Positions 1 through 64,000 of a DNA stretch of 64,000 bases are shown here, piece after piece (the first letter of the stretch is position 1; each line of letters opens with the position of its first letter). The notes beneath the pieces were generated by a model. The model made no database searches. It was given only the letters and a program-made list of their open reading frames with translations, and was not told where the DNA came from. The DNA is from Scenedesmus sp. PABB004 (taxonomy: Eukaryota): assembly GCA_014905635.1 (NCBI GenBank), contig JABVCE010000005.1, positions 1,550,001-1,614,000 on the forward strand, read 5' to 3'. The position numbers were made by a program, and so were the translations under genes.

Positions 1-1660
1 CGCGCAGGCAGTTCATGGCTGGCGGCGCGGCCGGCGGGCAGACGGCGGGGCCGCCGCCCGGCGACGACGGCGACGACGCGCTGCCGGGCGTGCGGGCGAT
101 CGCGCAGCTGCTGGCGCGGTTTGCGTGCAACAACCACACCATCTGCGACGACGAACTGAGGCCGATCGGCGTGGGCCTGTACCCCCTCGGTGCGCTGGTC
201 AATCACAGCTGCACGCCCAACTGCGCGCAGAGCTTCGAGGGGCCGGACATCGTGTTCAAGTGCGCGAAACGCCGCGCCACGGGCGCGCTGCCGCCGCCGC
301 CCCGCCGGCCGCGGGCGACGACGCGCGCCGCGCCGCGCCGCGCCGCCGGCCACCGGCCGCGCAGGACGCTGCGGTGCGTGCCCGCGGGGGAGCAGCTGAG
401 CATCAGCTACGTCGAGCTCGCCGCGCCGCGCCAGGAGCGGCGGCGCACGCTGCTGGCGCAGTATTTCTTTGACATCGACGCGGACGCGGACGCGCACGCG
501 CACGCGCAGACGGGCTGCGTGCGCGAGCCGCTGCCGGCGCCGGCGCAGCCTCCGGCGGGGCGGGGCGCCGCCGGCGGCGGCGACGCCGCGGGCGGCGCGC
601 GCGACGGCGAGGCGACGGTGACGCTGCTGAGCTTCCCTGGCAGAGCCAGGCCGCCCTGGCCGGAGGATGCGGCGGACGGGCAGCTGTGCCAGGTGGTGCT
701 GCGCTGCGCCGGCGGCCAGGCGCGGGCGCTGCCGGGCGGCGTGTGCCTGCTGCCGGCGGTGCCGCCGGCCGGCGGCGCGGGCGGCGACGCGGGCGACGCC
801 GCTGGGCTCTTTGCAGACCTGGAGGCGCTGGCGCTGTCGGGCGGCGGGGTGGGCGGGGCGCCGGCAGCCGAGGGGGCGGGTGAGGGCGGGGAAGCACAGG
901 GCGGCGCAGGGGAGGGGGGCGGCGCCGCGCAGCGGCCGGCGTCGGTCAAGCCGCCGCCGCAGCAGCTGGAGGTGGTGCAGTGGGGCGACTGGGGCGCCGC
1001 GGCCGCGGCCGCGGGCGTCGCGCTGCCGACCGCCGAGCTGGCGCGCGCCGGCGCCGCGGCGGCGCTGGCGGCGTGGCGCCTGCAGCAGCACGCCGACCGG
1101 CTCGCCGAGGGCGGCGCCGCGGGCGCCGCGCTGCGTGCCTACCGGCGGGGCCTCGCGGCCGCGGACGGCGTCGAGCTGCCGCCGTGCGCCGGCGGCGCGC
1201 GCGTGGGCCTCGGCCCCGGGCACGCCCTGCGCGCGCGGCTGACCGCGGGGGTGCTCAAGGCAGCCGTGGACGAGGGCGGCAGCTGGCCGGCCGCCCTGGC
1301 CGCGGCGCGCGCGCTGGTTCCGGTCCACGACGCCGTCTACCCCAAGGCGCGACGCGCGCAGCAGAGCGGAGCGCGCAGCGCGGGCGCGGGCGCTGCGCGG
1401 GGGCGCCGGCCGCCGGCCGCGGCGCTGGCCAACGCGCGTGCCGCCCGCAGGTCTGGCCCAACCGCGGCCTGCACCTCGCGCTGCTGGCCAAGCTGGCGCT
1501 GCTGCTCGAATCGCCGCGCGAGGCGGCCGAGGCGGCGGGCGGCGCGGCCGACGTGCTGCGCGTGACGCACCCCGGCGGCGCCGTGCTGCACGAGGTGCTG
1601 CGCCTGCGCCACGAGGCGGACGCGGAGCTCGCGGCCGCGGCCGCCGCGGCGCGCGAGTGA
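1..1660 (+). CDS. SET/MYND-type (SMYD/ASHR1-like) lysine methyltransferase, 5'-partial, spliced
   Basis: SET motifs [24 protein letters not shown] and [18 protein letters not shown]. Introns at about 260-364 and 1347-1450 (GC-AG) join a final exon [15 protein letters not shown] ending at TGA 1658-1660. Confidence 0.85.
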
Positions 1661-2396
1661 GAACCTCGCCTCGGCGGGCCCCGCCTGCTCGGCGTCGCCG
1701 GGCTGGCGGGCGGCGGCCGCGCGCGCTGTGCCCCGGGGGGGGGTTGGGGCGACGGCAAAGCCCCGGCGCGGCCGGCGCCGGGTGACCAGGGCGCTCCCCG
1801 GCGGCCGTGGAGCGACAGCTGACAGCCTGCAGCCCTGCGCCGAGCGCCGCCGACCCGCGCGCTGCTCTACAGCAGCAGAGGAGGCCCAGCCCACGCCGGG
1901 AGCGCTCGCCGGTTGCAGGCCGCGAGCCTGGAGCGGCAGGCCGAACTCTGCGCAAAGCCCGGCGGTGCGGGGCGGGGCACGGGGCCAGGCGCAGCGCGGG
2001 GCGGGCCCCGCAAAGCGCGATGCCGCGCAGCGGGCCCTGCGGCCAGCACGCGGAACGTGGCGCCGATCGGGGCCGGGTGCGGGACCGGGGGATGGTGGTC
2101 TGCGAGAGCGGCGTGGCAGCGGGCCTGCAGCGGCCGCCCAGCGCGCGGGGCGGCCGGGTCCCTCCCGCAGCGCTGCCCGCCCGCGCTGCCTGGGGAGCGC
2201 TGGCCGCCGTTCGGGCGCTGACGATCACGCCCGGCTCCCGCTCCCTCGCAGGAGCAGGCGGCGCCATGGGCTGCTGAGGCGGCGGCGCCGACCGGCAGCT
2301 GCGCGCAGCAGCGGCGGGCGGGGGAGCGCGCGGCGGGCGGGGGAGCGGCGCGGGCGCTCCAGGACGTCGCCGCAGGCGCGGCCGGGCGGCACAGCC

Positions 2397-4047
2397 ATGG
2401 CAGCGCGGCAGGGGCGGCCGGTGAGCGGCGCGCCGCCGCGCGGGCTGCGGGCAGCTGCAGAGGCGCGCCGCCGGCCCGCCGCGGCGCACACACACGCCCC
2501 CCTCCCCTCCCGTCTCCGCGCAGCCCGTCGAGTCGGTGGACCTCGTGTCCGAGAGCGACACGGAGGACAGCGAGGACATGACGGGGTCGGACGCGGACGA
2601 GCCGAGCTGGATCAGCTGGTTCTGCGGCCTCCGCGGCAACGAGTTCTTCTGCGAGGTCGACGAGGACTACATCGAGGACGACTTCAACCTCTCAGGCCTC
2701 GCCTCCCAGGCGCGCAGCAGCAGAACGCGCAGCCGCTGCCGCCGCCGCGGCCGCCGCCGGTCCGTGTCCCGCCCCGCCGCCGCTTAAACGGAGGTTTGGG
2801 AACCCCAAACCTCCGCCCAAACCCCGGACCCGGGGCGCAGGTGCCGTACTACGAGTACGCGCTGGACATGATCCTCGACAACGAGCCCCCCGCCGACGTC
2901 ATGCTCACAGACGCGCAGCACGAGGCGCGCACACGCGCACGCGCACGCGCGCGCCGCCGCCGCGCGCGTTGGTCGCCCGCCCGCCGCGCCCTGACCGCGC
3001 CGCGCCCGCACCGCGCCGCGGGGCGCCCTGACCGCGCGCAGATGCTGGAGAATGCGGCGGAGATGCTGTACGGCCTCATCCACGCGCGCTACCTGCTCAC
3101 GCAGCGCGGGATGTGCGCGATGATCGAAAAGCTCAAAAACTGCGACTTCGGGCGCTGCCCGCGGTGCGCGCGCCGCGCGCGGCGCACGCCCGGCCGCGGC
3201 TGCCGGCCGGCCAGCTGGCGTCCACGCGCGCGAGCGCACGTGCCCCCGCCCACGCGCGCGCCTGCGCGCTTCCGCCGCCGCCGCTGCCGCCGCGCGGCGC
3301 AGGGTGCTGTGCGACGGGCAGCCGTGCCTGCCGGTCGGCACGAGCGACCAGCCGGGCAGCAGCACGGTCAAGATCTTCTGCCCGCGCTGCGAGGACATCT
3401 ATTACCCGCGCATCGACTACCAGGTGGGTGGGTGTGTGTGTGTGGGTCTGGGTGGGTGTGGGGCTGCGTGTGTGTGTGGGTGTGTGTATTGGTGGGTCTG
3501 GGTGTGTGGGTGGCTGAACGCGCGTGTCTGTGTGCAAGGGGAGGGGGCCGTGGGGCGGCGCGGGGCGCTGCTGGTCGTTCTTCAGCTCACCTCGCCGCCC
3601 CCGTGCCGCGGCGCGCAGTGCTCCATCGACGGCGCCTACTTTGGCACGACCTTCCCGCACCTGCTGCTCATGTCCTTCCCGCTGCAGCGCCCGCCGCGCA
3701 GCAGCGAGCGCTACGTGCCGCGCGTGTTTGGCTTCAAGCTCCACCCGAGCGCCTACGGCGACGGGCGCGACCGCGAGGGCGCCGGCGGCGGCGGCGCGCG
3801 CGCGCCGGTGGCGGCGCGCGGCGGCCGCGGCGGCGGCGGCGGCGGCGGCGGCGCGAGCAGCAGCGCCGCGGCGGCGGCGGGCGGGAGCGGGCAGGCGCCC
3901 CAGCAGCGGGCGCAGCAGGGAGGCTCGCAGGCGCAGAGCATGGACGAGGAGTCGGGCGAGGAGGAGGCGCAGCGGCGGGAGCAGGAGCAGCAGCAGCAGC
4001 AGCAGGCGCAGGCCAACAGCCGGCCGCGCAGCGGCAGCGGCCGGTAG
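2397..4047 (+). CDS. CKB: Casein kinase II regulatory beta subunit, 6 exons
   Basis: [85 protein letters not shown]. Introns 2421-2523, 2710-2840, 2925-3041, 3164-3302 and 3424-3618 keep the frame. Confidence 0.96.
3424..3535. repeat. (GT)n-rich degenerate microsatellite in a CK2 beta intron
   Basis: gtgggtgtgtgtgtgtgggtctgggtgggtgt... run. Confidence 0.8.
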
Positions 4048-4200
4048 CGGCGCTGCCGGGGAGGGGCGGTGGGCGGTGTGCGGGCGGCGGACAGCGGGCG
4101 GCGCGCGGCGGGCCCCGCGGCGCGGCTGCGTCGCGCGGTGCAACCGGCGTTACCGCCGCTCCCCCCACGCCCGCGGGCGCCGCCACGCGCGCGCGCGCCG

Positions 4201-4713
4201 CTACTCCTCCTTGTCGCCCTCCACCTCGGCCCCCGCCGAGGCGGCCGGCGCCGCGCCGTCGTCGGCGGCGCCGGCGGGCGCGCCGCCGGCGGCGGGCGCC
4301 TCGCCCTGGCTGAGCACGTGCAGGACGGCGAACACGATGGCCGCCGCCGCGATGCCCTGCAGCGCCGTGCGGTTGCGCCACGCGAACGCGCACGCGCCGG
4401 GCACGAGGCCGAGCGCCGCGCCGATGGCGGCCATGATGGCGTTGGACAGCCAGGCGCGGTGCTGGCCGCGGTCGAGCGCGTCCGCGCTGCCCGCGCCCGC
4501 GCTGCCCCAGGCCGCGGCGGCGACCCAGACGCCCTCGAAGAGCCAGGCAAAGCCGTACAGCGTCGCGCGCACGGCGCCGGGGAACGCGGGGATCGCAGAG
4601 AGGCCGAACAGCAGCACCGCCAGCCAGCCGACGCCGAAGAGGCTCCACAACACCCACGTGCGCGGGCCGGTGCGCCCGCCCGCCGCCGTCAGCTGCTGCT
4701 GCTGCGGCTGCAT
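4201..4713 (-). CDS. Hypothetical small multi-pass membrane protein
   Basis: Single ORF with four hydrophobic segments ([59 protein letters not shown]). No family recognised. Confidence 0.55.
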
Positions 4714-5218
4714 CGCGCGCTGCTCGCCGCTCTCGTGGCGGCGCAGCTGCTGCCGGCTGCTGCTGCTGCTCGATCTCGCGGCGGGCGGCTTCTGCTCGCT
4801 GCCGCTGCTGTCCCGGCAGAGCCGAGCTGTGCGAGCACGGGGGCCGCGCGGGGCAGCCGGGCGACGGCCGGGCGGACGGCGAGGGCGGCGCGAGCGCAAC
4901 CGACTTTCTGCAGCGGCAGCGACGGCCAGCGGCGGCGTCCCCGCGAGCGTCCAACGGTCACGCAGTTAGTTTAAGCGCACGGGGCGCGATGGGGATGGGG
5001 AGCCTGTGCGGCCGCCGCACTGCGGCGCGGGTGCGACAGGGCTCTGCGCGGCGCAGCGTCGTCACGCTCGCGTCGCCGTGCGCCGCCTGCCCGCGCGGAC
5101 CGGTGCTGCGCGGATGAGACTGCGCGCGCTTCGTGGGACACGACGCGGGCGCCCCCGGCCGGCCCGCCGCGCAGGCGGCGCCGGTCCGCGCGCGCTGACC
5201 GCCCCCGGACTGCAGCGG

Positions 5219-8200
5219 ATGCAGCCGTCCCGCAGCGCACGCCGGGGGCGCGCCGCGCTGAGCGTGGAGGTCGGCAATGCGCTCGGCGACCGGCGCGTGC
5301 CGATTGGCGCCGCGCTGCGGGCGCAGCTGCTGGTGGAGCGCGCGGGGTCGCCACGCGTACGAGCCTTCACGGGAAGCCGTGACTGCACGCTGCTGTCGGC
5401 CGTGCCCGACGGCGCGGGCGGGCTGCGCCTCGACGCGCCTCCGCCGGGCTGGCGCGACGCCACCGCCGCGGGCCTGGCCAGCTTCTCCGGCGCGGCGGGC
5501 GGCCTGCCCGCCGCGCCGGCCAGCCCGCGCGTGGTGGTGCTGCCCGCCGAGCGGCGCTCGCCGTCGGCGACCCCGCCGTTGTCGCCGGGGCGGCGGGCGC
5601 GCGCGCGGGGCAGCCGCCGCCCGGCAGCCCCGGCGCGCAGCTGGCGCACGGCCGCGTGGGGAGCCCCCTGGGGCCAGCCAGCCCCACGGCCACCGTGGGC
5701 ATGCGCAGCAGGAGCAGCTCGAGCACAGGGGCGGCGGCCGCCGGCGGCGGTGGCGCCAGCAGGAGCCGGGCGGCCTCGGGCACGGGGGCCGACGTGGCGG
5801 CGGCCGGACGGGGCCGCGCGCCGCAGCGCGGCGCCGCATGCGCGCCGCCGGAGCCCCCGTTCGGCGCGCTGGCGAGCTCCGCCCGCGCTGCCAGCGCCAG
5901 CCCGCGGCGACAGCGCAGCCTGCACCACCAGCACACCGGCGCCGGCGGCCGCAGCCGCAGCCTCGGGCGGCTGCAGAGCCGCGCGGCCGGCGTGGGCGAC
6001 GACGCGGGCGCCGACGCGGCGCCGGCGCCGGCCGCCAGCCCTCGCGGCCGGGGCCCGCTCGGCGCGCACGGCCGCGTGACGCAGGAGGCGCTGGGCACGC
6101 TCTGGCGCGCGGCTGAGCCCGCCGGCCCGCTCGAGCTGGACGCCGCCGCGCCGAGGCTGCGCGGCGCCAAGCTGAGCGCTCCCGCGCAGGCGGACGTAGA
6201 TTACGTGCTGTCGCGCTGGTCGCGCAGGTGCGGGGCGCGCGCTCGTGGCGCGCGCGCACGGCGGCCGCGGCGGCGGCCGTCAGCTGACGGCAGCCTGCTG
6301 CAGCAGGCGCTGCCGCGTGCGAGCTCGAGTCTGCCGCCGCCCGCGCCGCAGGTGGGAGTGCGACCGCGCGGGCGCCGCCGCGCCGCCGCCGCGGGAGCGC
6401 GAGCCGGCCGCGCCGCCCTGGGAGCAGCGGTCGCCGGGCCAGCTCCACCTCTTTGGCGCCTCGCCGCTGGACCTCGCGCCGCGGCGCGGCTGATCAACGC
6501 GTGCGCGCGCGCGCATGCGCTGTGCTGCCCCGCCCCTTTTTTGCCCCCCACCACTGCGCCGGAGGACCCGCACCACTGCGCCGGAGGACCCGCACCAAAC
6601 TCGCACCACCACTGCGCCGGAGGACCCGCATCAAACTTGCTCCTTGCTCTCTTCCGCCCAGCCGCGACCTGGCAGGTCGCAGGCGCGGGCACACCTGAAT
6701 CGGTCGCGCACGCAGGCGGTGCGCGCGCCACGTGACGGGGCGTGAACGACAAAGCCCTGACCGCCCGCCGCCGCTCGCCAGGAGTGTGCCCCGCCCAGTG
6801 CTCCCTCCCTGTCTGGGCAGCGTGTGCTCGCGCTCTCTCCGTCGCCAGCGCCTCCTAGGCGCTCGCCGCTGCTCGCGCGGACGGCGCCGCCCAGCCCGCA
6901 GCGCTCGTAGGCCCACGCTCGCATGGCGCAGCGCGGAGCGGCGGTGCCGGGCGGGGACGGGGCAGCGGGAAGCAAGAATCGCCTCCAACGCGTGCAGGTG
7001 CGGCGCGCCGCTGCTGCCCAGCGCTGCTGGGCAGGCGGGCGCCCCGCAGCGCCCGCGCAGCGCCCTGCGCGCGCGCACAGCCGCGCCCGCGGCCCGGCGG
7101 TCGCCGGCGCCCGGCGCTCGCGCGCGCACTGGCGGGGCGCCGCCGCTGCTCGCTGCTCGCCGCGCTGCTCACAGTCCCGTGTCCCGCACTCCGCCTCCCC
7201 CCACACACACTCCCTGGCGCTGGCCGCAGGACGCCCTGGGCTTTGGGCGGTCGCGCGGGGACGAGGGCGAGGAGGGCGCGCGCCCGCGGCACCGCCGCGG
7301 CGGGAGCGACGTCGAGCTTTCGGCGCCGCCGGGCCTGGCCAGCGCGAGCACCAGCAGCAGCGGCAGCGCGGCGCAGCCCGCGGCACCGCCGATCGCGGTG
7401 CCGCGCGGCGGGGGCGTGGCCGACGACGCGACGAGCGTGGCGACGCAGGCGGGCTCGGCGGCGCACAGCTTCAGCAGCCTGCACTCCATGTTCACGGACG
7501 CGGGCGACGGCTGCTCCGACGCGGGCGGCGCGCCGCCGTTTGCGGGCGGCGCGGCGGCACCGCCGTTCCGCGGCAGCGACGCCGGCGGCGACGGCGCGGC
7601 GAGCGTGTCGACGCTGCCGCTCATCTCTGAGGCCTACGGCGAGGACGAGGTGCTGCTGGAGGCGCTGGACGAGGCGCACGGCCCCGCCTCGCTCGCGTCG
7701 CCGCGCCGCGCGGCGGCGCTGGCCGCCGCCGACGGCGACGGCGACGACGCGGGCAGCCTGGCCGCGAGCGACGCGTCGGCGCCGCTCCCGCCGCAGCCGC
7801 CGGCGGCGTGGGCGTCGGCGCCCGTCGCTGTGCGCGTGCCCGGCCGCGGCGCGCGCGGCAGCGGCAGCGGCGGCGGGCGGCTCGGCGCGGGCGGCGCGGC
7901 GCCGGGCGGCGAGGCGCGCGAGGGCGCGGCGCCGGGCGGCGAGGCGCGCGAGGGCGAGCCCGTGTCGGCGGCGCTCAGCGGCGGCCTCCCGCTGCCCTTC
8001 TCGACGCGGCGGCGGCCCGACAACGACGACACCTGCTCCTACGCGACGCAGGCCGGCAGCAGTATGACCAGCATGAGCAGCCTGCTCAGCAGCGCGGCGC
8101 CGTCGCTGCATGGCGGCGCGCACGCCGCCGGCGGCGCCGGCCAGGCCGCGCACCCGCTGAGCCAGCCGGCGTGCAGCGAGCTCGGCGAGCCGGGCGGGGG

Positions 8201-8573
8201 ACGGCCGAGCGAGGAGGGCGCGGGGCGCGCGCAGAGCCTGAGCAGCTGCGGGGAGCAGCCGGGCAAGCGCAAGTGCGCGGGCCTGGCCGCCTCGCCCGGC
8301 GGCCCCGCCGGCGCGAGCCCGGCTGCGCTCGGCGGCCCCGCCGGCGCGAGCCCGGCGCCCGGCGGCGAGGGCTCGCTGGAGCGCAGGGGCTCGCTCAAGG
8401 GCGCGCTGCGCAGCGTGATGGCGTGGGGCAGCGGCCTCGGGCAGCGCCTGCACGCGCACGGCGGCAAGCAGCAGCACTCGGCGGCGGCGGCCGCGTCGCA
8501 CGGCAGCAGCGGCGGCGGCGGGCGGCACGCGCGGCAGAGCAGCAGCAGCAGTCAGGAGCTGGTGAGGTTTTGA
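5219..8573 (+). CDS. Hypothetical low-complexity Ser/Ala/Gly-rich protein, spliced
   Basis: Protein-like segments in successive frames (5219-5600, 5641-6227, 7230-8573) bounded by plausible splice sites. Structure uncertain. Confidence 0.45.
6549..6628. repeat. 22-bp direct repeat x3 (CACCACTGCGCCGGAGGACCCG)
   Basis: Copies at 6549, 6571 and 6607. Confidence 0.85.
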
Positions 8574-8814
8574 GCAGCAGCACCAATGCACGCCAGCCGC
8601 GGACCAATTGTTTGTTCCTTTCTCGCCGCACCAAGGCCGTGTGTGCGAGTACGAGCGGGTCGGAGTCTGAGTTGCTGTCACACAGCGCCCCACGCCTCCG
8701 CCCACAAGCGCGCCGCCCGCCCCTCGCGCGCCGCGGCCGTCGCGCCAAGTGTCAGTGCCGCCAGTGCAAGCCAACGCGCTCGACCCAGCCCCGCCGCGCG
8801 TGCCGCCGCCGCCG

Positions 8815-9706
8815 TCACTGGCCCAGCCGCTTCATGCGCGCCTCCGCCGCCGCGGCCATGCGCGCGCGCATGTCGTCGCTGCCCGGCGCCGGCGCGGCCG
8901 CGGCGTCGCCGCCGACCTTCTGCCCCGGGCCCGCCATCGCGCTGGCCTTGCCGTCGAGCGCCACGACCATCGCCTCCAGCCGGCGCGGGTCGGCGCCGGT
9001 CAGCTCCTCCTCGAGCTTGCCGTTGTGGAACGACTGGAACGTCGGCATCGCGCGCACGCCGCACTCGCCCGCGACGTCCTGCGCGCGACGCGGGCGGCGG
9101 CGGTCGCGGCGGCGGCGCGCGCCGGCGCCCGGCCCCGGCGCGCGCCGCCGCGCCGGCCCGTGGCACCGCCGGCGCCGCCGCGGCCGCGTGCCGCGCGGCG
9201 GCTCACGCTGAGCTCGTCGACGTCGATCTTGACGAACTTGACCGCCGGGTAGGCGAGGCTGAGCTTCTCAAACACCGGCCCGATCGCCTGGCACGGCCCG
9301 CACCAGCTGCGGCGGCGCGGCGGGCGCGGCGGCGGTGGGGTCGGCGGCGCGCTGCAAGCTTGCGCGCGCTGGCTGCCTGGGTTCTGCAGACGCGGGGGAG
9401 GGGGGGGGGTGGCGGGCGCGCCCCCGCGCTGCTGCTGCGCTGCACGGCGGCGCGGCGCCAGCAGCGTCGCGCCGAAAGCAGCTCGACGTACACGGCGCTG
9501 AAATCGACTATCACGGCCCCCTTGGCCTTGACGTCGGCCCACTCCGCCGCAGACTTGACCTGCAACGGCGTGAGGGCCGGGCGCAGGTCGCGGCGGGGCG
9601 GCGGCGGGTCGGCGCAGCTGCTCGGGCGCCGCCGCCGCCCGGCGCCGTCTGGCGCGGCCTGGCGTGCCAGGCGGCGAGGCACCTCGATGACGCGGCCGCC
9701 GGCCAT
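8815..9706 (-). CDS. Thioredoxin (WCGPC) with a C-terminal extension, 4 exons
   Basis: Spliced product [60 protein letters not shown]. Confidence 0.92.
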
Positions 9707-9952
9707 GGTCCCGCTGCTGCTGCTGGTGCGGCGCGGCGGCGGCGGCGGCACGGCGAGGCGGAGCTGCTGCTGCTGAGCGGCGACGCAGGGGCTGGCGGGG
9801 CGTGGGTGGGCCGGGGGTGTCTGTGCAGAGCTGCGCGGCAACCACGCGGCGGTCCCGTCGCGCTGCTGCGGGTTCAACGGTCGGCGCGAGGTTCAACGGC
9901 CGCAGCGCGCAGCACCCGCCCGTGCGCGCAAGCCTCCGCACGCGCACAAAGC

Positions 9953-11262
9953 TCACGTCCACTCGGCCTTAAACCCCTTGCTCGCGACGACGGCGTAAAA
10001 CGGGTCGCTCGACGTCCGCCGCAGCAGCGCCGCGAGCGGCTCCGGCAGTAGCGCGCGCAGCACGTCGGCCAGCCCGCCGCGCGGCGGCTCGGGCAGCGGC
10101 ACCTCTGTCAGCACCTCGGGCGGCGTGAAGCCTTCGACGGAGGCAAAGTACGTCTTGACCAGCTGGCAGCGCCCGTAGCCCGTGCTGTCCCGCCACGCGG
10201 CGATGGCCTTGTCGTAGAACATCCGATTGCTGCGTGCGGGGCGCGGCGCGACGGCCGCATGGTCAGGCGGCGCGCCGAGCTGAGGCGCGCGAGGCGCGGC
10301 GCGGGCGCCCTTCCCGCGGCGCCCACACCTAAATGTGAAGATCGCGACGCCGCCGGGGCGCAGCACGCGGTGGATCTCGGCAAACACGCGCTCCGGCTGC
10401 TCAAAGTACTGCACGCTGCGCGCGGGCCCATCCACCGCGCGCCGGGCGGCGTCAGCGCGCGCCACGCGTCGCGCGCCGCGCTCCGCGCGCCCGGCCGCGC
10501 GCCCCGGCCGCGGCGCGGGCGCGGTGGCGCGCCACCCACCTCACGCAGCAGGTCACCGCGTCGACGCTCGCGTCGGCGAGCGCCCAGCCGTCCGGCTCGG
10601 CGTTGAGGTCGCGCACGAAGAACTCGGTCAGAGCGCTGTTGCGCGCGAGCTCCGCCGCATTCATGCCGTGCCCGATCACGCGCCCGTAGGTCGCCTCGGG
10701 CGGGAGGTGCGACACCCAGCTCGACGCGAGGTCGAGGACGTCGCCGCCTGCGGGCGCGCGCGGCGGCTGGGCGCGGCGGCGGCGCGCGCGGACGGGGCGG
10801 CGCCCTGCCGGAGCGTGGCCAGCCCTGGGGTGGGCCGCACGCACCTGGCTTGATGCGTTCGCGGTAGAGCTGCGTGACCTGGGCGAGGAAGGCGTCATCC
10901 ACGTGCTTGACCAGGCGCGGCTGCGAGTAAAACTGCCGGTCGCTGCCGGCGTCCAGCTTGGTGCGCTGCTGCCGCGACAGCACCTCGCGCACGCCCGCGG
11001 ACGCGACCGTGGCCGCCGCGCCGCGCCGGCTGCGGGCGGCGCCGCGCGGCGGCGGTGGTGAACGCCGCTGCGTGCGCGGCGGCGGTGACGTCTGCTCCCA
11101 GCTGCGGCCGCCGCTGAGCAGGCGCTGAGCAGGCACGCCGGCGGCGAGCGGGCAGCGGCAGCGGCAGCGGCGCTGCGCGTGTGCCCACCTCCGGCTGCTG
11201 CCGGCTCGCTGCGGCCGCGCCAGTCCGCTGCCAGCGCTGGATGGCGTCGATGAGAGCGCCAT
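9953..11262 (-). CDS. Class I SAM-dependent methyltransferase (type 11), probable plastid transit peptide
   Basis: [78 protein letters not shown]. Confidence 0.9.
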
Positions 11263-11605
11263 GCGCTGTGGTCGCGAGACGGCGTCGGGCTGCGCGGCGG
11301 CGTGGCGGCGCTGCTGCTCGAGGCCACACAGCGAGCGCGGCGCAGGTCGGCTGGGCGCGTGCTGCTTGGGCCGCGAGGCTGGAGTTACCACGGTGCAGTT
11401 GGGGCGCTAGGGAGAACATGCAGCCGCTCGCCGCCACACGGCAGGGCTCACGCTGAGCCCTGGCCCGCGTGCGGCCGTGCGGGGGTCAGGCGGCAGGCTG
11501 GTCAGGGCCGTCACGGCGCAGGCGGGGCGGTCATGCAGGTCGGGGAAGGGTCAGGCACCGCAGCCTGCGGCGCGGCGCGGCGGCAGCCGGGCTGCGGCGG
11601 GCGCG

Positions 11606-13602
11606 TCACGCCGAGGCGGCCATGTGGCGGCCGGGGGTGATGACGATGTCGCCAAACGCCTGCGCCTGGGCGGCGACGATGTAGCCCGCGGAGCTCGTCA
11701 CTGCGCGGCGGCGGGGGCGCGGGGCTGCAGCTCGGGGGCGCGCGCGCGGGCGGCCACTGCGGCGACGGCGGGGCCGGCGAGGCGGGCGCGGCGATGGGCC
11801 GGCGCGGCGCGCGCCCGCCGCCGCCGCGGCGCACCGCATACTTGGTAGAAGAGCTTGGCCGCCTCGCTGCGGCGCAGCCGGCCCTCCTTGACCAGGCCAA
11901 ACAGGCTCAGGCTGGGCGCGGCGGCGCCGTCGACGGCGCCGCCGCCAGCGCCGGCGTCGGCGCGCTGCTGCAGGCGCTCGCGGAAGATGCTGCGTGGCGC
12001 CGGCGAGGGCAGGGACAAGGCGCGGGGAGCTGGATTGAGCAAGCCGCCAGCCGCGCACAGCGCGCGCACGCGCAGCCGCCGCGGCCGGCGCCGGCGCGGC
12101 GCCGGCGCCGCACCTGAGCACGACGCGGCTCGCGTGCGTGACGGGCGCGCCGGCGCCGGCGCCGCCCGCCGCCTGCGTGGCGTCGTGGCCCTCCGTCTCC
12201 TCGAGCAGCGGGAACTGGCTGGACGTGCCCGCCTGGCTGGCGCTGCCGCGGCGGGCGCTGCGGCCGCTGCGGCCGGCCGCGGCGCTGCTGGGGCTGGTCG
12301 CGTCGCCGCCGCCGTCGTCGCGCTGCTCGTCGGGCAGCGGCACGTCTGGCAGCAGGTCCTCGAGGCTGCCGGCGCCAAAGAACATGCCCGGCTGGCCCGC
12401 CTGCGGGCGGCGGCGGGCGCGGCGCGGTCGGTGCGCGGCTGGCCGGCCTCAGACTCTGAGCAGGCCTCAAAGGGGCCTTCCCGCCCCCCGTCTCCGCCCT
12501 CCCGCACGCGCCCCCGCACCGCGCCGTCGCCCAGGTCGCCCGACGCGAGGCGCAGCGCGCGCCGCAGCCCGCCGCGGCCGCCCGAGTCAATGTCGGGGCC
12601 CTCGTAGGGCCCACGGCCCGCCGCCATGCTGCTGCCGCTCGTGTCCGAGTCGGCGCGCCGCGGCCGGCCGCCGCGGGGGCTGGTCATGTGGAGGCTGCCG
12701 CTCGCGGGGCTGCCGCCGGGGCCGCCCGCGCGCAGGCGCTCCAGCTCCATGTCTGGCGGCGGCGCGGCGCGCGGCGCGCGGGCGTGAGCCGAGCGCCCGC
12801 GCGTGCGCGCGCGGTGCTGGCGGCCCTTCCCCGCCCCCCGCGTGGCGCACCTGCGCCAAAAGGCAGGTCCATGACCAGGTCGTGCGCCTCGTCGTTGCTC
12901 AGCAGCGGCGTCGCCGCGCCGGGGCTGCGCAGCGCGGCGAAGCGCTCCGCCTCGGGCCCCTCCTCCTCCTGGTCGCCCGGCAGCGGCTCGCCGGCGCCGC
13001 GGCGCAGCGCGAGCGGCGCGCGGTGCACAGAGTCGTGCATGCCGCCCGGAAGCGCGCCGCCTGCGGTTGTTGGCGAGTGGCGGCGGCGGCGGCGGTGGGC
13101 TCGCGGTGGCGGAGCACCGGGGTCCGGGCAGGCGCCTGGCCGTCGCCGCCCCGCTGCGGCCGCACCGGTGCTGTTGTTGACCTCGGGGCTGGAGGGCTCC
13201 GCCGCGGCGCCCTTGGCCTTGCCGCCGGCGGCGGCCGCGGGCGCGGCGAAGAGCTCCGCCAGGCGCGGGTGCAGGGCGAAGCCGCCGAGCGCCGGCGGCG
13301 CCCCCGCGCCGCGCGGCGCCGCGAGCACGAGGCCCGGCCCCGCGGCACGGCCGAGCGCCGCGAGCGCGCGCGGCAGGGGCGCGTGCGGGTCGGCGAGCGC
13401 GGCCGCGACGGACGCCGCGAGGGCGCGCCGCGCGGCGGGCCCGCCGACGGGGCCGCCGCTCAGGTCGGTGCGGAGGAGGTGGCTGTGGTCGGTCACCCAC
13501 TCGCGGTACGTCTTGCTCCTGGCGCCGCGGCGGACGGCGGGCGGGGGCGAGCAGTGGGCGCGGGAGAGGGCCGCGCGCGACGGCGGCGACGTGCGCGACA
13601 GG

Positions 13603-13665
<63 letters not shown>

Positions 13666-15614
13666 GGCGTCTGCGCTGCCAGCCCGCGGGCCGCACTTGA
13701 TCTGCAGGTTGTCCAGCTCGTCCACGACCATCGCCGCCTTGCGCTTGCGCGACTTGCGCGCTACCGGCGGACGCAGCAGCGGCAGCGGCAGGGCCGGGGC
13801 GCGTGAGGTGAGGCGGCGCGCGGCTGCGCGGCGGCGGCGGCAGTGGGCCACGCGCGCGCGCGGGCGCACCCTTCACGCTGGTGCCTGCCTCGCCCGTCTC
13901 CTTGGCCTGGTCGGCGCCGCCCGAGGCCGCCGCGTCGCGCGTGGCCTCCGAGTCGCTGCCGCCGACCGCCGCGCGCCACGCGACGTCCTCGTGCCCGCCC
14001 AGCGGGTGGGGCTGGTCCAGCTCCATGCCCTGCACCTCGTCGCCCTCGTCCAGCGGCGGCAGCAGCGTGGGGTCGTTACCCGGCCGCCCGCCGAGGCTCG
14101 ACGTCGCGGCGGTCGCGCGGCTCGCGCTGGGCGTGGCGGCGGCGGCGCCGCCGCCGCGCGTGAGCGCCGCGGCCAGGCCGTCGTTGTCTGCGAGCAGGTC
14201 GAAGTCCATGCTGGTGTCAAACATCTCCTCCTGCTGCGCCCTGCGCACGCGCGCGCGCGCGCGAGCCGCGGGCAGCCGCGGCGGGTGAGCGGGCAGCCGG
14301 CGGCAGCGGAGGCAGCTGCGCCTGGGCGCGCCGCGCGTGCGCCGCACCATGCGTGCGCGCCGCCGCCGTGCGCGAAGCCGCCGTACATCTCCTCCTGCTC
14401 GCCCAACCCGCCGGGCGGCGCCGCCGTCGCGCCGCCCCACGTGACGCTGCGCGAGCGCGTGCCGCGGCTGCCGCCGCCGCCGCCGCGGGCGTCGCGGTCG
14501 CTGACGTGGCCGGCGGAGCTTGCGGGCAGCGAGGGCATGATGAACAGACCCTCCTCCACCTGCGGCGTCGCGCGACGCGCGCTGGGCTGCCGGCGCCGCG
14601 CGCTGCCAGCCCCGCCGCCCGCGCCCGCCGCCCGCGCCCGCCGCCCGCGCCGGCGCCGCACCTCGTCGCCGCCGCCGCGCGGCGGCCGGCCGAAGCCGGC
14701 GAGGCCCTCCAGCCCGCTGCCGGACGCGCCGCCGAGCAGGGCGGCGAGGTCGTCGTCCTCTGGGAAGGCGTCAAAGCCGAGGCCCGCGCCCGCGCCGCCG
14801 CTGCCGTCGTCGAGCTCCATCAGGGTGATGGCCTCCATCCTTGCAGGACGGGCCCGCGCCGCGCGGCGCGGCGCGGGAGGCGGGTTGGTGCGGCGGCAGG
14901 CGCCGACGCGCGCGCGGCAGCGCGGCGCGGGCGCAATTGCGCCGCTTGCAAGCGGCGCCGAGCGCGGCGCCGCCTTGCGCACTTGGCCTGGTTGCGCTCC
15001 TTGCGCAGCGTGTTCTTGCCCGCGGCGGCCGGCGCGCGCGCGCCGTCGCCGGCCGCCGGCGCGGCGGCCGCCGCGCCCTTGCCCGCGGCCTTGACCTTGC
15101 GCTGTACGCGTGCGCAGGGCGGGCGGGGGGCGCGCGGGCGGGGGTGGGTGTGCGCTCGCCCGGGCGCGCAAGCATACGCCTGGCCGCGCTGCCATGCGCG
15201 CGGGCCTCGCACCATCATGTCCTGCAGGTCCTCTGCAGCAGCGGCGGTGGCGGGCCGTCGGCGTGGCGCGCGCGGGCAGCAGCGGCAGCGGCCGCGGCGG
15301 GCTCAGCGCGCGCCGCCGCTGCCCGAGCGGCCCCGCAGCCTGCAGCCCGCTGCTGCGGCGCACGGCCGCTGAGGCGCTCACCCAGCAGGTAGGCCTGCTG
15401 CTTGTTGTAGACGATCACCAGGCCCCCTGCGGCCACGGGCGGGGGCGCGAGCGAGCGGCGCGCAGCGCGGCGTGAGGCGGCGGGTGCGGGTGCGGCGGCC
15501 GCCGCCCGCGGCGCGAGCCTGCGCGCCCCCGTGCCCCCCACTGCGCACCGATCAGGATGCCCTGCAGGCGCAGCGAGTGGGGCACGCCGGGCTGCAGGAT
15601 CTCCTGGCTGCGCC

Positions 15615-15694
<80 letters not shown>

Positions 15695-16108
15695 CCGTTG
15701 TCGGGCGGCTCGGGCGGCTGCACCGTGCTGCGCGCAGCGGTGCCGGCGACCGCCCTCCCCGCCGCCCTCTCGCGCGGCTCGCGCCCCCGCGCGGCGGGGC
15801 GCACCATATCTGGCGCAGGTCGATGCCGAGGATCTTGCCCTTGCTGAGCTTGCGCCCGTGGGCAAGCGTCCTGCGAGCAGCGGCGCGGCGGCGTCGCGCG
15901 GCGCGCGGCCGCCGTGGCGCGGGCGCAGCCCGCCGCGGCCCGGGCGCGGGCCCTGCGCTGCCGGCGGGCCCGGGCCGCAGCTAGGGCGGCACGGCGGCCG
16001 CGCAGCGGGCCGCTGCGCGCGCGGGGAGGCCGCACGCCACCAGCGGCCCGCCCACCAGATGGCGCCCAGGGGCGTCTTCCGCCCCAGCAGGTCGTGAGAG
16101 TAGAACAT
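11606..16108 (-). CDS. REC8: Rad21/Rec8 kleisin, REC8/SYN1-type, multi-exon
   Basis: N-terminal MFYSHDLLGRKTPLGAIW..EILQPGVPHSLRLQGILIGGLVIVY. C-terminal winged helix RSEAAKLFYQVC..QAQAFGDIVITPG. Both resemble plant SYN1/REC8 from memory. Confidence 0.85.
13604..13663. repeat. (GCCCGC)n hexamer run in a REC8 intron
   Basis: About 10 tandem copies. Confidence 0.85.
15616..15693. repeat. (GGC)n microsatellite; similar tracts at 18003-18059 and 45778-45837
   Basis: Long pure trinucleotide runs. Confidence 0.9.
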
Positions 16109-16502
16109 CGCGCCGGGACGGCGCGGCCGCGCCCAGGCTCGGGCGGGCGCGCAGGCGCGGGGCGACGCAGGCGCGCGTGCGAGCGCGCGGGCGCGAACGC
16201 GGCCGGCCCGGGAGCTGGCGCGCCGCGGTGCGCCTGGGACGTCGATGAACGAGCGAGAGCTGAGAGGTGGAGCGGCGGGGCGGGGAGTTCGCGCGGGCTG
16301 CTGCGGGCGCTCGGGACGACGAGGTCGCGAGGCAGGCCGCTCGCGGTCCGGGGGAAGCGAGGAGGTCCGCGAGTCTGCGAGTCTGCGAGCGGCGGGACGA
16401 CGCGGCTTCAGGCTGAGCTGCGGCGCGTCCGCGGTTCAACGGCCGGCCGGTCGCCGCGCGTGCGTCGTGCGCGGCCGCCCGGCCGCGCCCGCGCACATCC
16501 AC

Positions 16503-17100
16503 AGGGCGTCGGGCGTGGCTTGGGCGCCCGCTTGAAGAAGGCGTCGATCTTGGTCATCGCCCGGCCGCCGCGCGCCGGGCCCGGGCCTGCGCGCGCGATC
16601 GGGGGCTCGCAAAGCTGCTGCCGGCCTGCTCCAACTCCTGCGCGCGTGGCCCGGCTGTGTGCCGCCGCGTCCCAGCGCCGCGCGGCGGAGGGTCAGCGAC
16701 TGGCCGCGCGGGCGCAGGCCTCCGGCCGGCGGCGGCGGGCGCGCGGCGTTTACGCGTTCAAAACCGCGGCGACCGCGTGGCGCCGCGCCGCAGGTCACGG
16801 CCGCCGCCCCACCGCACGCGTGCGCGCGGCCCCCAGCTTCGCGGCGGCCTGCGTGCGTAGCCCCAAGCCGCAGTCAGCGCGGCCCCGGCGTCGCGGGCGC
16901 GCGCGCACGCTGGGCACACCGGGGCCGAGCGCAGCGCGCTGCGTGCCCCGGCGGCGCGGGGGCGGGGGGCGGGCGGCGCCGAGGTTGGCGCGGTCAGCGC
17001 GACAGCCGCACGCCGCAGCGCCGCTCCAGCTCGCGCTCGTCGTCGCAGTCGTAGCCCATGGCAAACGCGCCAGGCGGGCCGGGCGGGCGGCGCAGGGTTT
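16503..17100 (-). pseudogene. Decayed inverted duplicate of 18935-19548 (F-box last exon, intergenic DNA and CAF-1 5' end)
   Basis: The reverse complement contains ATGACCAAGATCGACGCCTTCTTCAAG and AMGYDCDDERELERRCG coding sequence, with small deletions and loss of the splice acceptor. Confidence 0.9.
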
Positions 17101-17402
17101 GGGGTTGCACCCCGCGTGCCGCCGCACGGCCCACCGGATGACAGCCGCCGCGCGGTCGGCGGCGGGGCTATTCGGTTGCTCTGCCTGCCCGGCACGAACG
17201 TGGACACGGCGCCGCCGACTCTCGCGCCGCCGCCGCCACCGCGGCCGACGCTCGGCAGCAGCAGCAGCGGCGAGCGGCCTCGCCACCGCACGCCAGGGTG
17301 CGCTGAGCACGCCAGCCGCTCAGGCGTGCGGCATAGCTTGGACTGAGCGTGCGGCTTGCGCGTGCCGCGCTCGTGCGGGCGCGGGAGGGCGCCGCAGCAC
17401 CC

Positions 17403-17995
17403 ATGGCCGCCGACGCCGACCTGGAGGGGCTGCTAGACGAGGCGCTGGGCCTTGCGCCTGCGCCTGCGCCGGCGCGTGAGCAGCCTCAGGCGCCGGCAGC
17501 AGCGGCGACGGCGGCAGCAGCAGCAGCGGCGGCGCCGGCGCTGCCGGCGTCGCTGCCGTCGCCCGGCGTCAGCCCGGGCCCCTCGCCGCTGGCGTCGCCG
17601 GCGCACTGGGCGCCGTACAGCCCGGCGAGCTCGGCGTCGGCGCAGATGCACGCGCATTGGAGCCCAGCGGTGGAGCCCCGAGCCCAGTGGAGCCCCGTGC
17701 GCGAGCGCCGCAGCCCGTCGCCGCGCGGGCCGGCGGCGGCGCCGTTGGCGGGCCTGCCGCGCGAGGTGCTCATGCGCGTGCTCTGCTTCCTCTCGGCCGA
17801 CGCGCTCACGGCGCTCGCGCAGACGTGCAGCGCGCAGCGCGCGCTCTGCGGGGAGGCCGTGCTCTGGCGCCGCCTCTTCGTCGCGCGCTGGGGCCGGCAG
17901 CCCGCGGCGCGCGCGGCCGGCGGCGAGCCGGGCGCGCCGCTCGGCTGGCGGGCGCGCTACATTGAGCGCGACGCGGCGGAGCTGCGCGCCGCGCG

Positions 17996-18061
<66 letters not shown>

Positions 18062-19053
18062 CGCCATGGCGGCCATCTTTGTGCAGGCCCACGTCGCGCG
18101 CCGGCAGCAGTCGCTCGGGCGCAGCGCGGTGGATGACCTCATGCTCGTGGCGGACGACGAGCTGCACGCCAAAGTCGCGGCGTGGCGCAGGGCGCGCGGC
18201 TTTGACGGCCGCGCGGGCGGGCCCGGCGGCGCGCAGCCAGCGCGCCCGGCCGACCTGGCTGCGCCGCAGCCGCGCCGCGGCGGCGCGGCGCAGCCGCACC
18301 GCGGCGCCGACATGACGCACGGCGCGGCGGGCTTCCCCCGGCGCGCCGTGGCCGTGCGCCGGCGGGGCGGCGCGAGCGGCACCAGCGGCACCAGCGGCAC
18401 CAGCGGCACCAGCGGCAGCGCGGCCGCTGGCCCCGGCTGCCCGGTCGCCGATGGCGCCAGCAGCGGCGGCAGCAGCGCCGCCGCGTGCGCCGCGGGCGGC
18501 GCCGCAGGCAGCAGCGCGGGCGGCGGCGGCGGCGCCGCGCCGCCCAGCAGCGCGCGGCAGCAGCAGCAGCAGCGGCGGCGGCGGTGGACGCAGTTCGGGC
18601 ACGTCTTTTGCGACGAGGAGACCGGCTGGGTGCACGTGTGCGACGAGACGTGCGCCGAGAAGATCGTCGAGCCGGTCTCGGGACTGCTCGTCTGCCCCAT
18701 CAGCGGGCAGACGCTGGACCGCATGATGACGTGCGCGGAGGAGGACGCCGAGGGCCGCGGCGGCGGCGACCCCGACGAGGGCAAGGGCGGCGAGGAGGAG
18801 TGGGGCGGCGAGCGCGGTGCGCGGCACGCGGCGCGGGCGCAGGCACGGGCGCGGCCTCGCCGGCAACGGGCCGCCGTCGCGGCTCGCACAGCAGCCGCTG
18901 TGCGAGGCGCCGTGGCGGCCTCCGGCGCACGCCTAACCCCGCGCCGCTGCCGGCCCGCGCGCAGGCCGCCTGGCGCGCGCGTTTGCCATGGGCTACGACT
19001 GCGACGACGAGCGCGAGCTGGAGCGGCGCTGCGGCGTGCGGCTGTCGCGCTGA
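17403..19053 (+). CDS. F-box protein, SKIP31-like (C-terminal Cys/His UL92-like domain)
   Basis: F-box LPREVLMRVLCFLS..LAQTC..LWRRLF. HVCDETC..LVCPISG. A GC-AG intron at 18808-18964 leads to GRLARAFAMGYDCDDERELE. Confidence 0.85.
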
Positions 19054-19487
19054 CCGCGCCGACCGCGGCGCCACCCATCCCCCGACCCCGCGCCGCCGGG
19101 GCACCCAGCGCGCTGCGCTCGGCCCCGGCGTGCCCAGCGTGCGCGCGCCCGCGACGCCGGGGGCCGCGCTGACTGCGGCTTGGGGCCACGCACGCAGGCC
19201 GCCGCGAAGCTGGGGGCTGCGCGCACGCGTGCGGTGGGGCGGCGGCGGCGGCCTGTGGCGCGGCGCCACGCGGTCGCCGCGGTTTGAACGCGTAAACGCC
19301 GCGCGCCCGCCGCCGCCGGCCCGAGGCCCGCGCCCGCGCGGCCAGTCGCTGACCCTCCGCCGCGCGGCGCTGGGACGCGGCGGCACACAGCCGGGCCACG
19401 CGCGCAGGAGTTGGAGCAGGCCGGCAGCAGCTCTGCGAGCCCCCGATCGCGCGCGCAGGCCCGGGCCCGGCGCGCGGCGGCCGGGCG

Positions 19488-22400
19488 ATGACCAAGATCG
19501 ACGCCTTCTTCAAGCGGGCGCCCAAGCCGGCCACGCCCGACGCGCTGCGGGCCCAGGATGCGGGCGCCCGGGCGCCGAACGCGGCCAAGCGCCCGCTGGA
19601 GCGCGGCGACGACGGCAGCGACACCCTCCAGCGGCGCCTGAGGGCCGACCAAGCCGGCGCGCAGGCGGGCCAGGCGGGCTGCACCGCAGCAGCGCAGGTG
19701 CGGGCCCCTGCGGGGCCGCCCGCCCCCGTCACGCGCGGGCGGGCGCGCGTGGCAATGCGCCGCAGCGAGGGCACCGCCTCGGCCGGCCTGCGGCGGCGCG
19801 CGGCGGCACGGCGCGAGCAAACGCCGCCGCTGCTGCGCGTGCTGCCGCTGCCCTCGCCCGCAGGCGGAGCCGGGCGGCGCCGCGCCGCCAGCGCCGGAGA
19901 CCGTGGACCTCAGCGCGGACTCGCCGCCGCGCGCAGCTGCTGCAGCAGCAGCAGCAGCTGAAGCGGCGCCGGCGCCGGCGGGGGACGTCCCCGCTGTGGG
20001 GCAGCGCGAGGCCACGCCCGACGCGATGGACGTGGACGCGGCGCCAGTGGCGACGCCCGCGCACGCAGCGGCCGGCGCGGCGGCGGCCACGCCCGCGACC
20101 GCGCCCGGGGCCGTCAGCGGCGAGTTCGCCACGCCCGCGGCCAGCCTGCTGCCGCCGCCCGACGTCGCGCCGGGCAGCACGGCGGCCGGCGGCGGCCCCG
20201 CGACGGCGTCCGGCGCCAAGGCGCCCGGCCCGGACGCGTTGCTCACGCCGCAGCAGCGCCAGCAGCTGCTGGAGGCGTGCGAGCGGGAGCTGCCCGTGCT
20301 CGAGGCGGCGCTGGACGAGCGCCCCGACCTGGCCGCGCAGCTCGCGGCGGGCGGCGAGGCCGGCGGCAAGAAGGCGCCGGCGCTGGACCTGAAGCACCAG
20401 GTCTCGCTGCGGGTGGAGGGCCAGGGGCTGCCGCTCACGCAGCTCGCGGCGCACGTAAGCGCGCTGCTCAGCGGCGGCGGCAGCGGCGAGCCGGGCGGCG
20501 GCGAGGCCGGCGGCGAGGCCGCCGCGGACGCCGGCGTGAGCGCGCTGGTGGTGCGCAACATCATCCAAGACGTCGCCGCGCGCAAGAGCTACGGCCTGCA
20601 GGACGGTGAGCGCAGCGGCGCGGCGCCGCGGGCGCGCGCGCGGCCGGCGGCCGTGCAGCCGCGCCGCGCCGCGGCCGTGCGACGCCCGCGCACCGCGCGC
20701 GTGCGCAGGCGCGCTGGCTGACGTGGACGCGCTGGAGGACGCGAGCCCCGCGTTCCACTGGCGCTGGGAGCTGCGCACGCTCTTGGCCCTGCCCAAGCGC
20801 GTCCGGGCCGCCGCGGACGCCGCGCGCAAGCAGAACAAGCAGGTCCTGGAGCGGCTGCGCGCAGCGGCCGCATTTGTGGCGCTCGCGCGCGACTTCACCA
20901 AGCCCACAAAGGCGGCCGAGACCAAGCTCGCAAAGGCGGCCGCCCGGCTGGCCAAGTGCGCGCCGCTCGAGGCGCTGCAGGGCGCGGCGGGCGCGGCCGC
21001 GGCGGCGGCCGCGGCGGCGCACGCGCAGGCGGCGTCGGCGGTCAAGGTGCGCGGCTGCAGGCGCTGGAGGAGCCGCGGCGGCTGCGCGGCGGGAGCAGCG
21101 CGCGGGGCCTCGCGCGGCGCCCCACGCGCTGTGTGCGCGCGTTGCCGCCGCCCGCGCGGCCGCAGGCCAAGGTGGCCGCGAGCCACGCTGGCAAGGAGGC
21201 GGAGCGCGCGGCCAAGCAGGCGGAGCGCGAGGCCGACAAGGCGGCCAAGGCGGACGAGAAGGCGCGGGCCAAGGCAGAGGAGGACAAGGTGGGCCGCCCG
21301 GGAGCGCCCGGGGGGTTGCCTCGGTGCCAGCGCTCGCGGCGGCGCCCCGCTCACCGCGCCCCCGTCCGCCGCGCAGCGGCGCGAGGAGGCGCGCGCGGCC
21401 AAGGCGGCCGAGGCGGCCAAGCGCAAGCTGGACGTGAGCGCGGCCAAGAAGGGCTTCCACAGCGCCGGCGAGATGCAGCGCGCGCAGCACGGCCTCATGG
21501 TGCGGCGGCGCAGGCCGCGGGCAGGCCGCGCGGCGAGGCGATGCGCGGGCGCCTCGTGACGCACGGCGCCGCCGCCCGACGCCGCACGTGTGGCGCGCGC
21601 GCAGAGCTTCCTGGGCCGCGCGCCCAACCGCGCGCCCACGCCGGCCGGCGCGAGCGGCGACACGAGCCAGGGCGCGGGCAGCCAGCACACCGGCGGCGGC
21701 GCCGCCAAGGCGCGCAGCGCATCGGGCAGCGCGCAGGCGGGCGACGGCGGCGCGGGGGCGCGCCCCGCGGCGGAGCCGTCGCAGCAGCAGGCGGCGCTGA
21801 TGCAGCAGCTGGACCGGGAGGTGCCCTGCCTCTGCGCGGCGCACGGCGCGGACGGCGGCAGCGGCGCCGACGGCGGCAGCAGCGCGCCCGCGGCGCTGCC
21901 AGCGCCGCCGCTGCCGCAGCTGCTGGGCGAGCTCGTCGCGCGCTGCAAGAGCGTGCGGCGGAGGGGCCAGCCCGCGGCACGCGGTGAGCCGGCGGCGGCC
22001 CGCCCCGCGCCCCGCCCGCCGCGACCACGCCCGTCGCTGCACTCACCTTCGCCGCCGTGCGCCGCGCTCCCGCGCGCCGCGCCGCCCCCGCGCAGGCCTG
22101 CCGCCGAGCTGGGCGCGCCGCCCCGGCGCCGGCTGCGCGCCCGAGGCGATCGCGGCGCGCGCGGCCGCGCTGTACGGCGAGGGCGTCGACCTGGGTACCC
22201 TGCGCGCGTGGCGGCGCAAGCTCATCCGCCACCACGACAGCGTCCGCCCCGCCTACTACGGCAGCGCGTCGCGCCGCAGCAGGCGCGCGCACGCGCGCGC
22301 CTGCGCGCGCTGCGCCCTGCTGCACGCACGCCGCGCGCCGGCGCCGACGCCAGCGCGCACGGCCGCGCCCGTCGCGCGGCGCGCAGGTGGGTGCGCGCGC

Positions 22401-25400
22401 GGCGGCCGCTGGCGCGCGAGCCGGAGCTGGACTACGAGGTGATGAGCGACCAGGACTGGGAGGAGGAGCCGGAGGGCGAGAGCCTCTCGGTGGGCGCCCG
22501 CCGCACTCGCGAGCTGGGGACGGCGCGCGGCGGCGCGGCGGCGTGCCGGAGCCGCGCTGCCGCCGAGCGCCCGCACGCCGCGCGATGACGCAGGTGGACG
22601 CCGAGGACGAGGAGGAGGGCGGCCCCACGGAGGGCGAGGAGGAGGAGGAGGGCCAGGGCTTTGTCGTGGGCGACGACTATTTGAGCGACGACGAGGGCCA
22701 GCGCGACGACGGCGACGACCGGCCGGGTGCGCGGCGCCGCGCGCTGCGCCGGCACGGCCGCGGACGGCCGCGTGCGCGCGCGCGCTCGCTGACGGCGCAC
22801 TGGCCCGCGCCGCAGGCGGTAGCGCGCTCGGCGAGCCGGGCGGCGCGCTGGCGGCGCTCGAGGTGGGGCTGGAGCGCGCGCGGGCGCGGGGGCGGCCCGT
22901 GGTGCTGGTCAGCGCCGCCATCTGCCCCCACATGGCCTGGGAGCCGACGTCGAGTGAGCCGGGGGGGCGGGGCGGCCGGCCGCGCGCTGGCTCGCAGCCA
23001 GCGGCGCCGGCCCGCGCTCAGCTCGCCCGGCGGCACGCGCTCAGCCGCGCTGCCCCCCCCCCTGCCCGCCCGCCGGCGCAGGCCTCGAGCCGTCGCTGCT
23101 GGCGAGCCTGCGCGGCAGCGTGCTCACGCCCGGCGCCGTGGCGCAGCCGCCCACGCCCAGCACGCTGCCCCACCTCTTTGGCGCGCGCCCGCCCGCGGCG
23201 GGCGGCGCCGCGGCGGCAGGCGGCGCCGAGCCGGCGGCCGCGGCCGGCGGCGGCGACGCGCCGGGCGGGGGCGCCGCGCCCGCGCACCGCGGCGGCGGCC
23301 GCCCCGCGCTGCCCTTCCCCGACGCGCTGCTGCCGGCGCTCGCGGCGCATGTGCACGGCGCGACGCTGCCGGTCGAGCGCCTCGCCGCCGACTTTGTCGC
23401 GGCCGCCGCGGCGCGGGGGCAGCGCCTCACCAAGGCGCGCGTGCGGGAGAAGATCAAGGAGCTCACCTCCCGCGTCATGCGCGGCAAGGCGCCGCACAGC
23501 GTGCGCCCAGAGTTCATGCACCTCCTGCAGCAGCACGCCGGCGACGCCGGCGACAGCGGCGGCTCCGGCGGCGGCGGCGGCGCGGCGCTGCTGCAGGAGT
23601 CGGCCACGGCGGCGGTGGCGCCCGCGGCGGCGCGCGGCCTGGCGGGCGCCAAGCGCGGCGAGCCGCCCAGCAGCGGCGGCGAGCCACCCGGGGGCGCCGG
23701 CGCGGCGCCGCAGCCGGCGGCCAAGAAGCAGAGGACGCCCGGCGGCATCGAGCGCTTCTTTGGCGCGGGCGGCGGCAGCACGGCCAAGCCCGGCGAGCCG
23801 TGGCAGGAGCAGGAGCAGCCGCAGCAGCAGGCGCCGGTGCAGCAGATGCAGCAGCCGCCGGAGCAGCAGCCGGAGCAGCAGCCTGGCGCCGACACGCCGC
23901 CAGGCACGCCCGGCGGCCGTGGCGGCGGCGAGGACGACGACGTGGCTGGCGGGCTGGGCGGCATCAGCGGCGGGGTGCTGCCCATGCTCACGCCGGCCTC
24001 GGACGCCGACGCGGCGGCGGCGGCGCGGCCCGCGCTGGCCAACAGCCCCGTGCCGTTTGGGATGGGCGGCGGCGGGGCTGTGGGCGACGGCGGCACCGCG
24101 GGCGACGGCGGCGCCGAGCCGGCGCGGCCGCCCGTCAACCGCTGGCACGCGCAGGCCGACTGCCGCGGCATGCGGCTGGAGGGCGGCGACGCGGGCAACG
24201 CGCCGCTGCGTCAGCAGCACGCGGAGATGGGGCAGCAGCCGTTTGGGTTTGACCAGCCACAGGCGCAGCCACAGGCGCAGCCGCAGCTCTCGCCGGCGGC
24301 AAGCAGCGGCCGCGGCGGCGGCGGCGGCGGCGGCGCGAGCAGCAGCGCGGCTGGCCGGCTGCCGCCGCAGCTGCCCGCGGACGGCAGCCCGCCTGGCGTC
24401 GGCTTCTGGCGCCAGCTGGTGCGCCGCGCCGCAGGCGCCCGGCGTGGCGCCCCCGGCCTCCGCCGCGCCGCCCCACCTCACGCCGCCGCCACCGCCGGCC
24501 GCGCCTCGCGTGCCGTGTCCGTCGCAGGAGGCCTGGCTGGTGACCGAGCGCGAGCCGGGCGCCGACGAGCTGGGCCAGGCCTTCCGCGTGTTTGAGCCGC
24601 AGCACCTCGCCGGCGCGGTCGGCGGCATGCCCCAGGCGCGGCGCGGGCCTGCTGCGCTGGGCGGCGCGGCAGCGCGGCAGCGCGGCAGCGCGGCAGCACG
24701 GCAGCGCGCGCGCGGGGCCGCGGCCCCGGCCTGCGCGCCGCCGGCGTCCCGACCGCCCGCGGCTGCCCGGCCGCCTCGCCCCCGCAGATGGTGCTCACGG
24801 TGCTGGTCAAGACGCTCGGCAGCAACGCGGCGGGCCTCAGCATGCGCGCCGCGTGCGCGCGCTGCATCACCGCCACGGCGACCTGCCTGGCGCGCGGCGG
24901 CGGCGCCGCCGGGCCGGCGCCGGGCGGCGCGCCGCCCGCCAGCCGGAGCCCGAGCCCCAGCCCGCGCTCCGCGCCGGTGGAGGTGTCGTTTGAGGAGCTG
25001 TGCGACGAGCCCAAGCTGCTGGACCACCTGCTGCTGGCGACGCGGCCGGACAAGGTGCTCGAAACGGCGCGCGGCCGTGGCAGCGAGGCCGACGCGCGCA
25101 GGCTCGCGCGCGAGGCGGCGGAGTGTCTGCTGGCCATCATCAGGGTGCGGCGCCCGCGGCCGCGCACGCCCCTGCTGCGCCAGGCTGGCGGCGCCGCCGA
25201 TTACCTAGCGCTGGCAGCGCGCGGCGCTGCGCCCCGCGACCTGGCCCGGCGTGGCCGCGGCGCTCACTGCGCGCGGGCGCTCCGCCCGCCCCCGTGCGCG
25301 CAGGTGGGCGTCCCACGGCCGCTGTCGCCGGACGCGCCGCCGCCCAGCGCATCGGCGGCCGCGGCGGCGGCCGCCGTGCGCGCGCGGGTGGCCGGCACGG

Positions 25401-26274
25401 CCGACTGGCGCAATCGGCTGAGGAACTGCGCGGCGCAGACGTGAGTGAGCCGCAGCGCGGCAGCGCGGCGCGCGTGCCCGCAGCTGTCGTGGTGCCCCCC
25501 TGCCCGGCTTTGCCGGTGCGCCGCCCCGCAGCCGCCACCGCAGCCGCTCACCCCTGCGCGCCTGCGCCGCCCCGCCCGCCGTGCAGCTCCGACCGCGCCC
25601 TCGCGGCGAGGGCCCTCATGGCGCTGCACGCGCTGGCCAGCGACGCGCAGGCCGCGCAGCGCCTCAGCTGCTCGCCCCGCATGGCCAAGCTGCTCGTCGC
25701 GGCGGCCGCCGCCACCGCGGAGCGCCGGGGCGCCCAGCGCGCGCAGCTGCGCAAGTGGGGCGTGCTGCTGGCGGCGGCGATGCTGGGCGACGTGCGCGTG
25801 CGCGCGCTCGCGCTGCCTGCGGCGCTGCTGCCGCCGCTGGCGCCGGGCGGCGCCCAGGAGGTGGAGGCGCTGGAGAACCTGGCGGCCCTCGCGGCGGGGG
25901 AGCTCGCCAGGCCGGACGCGGAGCTCGCGGCGCCGGGCCCCGACCGCGCGCTGCACGCGGCGGCGCTCGACGTCGCGGGCGCGGTGCTGGGCTGCCTGCT
26001 CCAGCTGGAGCGGCTGCCGCCGCGGCTGGAGGCGGTGCTCGACACCTCGCCGCCGGGCGACGGCGAGGACGAGACGCTCGCGGGCGCGCTGCGCGGCGCC
26101 GCGGCGCAGACGGCGTGGCCGGAGGCCGCGGCGCGCGCGGCGGCGCTGCTGGCAAGCATGGAGGAGGGCGAGGAGGAGGAGGAGGCGGCGGCGGAGGGTG
26201 AGGAGGAGGAGGAGCAGGAGGAGGAGGAGGAGGGCGGCGGCGGCGACGCGGCCATGGGGGAGGCCGGCTGGTGA
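19488..26274 (+). CDS. FAS1: Chromatin assembly factor 1 large subunit (FAS1/p150-like), multi-exon
   Basis: PIP-like MTKIDAFF, RKSYG..WRWELR, a K/E/R-rich coiled region, RPAYYGS..PLAREPELDYEVMSDQDWEEEPEGESLS and GFVVGDDYLSDDEG. The 3' extent beyond about 24400 is inferred from splice-site continuity. Confidence 0.82.
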
Positions 26275-26451
26275 GCAGCCACGCGGCGGCGACACGCCGG
26301 CGGCACGCGGCGCGCGAGTTCGGGGGAGGCAGTCAGTTGCCGCTCTCTCTGCGTCTGCAACAGGCACACGACTCCGTCCTGCGCGCCTCAGGCCCTCTCG
26401 CTCGCCCGCCTCGGCTCCGCTCGCCGTCCGGCCGGCCCTGCTGCGCGTCAG

Positions 26452-27032
26452 TCAGCACGGCGGCCGGTACTCGCCCGCGTACTGCTTGCCCGGCTGCGAC
26501 GGCAGGCACTCCCCGGTGCAGCGCTTGTTCGCCGCAAAAAGCTCGTGTGGCATGCCGGTGACGCCGCAGTGCCTGCCGGCGGCGCGCGGCGCGCGGCGCG
26601 CGGCGGCGCCGTGAGCGTGAGCAGCGTGCGCGCGCTGCGCACGCTGCGGCAGGCCCCCGCGCTCGCTCGCTCGCCGCCTCACTTGCAGTGCGCAAAGAGC
26701 TCCTTGCGCTGCGAGTAGTAGCTGATGCGCCGGTTGCCGCGGCGGTGCAGCGAGAGCTTGTTCTTGGGCTCGCCGCACAGCGACGGCGGCGGCGCGCCCG
26801 GCGCCTGCTGCTGCTGCTGCTGCTGCAGCTGCTGCTCCTCCCCGCCGGCCGGCGGCTGCGGCCGGCCCGGCGTGCCGGCACCACCGCTGCCACCGGCGGC
26901 CTCGCCGTCGGCCCGCGGCGGCGGCGCGCCCAGCAGCGCGTGCAGCGAGCCCAGGCGCCGCCAGCCGGCCGCCGCCGCTGCCGCCGCGTGCTGCGGCGCG
27001 GCGCCGCGCCGCGCCGCCGCCAGCGCCTGCAT
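26452..27032 (-). CDS. Probable organellar (mitochondrial) ribosomal protein bL32-like
   Basis: Presequence, then PKNKLSLHRRGNRR..HCK/HCGVTGMPH (CxxCG..PH) across one intron of about 26572-26682. Confidence 0.62.
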
Positions 27033-27406
27033 CCGGGTGTGCCCGGTGCTGCTGCGGTGCGATGCGCGGGCTGGCGCCGGCGCTGGGCGACCAGGGAGGG
27101 CGCTGGAGGCGAGTGATGGGCGGCGCTGCTGCTGGTGATGGTGGTGCTGGTGCTGGTGGTGCTGGTGCTGCGCGACCGGCTGGCTGCAGAGATGTGAGGG
27201 CGCAGTCAGTGCGCGCGCCGGCGCGACCAGCGAGGCGCCGCGCGCTCCGCGGTTCGCGAACGTCGCGGCCGCGGGCTGGATCGTCGACCCGGCTGCGCAT
27301 CCTGCGCCCCCGCACGCCCACCAGCACCCGAGCATATCGCGCTGCGGCAGCAGCAGCACCAGCAGCAGCAGCACCAGAGCACCACAGCAGCACCGCAGCA
27401 GCAATC

Positions 27407-28577
27407 ATGGCGCTCGCCTCGCGCCAGGCCACGTCGGCGGTCCGGAGCACCTCAGCGCGCCGCCCCGGCAGCAGCGGCGCCGTGCGCGCGCGCGTGGCGG
27501 CTGCGGCGGCGCCGCGCGAGCAGCAGGTGCGCGGCAGCGGCGCGGCGGGCGCCGCCCGCGCCCGCGCCGGCGGCCGGGGCCGCCCCTGGGGGCCCCGGGG
27601 CGCCGCCCCGCCAATGGGGCCCACGCGCTGCCGCCGGGGCCGCCGCGCAGGCGCCGCTGGCGGAGCGCCTCGCGCCGGCGCTGCTCGCCGCGGTGGTCGC
27701 GCTCTCGTCCGGCACGGCGCTCGACGCGCCGCCCGCGCGCGCCGACGAGGAGGTGCGCGCGCCGCGGCGGGCGTGGGCGGCGGCGCTCTGCCGCGCCGCT
27801 CGGCGAGCCTGCCTCCACACGCCGGCGCTGCTGCTGGCCGCCCCCGCCCCCCCCCCCCCCCCAAAGGCAATGAGCCCCTACCAGAAGCGCCAGGTGGAGA
27901 TGGAGAAGCGCCGCATGATGCTGCGCGAGGCGTGAGTCGCGCGCGCACGAGAGAGGCGCGGCCGCGCGCGCGGCGGCCGGCGCCCGGGCGCGCGCCGCGC
28001 ACACGCCCGCGCGCGCTCGCGCGCCGCCGCAGGCGCGAGAAGGCCGCCGCGCGCGCCGAGGGTGGCGCGCCCGCGGCGGCGCCCGCGGCGGCGCCCGCGC
28101 CGGAGGCGGCCAAGCCCGCGGAGCCGGCCAAGACCGACTTTGCGTCCCAGGCGGCGCGGCTACGCAAGGAGAGCCTCAAGACGTATGAGAAGGAGGCCAA
28201 GAAGAGCCCCGCCAAGCCGGCCGCGCCGGAGCCGGAGCCGGAGGTGCGCGGCGGGGCGTGGGCGCGGCCGCAGCGGGGGCGGGGCACGGTCGGCGCGCCT
28301 GCGCGGGCGCCACCCTGAGCGCCGCCGCCGCCGGCGCCGCCGCCGCCGCCGCAGAGCTCGGCCCCGCTGTTCGGCGGCTTCAGCTTTGGCAAGCCGGCAG
28401 AGGCGCCCGCGCCCGCCGCGCCCGCGCCCGCCGCGCCCGCGCCCGCCGCGCCCGCACCCGCCGCGCCGGCCGCCGCGCCGCGCGCGTTCAGCGCGCCGGC
28501 CGACCCGTGGCGCGCCGCGCCCGCGCCCGCGGCCAAGCCCGCGCCCGCGCCGACGCCCGCGCCGGCGGCCAAGCCGG

Positions 28578-28608
<31 letters not shown>

Positions 28609-29055
28609 GCCGGTCGTGCCCGTGCCCGTCCCGGTCCCGGTGCCGGCGCCCGCGGCCGTGCAGAAGGCGGCGCCCGCGCCCGCCAAGGTGCGCCGGACGC
28701 GGCGGCGGCGCCGGGCGTGCGGCAGCGGCGTGCGGCGCTGCGCGCCGCGCGTCGCCCCGCCCTGCCCCACCGCCGCGCCACCTCCCCGCCTCGCCCCGCC
28801 CCCGTCTCCCTCCCTCCCTCCCTCCGCCAGGCGGTGGAGGCCAAGAAGGCGCCCGCGCCGGCGCGCGCGGGCAAGCGCCGCGGGCCGCTGCCGCTGTGGT
28901 TTGCGGAGCTGCTCGTGCTGGGCAGCTACGCGGGCCTCTTCCTCGCGTCGACCAAGTTCTCGGCCCAGAGCGGCGAGCTGCTCAAGGCCGCGGGCAAGGC
29001 GCTGGGCGCCGCGTACGGCGCGGCCGAGAAGCTGACCAAGGGCGGCTCCGCCTGA
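27407..29055 (+). CDS. Hypothetical plastid/thylakoid protein with a Pro/Ala-rich linker and a C-terminal TM helix
   Basis: Transit-like N-terminus, hydrophobic LAPALLAAVVAL..PARA signal, (PA)n region and LPLWFAELLVLGSYAGLFLA. Consistent GT-AG introns. Confidence 0.7.
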
Positions 29056-29282
29056 GCACGCGGTCCGGGGCTCGGGGGCTGGGCGGCTCGGGGGCTGACT
29101 CTGTGTGACTAAGCAGCTGATCGAGCACGACTCAGCTGACGGTCGAGCGCTGCCAGCGCGGCGGCGACACAGGGTCACCGCCGCCGCGCACAGGCGCAAC
29201 TCTCAACGCGCGCTCGCTCAAACACAATCGCAATCCCCGCTCCCCCCGCACGCCCTGCGTCCTGCCGCCGCCGCGCTCGCCC

Positions 29283-32200
29283 TCACCAGTCCAGGCGCGC
29301 GAGCGCGTGCGCCGCGGTGCGGCCGGCCCGCTCGCTCGCGAGGCGCGCATACATGACCGGGCACTCCCCGTTCTCGCACAGCACGGCGCCAAACTGGCAG
29401 CCGCTGCCGCAGCGGCGGCACGCCGAGTGCGCGGCCGCGAGGCGCGCCGCCGCGCCGCCCGCCTCGGCCGTCAGCGCGACGAGCACGGCCGCGCGCGTGC
29501 CGGGCTCGCGCGCGCACGCGTCGCAGAGGCCCGGCGCTGCGCCGCCCGCGCCCGGCCCCGCCGCGGGCGCGCGCATCGCGCGCTTGCAGGCGAGGCACTG
29601 CGGCAGGGTGGCAAAAAAGTGCTTCATGTTGCCCTGCTGCTTGCCGCCGCCCGCGGCCCTGCCAGCGCCGCGGCCGCCCCGCCCGCCGCGGCCAGGGCTC
29701 GCCCCGGCGCCGCGGCTCGGGCCGGCGCCGCCGCCGCCGCCGCCGCCCGGCGCGGGCAGCAGGTCGCTCGCCACGACCGACGCGCCCGCCTTGAGCTGCG
29801 TGTGGGGCCCGGTGAGCAGCGCCTGCAGCGCCGCGGGCGCCAGCACGGTCGCAAAGATCTCCTGCGGCGGCGGCGGCGGCGGCGGCGACGGTCACGTGAA
29901 TGTCCCTCCCCCGCGCGCGCCCCGCGCGCCCCCGCCGCACACCCACCTTGAGGGGAGCCTGCAGCTTGTTGGTCCTGCGGCGGCGGCGCGGCGCGTGCTG
30001 GGCGCGTGCTGGGGTGCGTGCTGGGGTGCGTGCTGGGCGCGCGCTGGGCGCGGCGCGTGGGGCGCGGGCCCGGCGCTGCGCCGCGGGCGCAGCGCAGCAG
30101 CACACCAATACAGGGAGTAGTTTGGCGACAGCCCCGCCAGCGCGGCCGTGAGCGGGTCCTCCGCCGCGTCGTCCTGGGTCTTGGCGCCTGCCGGCGCGCC
30201 GCGCGCAGCCCCCGGGGGGCGGGCAGGCGGGCGGGGGCTGGGCGCGAGCCCGCACGCGCGCGCCGCGCCGTGCTGCGCTGGCACCGGCGCCGTGTCGGCG
30301 GCCGCTCACCGGCGAGCAGCACGTAGGAGAGGCGCTCGCCCAGCACAAAGCGCTTGCGTGGGTCGCGCTGGCTCAGCCGCACCGCCAGGCTCGCGTGGGG
30401 GCCCTTCACCTCCTCCTCGCCGCCGCCGGCGCCGCCGGCGCCGCCGTGCGCCGCGGCCTCGAGCTGGTCGCCCGTGACGCGCCACAGGCCTCCCGTCATG
30501 GCCAGCTCGTCGACGCGCACGTCGCCCGACAGCAAACGGGCGATTTCGGACTGCGCAAAGCTGACCGCGCCAGGGACGTCGTCGTGCATGACGATGCGAT
30601 CGACCGCGCCCTGCCGTGTTTAGACGTCCCCGCCGCCGGCGCGGCGGGCGTGGCGGCCGCGCGTGGGGCGGCGCAGGTCCGGCGGCGCGAGCGAGCCGGG
30701 GCGAGGCCCGGCCGGCAGCGCGCCGCGCGGATCGCCGCGCCGCGCGTCCGCACCGTGAGCGTCGTCTGCAGCAGTGGCGCCGACTGGCGCCACACGGCCT
30801 TGACGCCCTTGATCAGCAGCTCCCCCGCCCCGGCCTCGGCGGCGGCCGCGGACGAGAAGGAGCGGCCCGCGTAGCGGTTGACGTGGAGCAGCATGAACGG
30901 CGCGCAGACGCGCTCAAACTTCAGCTCCATCGGCGGCGGCAGCCCGCGGGTGACCAGCGCCGCCGCGGCCTCGCCCACGGGCACGGCCTCGGCCGGCGAC
31001 GCCGCGGGGAGGTGGACGAACACGCTGTCCGTCTGCGCGTAGATCACGCGCCCGCCCGCGGCGCACGGCCCGAGCGCGCCGTCGCGCAGCGCGGCGGTGA
31101 TGGTTTCGATGGCGCCGCGGCACGCCGCCGCGCCGAGCGCGAGGCACGCGTCCGCGAGCGGGACGCACTGCAGCATCGACGCGCCCGCGCCTGCGCCGAC
31201 GGACGGGCTCAGCGGCGGCCGCGCCGGCTCGAGGCGAGGGGCGGGACGACGGCCAGGCGGGGCGGCCCCAGCGCGCGCTGGGGGCTCGGGCGCAGCGCCG
31301 CACCTGTGAAGCCGTAGAGGGCGTTGGCGGTCGTCTTGAGTGCCTTCTGCCGGCCGTCCAGCACCGCCGCGCGCGCCACGAGCTGCGCCGCGGTCGCCCC
31401 GCCGCCGCCGCCCGGCGCCGGGGCCGGCCCACCGCCGCGCTCGCGCTCCCGCGCCGCCGCGAGCTGCTGCTGGGCCGCCTTGAGCGCGGCGCGCGTCGTC
31501 GCGCGCGCGCCGACGAGCGCCGAGAGAATGGAGGGCAACACGCCGGGCGAGGTGCTTGGCTTAACAAAGGCGGCGCCCGTGGGCGCGACCGTGACCTCGT
31601 CCAGCGGGAGCCGCGCCACGTCGTCCGGGTGCAGCAGCGTGGTGTAGCACAGGTTGTGCGCGCTGCGCGGAGGCAGAGGCGGCAGAGGAGGCGGTCACGT
31701 GTGCGGCACCGGCGGCGGCGTGGGCCGGCGTGGGATCGGCAGCGGGGGGGGGGGGGGGGAGCGCCGCCGCCGCCGCCAGCGGCTGGCACTGCCAGCCAGC
31801 GGCAGTCTGGGGCGCGTGCGCACCGGTAGAGGCTCGGGTAGAGGCTGCCGGGGGGGGGGGGGGGGTGGGGCGGTGGCGGGGCGGCGGCGGCGGCGCAGCG
31901 CGTCGCTCGAGTCGGGCGCGGCGCGGCGCGGCGCGGCCAGCGCGCGCGGCCGGCCCCCGGCGCCGCGCCGCGCGCGCCTGGCAAAGTCGAGCGTCGCAAC
32001 CGCGCCGGTGCGGTAGAGCCCCGCCGTGCCGGCGTCGATCGGGTGCAGCAGGAAGGGCGACTCAGCGCACGACGCGGCGGGCGTGCGCCCAGAGATGATG
32101 AAGCCGCGCCGCGCCGCGCAGCGCAGCAGCAGGCTCCAGGTGCGGATCATCTGGGCCTGGTAGAGCACTGCGCGCGCGCGGGTGGCGCGCGGCGGGCGCG

Positions 32201-34903
32201 GGGCTCGGGGCTCGGGGACCGCCGGCGCGGCGCGCGGGCGGGCGGGGCCCTTTGTCTGCGCGCCGCGCCCGTGCCAAGAGCTCTGCGCGCCGCGCGCGTG
32301 CCCGCACCCACCCTGGTTGAGCGTGAGCCCCGTGGCGCGGGCGAGCTCGTAGGTGTCGGCGACGCTCGCCAGGCGGTCGAGGAGGCGCGACACGACGGCG
32401 CAGCGCGACACGGCGTGGCGCGCGAGGCGCAGCCCCGCCGCGACGAACGGCAGCTGCTCCGGCGCGACGCCGGCGCAGTCGGGGGAGGCGCCGCCGGCGC
32501 CGGCGCCGGCGCAGGTGCCACCCCCCTCGGCCGGCGGCGGCGTCGCGGCGAGCTGCTGCTGCAGGCCGGCGAGCACGTGGGGCGGCAGGACCTCGAGCGT
32601 GGCGTCAAGCAGGCTCTGGGCGCAGTCGACGAGCGTGAAGGTCGACAGGCCCTGGCTGGTCAGCACCTGGCGCAGGACGTCCAGCACCATGCGGCCCTGC
32701 AGGCCCTCAGCCCTGAACGTCTCCTGCGAGCGACGGCGCACGCGGGCGCGGCGTCACGCCGCGCCGCGCGGGGCGGCCGCGCCGCCGGCGCCCGAGCCGC
32801 ATCGCGCCAGCAACCAGGCGCCCCGCCGCGCGCGCCTGGTTGCTCGTGCTGGCCATTCGCGACTGGGACTTCACCCACGCGACGCTGCGGCGGGCGTGGC
32901 GGTCAGCCTGTCGCGGGCCGCAACGCGCGCCCCCTCCCGCGCTGCCCCGCCCCGCGCCCCGCTCACTTGTACATCACCACCGACTTGGTGCTGAGGCCGC
33001 GGCTCGCGCGGCGCACGGCGCGGCTGAGGTGGCACGCGCCGCCGTCAAGGCCGAGCGCGGCGAAGCGCGCCGCCAGGGCGCCCAGGGTGTCGCGCACCTG
33101 CGCGACGCGGCGCGTGCGTGGGAGGGAGGGCGGAGCGGCGGCCGCAGCGCGCGGCGCCCTAGGGGGCCAGCGCCAGCACGTGCACGTGCTGGCGCTGGCT
33201 GCGGCCACGTGGCCGCACCTGAAACACAGAGATGCAGTCCGGGTCCTCCGCCGCGGTCCAGTCCCTCCACGCCAGCAGCAGGGCCGCCTCGTCGGCAAAG
33301 AGCCGCACCTCGACGCCCTCCGCGGCCAGTGTGTGTCGCGGCAGCGCCGCCAGCGCGGCGGCGCCGGCGAGCACAAAGGCCAGCCGCCTCGGCGGCCCGC
33401 GCGGCGGCGCGCCGCCGCCGGCGTGCGCGAGCTGGCAGGCAATGGCGACGACGGGGTCGCCCGTGGGGTCGCAGCTGCGCGCCGCGCCGTCCGCGGGGGC
33501 CAGCAGGACGTCCAGCACCAACAGCTTGAGCGGCGCGATGTCTCCCGCCGCCGCAGCGGCGGCCGCTGCGACGAGCTCCGGCGGCGGCGCGGCCAGCTGC
33601 GCGAGCACCGGCGGCCGCCAGTCGGGCTCGGCCAGCTGCGTCGCGTCGGGCGTGAGGCTGTGCAGGCAGCGCCAGCCCGCCACCACCTCCACGTCGCACG
33701 TGCTGCGCCGCCGCGGGCCGGGCGGCACCCACTCCAGCGGCGGCGGCGGCGGCGGCGGCGCTCCGCCGCCGGCTCCGTCGGCCGCCGCGCCGCCCGCCGT
33801 CTCCGCTGCCGGCGGCCCCACCCACAGCCAGGAGCCGCCAGAGAGGCTGGTCTCGCAGAGGAAGCGAGTGAGCGGCTTGACCTGCAGGCGGCGGCGCGGC
33901 GCGGCGGCGCGGCCCCGCGCGTCAGATGAGCTCGCCCGCCGCTGCGCGCGCCCGCCGCAGCGTGCCGCCGCCGTCGCCGCCCCGCCGCAGGCCGCGGGCC
34001 GCACGCACGTCTGCGTCGTATGCCTCACAGCCGCGCGCGCGCCACGAAAACCCGGCGACCTCCAACGCGCCCGCGCCGGCGAGGCGCTCGACGTGGCCCG
34101 CCGCCTTCTTCGCGCCGCCGCCGCCGCCCGGCTCGAGCACGAGCCGCAGGACGGGCGCGCCGCGCGGCGCGTCGGGCCGGTAAAACATGATCGGCCGCCG
34201 TGCCGCGACGCACAGCGACGACACGCGGCAGTCCGCCGGCAGCCTGCATGCGCAGCGGGGCGCGGCGCGGCGCGCGGCTCGGCGAGAGCCGAGATGCGCC
34301 CACTGCGCCCCGCGCCGCGCCGCGCCGCGATGCGGACCTGGCGTTGAGCAGCACGCGCAGGCGCTCCAGGTCGGCGGGCTCGGGGTCGCGCGCCTCGCCG
34401 CCACCATCGCCGCCGGGCTGCTCCACCGTCGGCGCGGTCAGCCAGAAGCTCTGCGCGTAGTCGGGGACCACCACCAGGGCGGTGCGCCCGTCCCAGGCCT
34501 TGCCCCACAGCTGCACCGTGCCGCCGCTCGCTTCTGTGACGTCGGTGAGCATCAGCGCCAGCCCTGCGGCGGCGCATCGTGTCGGAGGGTGGGGGGGCTT
34601 GTGGCTTTGGCCGCCCGCGCCGGCCGGCGCGCCGCATGCGGGCAGCGGCGGGCGCAACAGCGGCGCAGCTGCTGCGCCGCTGCCGCTGCTGCCGGCGCCC
34701 ATGCCTCCGCCCGCGAGCAACCGCTTCCTGGCCACTTCCTGGCCACGACGCCTGCGTGGACCTGCCGAGCGCGCCGCGGACCGCCTCCACGCACCTGGCG
34801 GGCTGTCGGCGCCGCCGCTGCCGCTGCTGTCGCCGCCAGCATCGCCGCCGCCGACGCGCGGCCGCTTGGCCGCGGGCGCCTCCCGGGGGCCCGGCGGCTC
34901 CAT
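29283..34903 (-). CDS. Family B DNA polymerase, divergent Pol delta catalytic-subunit-like
   Basis: LDFASLYPSLYRAHNLCYTT, RQKALKTTANALYGFTG, RVIYAQTDSVFV, MELKFE, HVNRYAG, IKGVKAV, and C-terminal CLAC..CDAC and CRRC..CENGEC. Confidence 0.92.
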
Positions 34904-35277
34904 GTCGACGAGCGGCGCCGCTGTGTTGTGTGGCGGGCGTGGCCCGCCGTGCGGCAGCACGCCGCGCGGCGCCGCGCCGTCCCGCCCAGAAACCTTCGGC
35001 GCTTTTGGCTCGCCCCGCGGCGGGCAGCTTGCTGCTCTGCCTCGCCTGCCCGTCTGGGAGGCCGCCTGTCCGCGGGCCGGCTGCGGCGGGCCGAACCGCC
35101 GGCTGTAGCGCGTCGCGCTGCGGCCCTGGAGAGGCCGCCGGCGGGCTGTCGCCCTCCCCACTCCCTCCCCTCCTCTCACTCGCCGCTTCCCAGGCAGCAC
35201 GCGCCCAGGCCCGCCCAGGGAAGCCCACGCCGCCAGCGCGCGCGCGCCGCTCCTGCCGCGCCCGCAGCCGGGGCCCC

Positions 35278-38200
35278 ATGGCGCCCCGCCACGCCCTCCT
35301 GCTGGGCCTCGCGGCCGCGTCTCTTCTTTGGCCGCGCCTCGCGAGCGCGCAAGTGGCCGGCGGTGCGCGAGGGCGGCGCCGCTGCTCGCGGCGTGCGCCG
35401 CCCGCGCCCGAGCCGCCCGCGCCCACCGCTGCCGCCGCCCGCGGCGCAGGCTGCCAGACCGGGCAGCCAAACTACTTTGCCGACTTTGGCCAGACCGGCC
35501 CCACCGTCACGCTCACCCGCAACGGCAGCGCGACCGGCAACGCCTGCTCCTTCTCCCTGCGCATCGCCATCGCGGACGTGGCGCGCTTCCACGCCAACCC
35601 CTACGTTGACTCCTGGGAGATTGTCGTGCTCGTGCGCCGCCGCCGCGCGCCGCCCGCCGCGCGCCGCGCGCGCCTGCCGCCGCCTGCAAAGCGCGCGCGA
35701 CGCGCGCGGGGCTCACCCCGCCGCCCGCGCGGCGCGCGCCCAGCGGCCGCTGTCGGCGGCGAGCCGCTTCCCCTACGTCGTCGGCCAGCGCGTGTACGAC
35801 TTCCCGCTGACCGTTCAGGCGCTGCCGTGCACCGGGTACTCCGCGTGCCCCGACTACGTCGGCGCGTCCTGCGAGCAGACGGGGCTCATCGTGCGCTTCG
35901 GCTTTGCGGAAAAGCCGGGCGTAGGTAGAGCTCGGCGCGCGCGGCGCTGGGCGCTGCTGGCTGCGCCCACACGGGCCGCGCGGCGGCCGCCGCCGCCGCG
36001 CTGAGCCCGCGCGCCGCCGGGCGCCGCCGCAGACTGCCCGGGGTTCAGCGACCTCATCGGCATCGCCGTGGGCGAGACGTACGTCTCCTCCGCCGTCAAT
36101 TGGACGTCGCCGCCGCCCAGCCTGCCCTGCCTGCCTGGCGCGGCGCGCGCTGGCGCGGCTGGCCGGCCTCGCCCGCGAGCGCGCGCGCTCGGTCGAGCGT
36201 GCGCGCGCCCCACGCGCCGTGCCTGCCGCTGCAGGCAACGCCGAGGACTTCAGCAACGTCACAGAGGGCGTGTGGGACACCCTGGCCGTCAAGTCGCCCG
36301 ACCCAAACTTTCCCGGGCGCTGCCGCTGGGCCATCAGCCTTTCCCTCACGCCCGACCAGGCGCGCGACGGCTGCCGCGCCGCGCGGCCGCCGCGCTGCCC
36401 CGCAGCGCGCGCCCCTGGCCCCTGCGCGCGCGCGCGCGCGCGCGTGCGCCCGAGCCGCCGCCGCCGCCGCCGCCGCCGCTGCGCCGCCGCCTGCGCGCGC
36501 AGCGCTTCCGGTACAGTCGCTGGATTGACTACATAAGCATGCGCGCCACGGGCGTCGACAACGGGCCGGGCGTGCGGCTGTTTTTTGCCGGCCGGGAAGT
36601 TTACAACCACACCTTCACCAACGGCGACTGCGCCGCGCCGGCGCGTGCAAAAAAAAAAACCGCCGCGCCCGCCCGCGCGCGCGCGCGCGCCCGCCCCGGC
36701 CGTGCCCGCCGCCGCCGCCGCCCGACCGCGCTGCGCGTGCTGCGCGCGCTGCACGTGCTGCGTGCAGGCGCTGGTCCTCGACCTGCTCTTCCTCGACGAG
36801 GCCCTAGGAAATTACCCCGCCATCACGACAGGCACGCTGACTCAGCATCCATCAGAGCGGCTGCGCTGGCCTGCCTGCGCGACGAGCTGCGCGCGGGCAG
36901 CAGCCCGCCGCCCGCCGCCGGCTGAGGGCCCCGCGCCGCCGGCGCCCCGCCCGCCCAGGTCACGCCCTCTGTCCCTTCCAAGTGGGCGCTCACTTTGAGT
37001 TCCTCGATGGCGTGGTCACCCGCCCCAGCAGCTACGTCGTGCCGCCCAGCAGCTGCCCAAACCAGCCGGCCGGCTCCACGCTCGTCGCGCGCGTCAACGT
37101 CGGTGCGAGGCCTCGCCTGGCTCGGCGCAGCGGGCCGCGGGTGCTGTCTTCGTCCAACCCAGACTCATCCAACCCAGACTCAGCTCAGACCTCACACCGG
37201 CCGCCCCTGCTGCCGCCGCCGCCGCCGCGCAGGCGGCCCCGCGCTGAGCTTCCCGACTGCCTGCGACTGGTCTGCCGACACCGGCGCCGCGCCCTACCCC
37301 GGCCGCACCGGCGGCTTTGCCATCAATGCACCCTCGGCCTGCAACCCGGCCACCAACTTTGGCGGCCCGCTGGCCTGCAGCGACCGCTGGGGCGGCGTCC
37401 TGAACTACACATTCCCTGCCACGCCCGGCGCGCCACATCTGGTGTGCGAGCGGCCTGAACGGCAGCCGGCGCTGCAGCGCCTGGCACTCACAAGGCCTGC
37501 CGCCACTGCTGGCGCCGCCAGGTGGTGCTGCACATGGCTGAGACCTACTGGACGGGCACCTCCGGCCCCGCCCCCGGCAGCCGCCTCGTGCGCGTGCGCA
37601 TCAACGGCGTGGTGCAGGCGCCCTCCACTGGCATTGACCCCTTCACCGCGGCGGGCCTGCCCGGCGCGCGCTTCACGCCCGCGCTCTTCCCTTACACCGT
37701 GACGGGCAGCGCGGGCGGCAGCGTGCAGGTCAGCCTTGACGCGCTGCTGGACCAGCCCAGCGTGGCTGCGATCGAGGTGTACCGCCTGTCTGGGGAGCCT
37801 GTGGCGTCACCTGCGCCCGTCGTGCCCTCGCCCGCGCCCGTGGTGACGTCGCCTGCGCCGGTCGTGCCCTCGCCTGCGCCCGTCGTGCCCTCGCCAGCGC
37901 CCGTCGTGCCGTCGCCTGCCCCGGTTGCTCCCTCTCCCAACCCGGCCAACGCCAGCGGCTGCCCCAACCAGCCAGCGGGCTCCACGCTTGTCGCGCGTCT
38001 CAACGCCGGTGCGCAGCCTGGCTCAGCACAGCGCGCTGCGCTGGCTTGATTCAGCCCAGCTCAAAACCTCATGAGCTCACCTCTGAGCTCAGTCCAGACC
38101 TACACTGACGGCTCCGGCCTCCTGTGCCGCTGCCGCCGCCGCGCAGGCGGCCCCGCGCTGAGCTTCCCCACTGCCTGCGACTGGTCTGCCGACACCGGCG

Positions 38201-39619
38201 CCGCGCCCTACCCCGGCCGCACCGGCGGCTTTGCCATCAACGCACCGTCGGCCTGCAACCCGGCCACCAACTTTGGCGGCCCGCTGGCCTGCAGCGACCG
38301 CTGGGGCGGCGTCCTCAACTACACATTCCCTGCCACGCCCGGCGCGCCACATCTGGTGTGCGAGCGGCCTGAACGGCAGCCGGCGCTGCAGCGCCTGGCA
38401 CTCACAAGGCCTGCCGCCACTGCTGGCGCCGCCAGGTGGTGCTGCACATGGCTGAGACCTACTGGACGGGCACCTCCGGCCCCGCCCCCGGCAGCCGCCT
38501 CGTGCGCGTGCGCATCAACGGCGTGGTGCAGGCGCCCTCCACTGGCATTGACCCCTTCACCGCGGCGGGCCTGCCCGGCGCGCGCTTCACGCCCGCGCTC
38601 TTCCCTTACACCGTGACGGGCAGCGCGGGCGGCAGCGTGCAGGTCAGCCTTGACGCGCTGCTGGACCAGCCCAGCGTGGCTGCGATCGAGGTGTACCGCC
38701 TGTCTGGGGAGCCTGTGGCGTCACCTGCGCCCGTCGTGCCCTCGCCCGCGCCCGTGGTGACGTCGCCTGCGCCGGTCGTGCCCTCGCCTGCGCCCGTCGT
38801 GCCCTCGCCAGCGCCCGTCGTGCCGTCGCCTGCCCCGGTTGCTCCCTCTCCCAACCCGGCCAACGCCAGCGGCTGCCCCAACCAGCCAGCGGGCTCCACG
38901 CTTGTCGCGCGTCTCAACGCCGGTGCGCAGCCTGGCTCAGCACAGCGCGCTGCGCTGGCTTGATTCAGCCCAGCTCAAAACCTCATGAGCTCACCTCTGA
39001 GCTCAGTCCAGACCTACACTGACGGCTCCGGCCTCCTGTGCCGCTGCCGCCGCCGCGCAGGCGGCCCCGCGCTGAGCTTCCCCACTGCCTGCGACTGGTC
39101 TGCCGACACCGGCGCCGCGCCCTACCCCGGCCGCACCGGCGGCTTTGCCATCAACGCACCGTCGGCCTGCAACCCGGCCACCAACTTTGGCGGCCCGCTG
39201 GCCTGCAGCGACCGCTGGGGCGGCGTCCTCAACTACACATTCCCTGCCACGCCCGGCGCGCCACATCTGGTGTGCGAGCGGCCTGAACGGCAGCCGGCGC
39301 TGCAGCGCCTGGCACTCACAAGGCCTGCCGCCACTGCTGGCGCCGCCAGGTGGTGCTGCACATGGCTGAGACCTACTGGACGGGCACCTCCGGCCCCGCC
39401 CCCGGCAGCCGCCTCGTGCGCGTGCGCATCAACGGCGTGGTGCAGGCGCCCTCCACTGGCATTGACCCCTTCACCGCGGCGGGCCTGCCCGGCGCGCGCT
39501 TCACGCCCGCGCTCTTCCCTTACACCGTGACGGGCAGCGCGGGCGGCAGCGTGCAGGTCAGCCTTGACGCGCTGCTGGACCAGCCCAGCGTGGCTGCGAT
39601 CGAGGTGTACCGCCTCTGA
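35278..39619 (+). CDS. Secreted protein with three malectin-like domains and (V)PSPAP-rich linkers, probable cell-wall glycoprotein
   Basis: Signal peptide MAPRHALLLGLAAASLL..ASA, and three copies of VVLHMAETYW..GSRLVRVRING..IDPFTAAG..AAIEVY. Confidence 0.75.
37050..39616 (+). repeat. Intragenic tandem repeat, 914-bp period, about 2.8 copies
   Basis: Identical landmarks at 37232/38146/39060 and 37522/38436/39350. Confidence 0.97.
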
Positions 39620-40185
39620 GCACGTGCACGAGCCCCTGCCCGCGCGCCGGCTGATCAAGCACAATGTTTTCTGAGTCTCCCAGCCCTGGCTGCGCGCGGT
39701 TGCTTTCATGAATAAACGGCCCGCTGCGCGCGTGCGCCGAGTCGGGCGGCGATCAGGCGCCGCGGTTCCCCTGAGCTCATCAGCCCCCGTGCGCCCCGGC
39801 CTCACCCTCGCCCACGCCTGCATCCACCATACTCATGTTCGTGAGTTGACTGCACTGCCCGAACTGCGCTGACTTTGGATCCGCACTGCTCACGCGGCAC
39901 GACGGTGACCTCGCATGCGTTACTCCCACACGCGCCGCTGCGTCTGAACGCCTCCGAACGCCGCCGCGCGCCCCCAGCCCGCGAAAACACCCGCCCAGTG
40001 AGCGACGTCCGTTGCTGCACACGCCGCCCACACACCGCCCGCGCACCAAACCCGGTTTCCCTGGTCCCTCGCCGTCCGTGCGAGATCACGCGACCGAGTC
40101 CCGCAGTTCGTTCGTTTCTCGCAGCCGGCCCGCACGCCGCCCCACGGCCGCGCCGCGCGCGGCTCAGCGGCGGCCCAGCGGCGGC

Positions 40186-43100
40186 TCAGCGCATCGCGGA
40201 GCCCACGGGCGACGACGGCAGGCTGGGCACGGCGGTGTGCAGCAGGTCGGTGAGGCTCTGCACCTGCGCCCGGAGCCCCGCCACCTCGCGCAGCAGCGCC
40301 TGTGCGCGGCGCGGGGCGGCGGGGCTGGCGGGCCCGCGCCGCGGCGCACGGCGCGGCGCGTGGGCGCGCGCGCGCTGCGCGGGGCCACACCTGCACGCCC
40401 GTGCCGTCGCCGCCGCCGCCGGAGTGCGCGCGCTCGGCGCCGAGCGGCACGCCCGCCTGGCCGCTCGCGGCGGCCTGCTGGTGCCACAGCGCGTCGCCGC
40501 CCACCTCGCCGTCCATGGCGAGCGGGTCGATCTGCGAGGCAGGCGGCGGCCGGGCGGCGGCGGCGGCGGCGCGGGCGTGGCGCCGCCGGCCGCCGCGCGC
40601 AGCCCGTCGCCCGCAGCTCGTCGCGCGCAGCTCGTCGCGCGCAGCTCAGCGCGCTCAGCGTGCTCAGCACGCTCAGCACGCTCAGCGCGCCCAGCACGCC
40701 CAGCGCGCCCAGCACGCCCAGCGGTGTCTCACGCGCAGGACGTGGACGTATGCTGGGTAGTTGCTGGGCATGAGCCGCTCGATGAAGGCGGGGATGGTCG
40801 ACTCGAGCTCGTCCACCGCCTGGGCGCGCGAGAGCAGGCGCTTCAGGTCCTCGTGCGCGGTCGCCTGCGTGAGTGTGTGTGTGTGTGGGGGGGGGGGGCG
40901 CTGGGCGGCGGCAGGGCGCGCGGCTCGCGCGCTCGCGCAGCCGTGTGATGAGGGCGCGCGGCGCGGCACGCCGGCGTGCCTTGTACATCGACTGCGCCAT
41001 CACGCCTGCGGCGTGCGAGGCGGCGACGGCGTCGGCGCTCGCGCGCGGCCGCCGGCTGGCCGCGGGCCCGCCCGCGGCGGCGGGGCGCGCGCGCGCGGCG
41101 GGGCGGGGCCGGCGCGCTTGGGCGCGGTGCGGTGAGCTCACCGGTGAGCAGGGACATGAGCACCGTGCCCATGGCAAACTGGTAGAGCAGGGAGAGCACG
41201 AGGGAGGCCTCGGGGTTGGACGACCCCAGCATGCTGCGCGCGGCAACACAATGCGCGGTGGGCGGCGGCAGGGCAGGGCGCGGCGGGGCGCCGCGGCGCG
41301 CACGGGCGCGCGCGCGGGGAGCACGGCTGGCCGGGCGGGCCGGGGCGGGGCGGAGACCGCAGCCCGGCCCCGCCGCGGCAGCGGCTCGGCAGCGCGGCGC
41401 GGCGCGGCGCGCACATGTCGAGGTCGACGCCGCCGAGGGCGTAGGTGAACATGGTGAGCATGGCGTGGCCCACGTTGTTAAATTGCTGGCAGGCCACACG
41501 CACGCAGCAGCGGCGTCGGCGGCGGCACGGTGAGCGCGAGGGTCTGGGCGTGTACGTGCGCGCGCCGCGCTGCGCCGCGCCGCCCGCCCTGCCGGCGCCG
41601 CCGCCGCCGCGGGCGCGGCCCTCCCCGCTGCCGCACCTCGTGCTCCTGGTCGCGCCGGAAGAGCCTGCGGGGCGCGCGCATGCGCGTCAGCCCCCGCCGC
41701 GGCGCGCCGCGCGCCGCGCGCTGTGCGCCGCGCCCTGCCCGCGCCCTGCCCTCCCCGTGCGTCCTCACACGCAGAAGGCGCAGGCGAATCCCCACATCAT
41801 CAGCAGCAGGTACAAGAGGTACATGCGGATGTCAACCACCACCTGGAGGGGGCGAGCGGTGGTGGGTGTAAGCGGGTGCGCGGGCGAGAGCGGGGGCGCG
41901 CAGCGCGGCGCAGCAGCAGCGGTGGCCGGCGGCGCTCGCCCGCTGCATGGACTCGATGATGCTGAAGCTGTTGCTGCCGCCAAACACGCTGCGCGACAGC
42001 GGCAGGAGCGGCGACAGCGCGGGGCAGCGGCGCCGGAGGAGCGGGGTGGGTCAGGGGGCCGGCCGCCGCCGCCGGCGCGCGCCAGCGTGCGCGGCCGCAC
42101 CGTGAGAAGTAGTTGAGCCTGAACCAGAGCAGCACGCACTGGAACGCGACGAGCACGCTGAGCCAGCCCGACGCGAGGGACATGCGCCCGAGGTGCAGCA
42201 CGACGATCGCGACCTGTGCGCCGGCGCGGCACGGCACGGCACAGCACGGCATGGCTCGGCGCCGCGGCGGCGCGCGCGCGCGCCCGCGCGCGGCGCGGGG
42301 CGATGGGCCCCGCACGCGCGCCCCGGCCGCGGCGCGCGCGACGCCCCCCGGCCACGCCGCGTCGCGGCGCGCCTGCAGGGCGTAGGTGATGACGTCAAGC
42401 GCGTTCCAAAGCGTCATCCATCCCCCCAGGTACGCCGACAGGCTGCCGAGCTCGATCACCACAAACGGCACCATCGCGGCGAGCGACACGGCCTCGCACG
42501 CGACCGTCGCGATGCCGCTGCGGACGCGCGGCGGCGGACGCGCGGCGGGGTCGGCGGGCGGGCCGGGCCGGCGCGGGCGGGCGCGGCGCGCGCGCGCGCA
42601 GCGCGCGCCTCGGCGTCGCGAGCAGCTCGGGCAGCGAGAGGGAGATGTCCTCGTCCTGAAAGATGAGCATGAAGGCGGAGAAGGCCACGAGCCAGGTCAG
42701 GAAGCAGGCAAACTCAAACCGCACCCTGCGCGACGCGCCGCGCGCGGTGCCGGGGTCAACATGTGGCGATGGTGGCGGCGCGTCGCCGGGAAGAACAGCA
42801 GGCGCGGGCGGCACGCGCGCGGCGCGGCACGCACCACTTGCCGGCGAAGGTGTCCCACTTGAACTGCAGCACCGCCTGCACCGCGGGGAGGCCAAACACC
42901 GAGTAGTGGCACCCGCCCGCGTTGTACCTGTGCAGCAGCGGGTTGACCAGGCCCTGCACGTCGGGCGCCGCCGCGTCCTTGATGTTGACCACAAACGCCT
43001 CGACAGTCACCTGCCGCGACCAGCCTGCGCGCGCCGCGCCGCGCCGGCGCGGGCGGGCGGGCGGCGCAGCGCGCTCGCGGCCGCGGCGCGGGCGCGGGCG

Positions 43101-43708
43101 CGGGCGCGGGCGCGCTCGTGCGCGCCGTCGGCCGCCCCCGGCGCCGCCGCCGGCGGCGGCGCGCGCGCACCGGTGTCGCCCTTGCCCTGCCGCCGCGCCG
43201 CGGCGGCGAGGTGCGCGGCCCAGTCACGCTCGTAGTCGATCTCGCGCTTGCTGCGGCCCATGGTGACAAAGGGGTTGCCGTCCAGCGCGGCGAGCACGAG
43301 CGCGTCCTGGACCTTGAACTCGCCCAGCTTGACCACGCCCCGCTTGGCGATGTACTGGATCACGTGGTCCGGGTCCTGCGCGATCAGCTGCTGCACCGTC
43401 GTCGACGCCGCGGCGTCTGGCGGCCGGCGCGGCACGCGGCGGGCGGCGGTGAGCGGCAGGCGGCGCCCTCGGCGGCGCGTCGCGGCCAGCGGCGGCAGCA
43501 CGCACCTGCCGCCAGCTCGACGTCATCCCAAGCGCCGTGGTCGTCCGACACCAGCAGGGGCTCCTGAAGCGACAGCCCAGCGCGGCGGCGGCGGCGTGGG
43601 CAGCGTGGCGGGCGGCTTGCCGCTGCTGCCGCCACTGGCTGTGCTGCCGCCGCCCGAGCTGCGCCGCCGCCGCGCCCGCACCTCGCCCGACGACGCGTCG
43701 TCCGCCAT
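40186..43708 (-). CDS. TRP-type six-TM cation channel
   Basis: Pre-S1 AVQAVLQFKWDTF, WNALDV, LLWFRLNYFSR, DIRMYLLYLLLMMWGFACAF, pore FNNVGHAMLTMF..G, S6 VLMSLLTGVMAQS, and a C-terminal coiled coil. Confidence 0.85.
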
Positions 43709-44053
43709 GGCCGCGGGGAGGGCGAGCGAGCGAGCGGCGGCGCACGGCAGCGGCGGCGCTGCTGCTAGCGCGGGCGGCGCCGGCGCCGGCGGGGGTGCGC
43801 GGCCGGTCGCGCTTGACGGCGGGGAGAGTGAGGGCGTCGTCGTCAGCCGAGCGGGGCCGCGCGGGCCGCGACGCCGCCCGCCGCCATCGTCATCGTCAAG
43901 GACCTGGCCGACGCGGCGTGCGCTGCTCCCCTCCGCACGCTCCCGGCCCAGTGGGATCGGGTGCGCCGCCCTGCGCCCCCCGTGCACGCGCCGCCGCCGA
44001 CACCGCCGCGCGCGCGCCGCGCTGCCGGGCCTCTGGCGTGCCCTTGGCACGCG

Positions 44054-45777
44054 ATGGACCTGGCGGCGCTCGGCGGCGGGGGCGCCGGCACGTATGTGGA
44101 CCCGCGCTGGCGCCCGGCGGCCGGCGCGCCGGCGCCGGGCAGTCCGGGCGTGGTCATCGGCCGCCGCTTCGGCGCAGGGGCGCTGGCGATGAACGAGGTC
44201 TTCGACCTCGTGACCGCCGAGGGCCAGCCGACCGGCGAGGCGCTGAAGGTTTGCGGGCGCTCGCCCGCCGCGCGCCGGTCGCTCGCGCACGAGTGGCGCA
44301 TGTTCTGCGACCTCGCGCTCCTCGGCGACGACCACCCCGCGGCGCGCAGCCACTTCCTGCAGGCGCGGCGGCGGCGGCGCGGCGGCGCGCCCGGCGGCCA
44401 TCTGTCGCCCGCGCCGGCGCTGCGCTGCGCGCGAGCGCACGCGCGTTGCCCCGGCCGCGCCGCTCCGGATCCGCAGGGCCGCCGCGTGCTCAAGGCGCCG
44501 AGCGAGGCGATCGTGGGCATCGTGATGGAGAAGGCGGACGGCGCCAACGCGGTCAAGACGCTGCGCGCGTGCGGCTTCGCAAACGTGAGCCGCCGCTCAC
44601 GCACCGCCGCCGCGCGCGCATGCGCACACGCCGGCCGGCCGCCGCGGAGCGCGCCCCAACCACCGCCGCCGCGGGCGCGGCCCTGCGGGCGCAGGTGCGG
44701 TACGTCGTCGCGCTGGTGCGGGACGTGCTCGTTGCGCTGGACGTCGCGCAGCGCGTGCTCGGCTTTGTCCACTACGACCTCAAGCTCGACAACGTGAGCC
44801 GCGCCGCCCGCGCCACTCACACCGCCCGTCACCGTGGCAGCGGCCTTGCCCCCGCTCGGCTGCAGCCGGCGGCCGCGCGCCCGCACCCCCCGCGCGCGCG
44901 CCGTGGGCTGCCCGGCCACCCGCCGCGCCGCGCGCGCCCGCGCAGGTCATCGAGCACTGGGCCGGCGTGGCGGGCCCGGCAGAGCGCCGCGCCGCGCTGC
45001 TGGACGGCGTGCCGCGGTTCAAGGCGCGCCGCCGGCGCGCACGGCACGCGCAGCACAGCGGGGCTCCTGCTCGTCGGCGGCACCGCACAGCAGCGGCCCC
45101 GCGCCCCCGCCCAGCGCGCCCGTGCACGCCACGTGGCCGCAGATCTTTGACTTTGGCACGGCGGTCGTCTGGCCCGACCCCTGGGCGGTGCGCCTCACGC
45201 CCCCGCCCGGCGGCGGCCTGGCCAAGGCGCCCGCGGCGGCCGACGCGCTGCGCGCGGCGGCGCGCCGCCCCGGGCCGCCGGGCCGCGTGCCGCCCGCCGC
45301 CGGCGCGACCGCAGCGGACGGCGCCGGCGGTCTGCAGTACTCGTGAGCCGCGGCGCGGGGCGGGGGGTGGCGCTGCACGCGGCCCGCTGGCGCCGCCCGC
45401 GCCGCGCTGATCGGCGCGCTCCGACCGGCCGGCCCGTGCTGCGCCGCGCCGCGCCGCCCCCGCCAGCGAGCCGTACTGCTGCGTCCGCTTCTACCACATG
45501 TGGGGCCACAGGCGGGGCGACGCGTTCCGCGTGCTCGCCGCGCTGGCGCGCCTGCTCGACGGCGTGACGTGGGTGAGCGGCGCCAGCGCGGCCCACGTGC
45601 GCCGCCGCGCCGCTCCCCGCTGACGCGCCCCTTCTTCCGCAGCCGCTGGAGGACCTGGAGCTGGTCTCGCTGCTCATCACGGTGCTGGAGCACGCCACCG
45701 CTGGCCGCCGCATCCGCGCGCGCTTTGCGCCCCGCGCCGTGCTGGCCGCGCGCCTCGGCCTGCCCGCCGGCGCGCCG

Positions 45778-45839
<62 letters not shown>

Positions 45840-46263
45840 GGCCAGCGCAGCGCGCCCGGGCGGCGCCGGCGGCGGCCGGGGCTCCGGCGGCCAGCCGGGC
45901 GGCGGCCAGGCGCGGCGCAGCTTGGAGCTGGCCCGCGGCAGCGGCGGCGCCCCGCTGCAGCGCACCCCGTCCGGCTCGCCCGCGGGCGTGGCCTTCACGC
46001 GCCTGCCGCGCTCGCCTGGGGAGCTGGCCCGCGGCAGCGCCGGCGGGGCGGCCGCCGCGGAGGGCGGCGCGTCGCCCGCGCCGGCGGGGCCCGGCGTCGC
46101 GCCGGCGCCGGCGCCCGACCTGGCGGCGCGCATCGTCGCGGGCCAGCCGCTCGCGCCGGCGACCGAGCAGAGCGTGCTGGGCAGCCGCCGCGCGCTGCGC
46201 GGCGCGACTGCGGCGCAGCTGCTCGCCGAGCCGGTCGTGGCCGCCCTGCTGACCAAGGTCTGA
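44054..46263 (+). CDS. Divergent Ser/Thr protein kinase
   Basis: RFGAGA, EALKV, HE helix, IVME, GFVHYDLKLDN, KIFDFG across introns. Confidence 0.82.
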
Positions 46264-46440
46264 CCACGGCCTGACCCCCCGAGTTGAGCCCCGCGGCGCC
46301 GAGCGCGTGTCGACGAAACCTCGTGCCGTTGTTTTGACCTCGCCGCTCGCCGCGCCCTCGCCAGCACCGGCCACAACACGAGCACACTCACCGTCCGCCG
46401 CCTGCCGCCCGACCGCTGGGCAGCGCCCGCCGCCGCAGCA

Positions 46441-47152
46441 ATGCTGCAGCGGCAGCAGCAGCGCCGGCCGCAGCGCTGCTGCCGCGCCGCCGACGGCGCG
46501 CCCGCGCGCGCCCGGCTGCCCGTTCAACCCAGCGTTCTGCACGTTGGGCGGGGCGCCTGCTGGCGGCGCGGCGCCGCCGTCCGCGCCGCAGCAGCGGCCG
46601 CGCCCGGACGAGGCTTCGTGCTGCGCCCCGCGGCGGCGGCGGACGTGCCGCGCCTCGCGGCGATCGAGGACGCGTGCGGCGAGCTCTCCGCGCACTGGAC
46701 CGCCTCCGACATCGCGGCCGAGCTCGACCGCGACTTGGCGCGCGTGCTGGTCGCCGCCGACGCGGCCAGCGACGCGCCGCTCGGCTACGTCGCGGGCTGG
46801 CTCGTCGCGGGCGAGCTGCAGGTCCTGGAGCTCGCCGTCGACCCCGTGCACCAGTCGCGCGGCGTGGGCTCCGCGCTGCTGGCGGCCCTGCTCGACGCGT
46901 GCGGGTGCGGGCGCCCTCGGGCCGGCCCGGGCGGCTCTGCGCCGCGCGCGGCGGCGGCGCCTGTCGCCCACACCGCGCCACGCCGCCGCGCGCAGCTGCA
47001 ACACGGGCGCGAGCGCGGTGCTGGAGGTGCGCGCGGGCAACGCGCGCGCGGTCGGTCTCTACCGCCGCGCGGGCTTTGTCGACGCCGGCCTGCGCCGGCG
47101 CTACTACCCCGACGGCGCCGACGCGCTGCTCATGACCCGGCCCCCCGGCTGA
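46441..47152 (+). CDS. RimI-like GNAT acetyltransferase with a transit-like N-terminus
   Basis: LAVDPVHQSRGVGSALL, LEVRAGNARAVGLYRRAGF..RRRYYPDGADALLM. Confidence 0.9.
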
Positions 47153-47366
47153 GGGCCGCGGCGGGAGCAGTGGCGGCAGCTACGTGCGCGCGCGGTCACA
47201 GCGCACGCCCCGGTGCGTGAACCCTAGCTGACGCGCATGCCGCACGGGGCGCCGCGCCCTCAGGCAGTCGCCTTGATTGCTCTGGCGTGTCTGCCTGGCA
47301 GCGGCAGCTGGCGGGCCAGGGAGCTTGCAGCACACTTCGCTGCACCGGTCCGCTGCTGTCGGCGGC

Positions 47367-49425
47367 ATGGCCTGCAACGATGGCACCCTCGCGGGCCACG
47401 ACTCGCTGGAGGCGCTGCTGGAGGTGCGTGGGCCGGTCTCGACGGCTGCTCGGCGCGCCGCGCGCGCCTGTGCGGCCAGGCCAGATGCGTGAGGGGGGGC
47501 CCTGCCCCCCGCAGCAGCGCGCCTGAGCGCGTGCACGGGCCCCGGAGCGCGCCGGGGCCATGCTAGAGGCTCCTGGGAGACGTCAGCGCATCGACATCGA
47601 GGCCACTCGCCGCGCGCCGCGCGCCGCCGCTGCTGCCGACGCGCCCTCGCTGCCGCGCAGGCGCACCTGCCCGCCGACAAGCTGGCCGAGGTGAAGCGCG
47701 TGCTGTACGGCGCCAACCAGGGCCAGCCCGTCGCGTCGCTGGAGCTGCCGGCGGCCGTGCGCGCGGCGGCTTCGGCGGGCGGGTTCGACCTGCAGGCCTG
47801 CGTGTTCCGCGCCGCGGCCGAGGAGCTGCGCGCGCCGCGCGTCGTGCGCATCGGGCTCATCCAGCACGGCATCGTCAAGCCCACCACCGCGCCGCTCGCG
47901 GAGCAGCGCCAGGCCATCCACGAGCGCGTGTGCGAGCTCATCGCTGCGGCGGCGCAGGCGGGCGTGAACGTGCTGTGCCTGCAGGAGGCCTGGTGCGCGG
48001 CGGCGCGGACCGGCGGCGGCGGCGGGGAGCGGTGGCGGGGCGGCGCGTGGGCCGCGGCCTGACGACCTGACGCGGCGCCCGGCGCGCCCGCCGCCGCGCC
48101 GCGCCGCCAGGACGATGCCCTTTGCGTTTTGCACGCGCGAGAAGCACTGGAATGCGTTTGCGGAGCCCGCCGAGACGGGGCCGACCACCAAGCTGCTGCA
48201 GGTGCAGCGGCGGCGGCGGCGCGTGCGCGCGGGCAGGCCGGTCGGCCCGCCGCGCGCGGCCGCGCCGCCGGCGGCGCGGCCCGACACCCGACCACCGCGC
48301 CGCCGGCGGCGCCCCCGCAGGGCCTCGCGGCGGCGCACGGCATGGTGATCATCAGCCCCATCCTCGAGCGCGACGAGGCGCACGGCGACACGGTGTGGAA
48401 CACCGCGGTCGTGATCGGGCACAACGGCAACGTCATCGGCAAGCACAGAAAGGTGCGCCGCGCCGCGTGGGGGCCGGCGCCGCGCTGGGCCGCGGCACCT
48501 GCGGGCCGCGCGCTGGGCCGCGCCGCCGCGCCGTGCCCGAGCCGCAGCCGCCGCCGCCGCCGCCGCCGCCGCCATCATCGCCGCCTCTGCCGCGCCGCGG
48601 TCCAGAACCACATCCCGCGCGTGGGCGACTTCAACGAGTCCACCTACTACCTCGAGGGCAACACGGGGCACCCCGTGTTTGAGACCGCGTTTGGCCGCGT
48701 CGCGGTCAACATCTGCTACGGCCGCCACCACCCGCAGAACTGGCAGGCGCGTGGCGCGTGGCCCGCGCCGCGCCGCGCCGCGCCGCGCCGCGCCGCGCCG
48801 CGCCGCGCCGCGCCGCGCCGCGCGCTTGACGTCGGGCCGCGCCGGTCGCGCGCGCGTGCAAGAGCCCCGCGGCCTGCGCTGCCTGCGCAGGCGTTTGGCC
48901 TGAACGGCGCCGAGATCGTGTTCAACCCCTCGGCCACGGTCGGCGAGCTCAGCGAGCCGATGTGGCCGGTCGAGGCGCGCAACGCCGCGATCGCCAACAG
49001 CTACTACGTCGCCGCGATCAACCGCGTCGGCACGGAGGCCTTCCCGCACGAGTTCACCTCCGGCGACGGCCGCCCCGCGCACAAGGTGCCTGGCGCGCGC
49101 GCGCGCGCGCGCGCCGCGCCGCGCCGCACCGTACCGTGCCGGCCGCTGACCGCGTCCCGCGCGGACTGCGCAGGACTTTGGTCACTTTTACGGCAGCAGC
49201 TACGTCGCCGCGCCCGACGCGAGCCGCAGCCCGGGGCTGTCGCGGCACCGCGACGGGCTGCTCGTCGCGGAGCTGGACCTCAACCTCTGCCGGCAGGTCA
49301 AGGACAAGTGGGACTTCCGGCTGACCTCGCGGCCGGAGCTGTACGCGGACCTGTGGGCGCGCTACGTGCGCCACGACTTTGCGCCGCAGGTCGTGCGCGA
49401 CCCCGCGCTGGGCGGCGGCAGCTGA
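47367..49425 (+). CDS. PYD3: Beta-ureidopropionase (nitrilase family)
   Basis: [78 protein letters not shown]. Confidence 0.96.
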
Positions 49426-49687
49426 GCTGAGCGCGCGGCGGCCCGTGCGTGGGGCAGGTGGCACACACACACCGGCTCCACCGCCGCACGAGGTAACCGA
49501 GCGGCACCGGTGGTGCCCGCCGCCGGCCGGCACGTCCGCCGTCAAATTCCCTCACTCTTGGGTGTCGGGGGCGTTCGAGTACTGCGGCCCCGGCCTCCCA
49601 CAGCCGCCTCGACACCACCGCGCCCACGCCCGCACCTCGTCGCTCGCGCGCGAGCCCCCTCACCGGCAGCAGCACCAGCTCGGCAGC

Positions 49688-50245
49688 ATGGGCGCCCCGC
49701 GAACCTGCTGCGCCACGCTGATCGCGATCTTCCTGCCGCCGCTGGCCGTGTTTGTCGACCGCGGCTGCGGGTGCCAGCTGCTGCTCAACGTGGTGCGCGA
49801 GCGGGAGCGCGACGCCGGCGGCGCGCGGCAGCAGCGCTGGCTGGTGCTGCGGGCCTCGCTCCAGGCGCTCACCCGGCCCGCCCGCGCGACCGCAGATCCT
49901 CACTCTGTGCGGCTTCCTGCCCGGTGCGGCGGCTGCACCCCACCTGCAGCGCGCGCGCGCTGCTGCAGGCCCGCCGCTGCCGCCGCCGCCGCGGCTGAGC
50001 GTCCCCGCCCACCGCTGCCGCCGCGTGCGCCCGGCGCCGTCGCGCGCGCAGGCATGCTGCACGCGCTGTTCATCATCTGCCTCAACGACGACGACAGCCG
50101 CGGCCTGCCCGTCACCAACCCCGCGCAGCCGCCGCTGCAGCAGCCCTTCGTGCCCCAGCAGCAGGCCGCGCCCTACCCGCCGCAGGGCGTCGCGGTGGGC
50201 CAGCCCGTCGCGGCGGGGCCGCCGCCGGGCTACCCCACGAAGTGA
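49688..50245 (+). CDS. PMP3/RCI2 (UPF0057) proteolipid, copy A, with a Pro/Gln-rich tail
   Basis: LIAIFLPPLAVF..GCGCQLLLNV/ILTLCGFLP/GMLHALFII across two introns. Confidence 0.88.
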   Translation: MGAPRTCCATLIAIFLPPLAVFVDRGCGCQLLLNVVRERERDAGGARQQRWLVLRASLQALTRPARATADPHSVRLPARCGGCTPPAARARCCRPAAAAAAAAERPRPPLPPRAPGAVARAGMLHALFIICLNDDDSRGLPVTNPAQPPLQQPFVPQQQAAPYPPQGVAVGQPVAAGPPPGYPTK

Positions 50246-50679
50246 GCGCCCCAGCGGGCCCCAGCACTGGGCGGCGGCATTCTTGTGTGCAGGCCCATTG
50301 AGCAGTGCAGCGTGCGGGCCGCGCGCTGAGAGTTGTGCAGTTGCAGTCGGCGGCAGCGGCCACGTTGACCCAGCGCGAACAGGAACCCTGGGCCCCGGCG
50401 GGCGCCCAAGTGCAGGCGGCGTAACCGTGCGCAGGTCGGGCGCGGGGTCAGGATCCCCGGACAGACCAGCCGCCCGTGCGCGCGCGTGCGCCGTCTTGGC
50501 CCGCCGTCGCGCGTCTCCGCCGCTGCTCGCCGGCGGGACCGCCCAACCAATGCCCCCCCCCCCCAAAGGTTCCGCGTCAGGGGCCCGGGCCCGCGTCAGG
50601 GGTCGCGTCTGCACCGCGCGCACCGCGGCGGCCGCGCGGGTAGTGTCAGAGGCCGTGCGCAAGTGACACTGCGTGCTGG

Positions 50680-51972
50680 TCAGAGGTAGTCGGCGTCCTC
50701 GTTGAAGCCCTGGTCCTTGAAGAACGTGTCCACGTCGCCCTCGCGCCCCTCAAACTTCTTCTTGCACCAGCTCTGCAGCGCAAACACGTTGTCCTGCCAC
50801 CGGTTGGCCGCCTCCTTGGCGTACTGCGCGCGCGCCGGCGGCGGTGAGGCGGCGCGGCTGCCGCCGCCCGGCTGCCGCTGCCCGGCTGCGCGAGCGGCCG
50901 CGCCTCGCCCGCGCACCGCCGCCGCGGGCCTGGCGCCGGGCCGGCGCTGCGCCGCGCGCGCACCTGCGTCGCCTCGGACAGCTTTGCCAGCGTCTCTGGG
51001 TCGCTCTCCGCAAACTGCTGCAGCTCCGTCGCCTGCGCCTCAACCTGCGCCTGCAGCTCCGCCAGCTGCTGCATCAGCTGCCCCCGCTCGGCCTGCAGAG
51101 GGGCGGAGCGTGCAGCGCGCTCAGTTCAGTGTGGAGGAGCGGGGCAGGCGGCATGCGTGAGCGCTCGCCGCGGGCGCAGGCAGTCGGCGCACCGAGTCCT
51201 CCTTGCCCTGCTTCGCCGCCGCCACCGCCGCCGCGAGCTCCTGCTGCCGCGCCTCCGCCGCCGCGATGTCAGCTTTGGCCTTTGCGATGTCCGCCAGCAG
51301 CTGCGCCGCGCGCGCCGCGGCGGCGGCGGCGGCGGTGAGCCCGCCCGCCGCGCGCGGGCGCCGGGGGCCGCCCCGCGCGGCGCACCTTGGTGGACTGCTC
51401 GGCGGGGAACGACCTGCGGCCGCCGCGGCGCGCGGCGCGCGGGCGTGCGAGCGTGCGAGCGTGTGAGCATGAGTGCGCGCGCCGGCCCTGCCGCCGGCTG
51501 CGTCGCCGCGGGCTGCGTGGCGTGGGCTGCGCGGCGCCGCCGCGCACCAGAAGTAGTTTGACGTGCCGATCTTCTCCGCGTGCACCAGGTTGTCGTCCAC
51601 CAGGCTCTGCACGCGCGGTGGCGGCGGGGTGTGTGCGCGTGCCCTGCGGCCTGCGCGCGCGCGGCCCCGTGCGCGCGCACCGCGCGCACCTGCAGCACCT
51701 CCTTGATGGTCTGCAGCACCACGCCCTTCTTGGCGGCCAGCTTCTCCACGTCCTGCACGCCCGCCGGCCGCCGGCGGTCGCCGCGCGCCGTGCCCGCCGG
51801 CGCACGTTCACACCGCCGGCAGCCGCGGCGCAGCGCCGGCGCAGCGCCGGCGCACGCCTCTGGGCTGCTGGCGGGCGCGCACCTTGAGCACGAAGACGTC
51901 TGCCGACTGCGTGAAGACCTCCAGCACCTTTTCGCGCTTCTCCTCCAGCGAAAGGCCCTTGCGCTTCGACAT
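50680..51972 (-). CDS. MND1: Meiotic nuclear division protein 1
   Basis: [58 protein letters not shown]. Confidence 0.95.
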
Positions 51973-52242
51973 CGCTGCTGCTCGGGCCGCCAGACGCTCC
52001 GCGCACGGCAGGACGTCCGGGAGCGCGCGGCCGGGGCGCGAAGGGCTGGCGGGCGCGCGGGCTGGGAGCGGCGACGGCGAGCGTGGCGGTCGGCCGGCGC
52101 TGCGCGCACGGTGGGGGCTGGGCGGGCGCTGGGCGGGCGCTGCGCGGGCGCGCTGAGCAAAGCAGGGAGCTGCGCGATCTGTGGGGCCGGCCGCGGCGGG
52201 CGCTCCGTGCATGCGCCCGATTCAAACGCCGCGTCGCGGCCG

Positions 52243-53385
52243 TCACTGCTGCGCCTCGTCGAGCCCCACGCCCTCCAGCTCCAGCGTGCTCGGCATGCCC
52301 GCCACGTCCATGTCCAGAACCATCTGCGGGTCGCTGGCGATGAGCCGCACCGGGTCGGCCTGCGGAGGCGCGGCGGCGGCGGCGCGCACAGCGTGAGCGC
52401 GGGCAGCACGGGCAGCGCGGGCCGCGCCGCCTGCGCACGCACCTGCGGCATGAGGCGCGCCAGCTCGCTCATGAGGCGGGGCAGGTCGGCGCGCAGCAGC
52501 ATCGGCTCGAGCTCCACCAGCGCGTCGACGTCCACGCCGGGCAGCCGCCGCCGCAGCTCCCCCACCTGCGCGCGCACCTGCACAACGGAGCCCCGGGGCC
52601 GTGGCGGCGGTGGTGGCGGTGCGTCAGCGCGTGCGCCTGCCGCGGGCGCCACCGCCGCCGCTCGCGCCGCAGCCGCTCGGCCAGGGGTCGCACGCGCGCA
52701 CCTCGGCGACCGGCATCGCGAGCAGCAGCCGGGGGTGGCCGGCGACGAGGGCCGACACGTTGGCGCGCGGCAGCACCTCACGCAGCGCGAGCAGCCGCTC
52801 CGCGGTCGCGCCCGGGTCGCGCAGCAGCTGCAGCAGCACGTCCGCGCGCGCGCGCTCGAGCTTGCCGACAATGTCTGGCAGCAGGTTGCCGAGCTCGCCC
52901 AGCTTCGTCTCGACCTGCGGCACTGTGACCTCCAGCTTCTCCGCCAGCCAGATTTTGAGCAGCGCGACCTGCGCCGACGAGTCCCTGCGTCGGCGGCGGG
53001 CGGGCGCACATCGGCTGGCCGCGGCGATCGCGTCTGCCGCCGCCGCTGCCGCGCCCGCTGCTCGCCGGCGCACCAGTCCAGGAGCCTCTCGTTACACTGG
53101 AAGCCAAAGCTCCAGGGGTTGGGCGGCAGCTCGGCCTCCGGCCCCGCGGCGGGCGGGCCGTCTGCAGCAGCAGCAGCAGCGACTGCGGGCGCGGCGCGCG
53201 TGCGGCCTGAGCGGCGCGCCCCCAGCTCCGCCGAGCTGGCACGGGACAGGTCACGCTGCCAGCTCACCGCACGCGCCAATGCGCGGCCTGGACCAGCAGC
53301 AGCGCGGCGGGAGGCCGGCCTGTCGGCACGATGCCGTCGGACTGCGCGCCTCAGCGGCCCCGAGCCGCGCTCGCGCCGCGAGCAT
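52243..53385 (-). CDS. Hypothetical probably plastid-targeted protein
   Basis: Coherent spliced ORF NPWSFGFQCNERLLDW..LLALREVLPRANVSALVAGHPRLL..LPGVDVDALVELEPMLL. The start needs a 61-nt intron at 53207-53267. Confidence 0.65.
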
Positions 53386-53743
53386 AGCGGTGATGGCCAC
53401 GCGCAGCGGCCCCTGGCGCTCAACGGCAGCGGCGAGCAGCGGGGGCGAGCAGCGGCGGAGACGCGCGACGGCAGCGGCGGCGGCGGGCCAGGGCGGCGCA
53501 CGCGCACGCACGGGCGGCTGGTCTGTCCGGGGATCCTGACCCCGCGCCCGACCTGCGCACGGTTACGCCGCCTGCACTGGGGCGCCCGCCGGGGCCCAGG
53601 GTTCCTGTTCGCGCTGGGTCAACGTGGCCGCTGCCGCCGACTGCAACTGCACAACTCTCAGCGCGCGGCCCGCACGCTGCACTGCTCAATGGGCCTGCAC
53701 ACAAGAATGCCGCCGCCCAGTGCTGCTGGGGCCGCTGGGGCGC

Positions 53744-54301
53744 TCACTTCGTGGGGTAGCCCGGCGGCGGCCCCGCCGCGACGGGCTGGCCCACCGCGAC
53801 GCCCTGCGGCGGGTAGGGCGCGGCCTGCTGCTGGGGCACGAAGGGCTGCTGCAGCGGCGGCTGCGCGGGGTTGGTGACGGGCAGGCCGCGGCTGTCGTCG
53901 TCGTTGAGGCAGATGATGAACAGCGCGTGAAGCATGCCTGCGCGCGCAACGGCGCCGGGCGCACGCGGCGGCAGCGGTGGGCGGGGACGCTCAGCCGCGG
54001 CGGCGGCGGCAGCGGCGGGCCTGCAGCAGCGCGCGCGCGCTGCAGGTGGGGTGCAGCCGCCGCACCGGGCAGGAAGCCGCACAGAGTGAGGATCTGCGGT
54101 CGCGCGGGCGGGCCGGGTGAGCGCCTGGAGCGAGGCCCGCAGCACCAGCCAGCGCTGCTGCCGCGCGCCGCCGGCGCCGCGCTCCCGCTCGCGCACCACG
54201 TTGAGCAGCAGCTGGCACCCGCAGCCGCGGTCGACAAACACGGCCAGCGGCGGCAGGAAGATCGCGATCAGCGTGGCGCAGCAGGTTCGCGGGGCGCCCA
54301 T
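53744..54301 (-). CDS. PMP3/RCI2 proteolipid, copy B (inverted duplicate)
   Basis: Near-identical reverse complement of copy A with intact splice sites. Confidence 0.88.
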   Translation of the reverse strand: MGAPRTCCATLIAIFLPPLAVFVDRGCGCQLLLNVVRERERGAGGARQQRWLVLRASLQALTRPARATADPHSVRLPARCGGCTPPAARARCCRPAAAAAAAAERPRPPLPPRAPGAVARAGMLHALFIICLNDDDSRGLPVTNPAQPPLQQPFVPQQQAAPYPPQGVAVGQPVAAGPPPGYPTK

Positions 54302-54493
54302 GCTGCCGAGCTGGTGCTGCTGCCGGCGAGGGGGCTCGCGCGCGAGCGACGAGGTGCGGGCGTGGGCGCGGTGGTGTCGAGGCGGCTGTGGGAGGCCGGG
54401 GCTGCAGTACTCGAACGCCCCCGACACCCAAGAGTGAGGGAATTTGACGGCGGACGTGCCGGCCGGCGGCGGGCACTGTCAGCACAGATGGGG

Positions 54494-55109
54494 AGCGCTG
54501 CCCCTGCTGCGCGGCGCGCGCGCCCGAGTCGGCCGCGCACTTCCTCTTTGAGTCCGGCGCGCCCGGCCGCCCTGCGCGCCTCGCTGCGCTGCTTGCGGAC
54601 CTCGGTGCCAGCGGCGGGGGCGCACATGCTGGCGCGCTGGCTGCGCACCTGCGTGCGGCTGGTGTTGAGCTGGTGGCCAGCGGCAGCCAGGAGCTGGAGG
54701 CTGGAGCTGGCGGCGGCGGCAGCGGCAGCGGCAGCGACCCCGGCGTCGTGGCTAGCGCGGCGGCCCCTCGGGCTGCTGACGCAGGCGCGGCGGTCAGCAT
54801 CAGCGACAGCGGCGTCGCGGCTGATACGGCGGCCCCTCGGGCTGCTGATGTCAGCGCGGCGGTCAGCGTCAGCAGCGTCGCTGCTGGTGCGGCGGCCCCT
54901 CGGGCTGCCGTTACCGGCGCGGCGGGTCGGTGTGCAGCACTGGAGCAGGCTCGGCGTTATCTGCTTGGTGACCTGCTGCAGGATCAGCTTGCTGTTCACT
55001 CTGTGGCAGATTATGTAATGGACATCTGGAAGATGCGGGACACCGTCCTTAAGGGGCGCGGGACCAATGGGCGCGAGCCTGTGGTGTAACTATCTTTGTC
55101 TTTGTCTTT
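54494..55109 (+). mobile_element. 5'-truncated non-LTR retrotransposon 3' fragment
   Basis: AGATGGGG flanks it at 54486-54493 and 55110-55117. The open frame starts with zinc-knuckle-like RCPCC..ESAAHFLFE and ends at TAA 55089, followed by a TCTTT(G) repeat tail. Confidence 0.72.
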
Positions 55110-55733
55110 AGATGGGGGCTGTTGCCCGATGGAGGCCAGTGTGCAGCGGTTGGACTGGCCGCAGCGCTCAGGACTGGTAGGTGCGCGCAAGCGCTACAGC
55201 CAGCGGGTGCGGTCTGAACTGGGCAGCTGGGGTCAGCTGCCGCGTGTGTGCGCATCGAGTGTGTGTGGTTTACAGGGCAGGGCAGCAGCAGCGGGGCGCT
55301 GAGCGCTCATCCGCTGGGTCGCTCATCCGACGCGACAGCACCACCGGTGCCGCTCGGTTACCTCGTGCGACGGTGGAGCCGGTGGCTGTGTGCCACCTGA
55401 CCGACGCACGGGCTTTAGGTCCAAGCCGCGGAGTCGCCAGTCCGAGACAGCCTGCTCTGCCAGGTGCCTGAATGAATGCGACAGCGCGCGGTGGCCCGCG
55501 GCGCCTCGTCCCGCGGCGAGCGGGCGTGCCGATCGCCCGGTGCCGCGCGCGCAGGGACGCGCTGCGCTTCATCGCGCTGCGCGAGGACTTTAGGACGGCC
55601 AAGGTGGACGGCAAGACGCTGCAGGAGCTCTTCTCCGGCGAGGGCATGGAGGGCCAGCTCGGGGCGCGCTGAGCGGCGGCGCGCGTCGTTGCGTGTGTTC
55701 TTCCTTTGTTTTGCGTCGCGTGCGTGCGGCGCG

Positions 55734-56387
55734 TGTGTGTTGTTGATTACACGGCGGGGCCCGGTACGCTCCGGGCGGTTGAGCGTCCCACATCGGAACG
55801 CCTGGCGGGCCTGACCAACTCCCTCCCCGCCACCGCACGTGTCTGTGTCCTCCAAGTGCGACCAACCGAGCAGCCCGCAAGCGGGACCACATGCTGGCAA
55901 GCCGGCGCAGGGCGTGTAGCGAGCATGGCGCGGCCCAGGCGCGCGCAACTCACCAGCAAACCCACCTGCATGCCGCCCTCTGGTCTCGATCGCGCGCCGG
56001 ACCGTGGCACAAGGCAGAAGAACCGCGGCGAGGACCAACCCCCGCGCGCCCCCGCCCCGCCGCCGCCCCCCCGCGACCGACGCCGCCTTCTCCCCCCACC
56101 CCAGTCGCACGCACGCCCAGCCCGGCGGTGCCCCGGGACCCCACACACACCGGCCTACAGAACAGGCAGCGGGGCCGCACCAAACACACACGCCCGCACA
56201 CACCCAAAGAGCCTCATGCACCGGCCTGCAGCCAGATGCGCGGCGCCGCCCGTGGGTCGGCGTCGTCCGGCACGGTGCAGAGGAAGGGGTGCTGCGCAGG
56301 GACCTGCGCAGACCACTGTCGCGGGGCCGCGCGGCACGCAACAAAGTCTGCCAGTCAGGCCCAGAACGACGCCACCGCCGCTTGCTG
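55734..56387 (-). mobile_element. 5'-truncated LINE-like insertion
   Basis: Absent from the paralogous site near 61402-61410. GGCGCG is duplicated at 55728-55733 and 56388-56393. The minus strand ends TGTAATCAACAACACACA and encodes AVASFWA*LADFV..W..VPAQHPFL. Confidence 0.8.
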
Positions 56388-56587
56388 GGCGCGCGGTGTC
56401 CACTTTTTCGGCGAGATTTGTAACATGTTTGTGTCCTCGAGGGGGGTGTTTTGGGGTGGTCAGTTTGGCGATGTGGGGTGTTTGTTACGCTTGTGTGTTG
56501 CTGGTTATATGCGCTGCAAGCGCGTTTGGCTGCCAACTGTCCTTGGGAGCAGCCCCCCAATGGGATCCAGCCTGCGATGTGTTGCAG

Positions 56588-56660
56588 GCCCGGTTAGCTC
56601 AGTCGGTAGAGCGCAAGGCTCTTAACCTTGTGGTCGTGGGTTCGAGCCCCACATCGGGCG
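56588..56660 (+). tRNA. tRNA-Lys(CUU), copy 1
   Basis: 73-nt cloverleaf with anticodon arm CAAGG-CTCTTAA-CCTTG, TTCGA T-loop and downstream TTTT. Confidence 0.97.
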
Positions 56661-57135
56661 TCCATTTTGCACCGCACACGCCCTGTTGAAGCCCCCACGC
56701 ACGCCCCACGCACGCCCCGCGCCACGCCCGACCCAACGGGCCGCGCGCCGCGCCGCGCCGGCGCCCGAGCAGCCCGCGCCGCCGCACGCCGCGCCGCCGG
56801 CAGCCGCCGCGCCGCCGCGTCGCAGCCACCGGCGCGCGCGGCGGTGCGTGCTGAGCTGCCTGGGGCACAGGTACACAGCCACAGGCAGGCGCCGCAGCTG
56901 CTGGCCCAGGGACGCGGCGCCCGCCGCGCGCGCTGCCGGCGACGCGCGGCGGGCGCGGCGGCGCCGGGCTGGCGCCTCGCGCCAGGTGGCTGCGGCGCCA
57001 GTCAGCTGCAGCCACCCGGCGGCTGGCCGGGAGCACCGCCCTCAGCCCGCCCGGTGCGGCGGCCGTGGCGGTGCCGCAAGCGCGGCCCACGGCGGCGCAA
57101 GCGCGTGGGTTCAGCAGCCCGTGCAGACGCGGCGC

Positions 57136-57879
57136 TCAGCAGCCAGCAGCCAGCTTGAAACGCCCGAGCATGGTCGACACCTCGTCCACACTGTCGTCGT
57201 CCACTTTGTTGGGGGCGCGGGCTGCTGGGGCGGGGGCTGGGCGCAGCGTGACCATGCTGCGACAGAGCTGTACCAGGGCATCCCAGCCGCCCATCCAGGC
57301 CGCCTTGAGCGCTGAAGCCCGCAGCTGCAGTTTGACGACCATGAGCAGCGCCGCGGAGGCCGCGCGCGCCCGCGACGAACGCGACGGCGGCCTGCGCCGA
57401 GTGGCGGGCGTCGACGCCGCAGAGGGAACCGCCGACGGCGACCACCAGCGTGTGGCTGCCCCGCGCGCCGACCACGGCGTAGCAGTGGCCCATGCGCCGC
57501 GCGCGCGCGGCGCCGGCTCTCGCCGGCGCGCACCTCCACCTGGGATGGCGCGGTGTGGAGCAGGGCGGCGTGGTGCGGGGGCGCCCGCGCGCGCGGGTGG
57601 AGCAAGCGGCGGCACGGCAGCACGGCGGCGCGACACGAGAGCGCGCACCCGCAGCATCTCCGCGCCGGCGTCCATGCTGTCGGCCAGAGCCTGCGCGGTG
57701 ACCTCGCCGCGGTTGTTCGACCCGCAGAAAAACGCGACGTGCGCGCACGACTTGACCATCGCGTTGAGGTTGGCGGCGCAGAGGTCCCGCAGCTCCGCGT
57801 GGTCAAGGCCCTTGACCCCAACGCCCTCGCCTGGCTGCCGACACCGGCCGGTGTCGGCAGCAGCCTGCGGCTGCGGCAC
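57136..57879 (-). other. Possible gene fragment of unknown family
   Basis: Protein-like stretch GLDHAELRDLCAANLNAMVKSCAHVAFFCGSNNRGEVT and an intron-like segment, but no coherent model. Confidence 0.3.
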
Positions 57880-57900
57880 AGCGCCCCGCCGGCAGGCCAG

Positions 57901-59319
57901 TTACCGGCCGCAGAGGCGCGCGGGGTCGAACGCCGACACGTCCAGCGTCAGCGCCGCGCCCGCGACCATCTCGGCCACCGCCCGCCCCGTGGCGGGCGCG
58001 TTCAGGATTCCCCAGCAGCCGTGGCCCGTCGCGACGAACGCCCCCGGCACGCCCGGCAGCGGCCCGATCGCGGGCAGGCCGTCGTCGCAGAGCGGGAGGT
58101 AGCACGCCTGCGCCGCCTCGACCGGCGCGCCCGCCAGGCCCGACGCGAGCGCGCCCGCGACCGCCTGCAGCGCCTCGCAGCGCGCGCGCTCCACCGTCAC
58201 CGCGGCGGGGCCCTCCGGCGGCATCGGCAGCGCCTGCGGCTCGCCGCACACGTACACGGTGCCGTCGGGCCGCGGGTAGAGCTCAGGCTCGACCGACCTG
58301 CGCGCGGCGGGGCGGAGGGCGCGGTGGAGGGCGCGGCGGGGCGCTGCGGCGCCGCGGGGCGCCGCGGCGCGGCGGCCGCGGCGCCCGCAGCGCGCGCCCC
58401 TGCACATCCTTCCCGCGCACCGGCCGTCGGCGGTGCGGAACGACGTGAACACGCACGTCCCGCCCACGGGCGCCGCCGGGCGCAGGACCACGCTGTGGTA
58501 CTTCTGGCCCGCCGTCGCGGGCGCGCCGGGCAGCCACGCGCGCGCCGCGCCGGTCCAGGGCCCCATCGCGAGCACCACCGCGTCCGCGGCCAGCTCCTCC
58601 TCCTCCCCCTCCTCTCCCTCCTGCCCCCACCGCCGCACGCGCACGCCGCGCACGGCGCCGCTGCCGTCGTCGCGGCGCACGCCCACGACGGTGCCCAGCA
58701 GCAGCGCCGCGCCCGCCTGCCGCTCCGCCGCGGCCATGAGGGCAGCGGTGAGGCGCGCGGGGTGCACCTGCGCCGTGCTGGCGGTGCTGCCGAGCGCGCT
58801 CGACGCCAGCACGCCGCGCCCGTCCAGCCACGCGGGCAGCGGCGCGCCGAGCCGCGCGCCGGGGGCCCCGCCGCCCGCCGGCGCCGCCGCCGCGGCCGTC
58901 GCAGTGACCTGGATCGTGTCGACGGCGCGGTAGCCGAGCGCGCCGGCGCCAAGCTCGTCGGCAAGCTGGCGGTGCAGCTCGTACGAGGGGCGCGCTGCGC
59001 CTGCAGCGGGCTGCGAGCGCCTCCCGCTCCACGACGGTCGCGCTCAGCCCGAGCTTCGCCAGGTAAAACGCCGTCGCCGCGCCGATGACGCCGCCGCCGC
59101 AGATGACCACGCTGCGCGCAGGCGGGCCGGGAGGTGGCGCTGGAGCGCAGGCGCGTGCGGCGCAGCCCCAGCCGCAGCGCCGCACCGCTTGCTGCCGCCT
59201 CCGCCGCTGCTCGCCATCGTCACCAGCCGAACGCGACGCCCGGCGCGCCCTGGCCTGCTGTGCTGCAGACAGCACGGGCCGGCCGGAAGCGGCGCCGCGG
59301 CGCGGCGGAGCGCGCGCAT
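57901..59319 (-). pseudogene. FAD-dependent oxidoreductase (DAO-like), apparently disrupted
   Basis: VVICGGGVIGA, VVLAMGPW, PELYPRPDGTVYVCG, QACYLP, ATGHGCWGILNAPATG. A frameshift and missing segment occur near 58985-59010. Confidence 0.7.
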
Positions 59320-59538
59320 CTGCGCCGCTGCGATCGGCCGCGGCGCTGTTGTGCAGAGGCGAGCCCGCACTGCCCGGCGCGCGCGGGGCGGCGCAGCTGC
59401 AGGGTGTGGCGCGCGCTCAACCGCAAACCGCCGCTGCTCCGCTGCCGCCGCGCGACGATCTGCCATCGCCCCGCCGCCGCCACGCACAGGCGCCTCCCCC
59501 GGAACTGTGCGTGCCGCGTGCGCGGCCGGGGAAGCCGC

Positions 59539-60003
59539 ATGCCCGCCGCCGCCGGCGCCGCCGCTCCTGCAACCGCCGCCGCCGCTGCGCCGCCCGACCC
59601 CGACCCCTGGCTCGCCGCCGACAAGCTGCAGCACCTCACCGCCTGCGCCGCGGTGGTCCTGGCCGTGTACGCCGCGGCGTGGCGCTGGCGCCGCGACCGC
59701 CGGCTCGCGCTCGCTGCGGGCGTGCTCGCGTCGCTGGTCGTCGCGGCTGGCAAGGAGCTGGGCGACCAGCTCCACTGGTGGCCCGGCCGGCTCTCGTATC
59801 GCGACCTTGCCGCTGACTTCGTTGGCACGGCGCTCGGCGTCGCCGTGACGCTGGCCGTGCACCGCCCGCCGTCCAGCTCGGCGGCGCTGTCCGGGCTCGC
59901 GGGCCGGCTGCGGCCGCCCCGCGCCGGCGCCGGCTACGCGGCGGTGCCGGCCGAGGCCGACGTCGAGCTGGGCCTGGCCGGCGGCAGCGCGGCGCGGCCC
60001 TGA
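59539..60003 (+). CDS. YfiM/VanZ-like small membrane protein
   Basis: DPWLAADKLQH..AAGKELGD..SYRDLAADFVG. Confidence 0.75.
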   Translation: MPAAAGAAAPATAAAAAPPDPDPWLAADKLQHLTACAAVVLAVYAAAWRWRRDRRLALAAGVLASLVVAAGKELGDQLHWWPGRLSYRDLAADFVGTALGVAVTLAVHRPPSSSAALSGLAGRLRPPRAGAGYAAVPAEADVELGLAGGSAARP

Positions 60004-60035
60004 GCCGGCGGCCGCCCCCGGCAGCGAGCTCGTGC

Positions 60036-61081
60036 ATGGCGCTCGTGCCGTTCCGTGTGAGCGGCGCGGCGGCGAGCCAGCAGCTGGACCAGCAGTTAAT
60101 GCAGGTCGGACCGCACGCCCTGCTGCTGCGGCAGCGGCCGCGCGAGAGCGGCAACACCGCGCACCTGCAGGCGCAGGGCGGGGCGGCCGCGCACGGGCGG
60201 CAGCAGCAGCAGGCGCGCCCCGACCTGTCGCGCGTGGGGCTGGTGCTCTGGTCGAGCGGCTTCGTGCTGGCCGACTGGCTGCTGCTGCGGCTGCCAGACC
60301 TGCTTCCGGGCGGCGCCGGCGGCCCCGGCGGCGGGGGCGGCTGGGCCGGCGTGCGCGTGCTGGAGCTCGGCTGCGGCGCCGGCACGGTCGGGCTGTTCCT
60401 CGCGCGCGCGGGCGCGCAGGTGCTGCTCACAGACCAGGCCCACGTGCTGCCGCTGACGCGGGAGAATGTGGACGCCGCGTTTGGCCGCCCCGACGGCGCG
60501 GCGGCGGCGCGCCGGGGCCCAGGCGCGGCGGCAGCGTCGGCGCCGGAGCCGGCCTGGGCCGTGTTTGGCGCGGGCCCCATGGTCGTCGAGTACAACTGGG
60601 GCGAGCCGGCCGCGGCGCTGCGCGGCCGCGTGGCCGCCGCGGCGGCGGCGCGCCTCGGGGGACGGGCGCCGCTGCCGGCGGCGGCGGCGGCGATGCCGCA
60701 GCAGCGGCGGCGGCGGCGGCGGCAGACGCGGTCGCGGCCACGGCCTTCGACGTGCTGGTGGCAGCGGACGTGCTGTATGACCCCGGCAGCCACGCGGCGC
60801 TGCTGGACAGCCTGCGCGAACTCTGCGCGCCGCACACCCAGGTGCGCAGCAGGCCGGCCGCGCGCGCGCAGCGCTGGGGCGCGCGTGTGCGGGCCTGGCG
60901 CCGAGCGCGGGCGCCGGCGCAGGTGTGGCTCGCCTACCGCGCGCGGGGCCTGGGCGAGGAGGCGTTCGAGGCGGCCGCCGCCGACGCGGGCTGGGTGGTG
61001 GAGGCAGCGCCGCGCGAGTCGCTGCACACAGAGTTCAGCGGCGGCGACTACCGCGTGCTGCGCCTCGCGGCGGTGGGCTGA
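60036..61081 (+). CDS. METTL21-like (family 16) protein lysine methyltransferase
   Basis: VGLVLWSSGFVLA, VLELGCGAG, LTDQ, YNWG, FDVLVAADVLYD. A frame change near 60600-60725 needs an intron or an indel. Confidence 0.75.
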
Positions 61082-61120
61082 GCGCTGCGTTGCCTCACCG
61101 GCTGACCGCGCGCCGGACAG

Positions 61121-61352
61121 CCTGCTCGGCCTGGTCAACGGCTCCCTGCGCATGGCGCACAGGCGAGGCGGCGGCGCGGCGGCGCCGGCGTCGCGGCGAG
61201 CGGGCGTGCCGACCGCCCGGCGCCGCGCGCGCAGGGTCGCGCTGCGCTTCATCGCGCTGCGCGAGGACTTTAGGACGGCCAAGGTGGACGGCAAGACGCT
61301 GCAGGAGCTCTTCTCCGGCGAGGGCATGGAGGGCCAGCTCGGGGCGCGCTGA
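61121..61352 (+). pseudogene. Orphan 3' exons of an unidentified gene
   Basis: Spliced LLGLVNGSLRMAHR/VALRFIALREDFRTAKVDGKTLQELFSGEGMEGQLGAR* with no in-frame upstream exon visible. Confidence 0.5.
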
Positions 61353-61601
61353 GCGGCGTGTCGTTTGCGTGTTTTTCCTTTGTTTTGCGTCGCATGCGTG
61401 CGGCGCGCGGTGGCAACTTTTTCGGCGAGATTTGTAACATGTTTGTGCGTTCGAGGGGGGTGTTTTGGGGTGGTCAGTTTGGCGATGTGGGGTGTTTGTT
61501 ACGCTTGTGTGTTGCTGGTTATATGCGCTGCAAGCGCGTTCGGCTGCCAACTGTCCTTGGGAGCAGCCCCCCAATGGGATCCAGCCTGCGATGTGTTGCA
61601 G

Positions 61602-61674
61602 GCCCGGTTAGCTCAGTCGGTAGAGCGCAAGGCTCTTAACCTTGTGGTCGTGGGTTCGAGCCCCACATCGGGCG
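61602..61674 (+). tRNA. tRNA-Lys(CUU), copy 2
   Basis: Identical to copy 1. Confidence 0.97.
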
Positions 61675-62397
61675 TCCATTTTGCACCGCACACGCCCTGT
61701 TGAAGCCCCCACGCACGCCCCACGCACGCCCCGCGCCACGCCCGACCCAACGGGCCGCGCGCCGCGCCGCGCCGGCGCCCGAGCAGCCCGCGCCGCCGCA
61801 CGCCGCGCCGCCGGCAGCCGCCGCGCCGCCGCGTCGCAGCCACCGGCGCGCGCGGCGGTGCGTGCTGAGCTGCCTGGGGCACAGGTACACAGCCACAGGC
61901 AGGCCCCGCCGCTGCCGGCCCTGGGACGCGCCGCCCGCGTGCGCTGCCGGCGACGCGCGGCGGGCGCGGCGGCGCCGGGCTGGCACCTCGCGCCAAGTGG
62001 CTGCGGCACCGGTCAGCTGCCACCCTGCGGCTGGCCGGGAGCACCGCCGTCAGCCGTCAGCCCGCCCAGCGCGGCGGCCGGGTCGGCGCTCGCGCCCACG
62101 GCGGCGCAAGCGCGGGGGTTCAGCAGCCCGTGCAGACGCGCGCCATCTGCAGCGAGTGTCAGTCGCTCTTGAGACGGCGCGTGCTAGCCTCGCGGCGCGG
62201 GCAGACGCGGCGGAGCAGCGCCGCCGCTCCACGGTCGCCGCCGGCCGGCACTCGCCCCGCAGCGCCACTGTTCTCTGCCCCTCCGGCCGGCCGCGGTGCT
62301 GCCAGATGGTCCCCGGCTGAGCGCCGCGATCCGCGGCCCGCGCGCGGCGGCGCGGCAGCAGCGCCGCGCTCGTCGGCGCCGCCAACCGCCGCGCGCG

Positions 62398-64000
62398 ATG
62401 CCGGGCCACGCGTCCACGCCCGCGCTGATCAATCCCGAGTACTTCAAGGCCGACTTCAGCGTGGACGGGTTTTTGGTGAAGCTGACGCAGGACGTGCTCG
62501 AGCGCGGCGGCGCCGGCGGCGGCGGCGGCGGTGCGGGCGGCGCCGCGACGCGCGCCGATGGCGCGCCGATCAGCAACGAGGAGTGCGCGGCGGCCACCAT
62601 TGACCGCGTGCAGCGCCTCATCAAGCGCTTCATCCAGGCGGAGTATGAGATCGCGTCGCTGGGGCAGGACGTGACCGCGAAGCTCGCCGAGCTGCACGGC
62701 GCCGCCGACGCTGACGAGGCGCACTACAAGGCGCGCCCACGCGGCGGCGGCGCGGCACTGGGGCGGGCGGGCGGGCGGCGGCCGCGTGCCGGGGCCGCGC
62801 GGGCGGCGTGCCGCGCCGCCGACCCCGCCGGCCGCCGCACGCGCAGGCCGAGGTGCGCACGCTGGAGCGCCTGGCCGAGCGCATCAAGGCGGGCATCCGA
62901 GACATCGACGGCCGCGTGAGCGCGGTCAGCCAGACCGCCACGCGCGTCGGCGACCGCCTGCAGGTGCGTGTGCGCCGCGCCGCGCGCGGCTGCGCGCGCC
63001 CCGCCACGCCCCGCGCCGACGGCGCGCCGACGCCCCCGCGCGCAGACGGCGGAGGGCCTGCGCGTGCGCTGCCTGGAGGCGCAGGAGCTCATCGCCCACC
63101 TGCAGGCATTCTCCTGCCACGCCGCGCCGGACGGAGACTGGGGCAAGCTGCCGCCGCTCTTCACCAACGACGCCACGTTCGCAGAGGCGGCGGTGCGCCG
63201 CGCCGCGCCGCCCCGCGCCGCCCGTGCTGGCCGCGCCATGCTGCCGTGTGCGCGGGCTGACCGGGGCTCCGCGCCCGCCGCCGCGGCGCGCGCAGGCGGT
63301 GAGCCGCCGTCTGGCGCTGCTGGCGGGCGACGTCGCGGCCGCGAAGCAGCGCACGCGGATGGGCGCGCCGCCGTTGGACTCGCCGAGCGCGCAGACGCCC
63401 GGCAACCTCGGCGGCATCGGCAGCGTGGAGCACACGCTGCGGGTGCGTGCTCCGCGGCGCGCGCCGACGCGCGCCGGCGCCCCGCACTTACACACAGCCG
63501 CCACGCGGCTGTGCCGCGCGGCCACCGCCAACGTTTGCTCGCCGCCGCGGCGCCCGGCGCAGGTGCTCGAGGGTTACGCCAACTGGCTGGAGAACCGCGT
63601 GGTCGGCCGCTTCGATGCGGCGGTCGCGGACGACGACCTCGCCGGCCAGGCCGCGGCGGTGGCCATCATGACCGAGCTGGGCAAGGAGCGCAGCATCGCG
63701 CAGGTGCGGCGGCGCGCGGCGCGCACACGCGGGCGGGCGGCGGGCGCGGGGTGCGCGCCCCGCTCGCGCCCAGTTCACGCCGGCCTCGCGCGGCGCCGCC
63801 GCCGCCGCCGCGCCGCGCGCAGCGCTGGGTTGCGTCGCGGCCGATGTTCCTGGCGTTCTCGCCCGAGGTGCTCGACGACTGGGTGCGCCGCGCGAGCAAG
63901 CAGGCGCCGCCGCCGCCACGCGCCGGCGGCGGCGGCGACGGCGGCGACGGCGGCGACGGCGGCGAGGACGAGGGCGAGCAGGAGTGCGACCTGGTGTCGC
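62398..64000 (+). CDS. SEC10: Exocyst component SEC10/EXOC5, 3'-partial
   Basis: FKADFSVDGFL, coiled coil, IDGRVSAVSQTATRVGDRLQTAE..AQELIAHL, YANWLENRVVGRFD. Confidence 0.82.

What the first reader, a model, noticed from the sequence alone, without database searches (positions are those of the whole stretch)
29283..34903. Pol delta paralogue with dead proofreading motifs and a YAQTDS motif C
Seen in sequence: Pol delta architecture with intact motif A (DFASLYPS), motif B (KxxxNxxYG) and both C-terminal Cys clusters. However, ExoI reads VLDVLL (canonical FDIEC), ExoII reads CISVFQVRDTL (canonical GYNxxxFD), ExoIII reads RLARHAVSR (canonical YCLKD), motif C is YAQTDS at 31024-31041 (canonical YGDTDS), and KRY is NRY. 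Established: the second Asp of DTD is the catalytic one, and it is retained. Inference: this is not the replicative POLD1 but a specialised exonuclease-minus, possibly error-prone or translesion/recombination polymerase that could still bind the B subunit through CysB. It is the best candidate in the window for under-described biology, although divergent delta-like paralogues may already be catalogued.
Basis: partly seen in the sequence, partly recalled or inferred. Interest (0 to 1): 0.8.

Follow-up and report, generated by a model that had tools for sequence, protein, structure and literature searches.

The report
Unrecognised third delta/zeta-type DNA polymerase
This green-alga gene, labelled as the ordinary replicative DNA polymerase delta, instead belongs to an old, overlooked sister line of polymerases delta and zeta that has lost proofreading and reshaped its active site, and probably serves DNA-damage repair.

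Summary
The span 29283-34903 (minus strand) is the CDS of a 15-exon gene identical to 'POLD1 [Scenedesmus sp. PABB004]'. It has YAQTDS at 31024-31041, dead Exo I-III motifs, NRY in place of KRY, intact motifs A and B, and both Cys clusters.

It is not a private algal oddity. In 65 of 67 relatives, from chlorophytes, streptophyte algae, a moss, a lycophyte and ferns, motif C reads Y[AGCS][QH]TDS and never YGDTDS. No seed plant appeared among them.

Canonical POLD1 coexists with it in at least eight other species, including Tetradesmus. I could not test this in the window's own genome.

A profile search and trees widen the group to pelagophyte, chytrid and Taphrinomycotina proteins. The family is monophyletic (100/100) and lies outside canonical delta and outside fungal zeta. 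Its order relative to those two is unresolved. All members share a signature insertion in the dead exonuclease domain.

The probable moss orthologue is listed beside a separate Pol zeta gene and is induced by bleomycin and gamma rays.

Best reading: a non-proofreading, damage-responsive extender polymerase. Its activity is inferred, not shown.

The parts
29283..34903 (-). Whole CDS (15 exons, ATG 34903-34901, TGA 29285-29283) of the delta/zeta-like polymerase. Identical to P0002 'POLD1 [Scenedesmus sp. PABB004]', 1273 aa.
34793..34903 (-). Exon 1 (aa 1-37).
   Evidence: Ends are good to about 2 nt.
34337..34561 (-). Exon 2 (aa 38-112), N-terminal domain.
34006..34242 (-). Exon 3 (aa 113-191), N-terminal domain.
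33213..33878 (-). Exon 4 (aa 192-413), the inactivated exonuclease domain. Holds ExoI LDVLL at 33501-33515 and the first half of ExoII, SVFQVR, at 33213-33230.
32969..33091 (-). Exon 5 (aa 414-454). Holds the second half of ExoII, DTLGAL, at 33074-33091.
32836..32883 (-). Exon 6 (aa 456-471). Holds the family signature insertion WVKSQSRMASTSNQ (32836-32877) in the exo-domain hairpin region.
   Evidence: The insertion is present in all family groups and absent from delta, zeta and the archaeal sequences.
32313..32723 (-). Exon 7 (aa 472-608). Holds the ExoIII position, RLARHAVSR, at 32403-32429.
31980..32168 (-). Exon 8 (aa 609-671). Ends with LDFA, the first part of motif A including the catalytic Asp (31980-31991).
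31823..31846 (-). Exon 9 (aa 672-679), SLYPSLYR, the rest of motif A. It is preceded by a GC-AG intron.
31299..31661 (-). Exon 10 (aa 680-800), the fingers. Holds motif B, KTTANALYG, at 31311-31337.
30754..31185 (-). Exon 11 (aa 801-944), the palm. Holds motif C, YAQTDS, at 31024-31041 and VNRYAG (the KKRY position) at 30865-30882.
30308..30610 (-). Exon 12 (aa 945-1045), the thumb. Holds the family motif GGLWRVTG.
30105..30185 (-). Exon 13 (aa 1046-1072).
29947..29973 (-). Exon 14 (aa 1073-1081).
29286..29861 (-). Exon 15 (aa 1082-1273), the C-terminal domain. Holds CysA (29514-29597) and CysB (29361-29420).
   Evidence: (zf-C4pol).

Best explanation
**Shown.** The gene encodes the catalytic subunit of a previously unnamed lineage of eukaryotic B-family polymerases. 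This lineage is coordinate with Pol delta and Pol zeta.

The protein has the compact Pol delta shape: N-terminal domain, exonuclease fold, palm, fingers, thumb and a CysA/CysB C-terminal domain. Four features set it apart.
1. The three proofreading motifs are destroyed.
2. The dead exonuclease domain carries a family-specific conserved insertion, W-V-K/R-x-Q-x-R-M-x-x-T-S-N-Q/R-E.
3. The motif A Asp, the steric-gate Tyr, motif B and the second Asp of motif C are invariant.
4. In the green-lineage and pelagophyte branch, the first Asp of motif C is Gln or His. In the same branch the second Lys of KKRY is Asn. That Lys contacts the minor groove at primer position n-2.

**Inferred.** It is an active polymerase without proofreading. 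Having lost the residues that hold and check a correctly paired primer end, it is suited to extending mismatched or damaged termini in repair or damage tolerance. It probably docks on the shared B subunit (POLD2/Pol31) through its C-terminal domain, as delta and zeta do. It would work beside the replicative Pol delta and Pol zeta rather than in place of them.
For: **Identity and conservation**
- The protein is 100% identical to P0002, with orthologues across Viridiplantae.
- In 65 of 67 clade proteins motif C is Y[AGCS][QH]TDS, and 63 carry xNRY[AC]G. Canonical delta reads YGDTDS (66 of 66 and 103 of 103) and KKRYAG (65 of 66).
- Invariant columns in 31 members include the motif A D-F-x-S-L-Y-P-S, the motif B K/N/Y/G and the motif C Y/T/D/S. 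The eight CTD cysteines are at least 90% conserved.

**A separate lineage**
- Careful IQ-TREE, LG+C20+F+G4, 45 rows x 815 columns: family versus the rest 100/100, green clade 98/97. Inside the green clade, streptophytes and chlorophytes separate as in the species tree.
- The AU test rejects a clade of this group with the canonical green-lineage delta (delta-lnL 283, p 6e-33).
- With 7 to 20 zeta sequences and archaeal roots, zeta, delta+NCLDV and the family are each monophyletic (100, 98-99 and 95-96).
- The signature insertion is seen in every family group and in no delta, zeta or archaeal row.

**Coexistence with canonical delta.** Both genes carry the same assembly prefixes in Myrmecia bisecta, Coccomyxa subellipsoidea, Tetradesmus obliquus, Micractinium sp., Ceratopteris, Adiantum, Volvox reticuliferus and Physcomitrium.

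**Fold.** The AlphaFold2 model of the Chlorokybus orthologue has pLDDT 82 and pTM 0.82. Its best PDB matches are Pol delta (TM 0.75/0.87), then Pol zeta (0.69/0.64).

**Function leads**
- Archaeal PolB2/Dpo2 lacks exonuclease activity and the first PolC Asp, yet is a robust polymerase and a translesion extender. The same paper says the second Asp binds the metal and the first points away (PMC8764526, passages read).
- The KKRY Lys (K814 in Pol delta) hydrogen-bonds the n-2 base and holds the primer end in the polymerase site (PMC4333401, passages read).
- Moss 'POLD subunit 1b', Pp3c17_18800, is the orthologue by elimination on chromosome sizes. It is listed beside a separate 'POL zeta subunit 1', Pp3c2_33440, and falls in the gamma-ray/SOG1-dependent cluster 8 (PMC8711748, Table 1 passage).
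- The same moss gene is 5x up after bleomycin (PMC4990234, table passage).
Against: - No activity, expression or partner was measured for this protein or any family member.
- K706A in RB69 and K967A in Pol epsilon almost abolish synthesis (PMC4333401). [quoted passage not shown] The double change could therefore mean a very weak or inactive enzyme.
- The link from Pp3c17_18800 to the moss orthologue rests on elimination, not on a sequence match. Canonical 'subunit 1a' is in the same expression cluster, so induction is not specific to this gene.
- Canonical POLD1 and REV3 were not shown in the window's own genome.
- B-subunit binding is inferred from conserved cysteines only.
- The zeta sample is probably all fungal, so the position relative to zeta is uncertain and long branches are involved.
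Confidence: 0.6

Rival explanations
1. A catalytically dead pseudo-polymerase. It keeps the fold, DNA binding and the B-subunit-binding C-terminal domain for a structural or regulatory role, like the inactive C-terminal half of Pol epsilon, and does not synthesise DNA.
For: - Two residues whose mutation cripples other B-family enzymes are replaced: the first motif C Asp and the second KKRY Lys.
- The exonuclease site is dead.
- The family evolves about twice as fast as canonical delta, judging by branch lengths.
Against: - The residues needed for chemistry and dNTP selection are invariant over 31 sequences spanning the chlorophyte-streptophyte split: motif A Asp, steric-gate Tyr, motif B K/N/Y/G and motif C T-D-S. 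That is not expected of a scaffold.
- The fungal and other basal members keep the full YGDTDS and RKRY.
- Dpo2 shows that loss of the first Asp is compatible with robust activity.
Confidence: 0.2
2. It is the REV3 (Pol zeta catalytic subunit) orthologue of green algae, merely mislabelled as POLD1.
For: - Like zeta, it has a dead exonuclease domain and a CysA/CysB tail.
- In the mixture-model tree with an archaeal root the family pairs with zeta (SH-aLRT 82).
- A Chlamydomonas damage-sensitive deletion hit a 'Pol zeta homologue' whose gene id is not given in the passages I read (PMC4140758).
Against: - Zeta (7 to 20 sequences, including one ORF that scores 3478.8 bits over the full length of the solved yeast Rev3 chain) is monophyletic at 100 and excludes the family. 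This holds even though the family contains fungi.
- PDB scores favour delta over yeast Rev3: 309 vs 153 bits (Bryopsis), 426 vs 213 (Saitoella), 402 vs 195 (P0070).
- The fold is closer to delta.
- The zeta signature after motif A (YNYC) and KLIANVTYG are absent. The family reads NLCYTT and K..ANA.YGFTGA.
- Proteins are 1100-1350 aa, without the long zeta insert.
- Moss is listed with a separate Pol zeta gene.
- No seed-plant REV3 scored among the clade hits.
Confidence: 0.05
3. It is this alga's only, and hence replicative, Pol delta, and has simply diverged fast under 80% GC pressure.
For: - It is annotated POLD1.
- The window is 72-82% GC.
- No canonical POLD1 of Scenedesmus sp. PABB004 appeared among the 120 listed hits.
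- The genome could not be searched.
Against: - The same substitutions occur in low-GC relatives such as Bryopsis, ferns and moss.
- The closest relatives, Tetradesmus obliquus and Scenedesmus sp. NREL 46B-D3, have both genes.
- One search lists only the best 120 of 7846 hits, so a miss there says little.
Confidence: 0.03
4. It is a lineage-specific duplicate of green-lineage POLD1, or a polymerase captured from a giant virus.
For: - The best non-family hits are canonical delta at about 28-34% identity.
- NCLDV PolBs are delta-like.
Against: - The AU test rejects a clade with the canonical green-lineage delta.
- The family includes fungi and stramenopiles.
- The 80 best viral loci are 23-29% identical. 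In a loose regex scan, 71 of the 80 gave no motif C match at all, and no clear Q/H-TDS motif C was seen among them. In the trees they group with delta, not with the family.
Confidence: 0.04

Closest known systems
DNA polymerase delta catalytic subunit (POLD1 / Pol3)
   Same: - Same domain order, size and predicted fold (TM 0.75/0.87 to yeast Pol delta).
- Motif A reads DFASLYPS, followed by NLCYTTL and YGFTGA after motif B.
- It has a CysA/CysB C-terminal domain.
- Databases name it POLD1.
   Different: - ExoI, ExoII and ExoIII catalytic residues are lost.
- Motif C is YAQTDS rather than YGDTDS, and KKRY is VNRY.
- There is a conserved insertion in the exo hairpin.
- It is a separate clade (100/100) and coexists with canonical POLD1 in at least eight species.
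- Its distribution is patchy, with none found in seed plants, animals or budding yeasts among the hits seen.
DNA polymerase zeta catalytic subunit (REV3)
   Same: - It has a dead exonuclease domain and a CysA/CysB tail.
- Its likely role is in damage tolerance.
- It may be the sister group (SH-aLRT 82).
   Different: - It lacks the zeta motifs (DFQSLYPS...YNYC, KLIANVTYG).
- It lacks the long insert.
- It lies outside a 100%-supported zeta clade.
- PDB sequence and fold scores favour delta.
- A separate zeta gene is listed in moss.
Archaeal PolB2 / Sulfolobus Dpo2
   Same: It works alike on paper. It is a B-family enzyme without exonuclease activity whose PolC motif lacks the first Asp (HxxxD), yet it is active and extends mismatched or lesion-opposed primer ends (PMC8764526).
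   Different: - It is not related as a family; it is archaeal and lacks the CTD.
- Here the motif C Tyr is kept and the replacement is Gln or His at the Asp position.
- No biochemistry exists for the eukaryotic family.
Inactivated C-terminal half of Pol epsilon
   Same: It is a B-family module with degenerate catalytic motifs that has been kept for a non-proofreading role.
   Different: That module has lost the polymerase motifs altogether. Here motifs A and B and the metal-binding Asp of motif C are invariant.

Membership tests
Pol delta catalytic subunit (POLD1/Pol3) | Active 3'-5' exonuclease motifs: ExoI DxE, ExoII NxxxFD, ExoIII YxxxD. | tested here: not met
   The window protein reads LDVLL, FQV-RDTL and RHAVSR where 17 canonical sequences read DIEC, GYNIxNFD and YCLKD.
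Pol delta catalytic subunit (POLD1/Pol3) | Polymerase motifs DFxSLYPS, KxSANSVYG, YGDTDS and KKRY. | tested here: not met
   Motif A is met. Motif B reads KTTANALYG (NA rather than NS). Motif C reads YAQTDS. KKRY reads VNRY.
Pol delta catalytic subunit (POLD1/Pol3) | Groups with canonical delta in a phylogeny. | tested here: not met
   The branch separating it is supported 100/100. The AU test gives p 6e-33 against a clade with the canonical green-lineage delta.
Pol delta catalytic subunit (POLD1/Pol3) | C-terminal CysA (Zn) and CysB (Fe-S) domain. | tested here: met
   A zf-C4pol Pfam hit. Eight cysteines in the CxxC...CxxC / CxxC...CxxxxC pattern. Metal binding itself was not tested.
Pol delta catalytic subunit (POLD1/Pol3) | Overall fold and size (about 1100 aa, no large insert). 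| tested here: met
   The model of the orthologue P0058 best matches Pol delta. This was done on the Chlorokybus orthologue, not on the 1273-aa window protein, which exceeds the tool's size limit.
Pol zeta catalytic subunit (REV3) | Inactivated exonuclease domain. | tested here: met
Pol zeta catalytic subunit (REV3) | Zeta sequence signature around motifs A and B (DFQSLYPSI...YNYC; KLIANVTYG). I recalled the signature and then saw it in the zeta ORFs fetched. | tested here: not met
   The family reads DFASLYPSLYRAHNLCYTT and K..ANALYGFTGA.
Pol zeta catalytic subunit (REV3) | Falls inside the zeta clade. | tested here: not met
   Zeta is monophyletic at 100 without it. The family is monophyletic at 95-98. 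The zeta sample is probably fungal only.
Pol zeta catalytic subunit (REV3) | Long insert between the N-terminal and exonuclease domains, with REV7-binding motifs. | tested here: inconclusive
   Lengths of 1100-1350 aa and the model show only a short disordered loop (residues 289-317 of P0058). REV7-binding motifs were not searched for.
Pol zeta catalytic subunit (REV3) | It is the only zeta-like gene of its genome. | tested here: not met
   The moss table lists POL zeta subunit 1, Pp3c2_33440, apart from POLD subunit 1b, Pp3c17_18800 (PMC8711748). The link of 1b to the family is by elimination.
Archaeal PolB2 (Dpo2-type) | HxxxD PolC motif, a deleted or degenerate exonuclease domain, archaeal origin. 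| tested here: not met
   Motif C keeps the Tyr (YAQTD). The protein sits in the eukaryotic delta/zeta group, which is 100-supported against the archaeal sequences. No PolB2 sequence was in the trees.

The most novel reading that the evidence does not exclude
Eukaryotes ancestrally had a fifth B-family polymerase catalytic subunit, a third member of the delta/zeta group. It is marked by a dead proofreading site with its own conserved hairpin insertion and by a delta-type B-subunit-binding tail.

On this reading it survives in green algae, non-seed land plants, pelagophytes and other stramenopiles, chytrids and early ascomycetes. It has been lost repeatedly, for example in seed plants, animals and budding yeasts.

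In the green and pelagophyte branch it co-replaced the first motif C Asp and the minor-groove-sensing Lys. That would make it a dedicated extender of aberrant primer ends, a eukaryotic counterpart of archaeal Dpo2.
Probability: 0.4. Interest if true: 0.85.

Novelty: new variant of a known kind. Interest (0 to 1): 0.72.

Why it matters
Textbooks and the main survey I read count four eukaryotic B-family polymerases: alpha, delta, epsilon and zeta (PMC7544198, passages). A conserved extra lineage has several consequences.

- **Annotation.** Many algal, moss, fern and fungal genomes carry a gene mislabelled 'POLD1', which inflates delta copy counts.
- **Repair biology.** The repair and damage-tolerance toolkit of algae, mosses and early fungi would contain a polymerase with no animal or yeast counterpart.
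- **Enzymology.** Nature has run a long experiment on what the first motif C Asp and the KKRY Lys are for.
- **Tractability.** It can be tested in two easy systems, gene targeting in moss and mutant libraries in Chlamydomonas.

For the window itself, the practical point is that this gene should not be taken as the alga's replicative polymerase.

Tried and rejected
- **Own genome.** Not held, so a canonical POLD1 or REV3 in Scenedesmus sp. PABB004 could not be sought. It was also not among the 120 rows listed.
- **RNA runs.** No RNA holder was listed.
- **Earlier scan notes.** None for this genome.
- **Viral origin.** The 80 viral loci kept were 23-29% identical NCLDV-type PolBs and fell with delta in the trees.
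- **Protein atlas.** It gave only generic 'DNA polymerase' clusters. The first try was unanswered.
- **AU test of family+delta against family+zeta.** It did not finish in two runs, so the order of the three lineages stays open.
- Rooting on NCLDV made 'zeta+family' look like a clade. That is an artefact of a root that sits inside delta, and I replaced it with archaeal roots.
- **Endonuclease fusion.** An N-terminal Exo_endo_phos fusion (P0063, P0038) was considered as a clue to function. It occurs in one species, Cymbomonas, in two models of one gene, and may be a merged gene model.
- **Neighbouring genes.** An F-box ORF and a CAF1A domain ORF say nothing in a eukaryote.
- **Literature.**
  - No paper holds YAQTDS, YGQTDS or YGHTDS.
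  - 'POLD1-like', 'Pol delta-like', 'polymerase delta-like' and 'POLD1 paralog' gave nothing relevant.
  - Searches found no description of the family.
  - Supplements were not opened. Table S4 of PMC8711748 and the tables of PMC4990234 may hold more on the moss gene.

Full report
**1. What is in the window**

The window is 72-82% GC throughout. On the minus strand between 34903 and 29283 lie reading-frame pieces that hit Pfam DNA_pol_B_exo1, DNA_pol_B and zf-C4pol.

A search with the palm exon found a 100% match, 'POLD1 [Scenedesmus sp. PABB004]' (P0002, 1273 aa). That protein maps letter for letter onto 15 exons, from ATG 34903 to TGA 29285-29283. The finding's coordinates are therefore exactly the annotated CDS.

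- YAQTDS at 31024-31041.
- LDVLL at the ExoI position.
- SVFQVR|DTLGAL at ExoII, read across an intron.
- RLARHAVSR at ExoIII.
- DFA|SLYPS, split by a GC-AG intron.
- KTTANALYG at motif B.
- VNRYAG at the KKRY position.
- Both Cys clusters.

No whole genome is held for the window and no RNA run was listed.

**2. It is a conserved gene family, not a decayed copy**

Searches with the palm exon and with the Bryopsis orthologue gave 54 rows scoring 263-993 bits. There was then a gap to 66 rows of canonical Pol delta at 252 bits or less and about 34% identity.

The 54 rows come from these groups:
- Chlorophyceae, Trebouxiophyceae and Bryopsis.
- The prasinophyte Cymbomonas.
- Chlorokybus, Klebsormidium and Closterium.
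- Physcomitrium.
- A lycophyte and ferns.

No seed plant is among them, although dozens of seed-plant canonical delta sequences are listed just below.

Of the 67 clade proteins collected, 65 have Y[AGCS][QH]TDS: 35 YAQ, 17 YGH, 8 YGQ, 3 YCQ and 2 YSQ. None has YGDTDS, and 2 lack the region. All 66 next hits and all 103 canonical sequences have YGDTDS.

An alignment of 31 full-length members has these columns invariant: the motif A Asp and SLYPS, the motif B K/N/Y/G, and the motif C Y/T/D/S. The eight C-terminal cysteines are at least 90% conserved. This pattern over such distances shows purifying selection. I did not compute dN/dS because I had no orthologue DNA.

**3. It coexists with the real POLD1**

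A search seeded with an algal canonical delta (P0078) returned canonical POLD1 from the same assemblies that hold the variant:

| Species | Canonical POLD1 | Variant |
|---|---|---|
| Myrmecia bisecta | WJX72_011160 | WJX72_009511 |
| Coccomyxa subellipsoidea | WJX75_008145 | WJX75_002409 |
| Tetradesmus obliquus | OEZ86_008668 | OEZ86_006502 |
| Micractinium sp. | ABPG77_003854 | ABPG77_006560 |
| Ceratopteris | KP509_29G084300 | KP509_21G026000 |
| Adiantum capillus-veneris | GOP47_0021382 | GOP47_0000478 |
| Volvox reticuliferus | Vretimale_5040 | Vretimale_4197 |

Physcomitrium has both as well. Scenedesmus sp. NREL 46B-D3 also has both (P0425 and P0034).

The PABB004 canonical gene was not among the 120 rows shown out of 7846 hits. 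For the window's own genome this is therefore an inference from its closest relatives.

**4. The family is wider than the green lineage**

A profile of the 31 members was searched against 1.84 billion representatives. Besides clade members and canonical delta, it returned two further groups.

- **Group Q.**
  - Six proteins with Y[ASG]QTDS and VNRY.
  - One is from the pelagophyte Chrysophaeum taylorii.
- **Group R.**
  - These keep YGDTDS and RKRY but have no ExoI DxE.
  - They come from Gonapodya, Paraphysoderma, Rhizophlyctis and Cladochytrium.
  - Others come from the Taphrinomycotina Saitoella and Savitreella, the stramenopile Platysulcus, and metagenomes.

In a careful IQ-TREE run (LG+C20+F+G4 by PMSF, 45 rows, 815 columns) these groups and the green clade form one family. 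It is separated from everything else by a 100/100 branch. The green clade is supported 98/97, and its inner topology splits streptophytes from chlorophytes.

Holding the green clade together with the canonical green-lineage delta costs 283 log-likelihood units (AU p 6e-33). I named that group after seeing the tree.

All family groups share an insertion in the exonuclease-domain hairpin region, W[VI][KR]xQxRMxxTSN[QR]E. It is absent from every delta, zeta and archaeal row. They also share a thumb motif, GLW.

**5. Delta, zeta, or neither**

Sequence scores against solved structures favour delta over yeast Rev3:

| Query | Human delta (bits) | Yeast Rev3 (bits) |
|---|---|---|
| Bryopsis | 309 | 153 |
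| Saitoella | 426 | 213 |
| P0070 | 402 | 195 |

The AlphaFold2 model of the Chlorokybus orthologue (pLDDT 82, pTM 0.82) best matches Pol delta (TM 0.75/0.87, 28% identity). Pol zeta comes next (0.69/0.64, 17% identity).

To obtain zeta sequences I scanned metagenome contigs with a degenerate pattern for a recalled zeta motif.
- Eleven loci carry single-ORF Rev3-like genes of 1498-1698 aa.
- One of them, L144, scores 3478.8 bits over the full length of the solved yeast Rev3 chain.
- Others were chained from tblastn pieces inside scripts.

My first trees were rooted on NCLDV polymerases and seemed to unite zeta with the family. That root sits inside delta, so the grouping was empty of meaning.

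I then fetched archaeal PolBs. With these roots the results were:
- The eukaryotic delta/zeta/family group is supported at 100.
- Inside it, zeta (100), delta+NCLDV (98-99) and the family (95-96) are each monophyletic.
- FastTree leaves the three unresolved.
- The mixture-model quick tree joins zeta and the family at SH-aLRT 82.
- An AU test of the alternative did not finish.

The zeta sample is probably all fungal and has a long stem, so long-branch effects cannot be excluded. The family is therefore neither canonical delta nor nested in the sampled zeta. Which of the two it is closer to is open.

Independent support that it is not REV3 comes from moss. Table 1 of PMC8711748 lists POLD subunits 1a (Pp3c6_19160), 1b (Pp3c17_18800) and 1c (Pp3c27_3350), and a separate POL zeta subunit 1 (Pp3c2_33440) (passage read).

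The three Physcomitrium delta-like clusters lie on records of 19.5, 16.0 and 5.3 Mb. The variant (PHYPA_022292, XP_024401114) is on the 16.0-Mb record. By elimination it is subunit 1b. This rests on chromosome numbering by size, which I recall and did not check.

**6. How it probably works**

*Shown from sequence.* The proofreading carboxylates are gone across the family. The polymerase motifs needed for two-metal chemistry and dNTP selection are invariant. The delta/zeta-type C-terminal Cys domain is kept.

*From papers.*
- In B-family structures the second motif C Asp binds the metals and the first points away.
- Mutating the first Asp lowers activity in Pol alpha and two viral enzymes.
- Sulfolobus Dpo2 lacks that Asp and any exonuclease activity, yet is as active as the replicase and excels at extending mismatched or lesion-opposed ends (PMC8764526, passages).
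- The second Lys of KKRY (K706 RB69, K814 Pol delta, K967 Pol epsilon) hydrogen-bonds the base at n-2 and keeps the primer end in the polymerase site.
- Its loss shifts the primer end to the exonuclease site and nearly abolishes synthesis (PMC4333401, passages).

In the green and pelagophyte branch both residues changed together (Asp to Gln/His, Lys to Asn). The basal fungal group keeps both.

*My inference.* In an enzyme with no exonuclease site to lose the primer to, giving up these primer-end checks yields a polymerase that tolerates aberrant termini, that is, an extender for repair or translesion synthesis.

The moss gene that is probably the orthologue is 5-fold up after bleomycin (PMC4990234, table passage). 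It also lies in the gamma-ray, SOG1-dependent cluster 8 (PMC8711748). Canonical subunit 1a shares that cluster.

The main rival is that the double change killed catalysis and the protein is a scaffold. I give that about 0.2.

**7. Novelty**

The broad survey of B-family polymerases states that eukaryotes have four (PMC7544198, passages).
- Searches for the motif strings found no description of this family.
- Searches for 'POLD1-like', 'Pol delta-like', 'polymerase delta-like' and 'POLD1 paralog' also found none.
- The topic searches found none either.
- The moss literature lists the gene only as 'POLD subunit 1b'.

The searched library misses most subscription journals, so prior description cannot be excluded. 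I rate it a new variant of a known kind, namely delta/zeta-type B-family catalytic subunits.

**8. Limits**

- No genome or RNA data for the window's organism.
- No biochemistry for any family member.
- Zeta sampling is narrow.
- One literature link is by elimination.
- Supplements were not read.

Noticed in passing
window 31847-31979 (minus strand): The intron that splits motif A (DFA|SLYPS) has a GC donor and an AG acceptor rather than GT-AG.
   Followed up: partly
window 21560-22585 (+) and 17337-19169 (+): Open frames upstream hit the CAF1A dimerisation domain (chromatin assembly factor 1 subunit A, E 1e-7) and an F-box-like domain (E 4e-9). They are probably neighbouring genes.
   Followed up: no
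window about 36900-39800; e.g. 37810-37934 and 38724-38848: A direct repeat with a period of about 914 bp. Identical 63-bp internal tandem units recur 914 bp apart, and open frames repeat at the same spacing.
   Followed up: partly
P0063 / P0038 (Cymbomonas tetramitiformis): The prasinophyte family member is modelled with an N-terminal Exo_endo_phos (APE-like) domain. P0063 also has a RanBP-type zinc ribbon before the C-terminal domain. This is either a real nuclease-polymerase fusion or two merged gene models.
   Followed up: partly
L219 (MAG labelled Altibacter sp.): An 816-aa B-family polymerase ORF on a bacterial-binned contig reads DFKSLYP and YGHTDS. It shows the same first-Asp replacement in an unrelated setting.
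   Followed up: no
L196, L202, L218 (MAGs labelled Dehalococcoidia, Verrucomicrobiaceae, Pirellulales): These contigs are binned as bacteria but encode 1099-1298-aa delta-like polymerases with C-terminal CxxC clusters. L196 is 29% identical over residues 90-1164. They are likely eukaryotic or giant-virus contamination of the bins.
   Followed up: no
P0070 (metagenomic, 1554 aa): A basal family member keeps DIQ at ExoI, YGDTDS, and NKKY at the KKRY position. It also has the family hairpin insertion. It may be an intermediate state.
   Followed up: partly
Trees: The NCLDV polymerases fetched from viral contigs branch beside one canonical delta representative (P0264) inside the delta group. They are therefore not a valid outgroup for delta/zeta questions.
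   Followed up: yes
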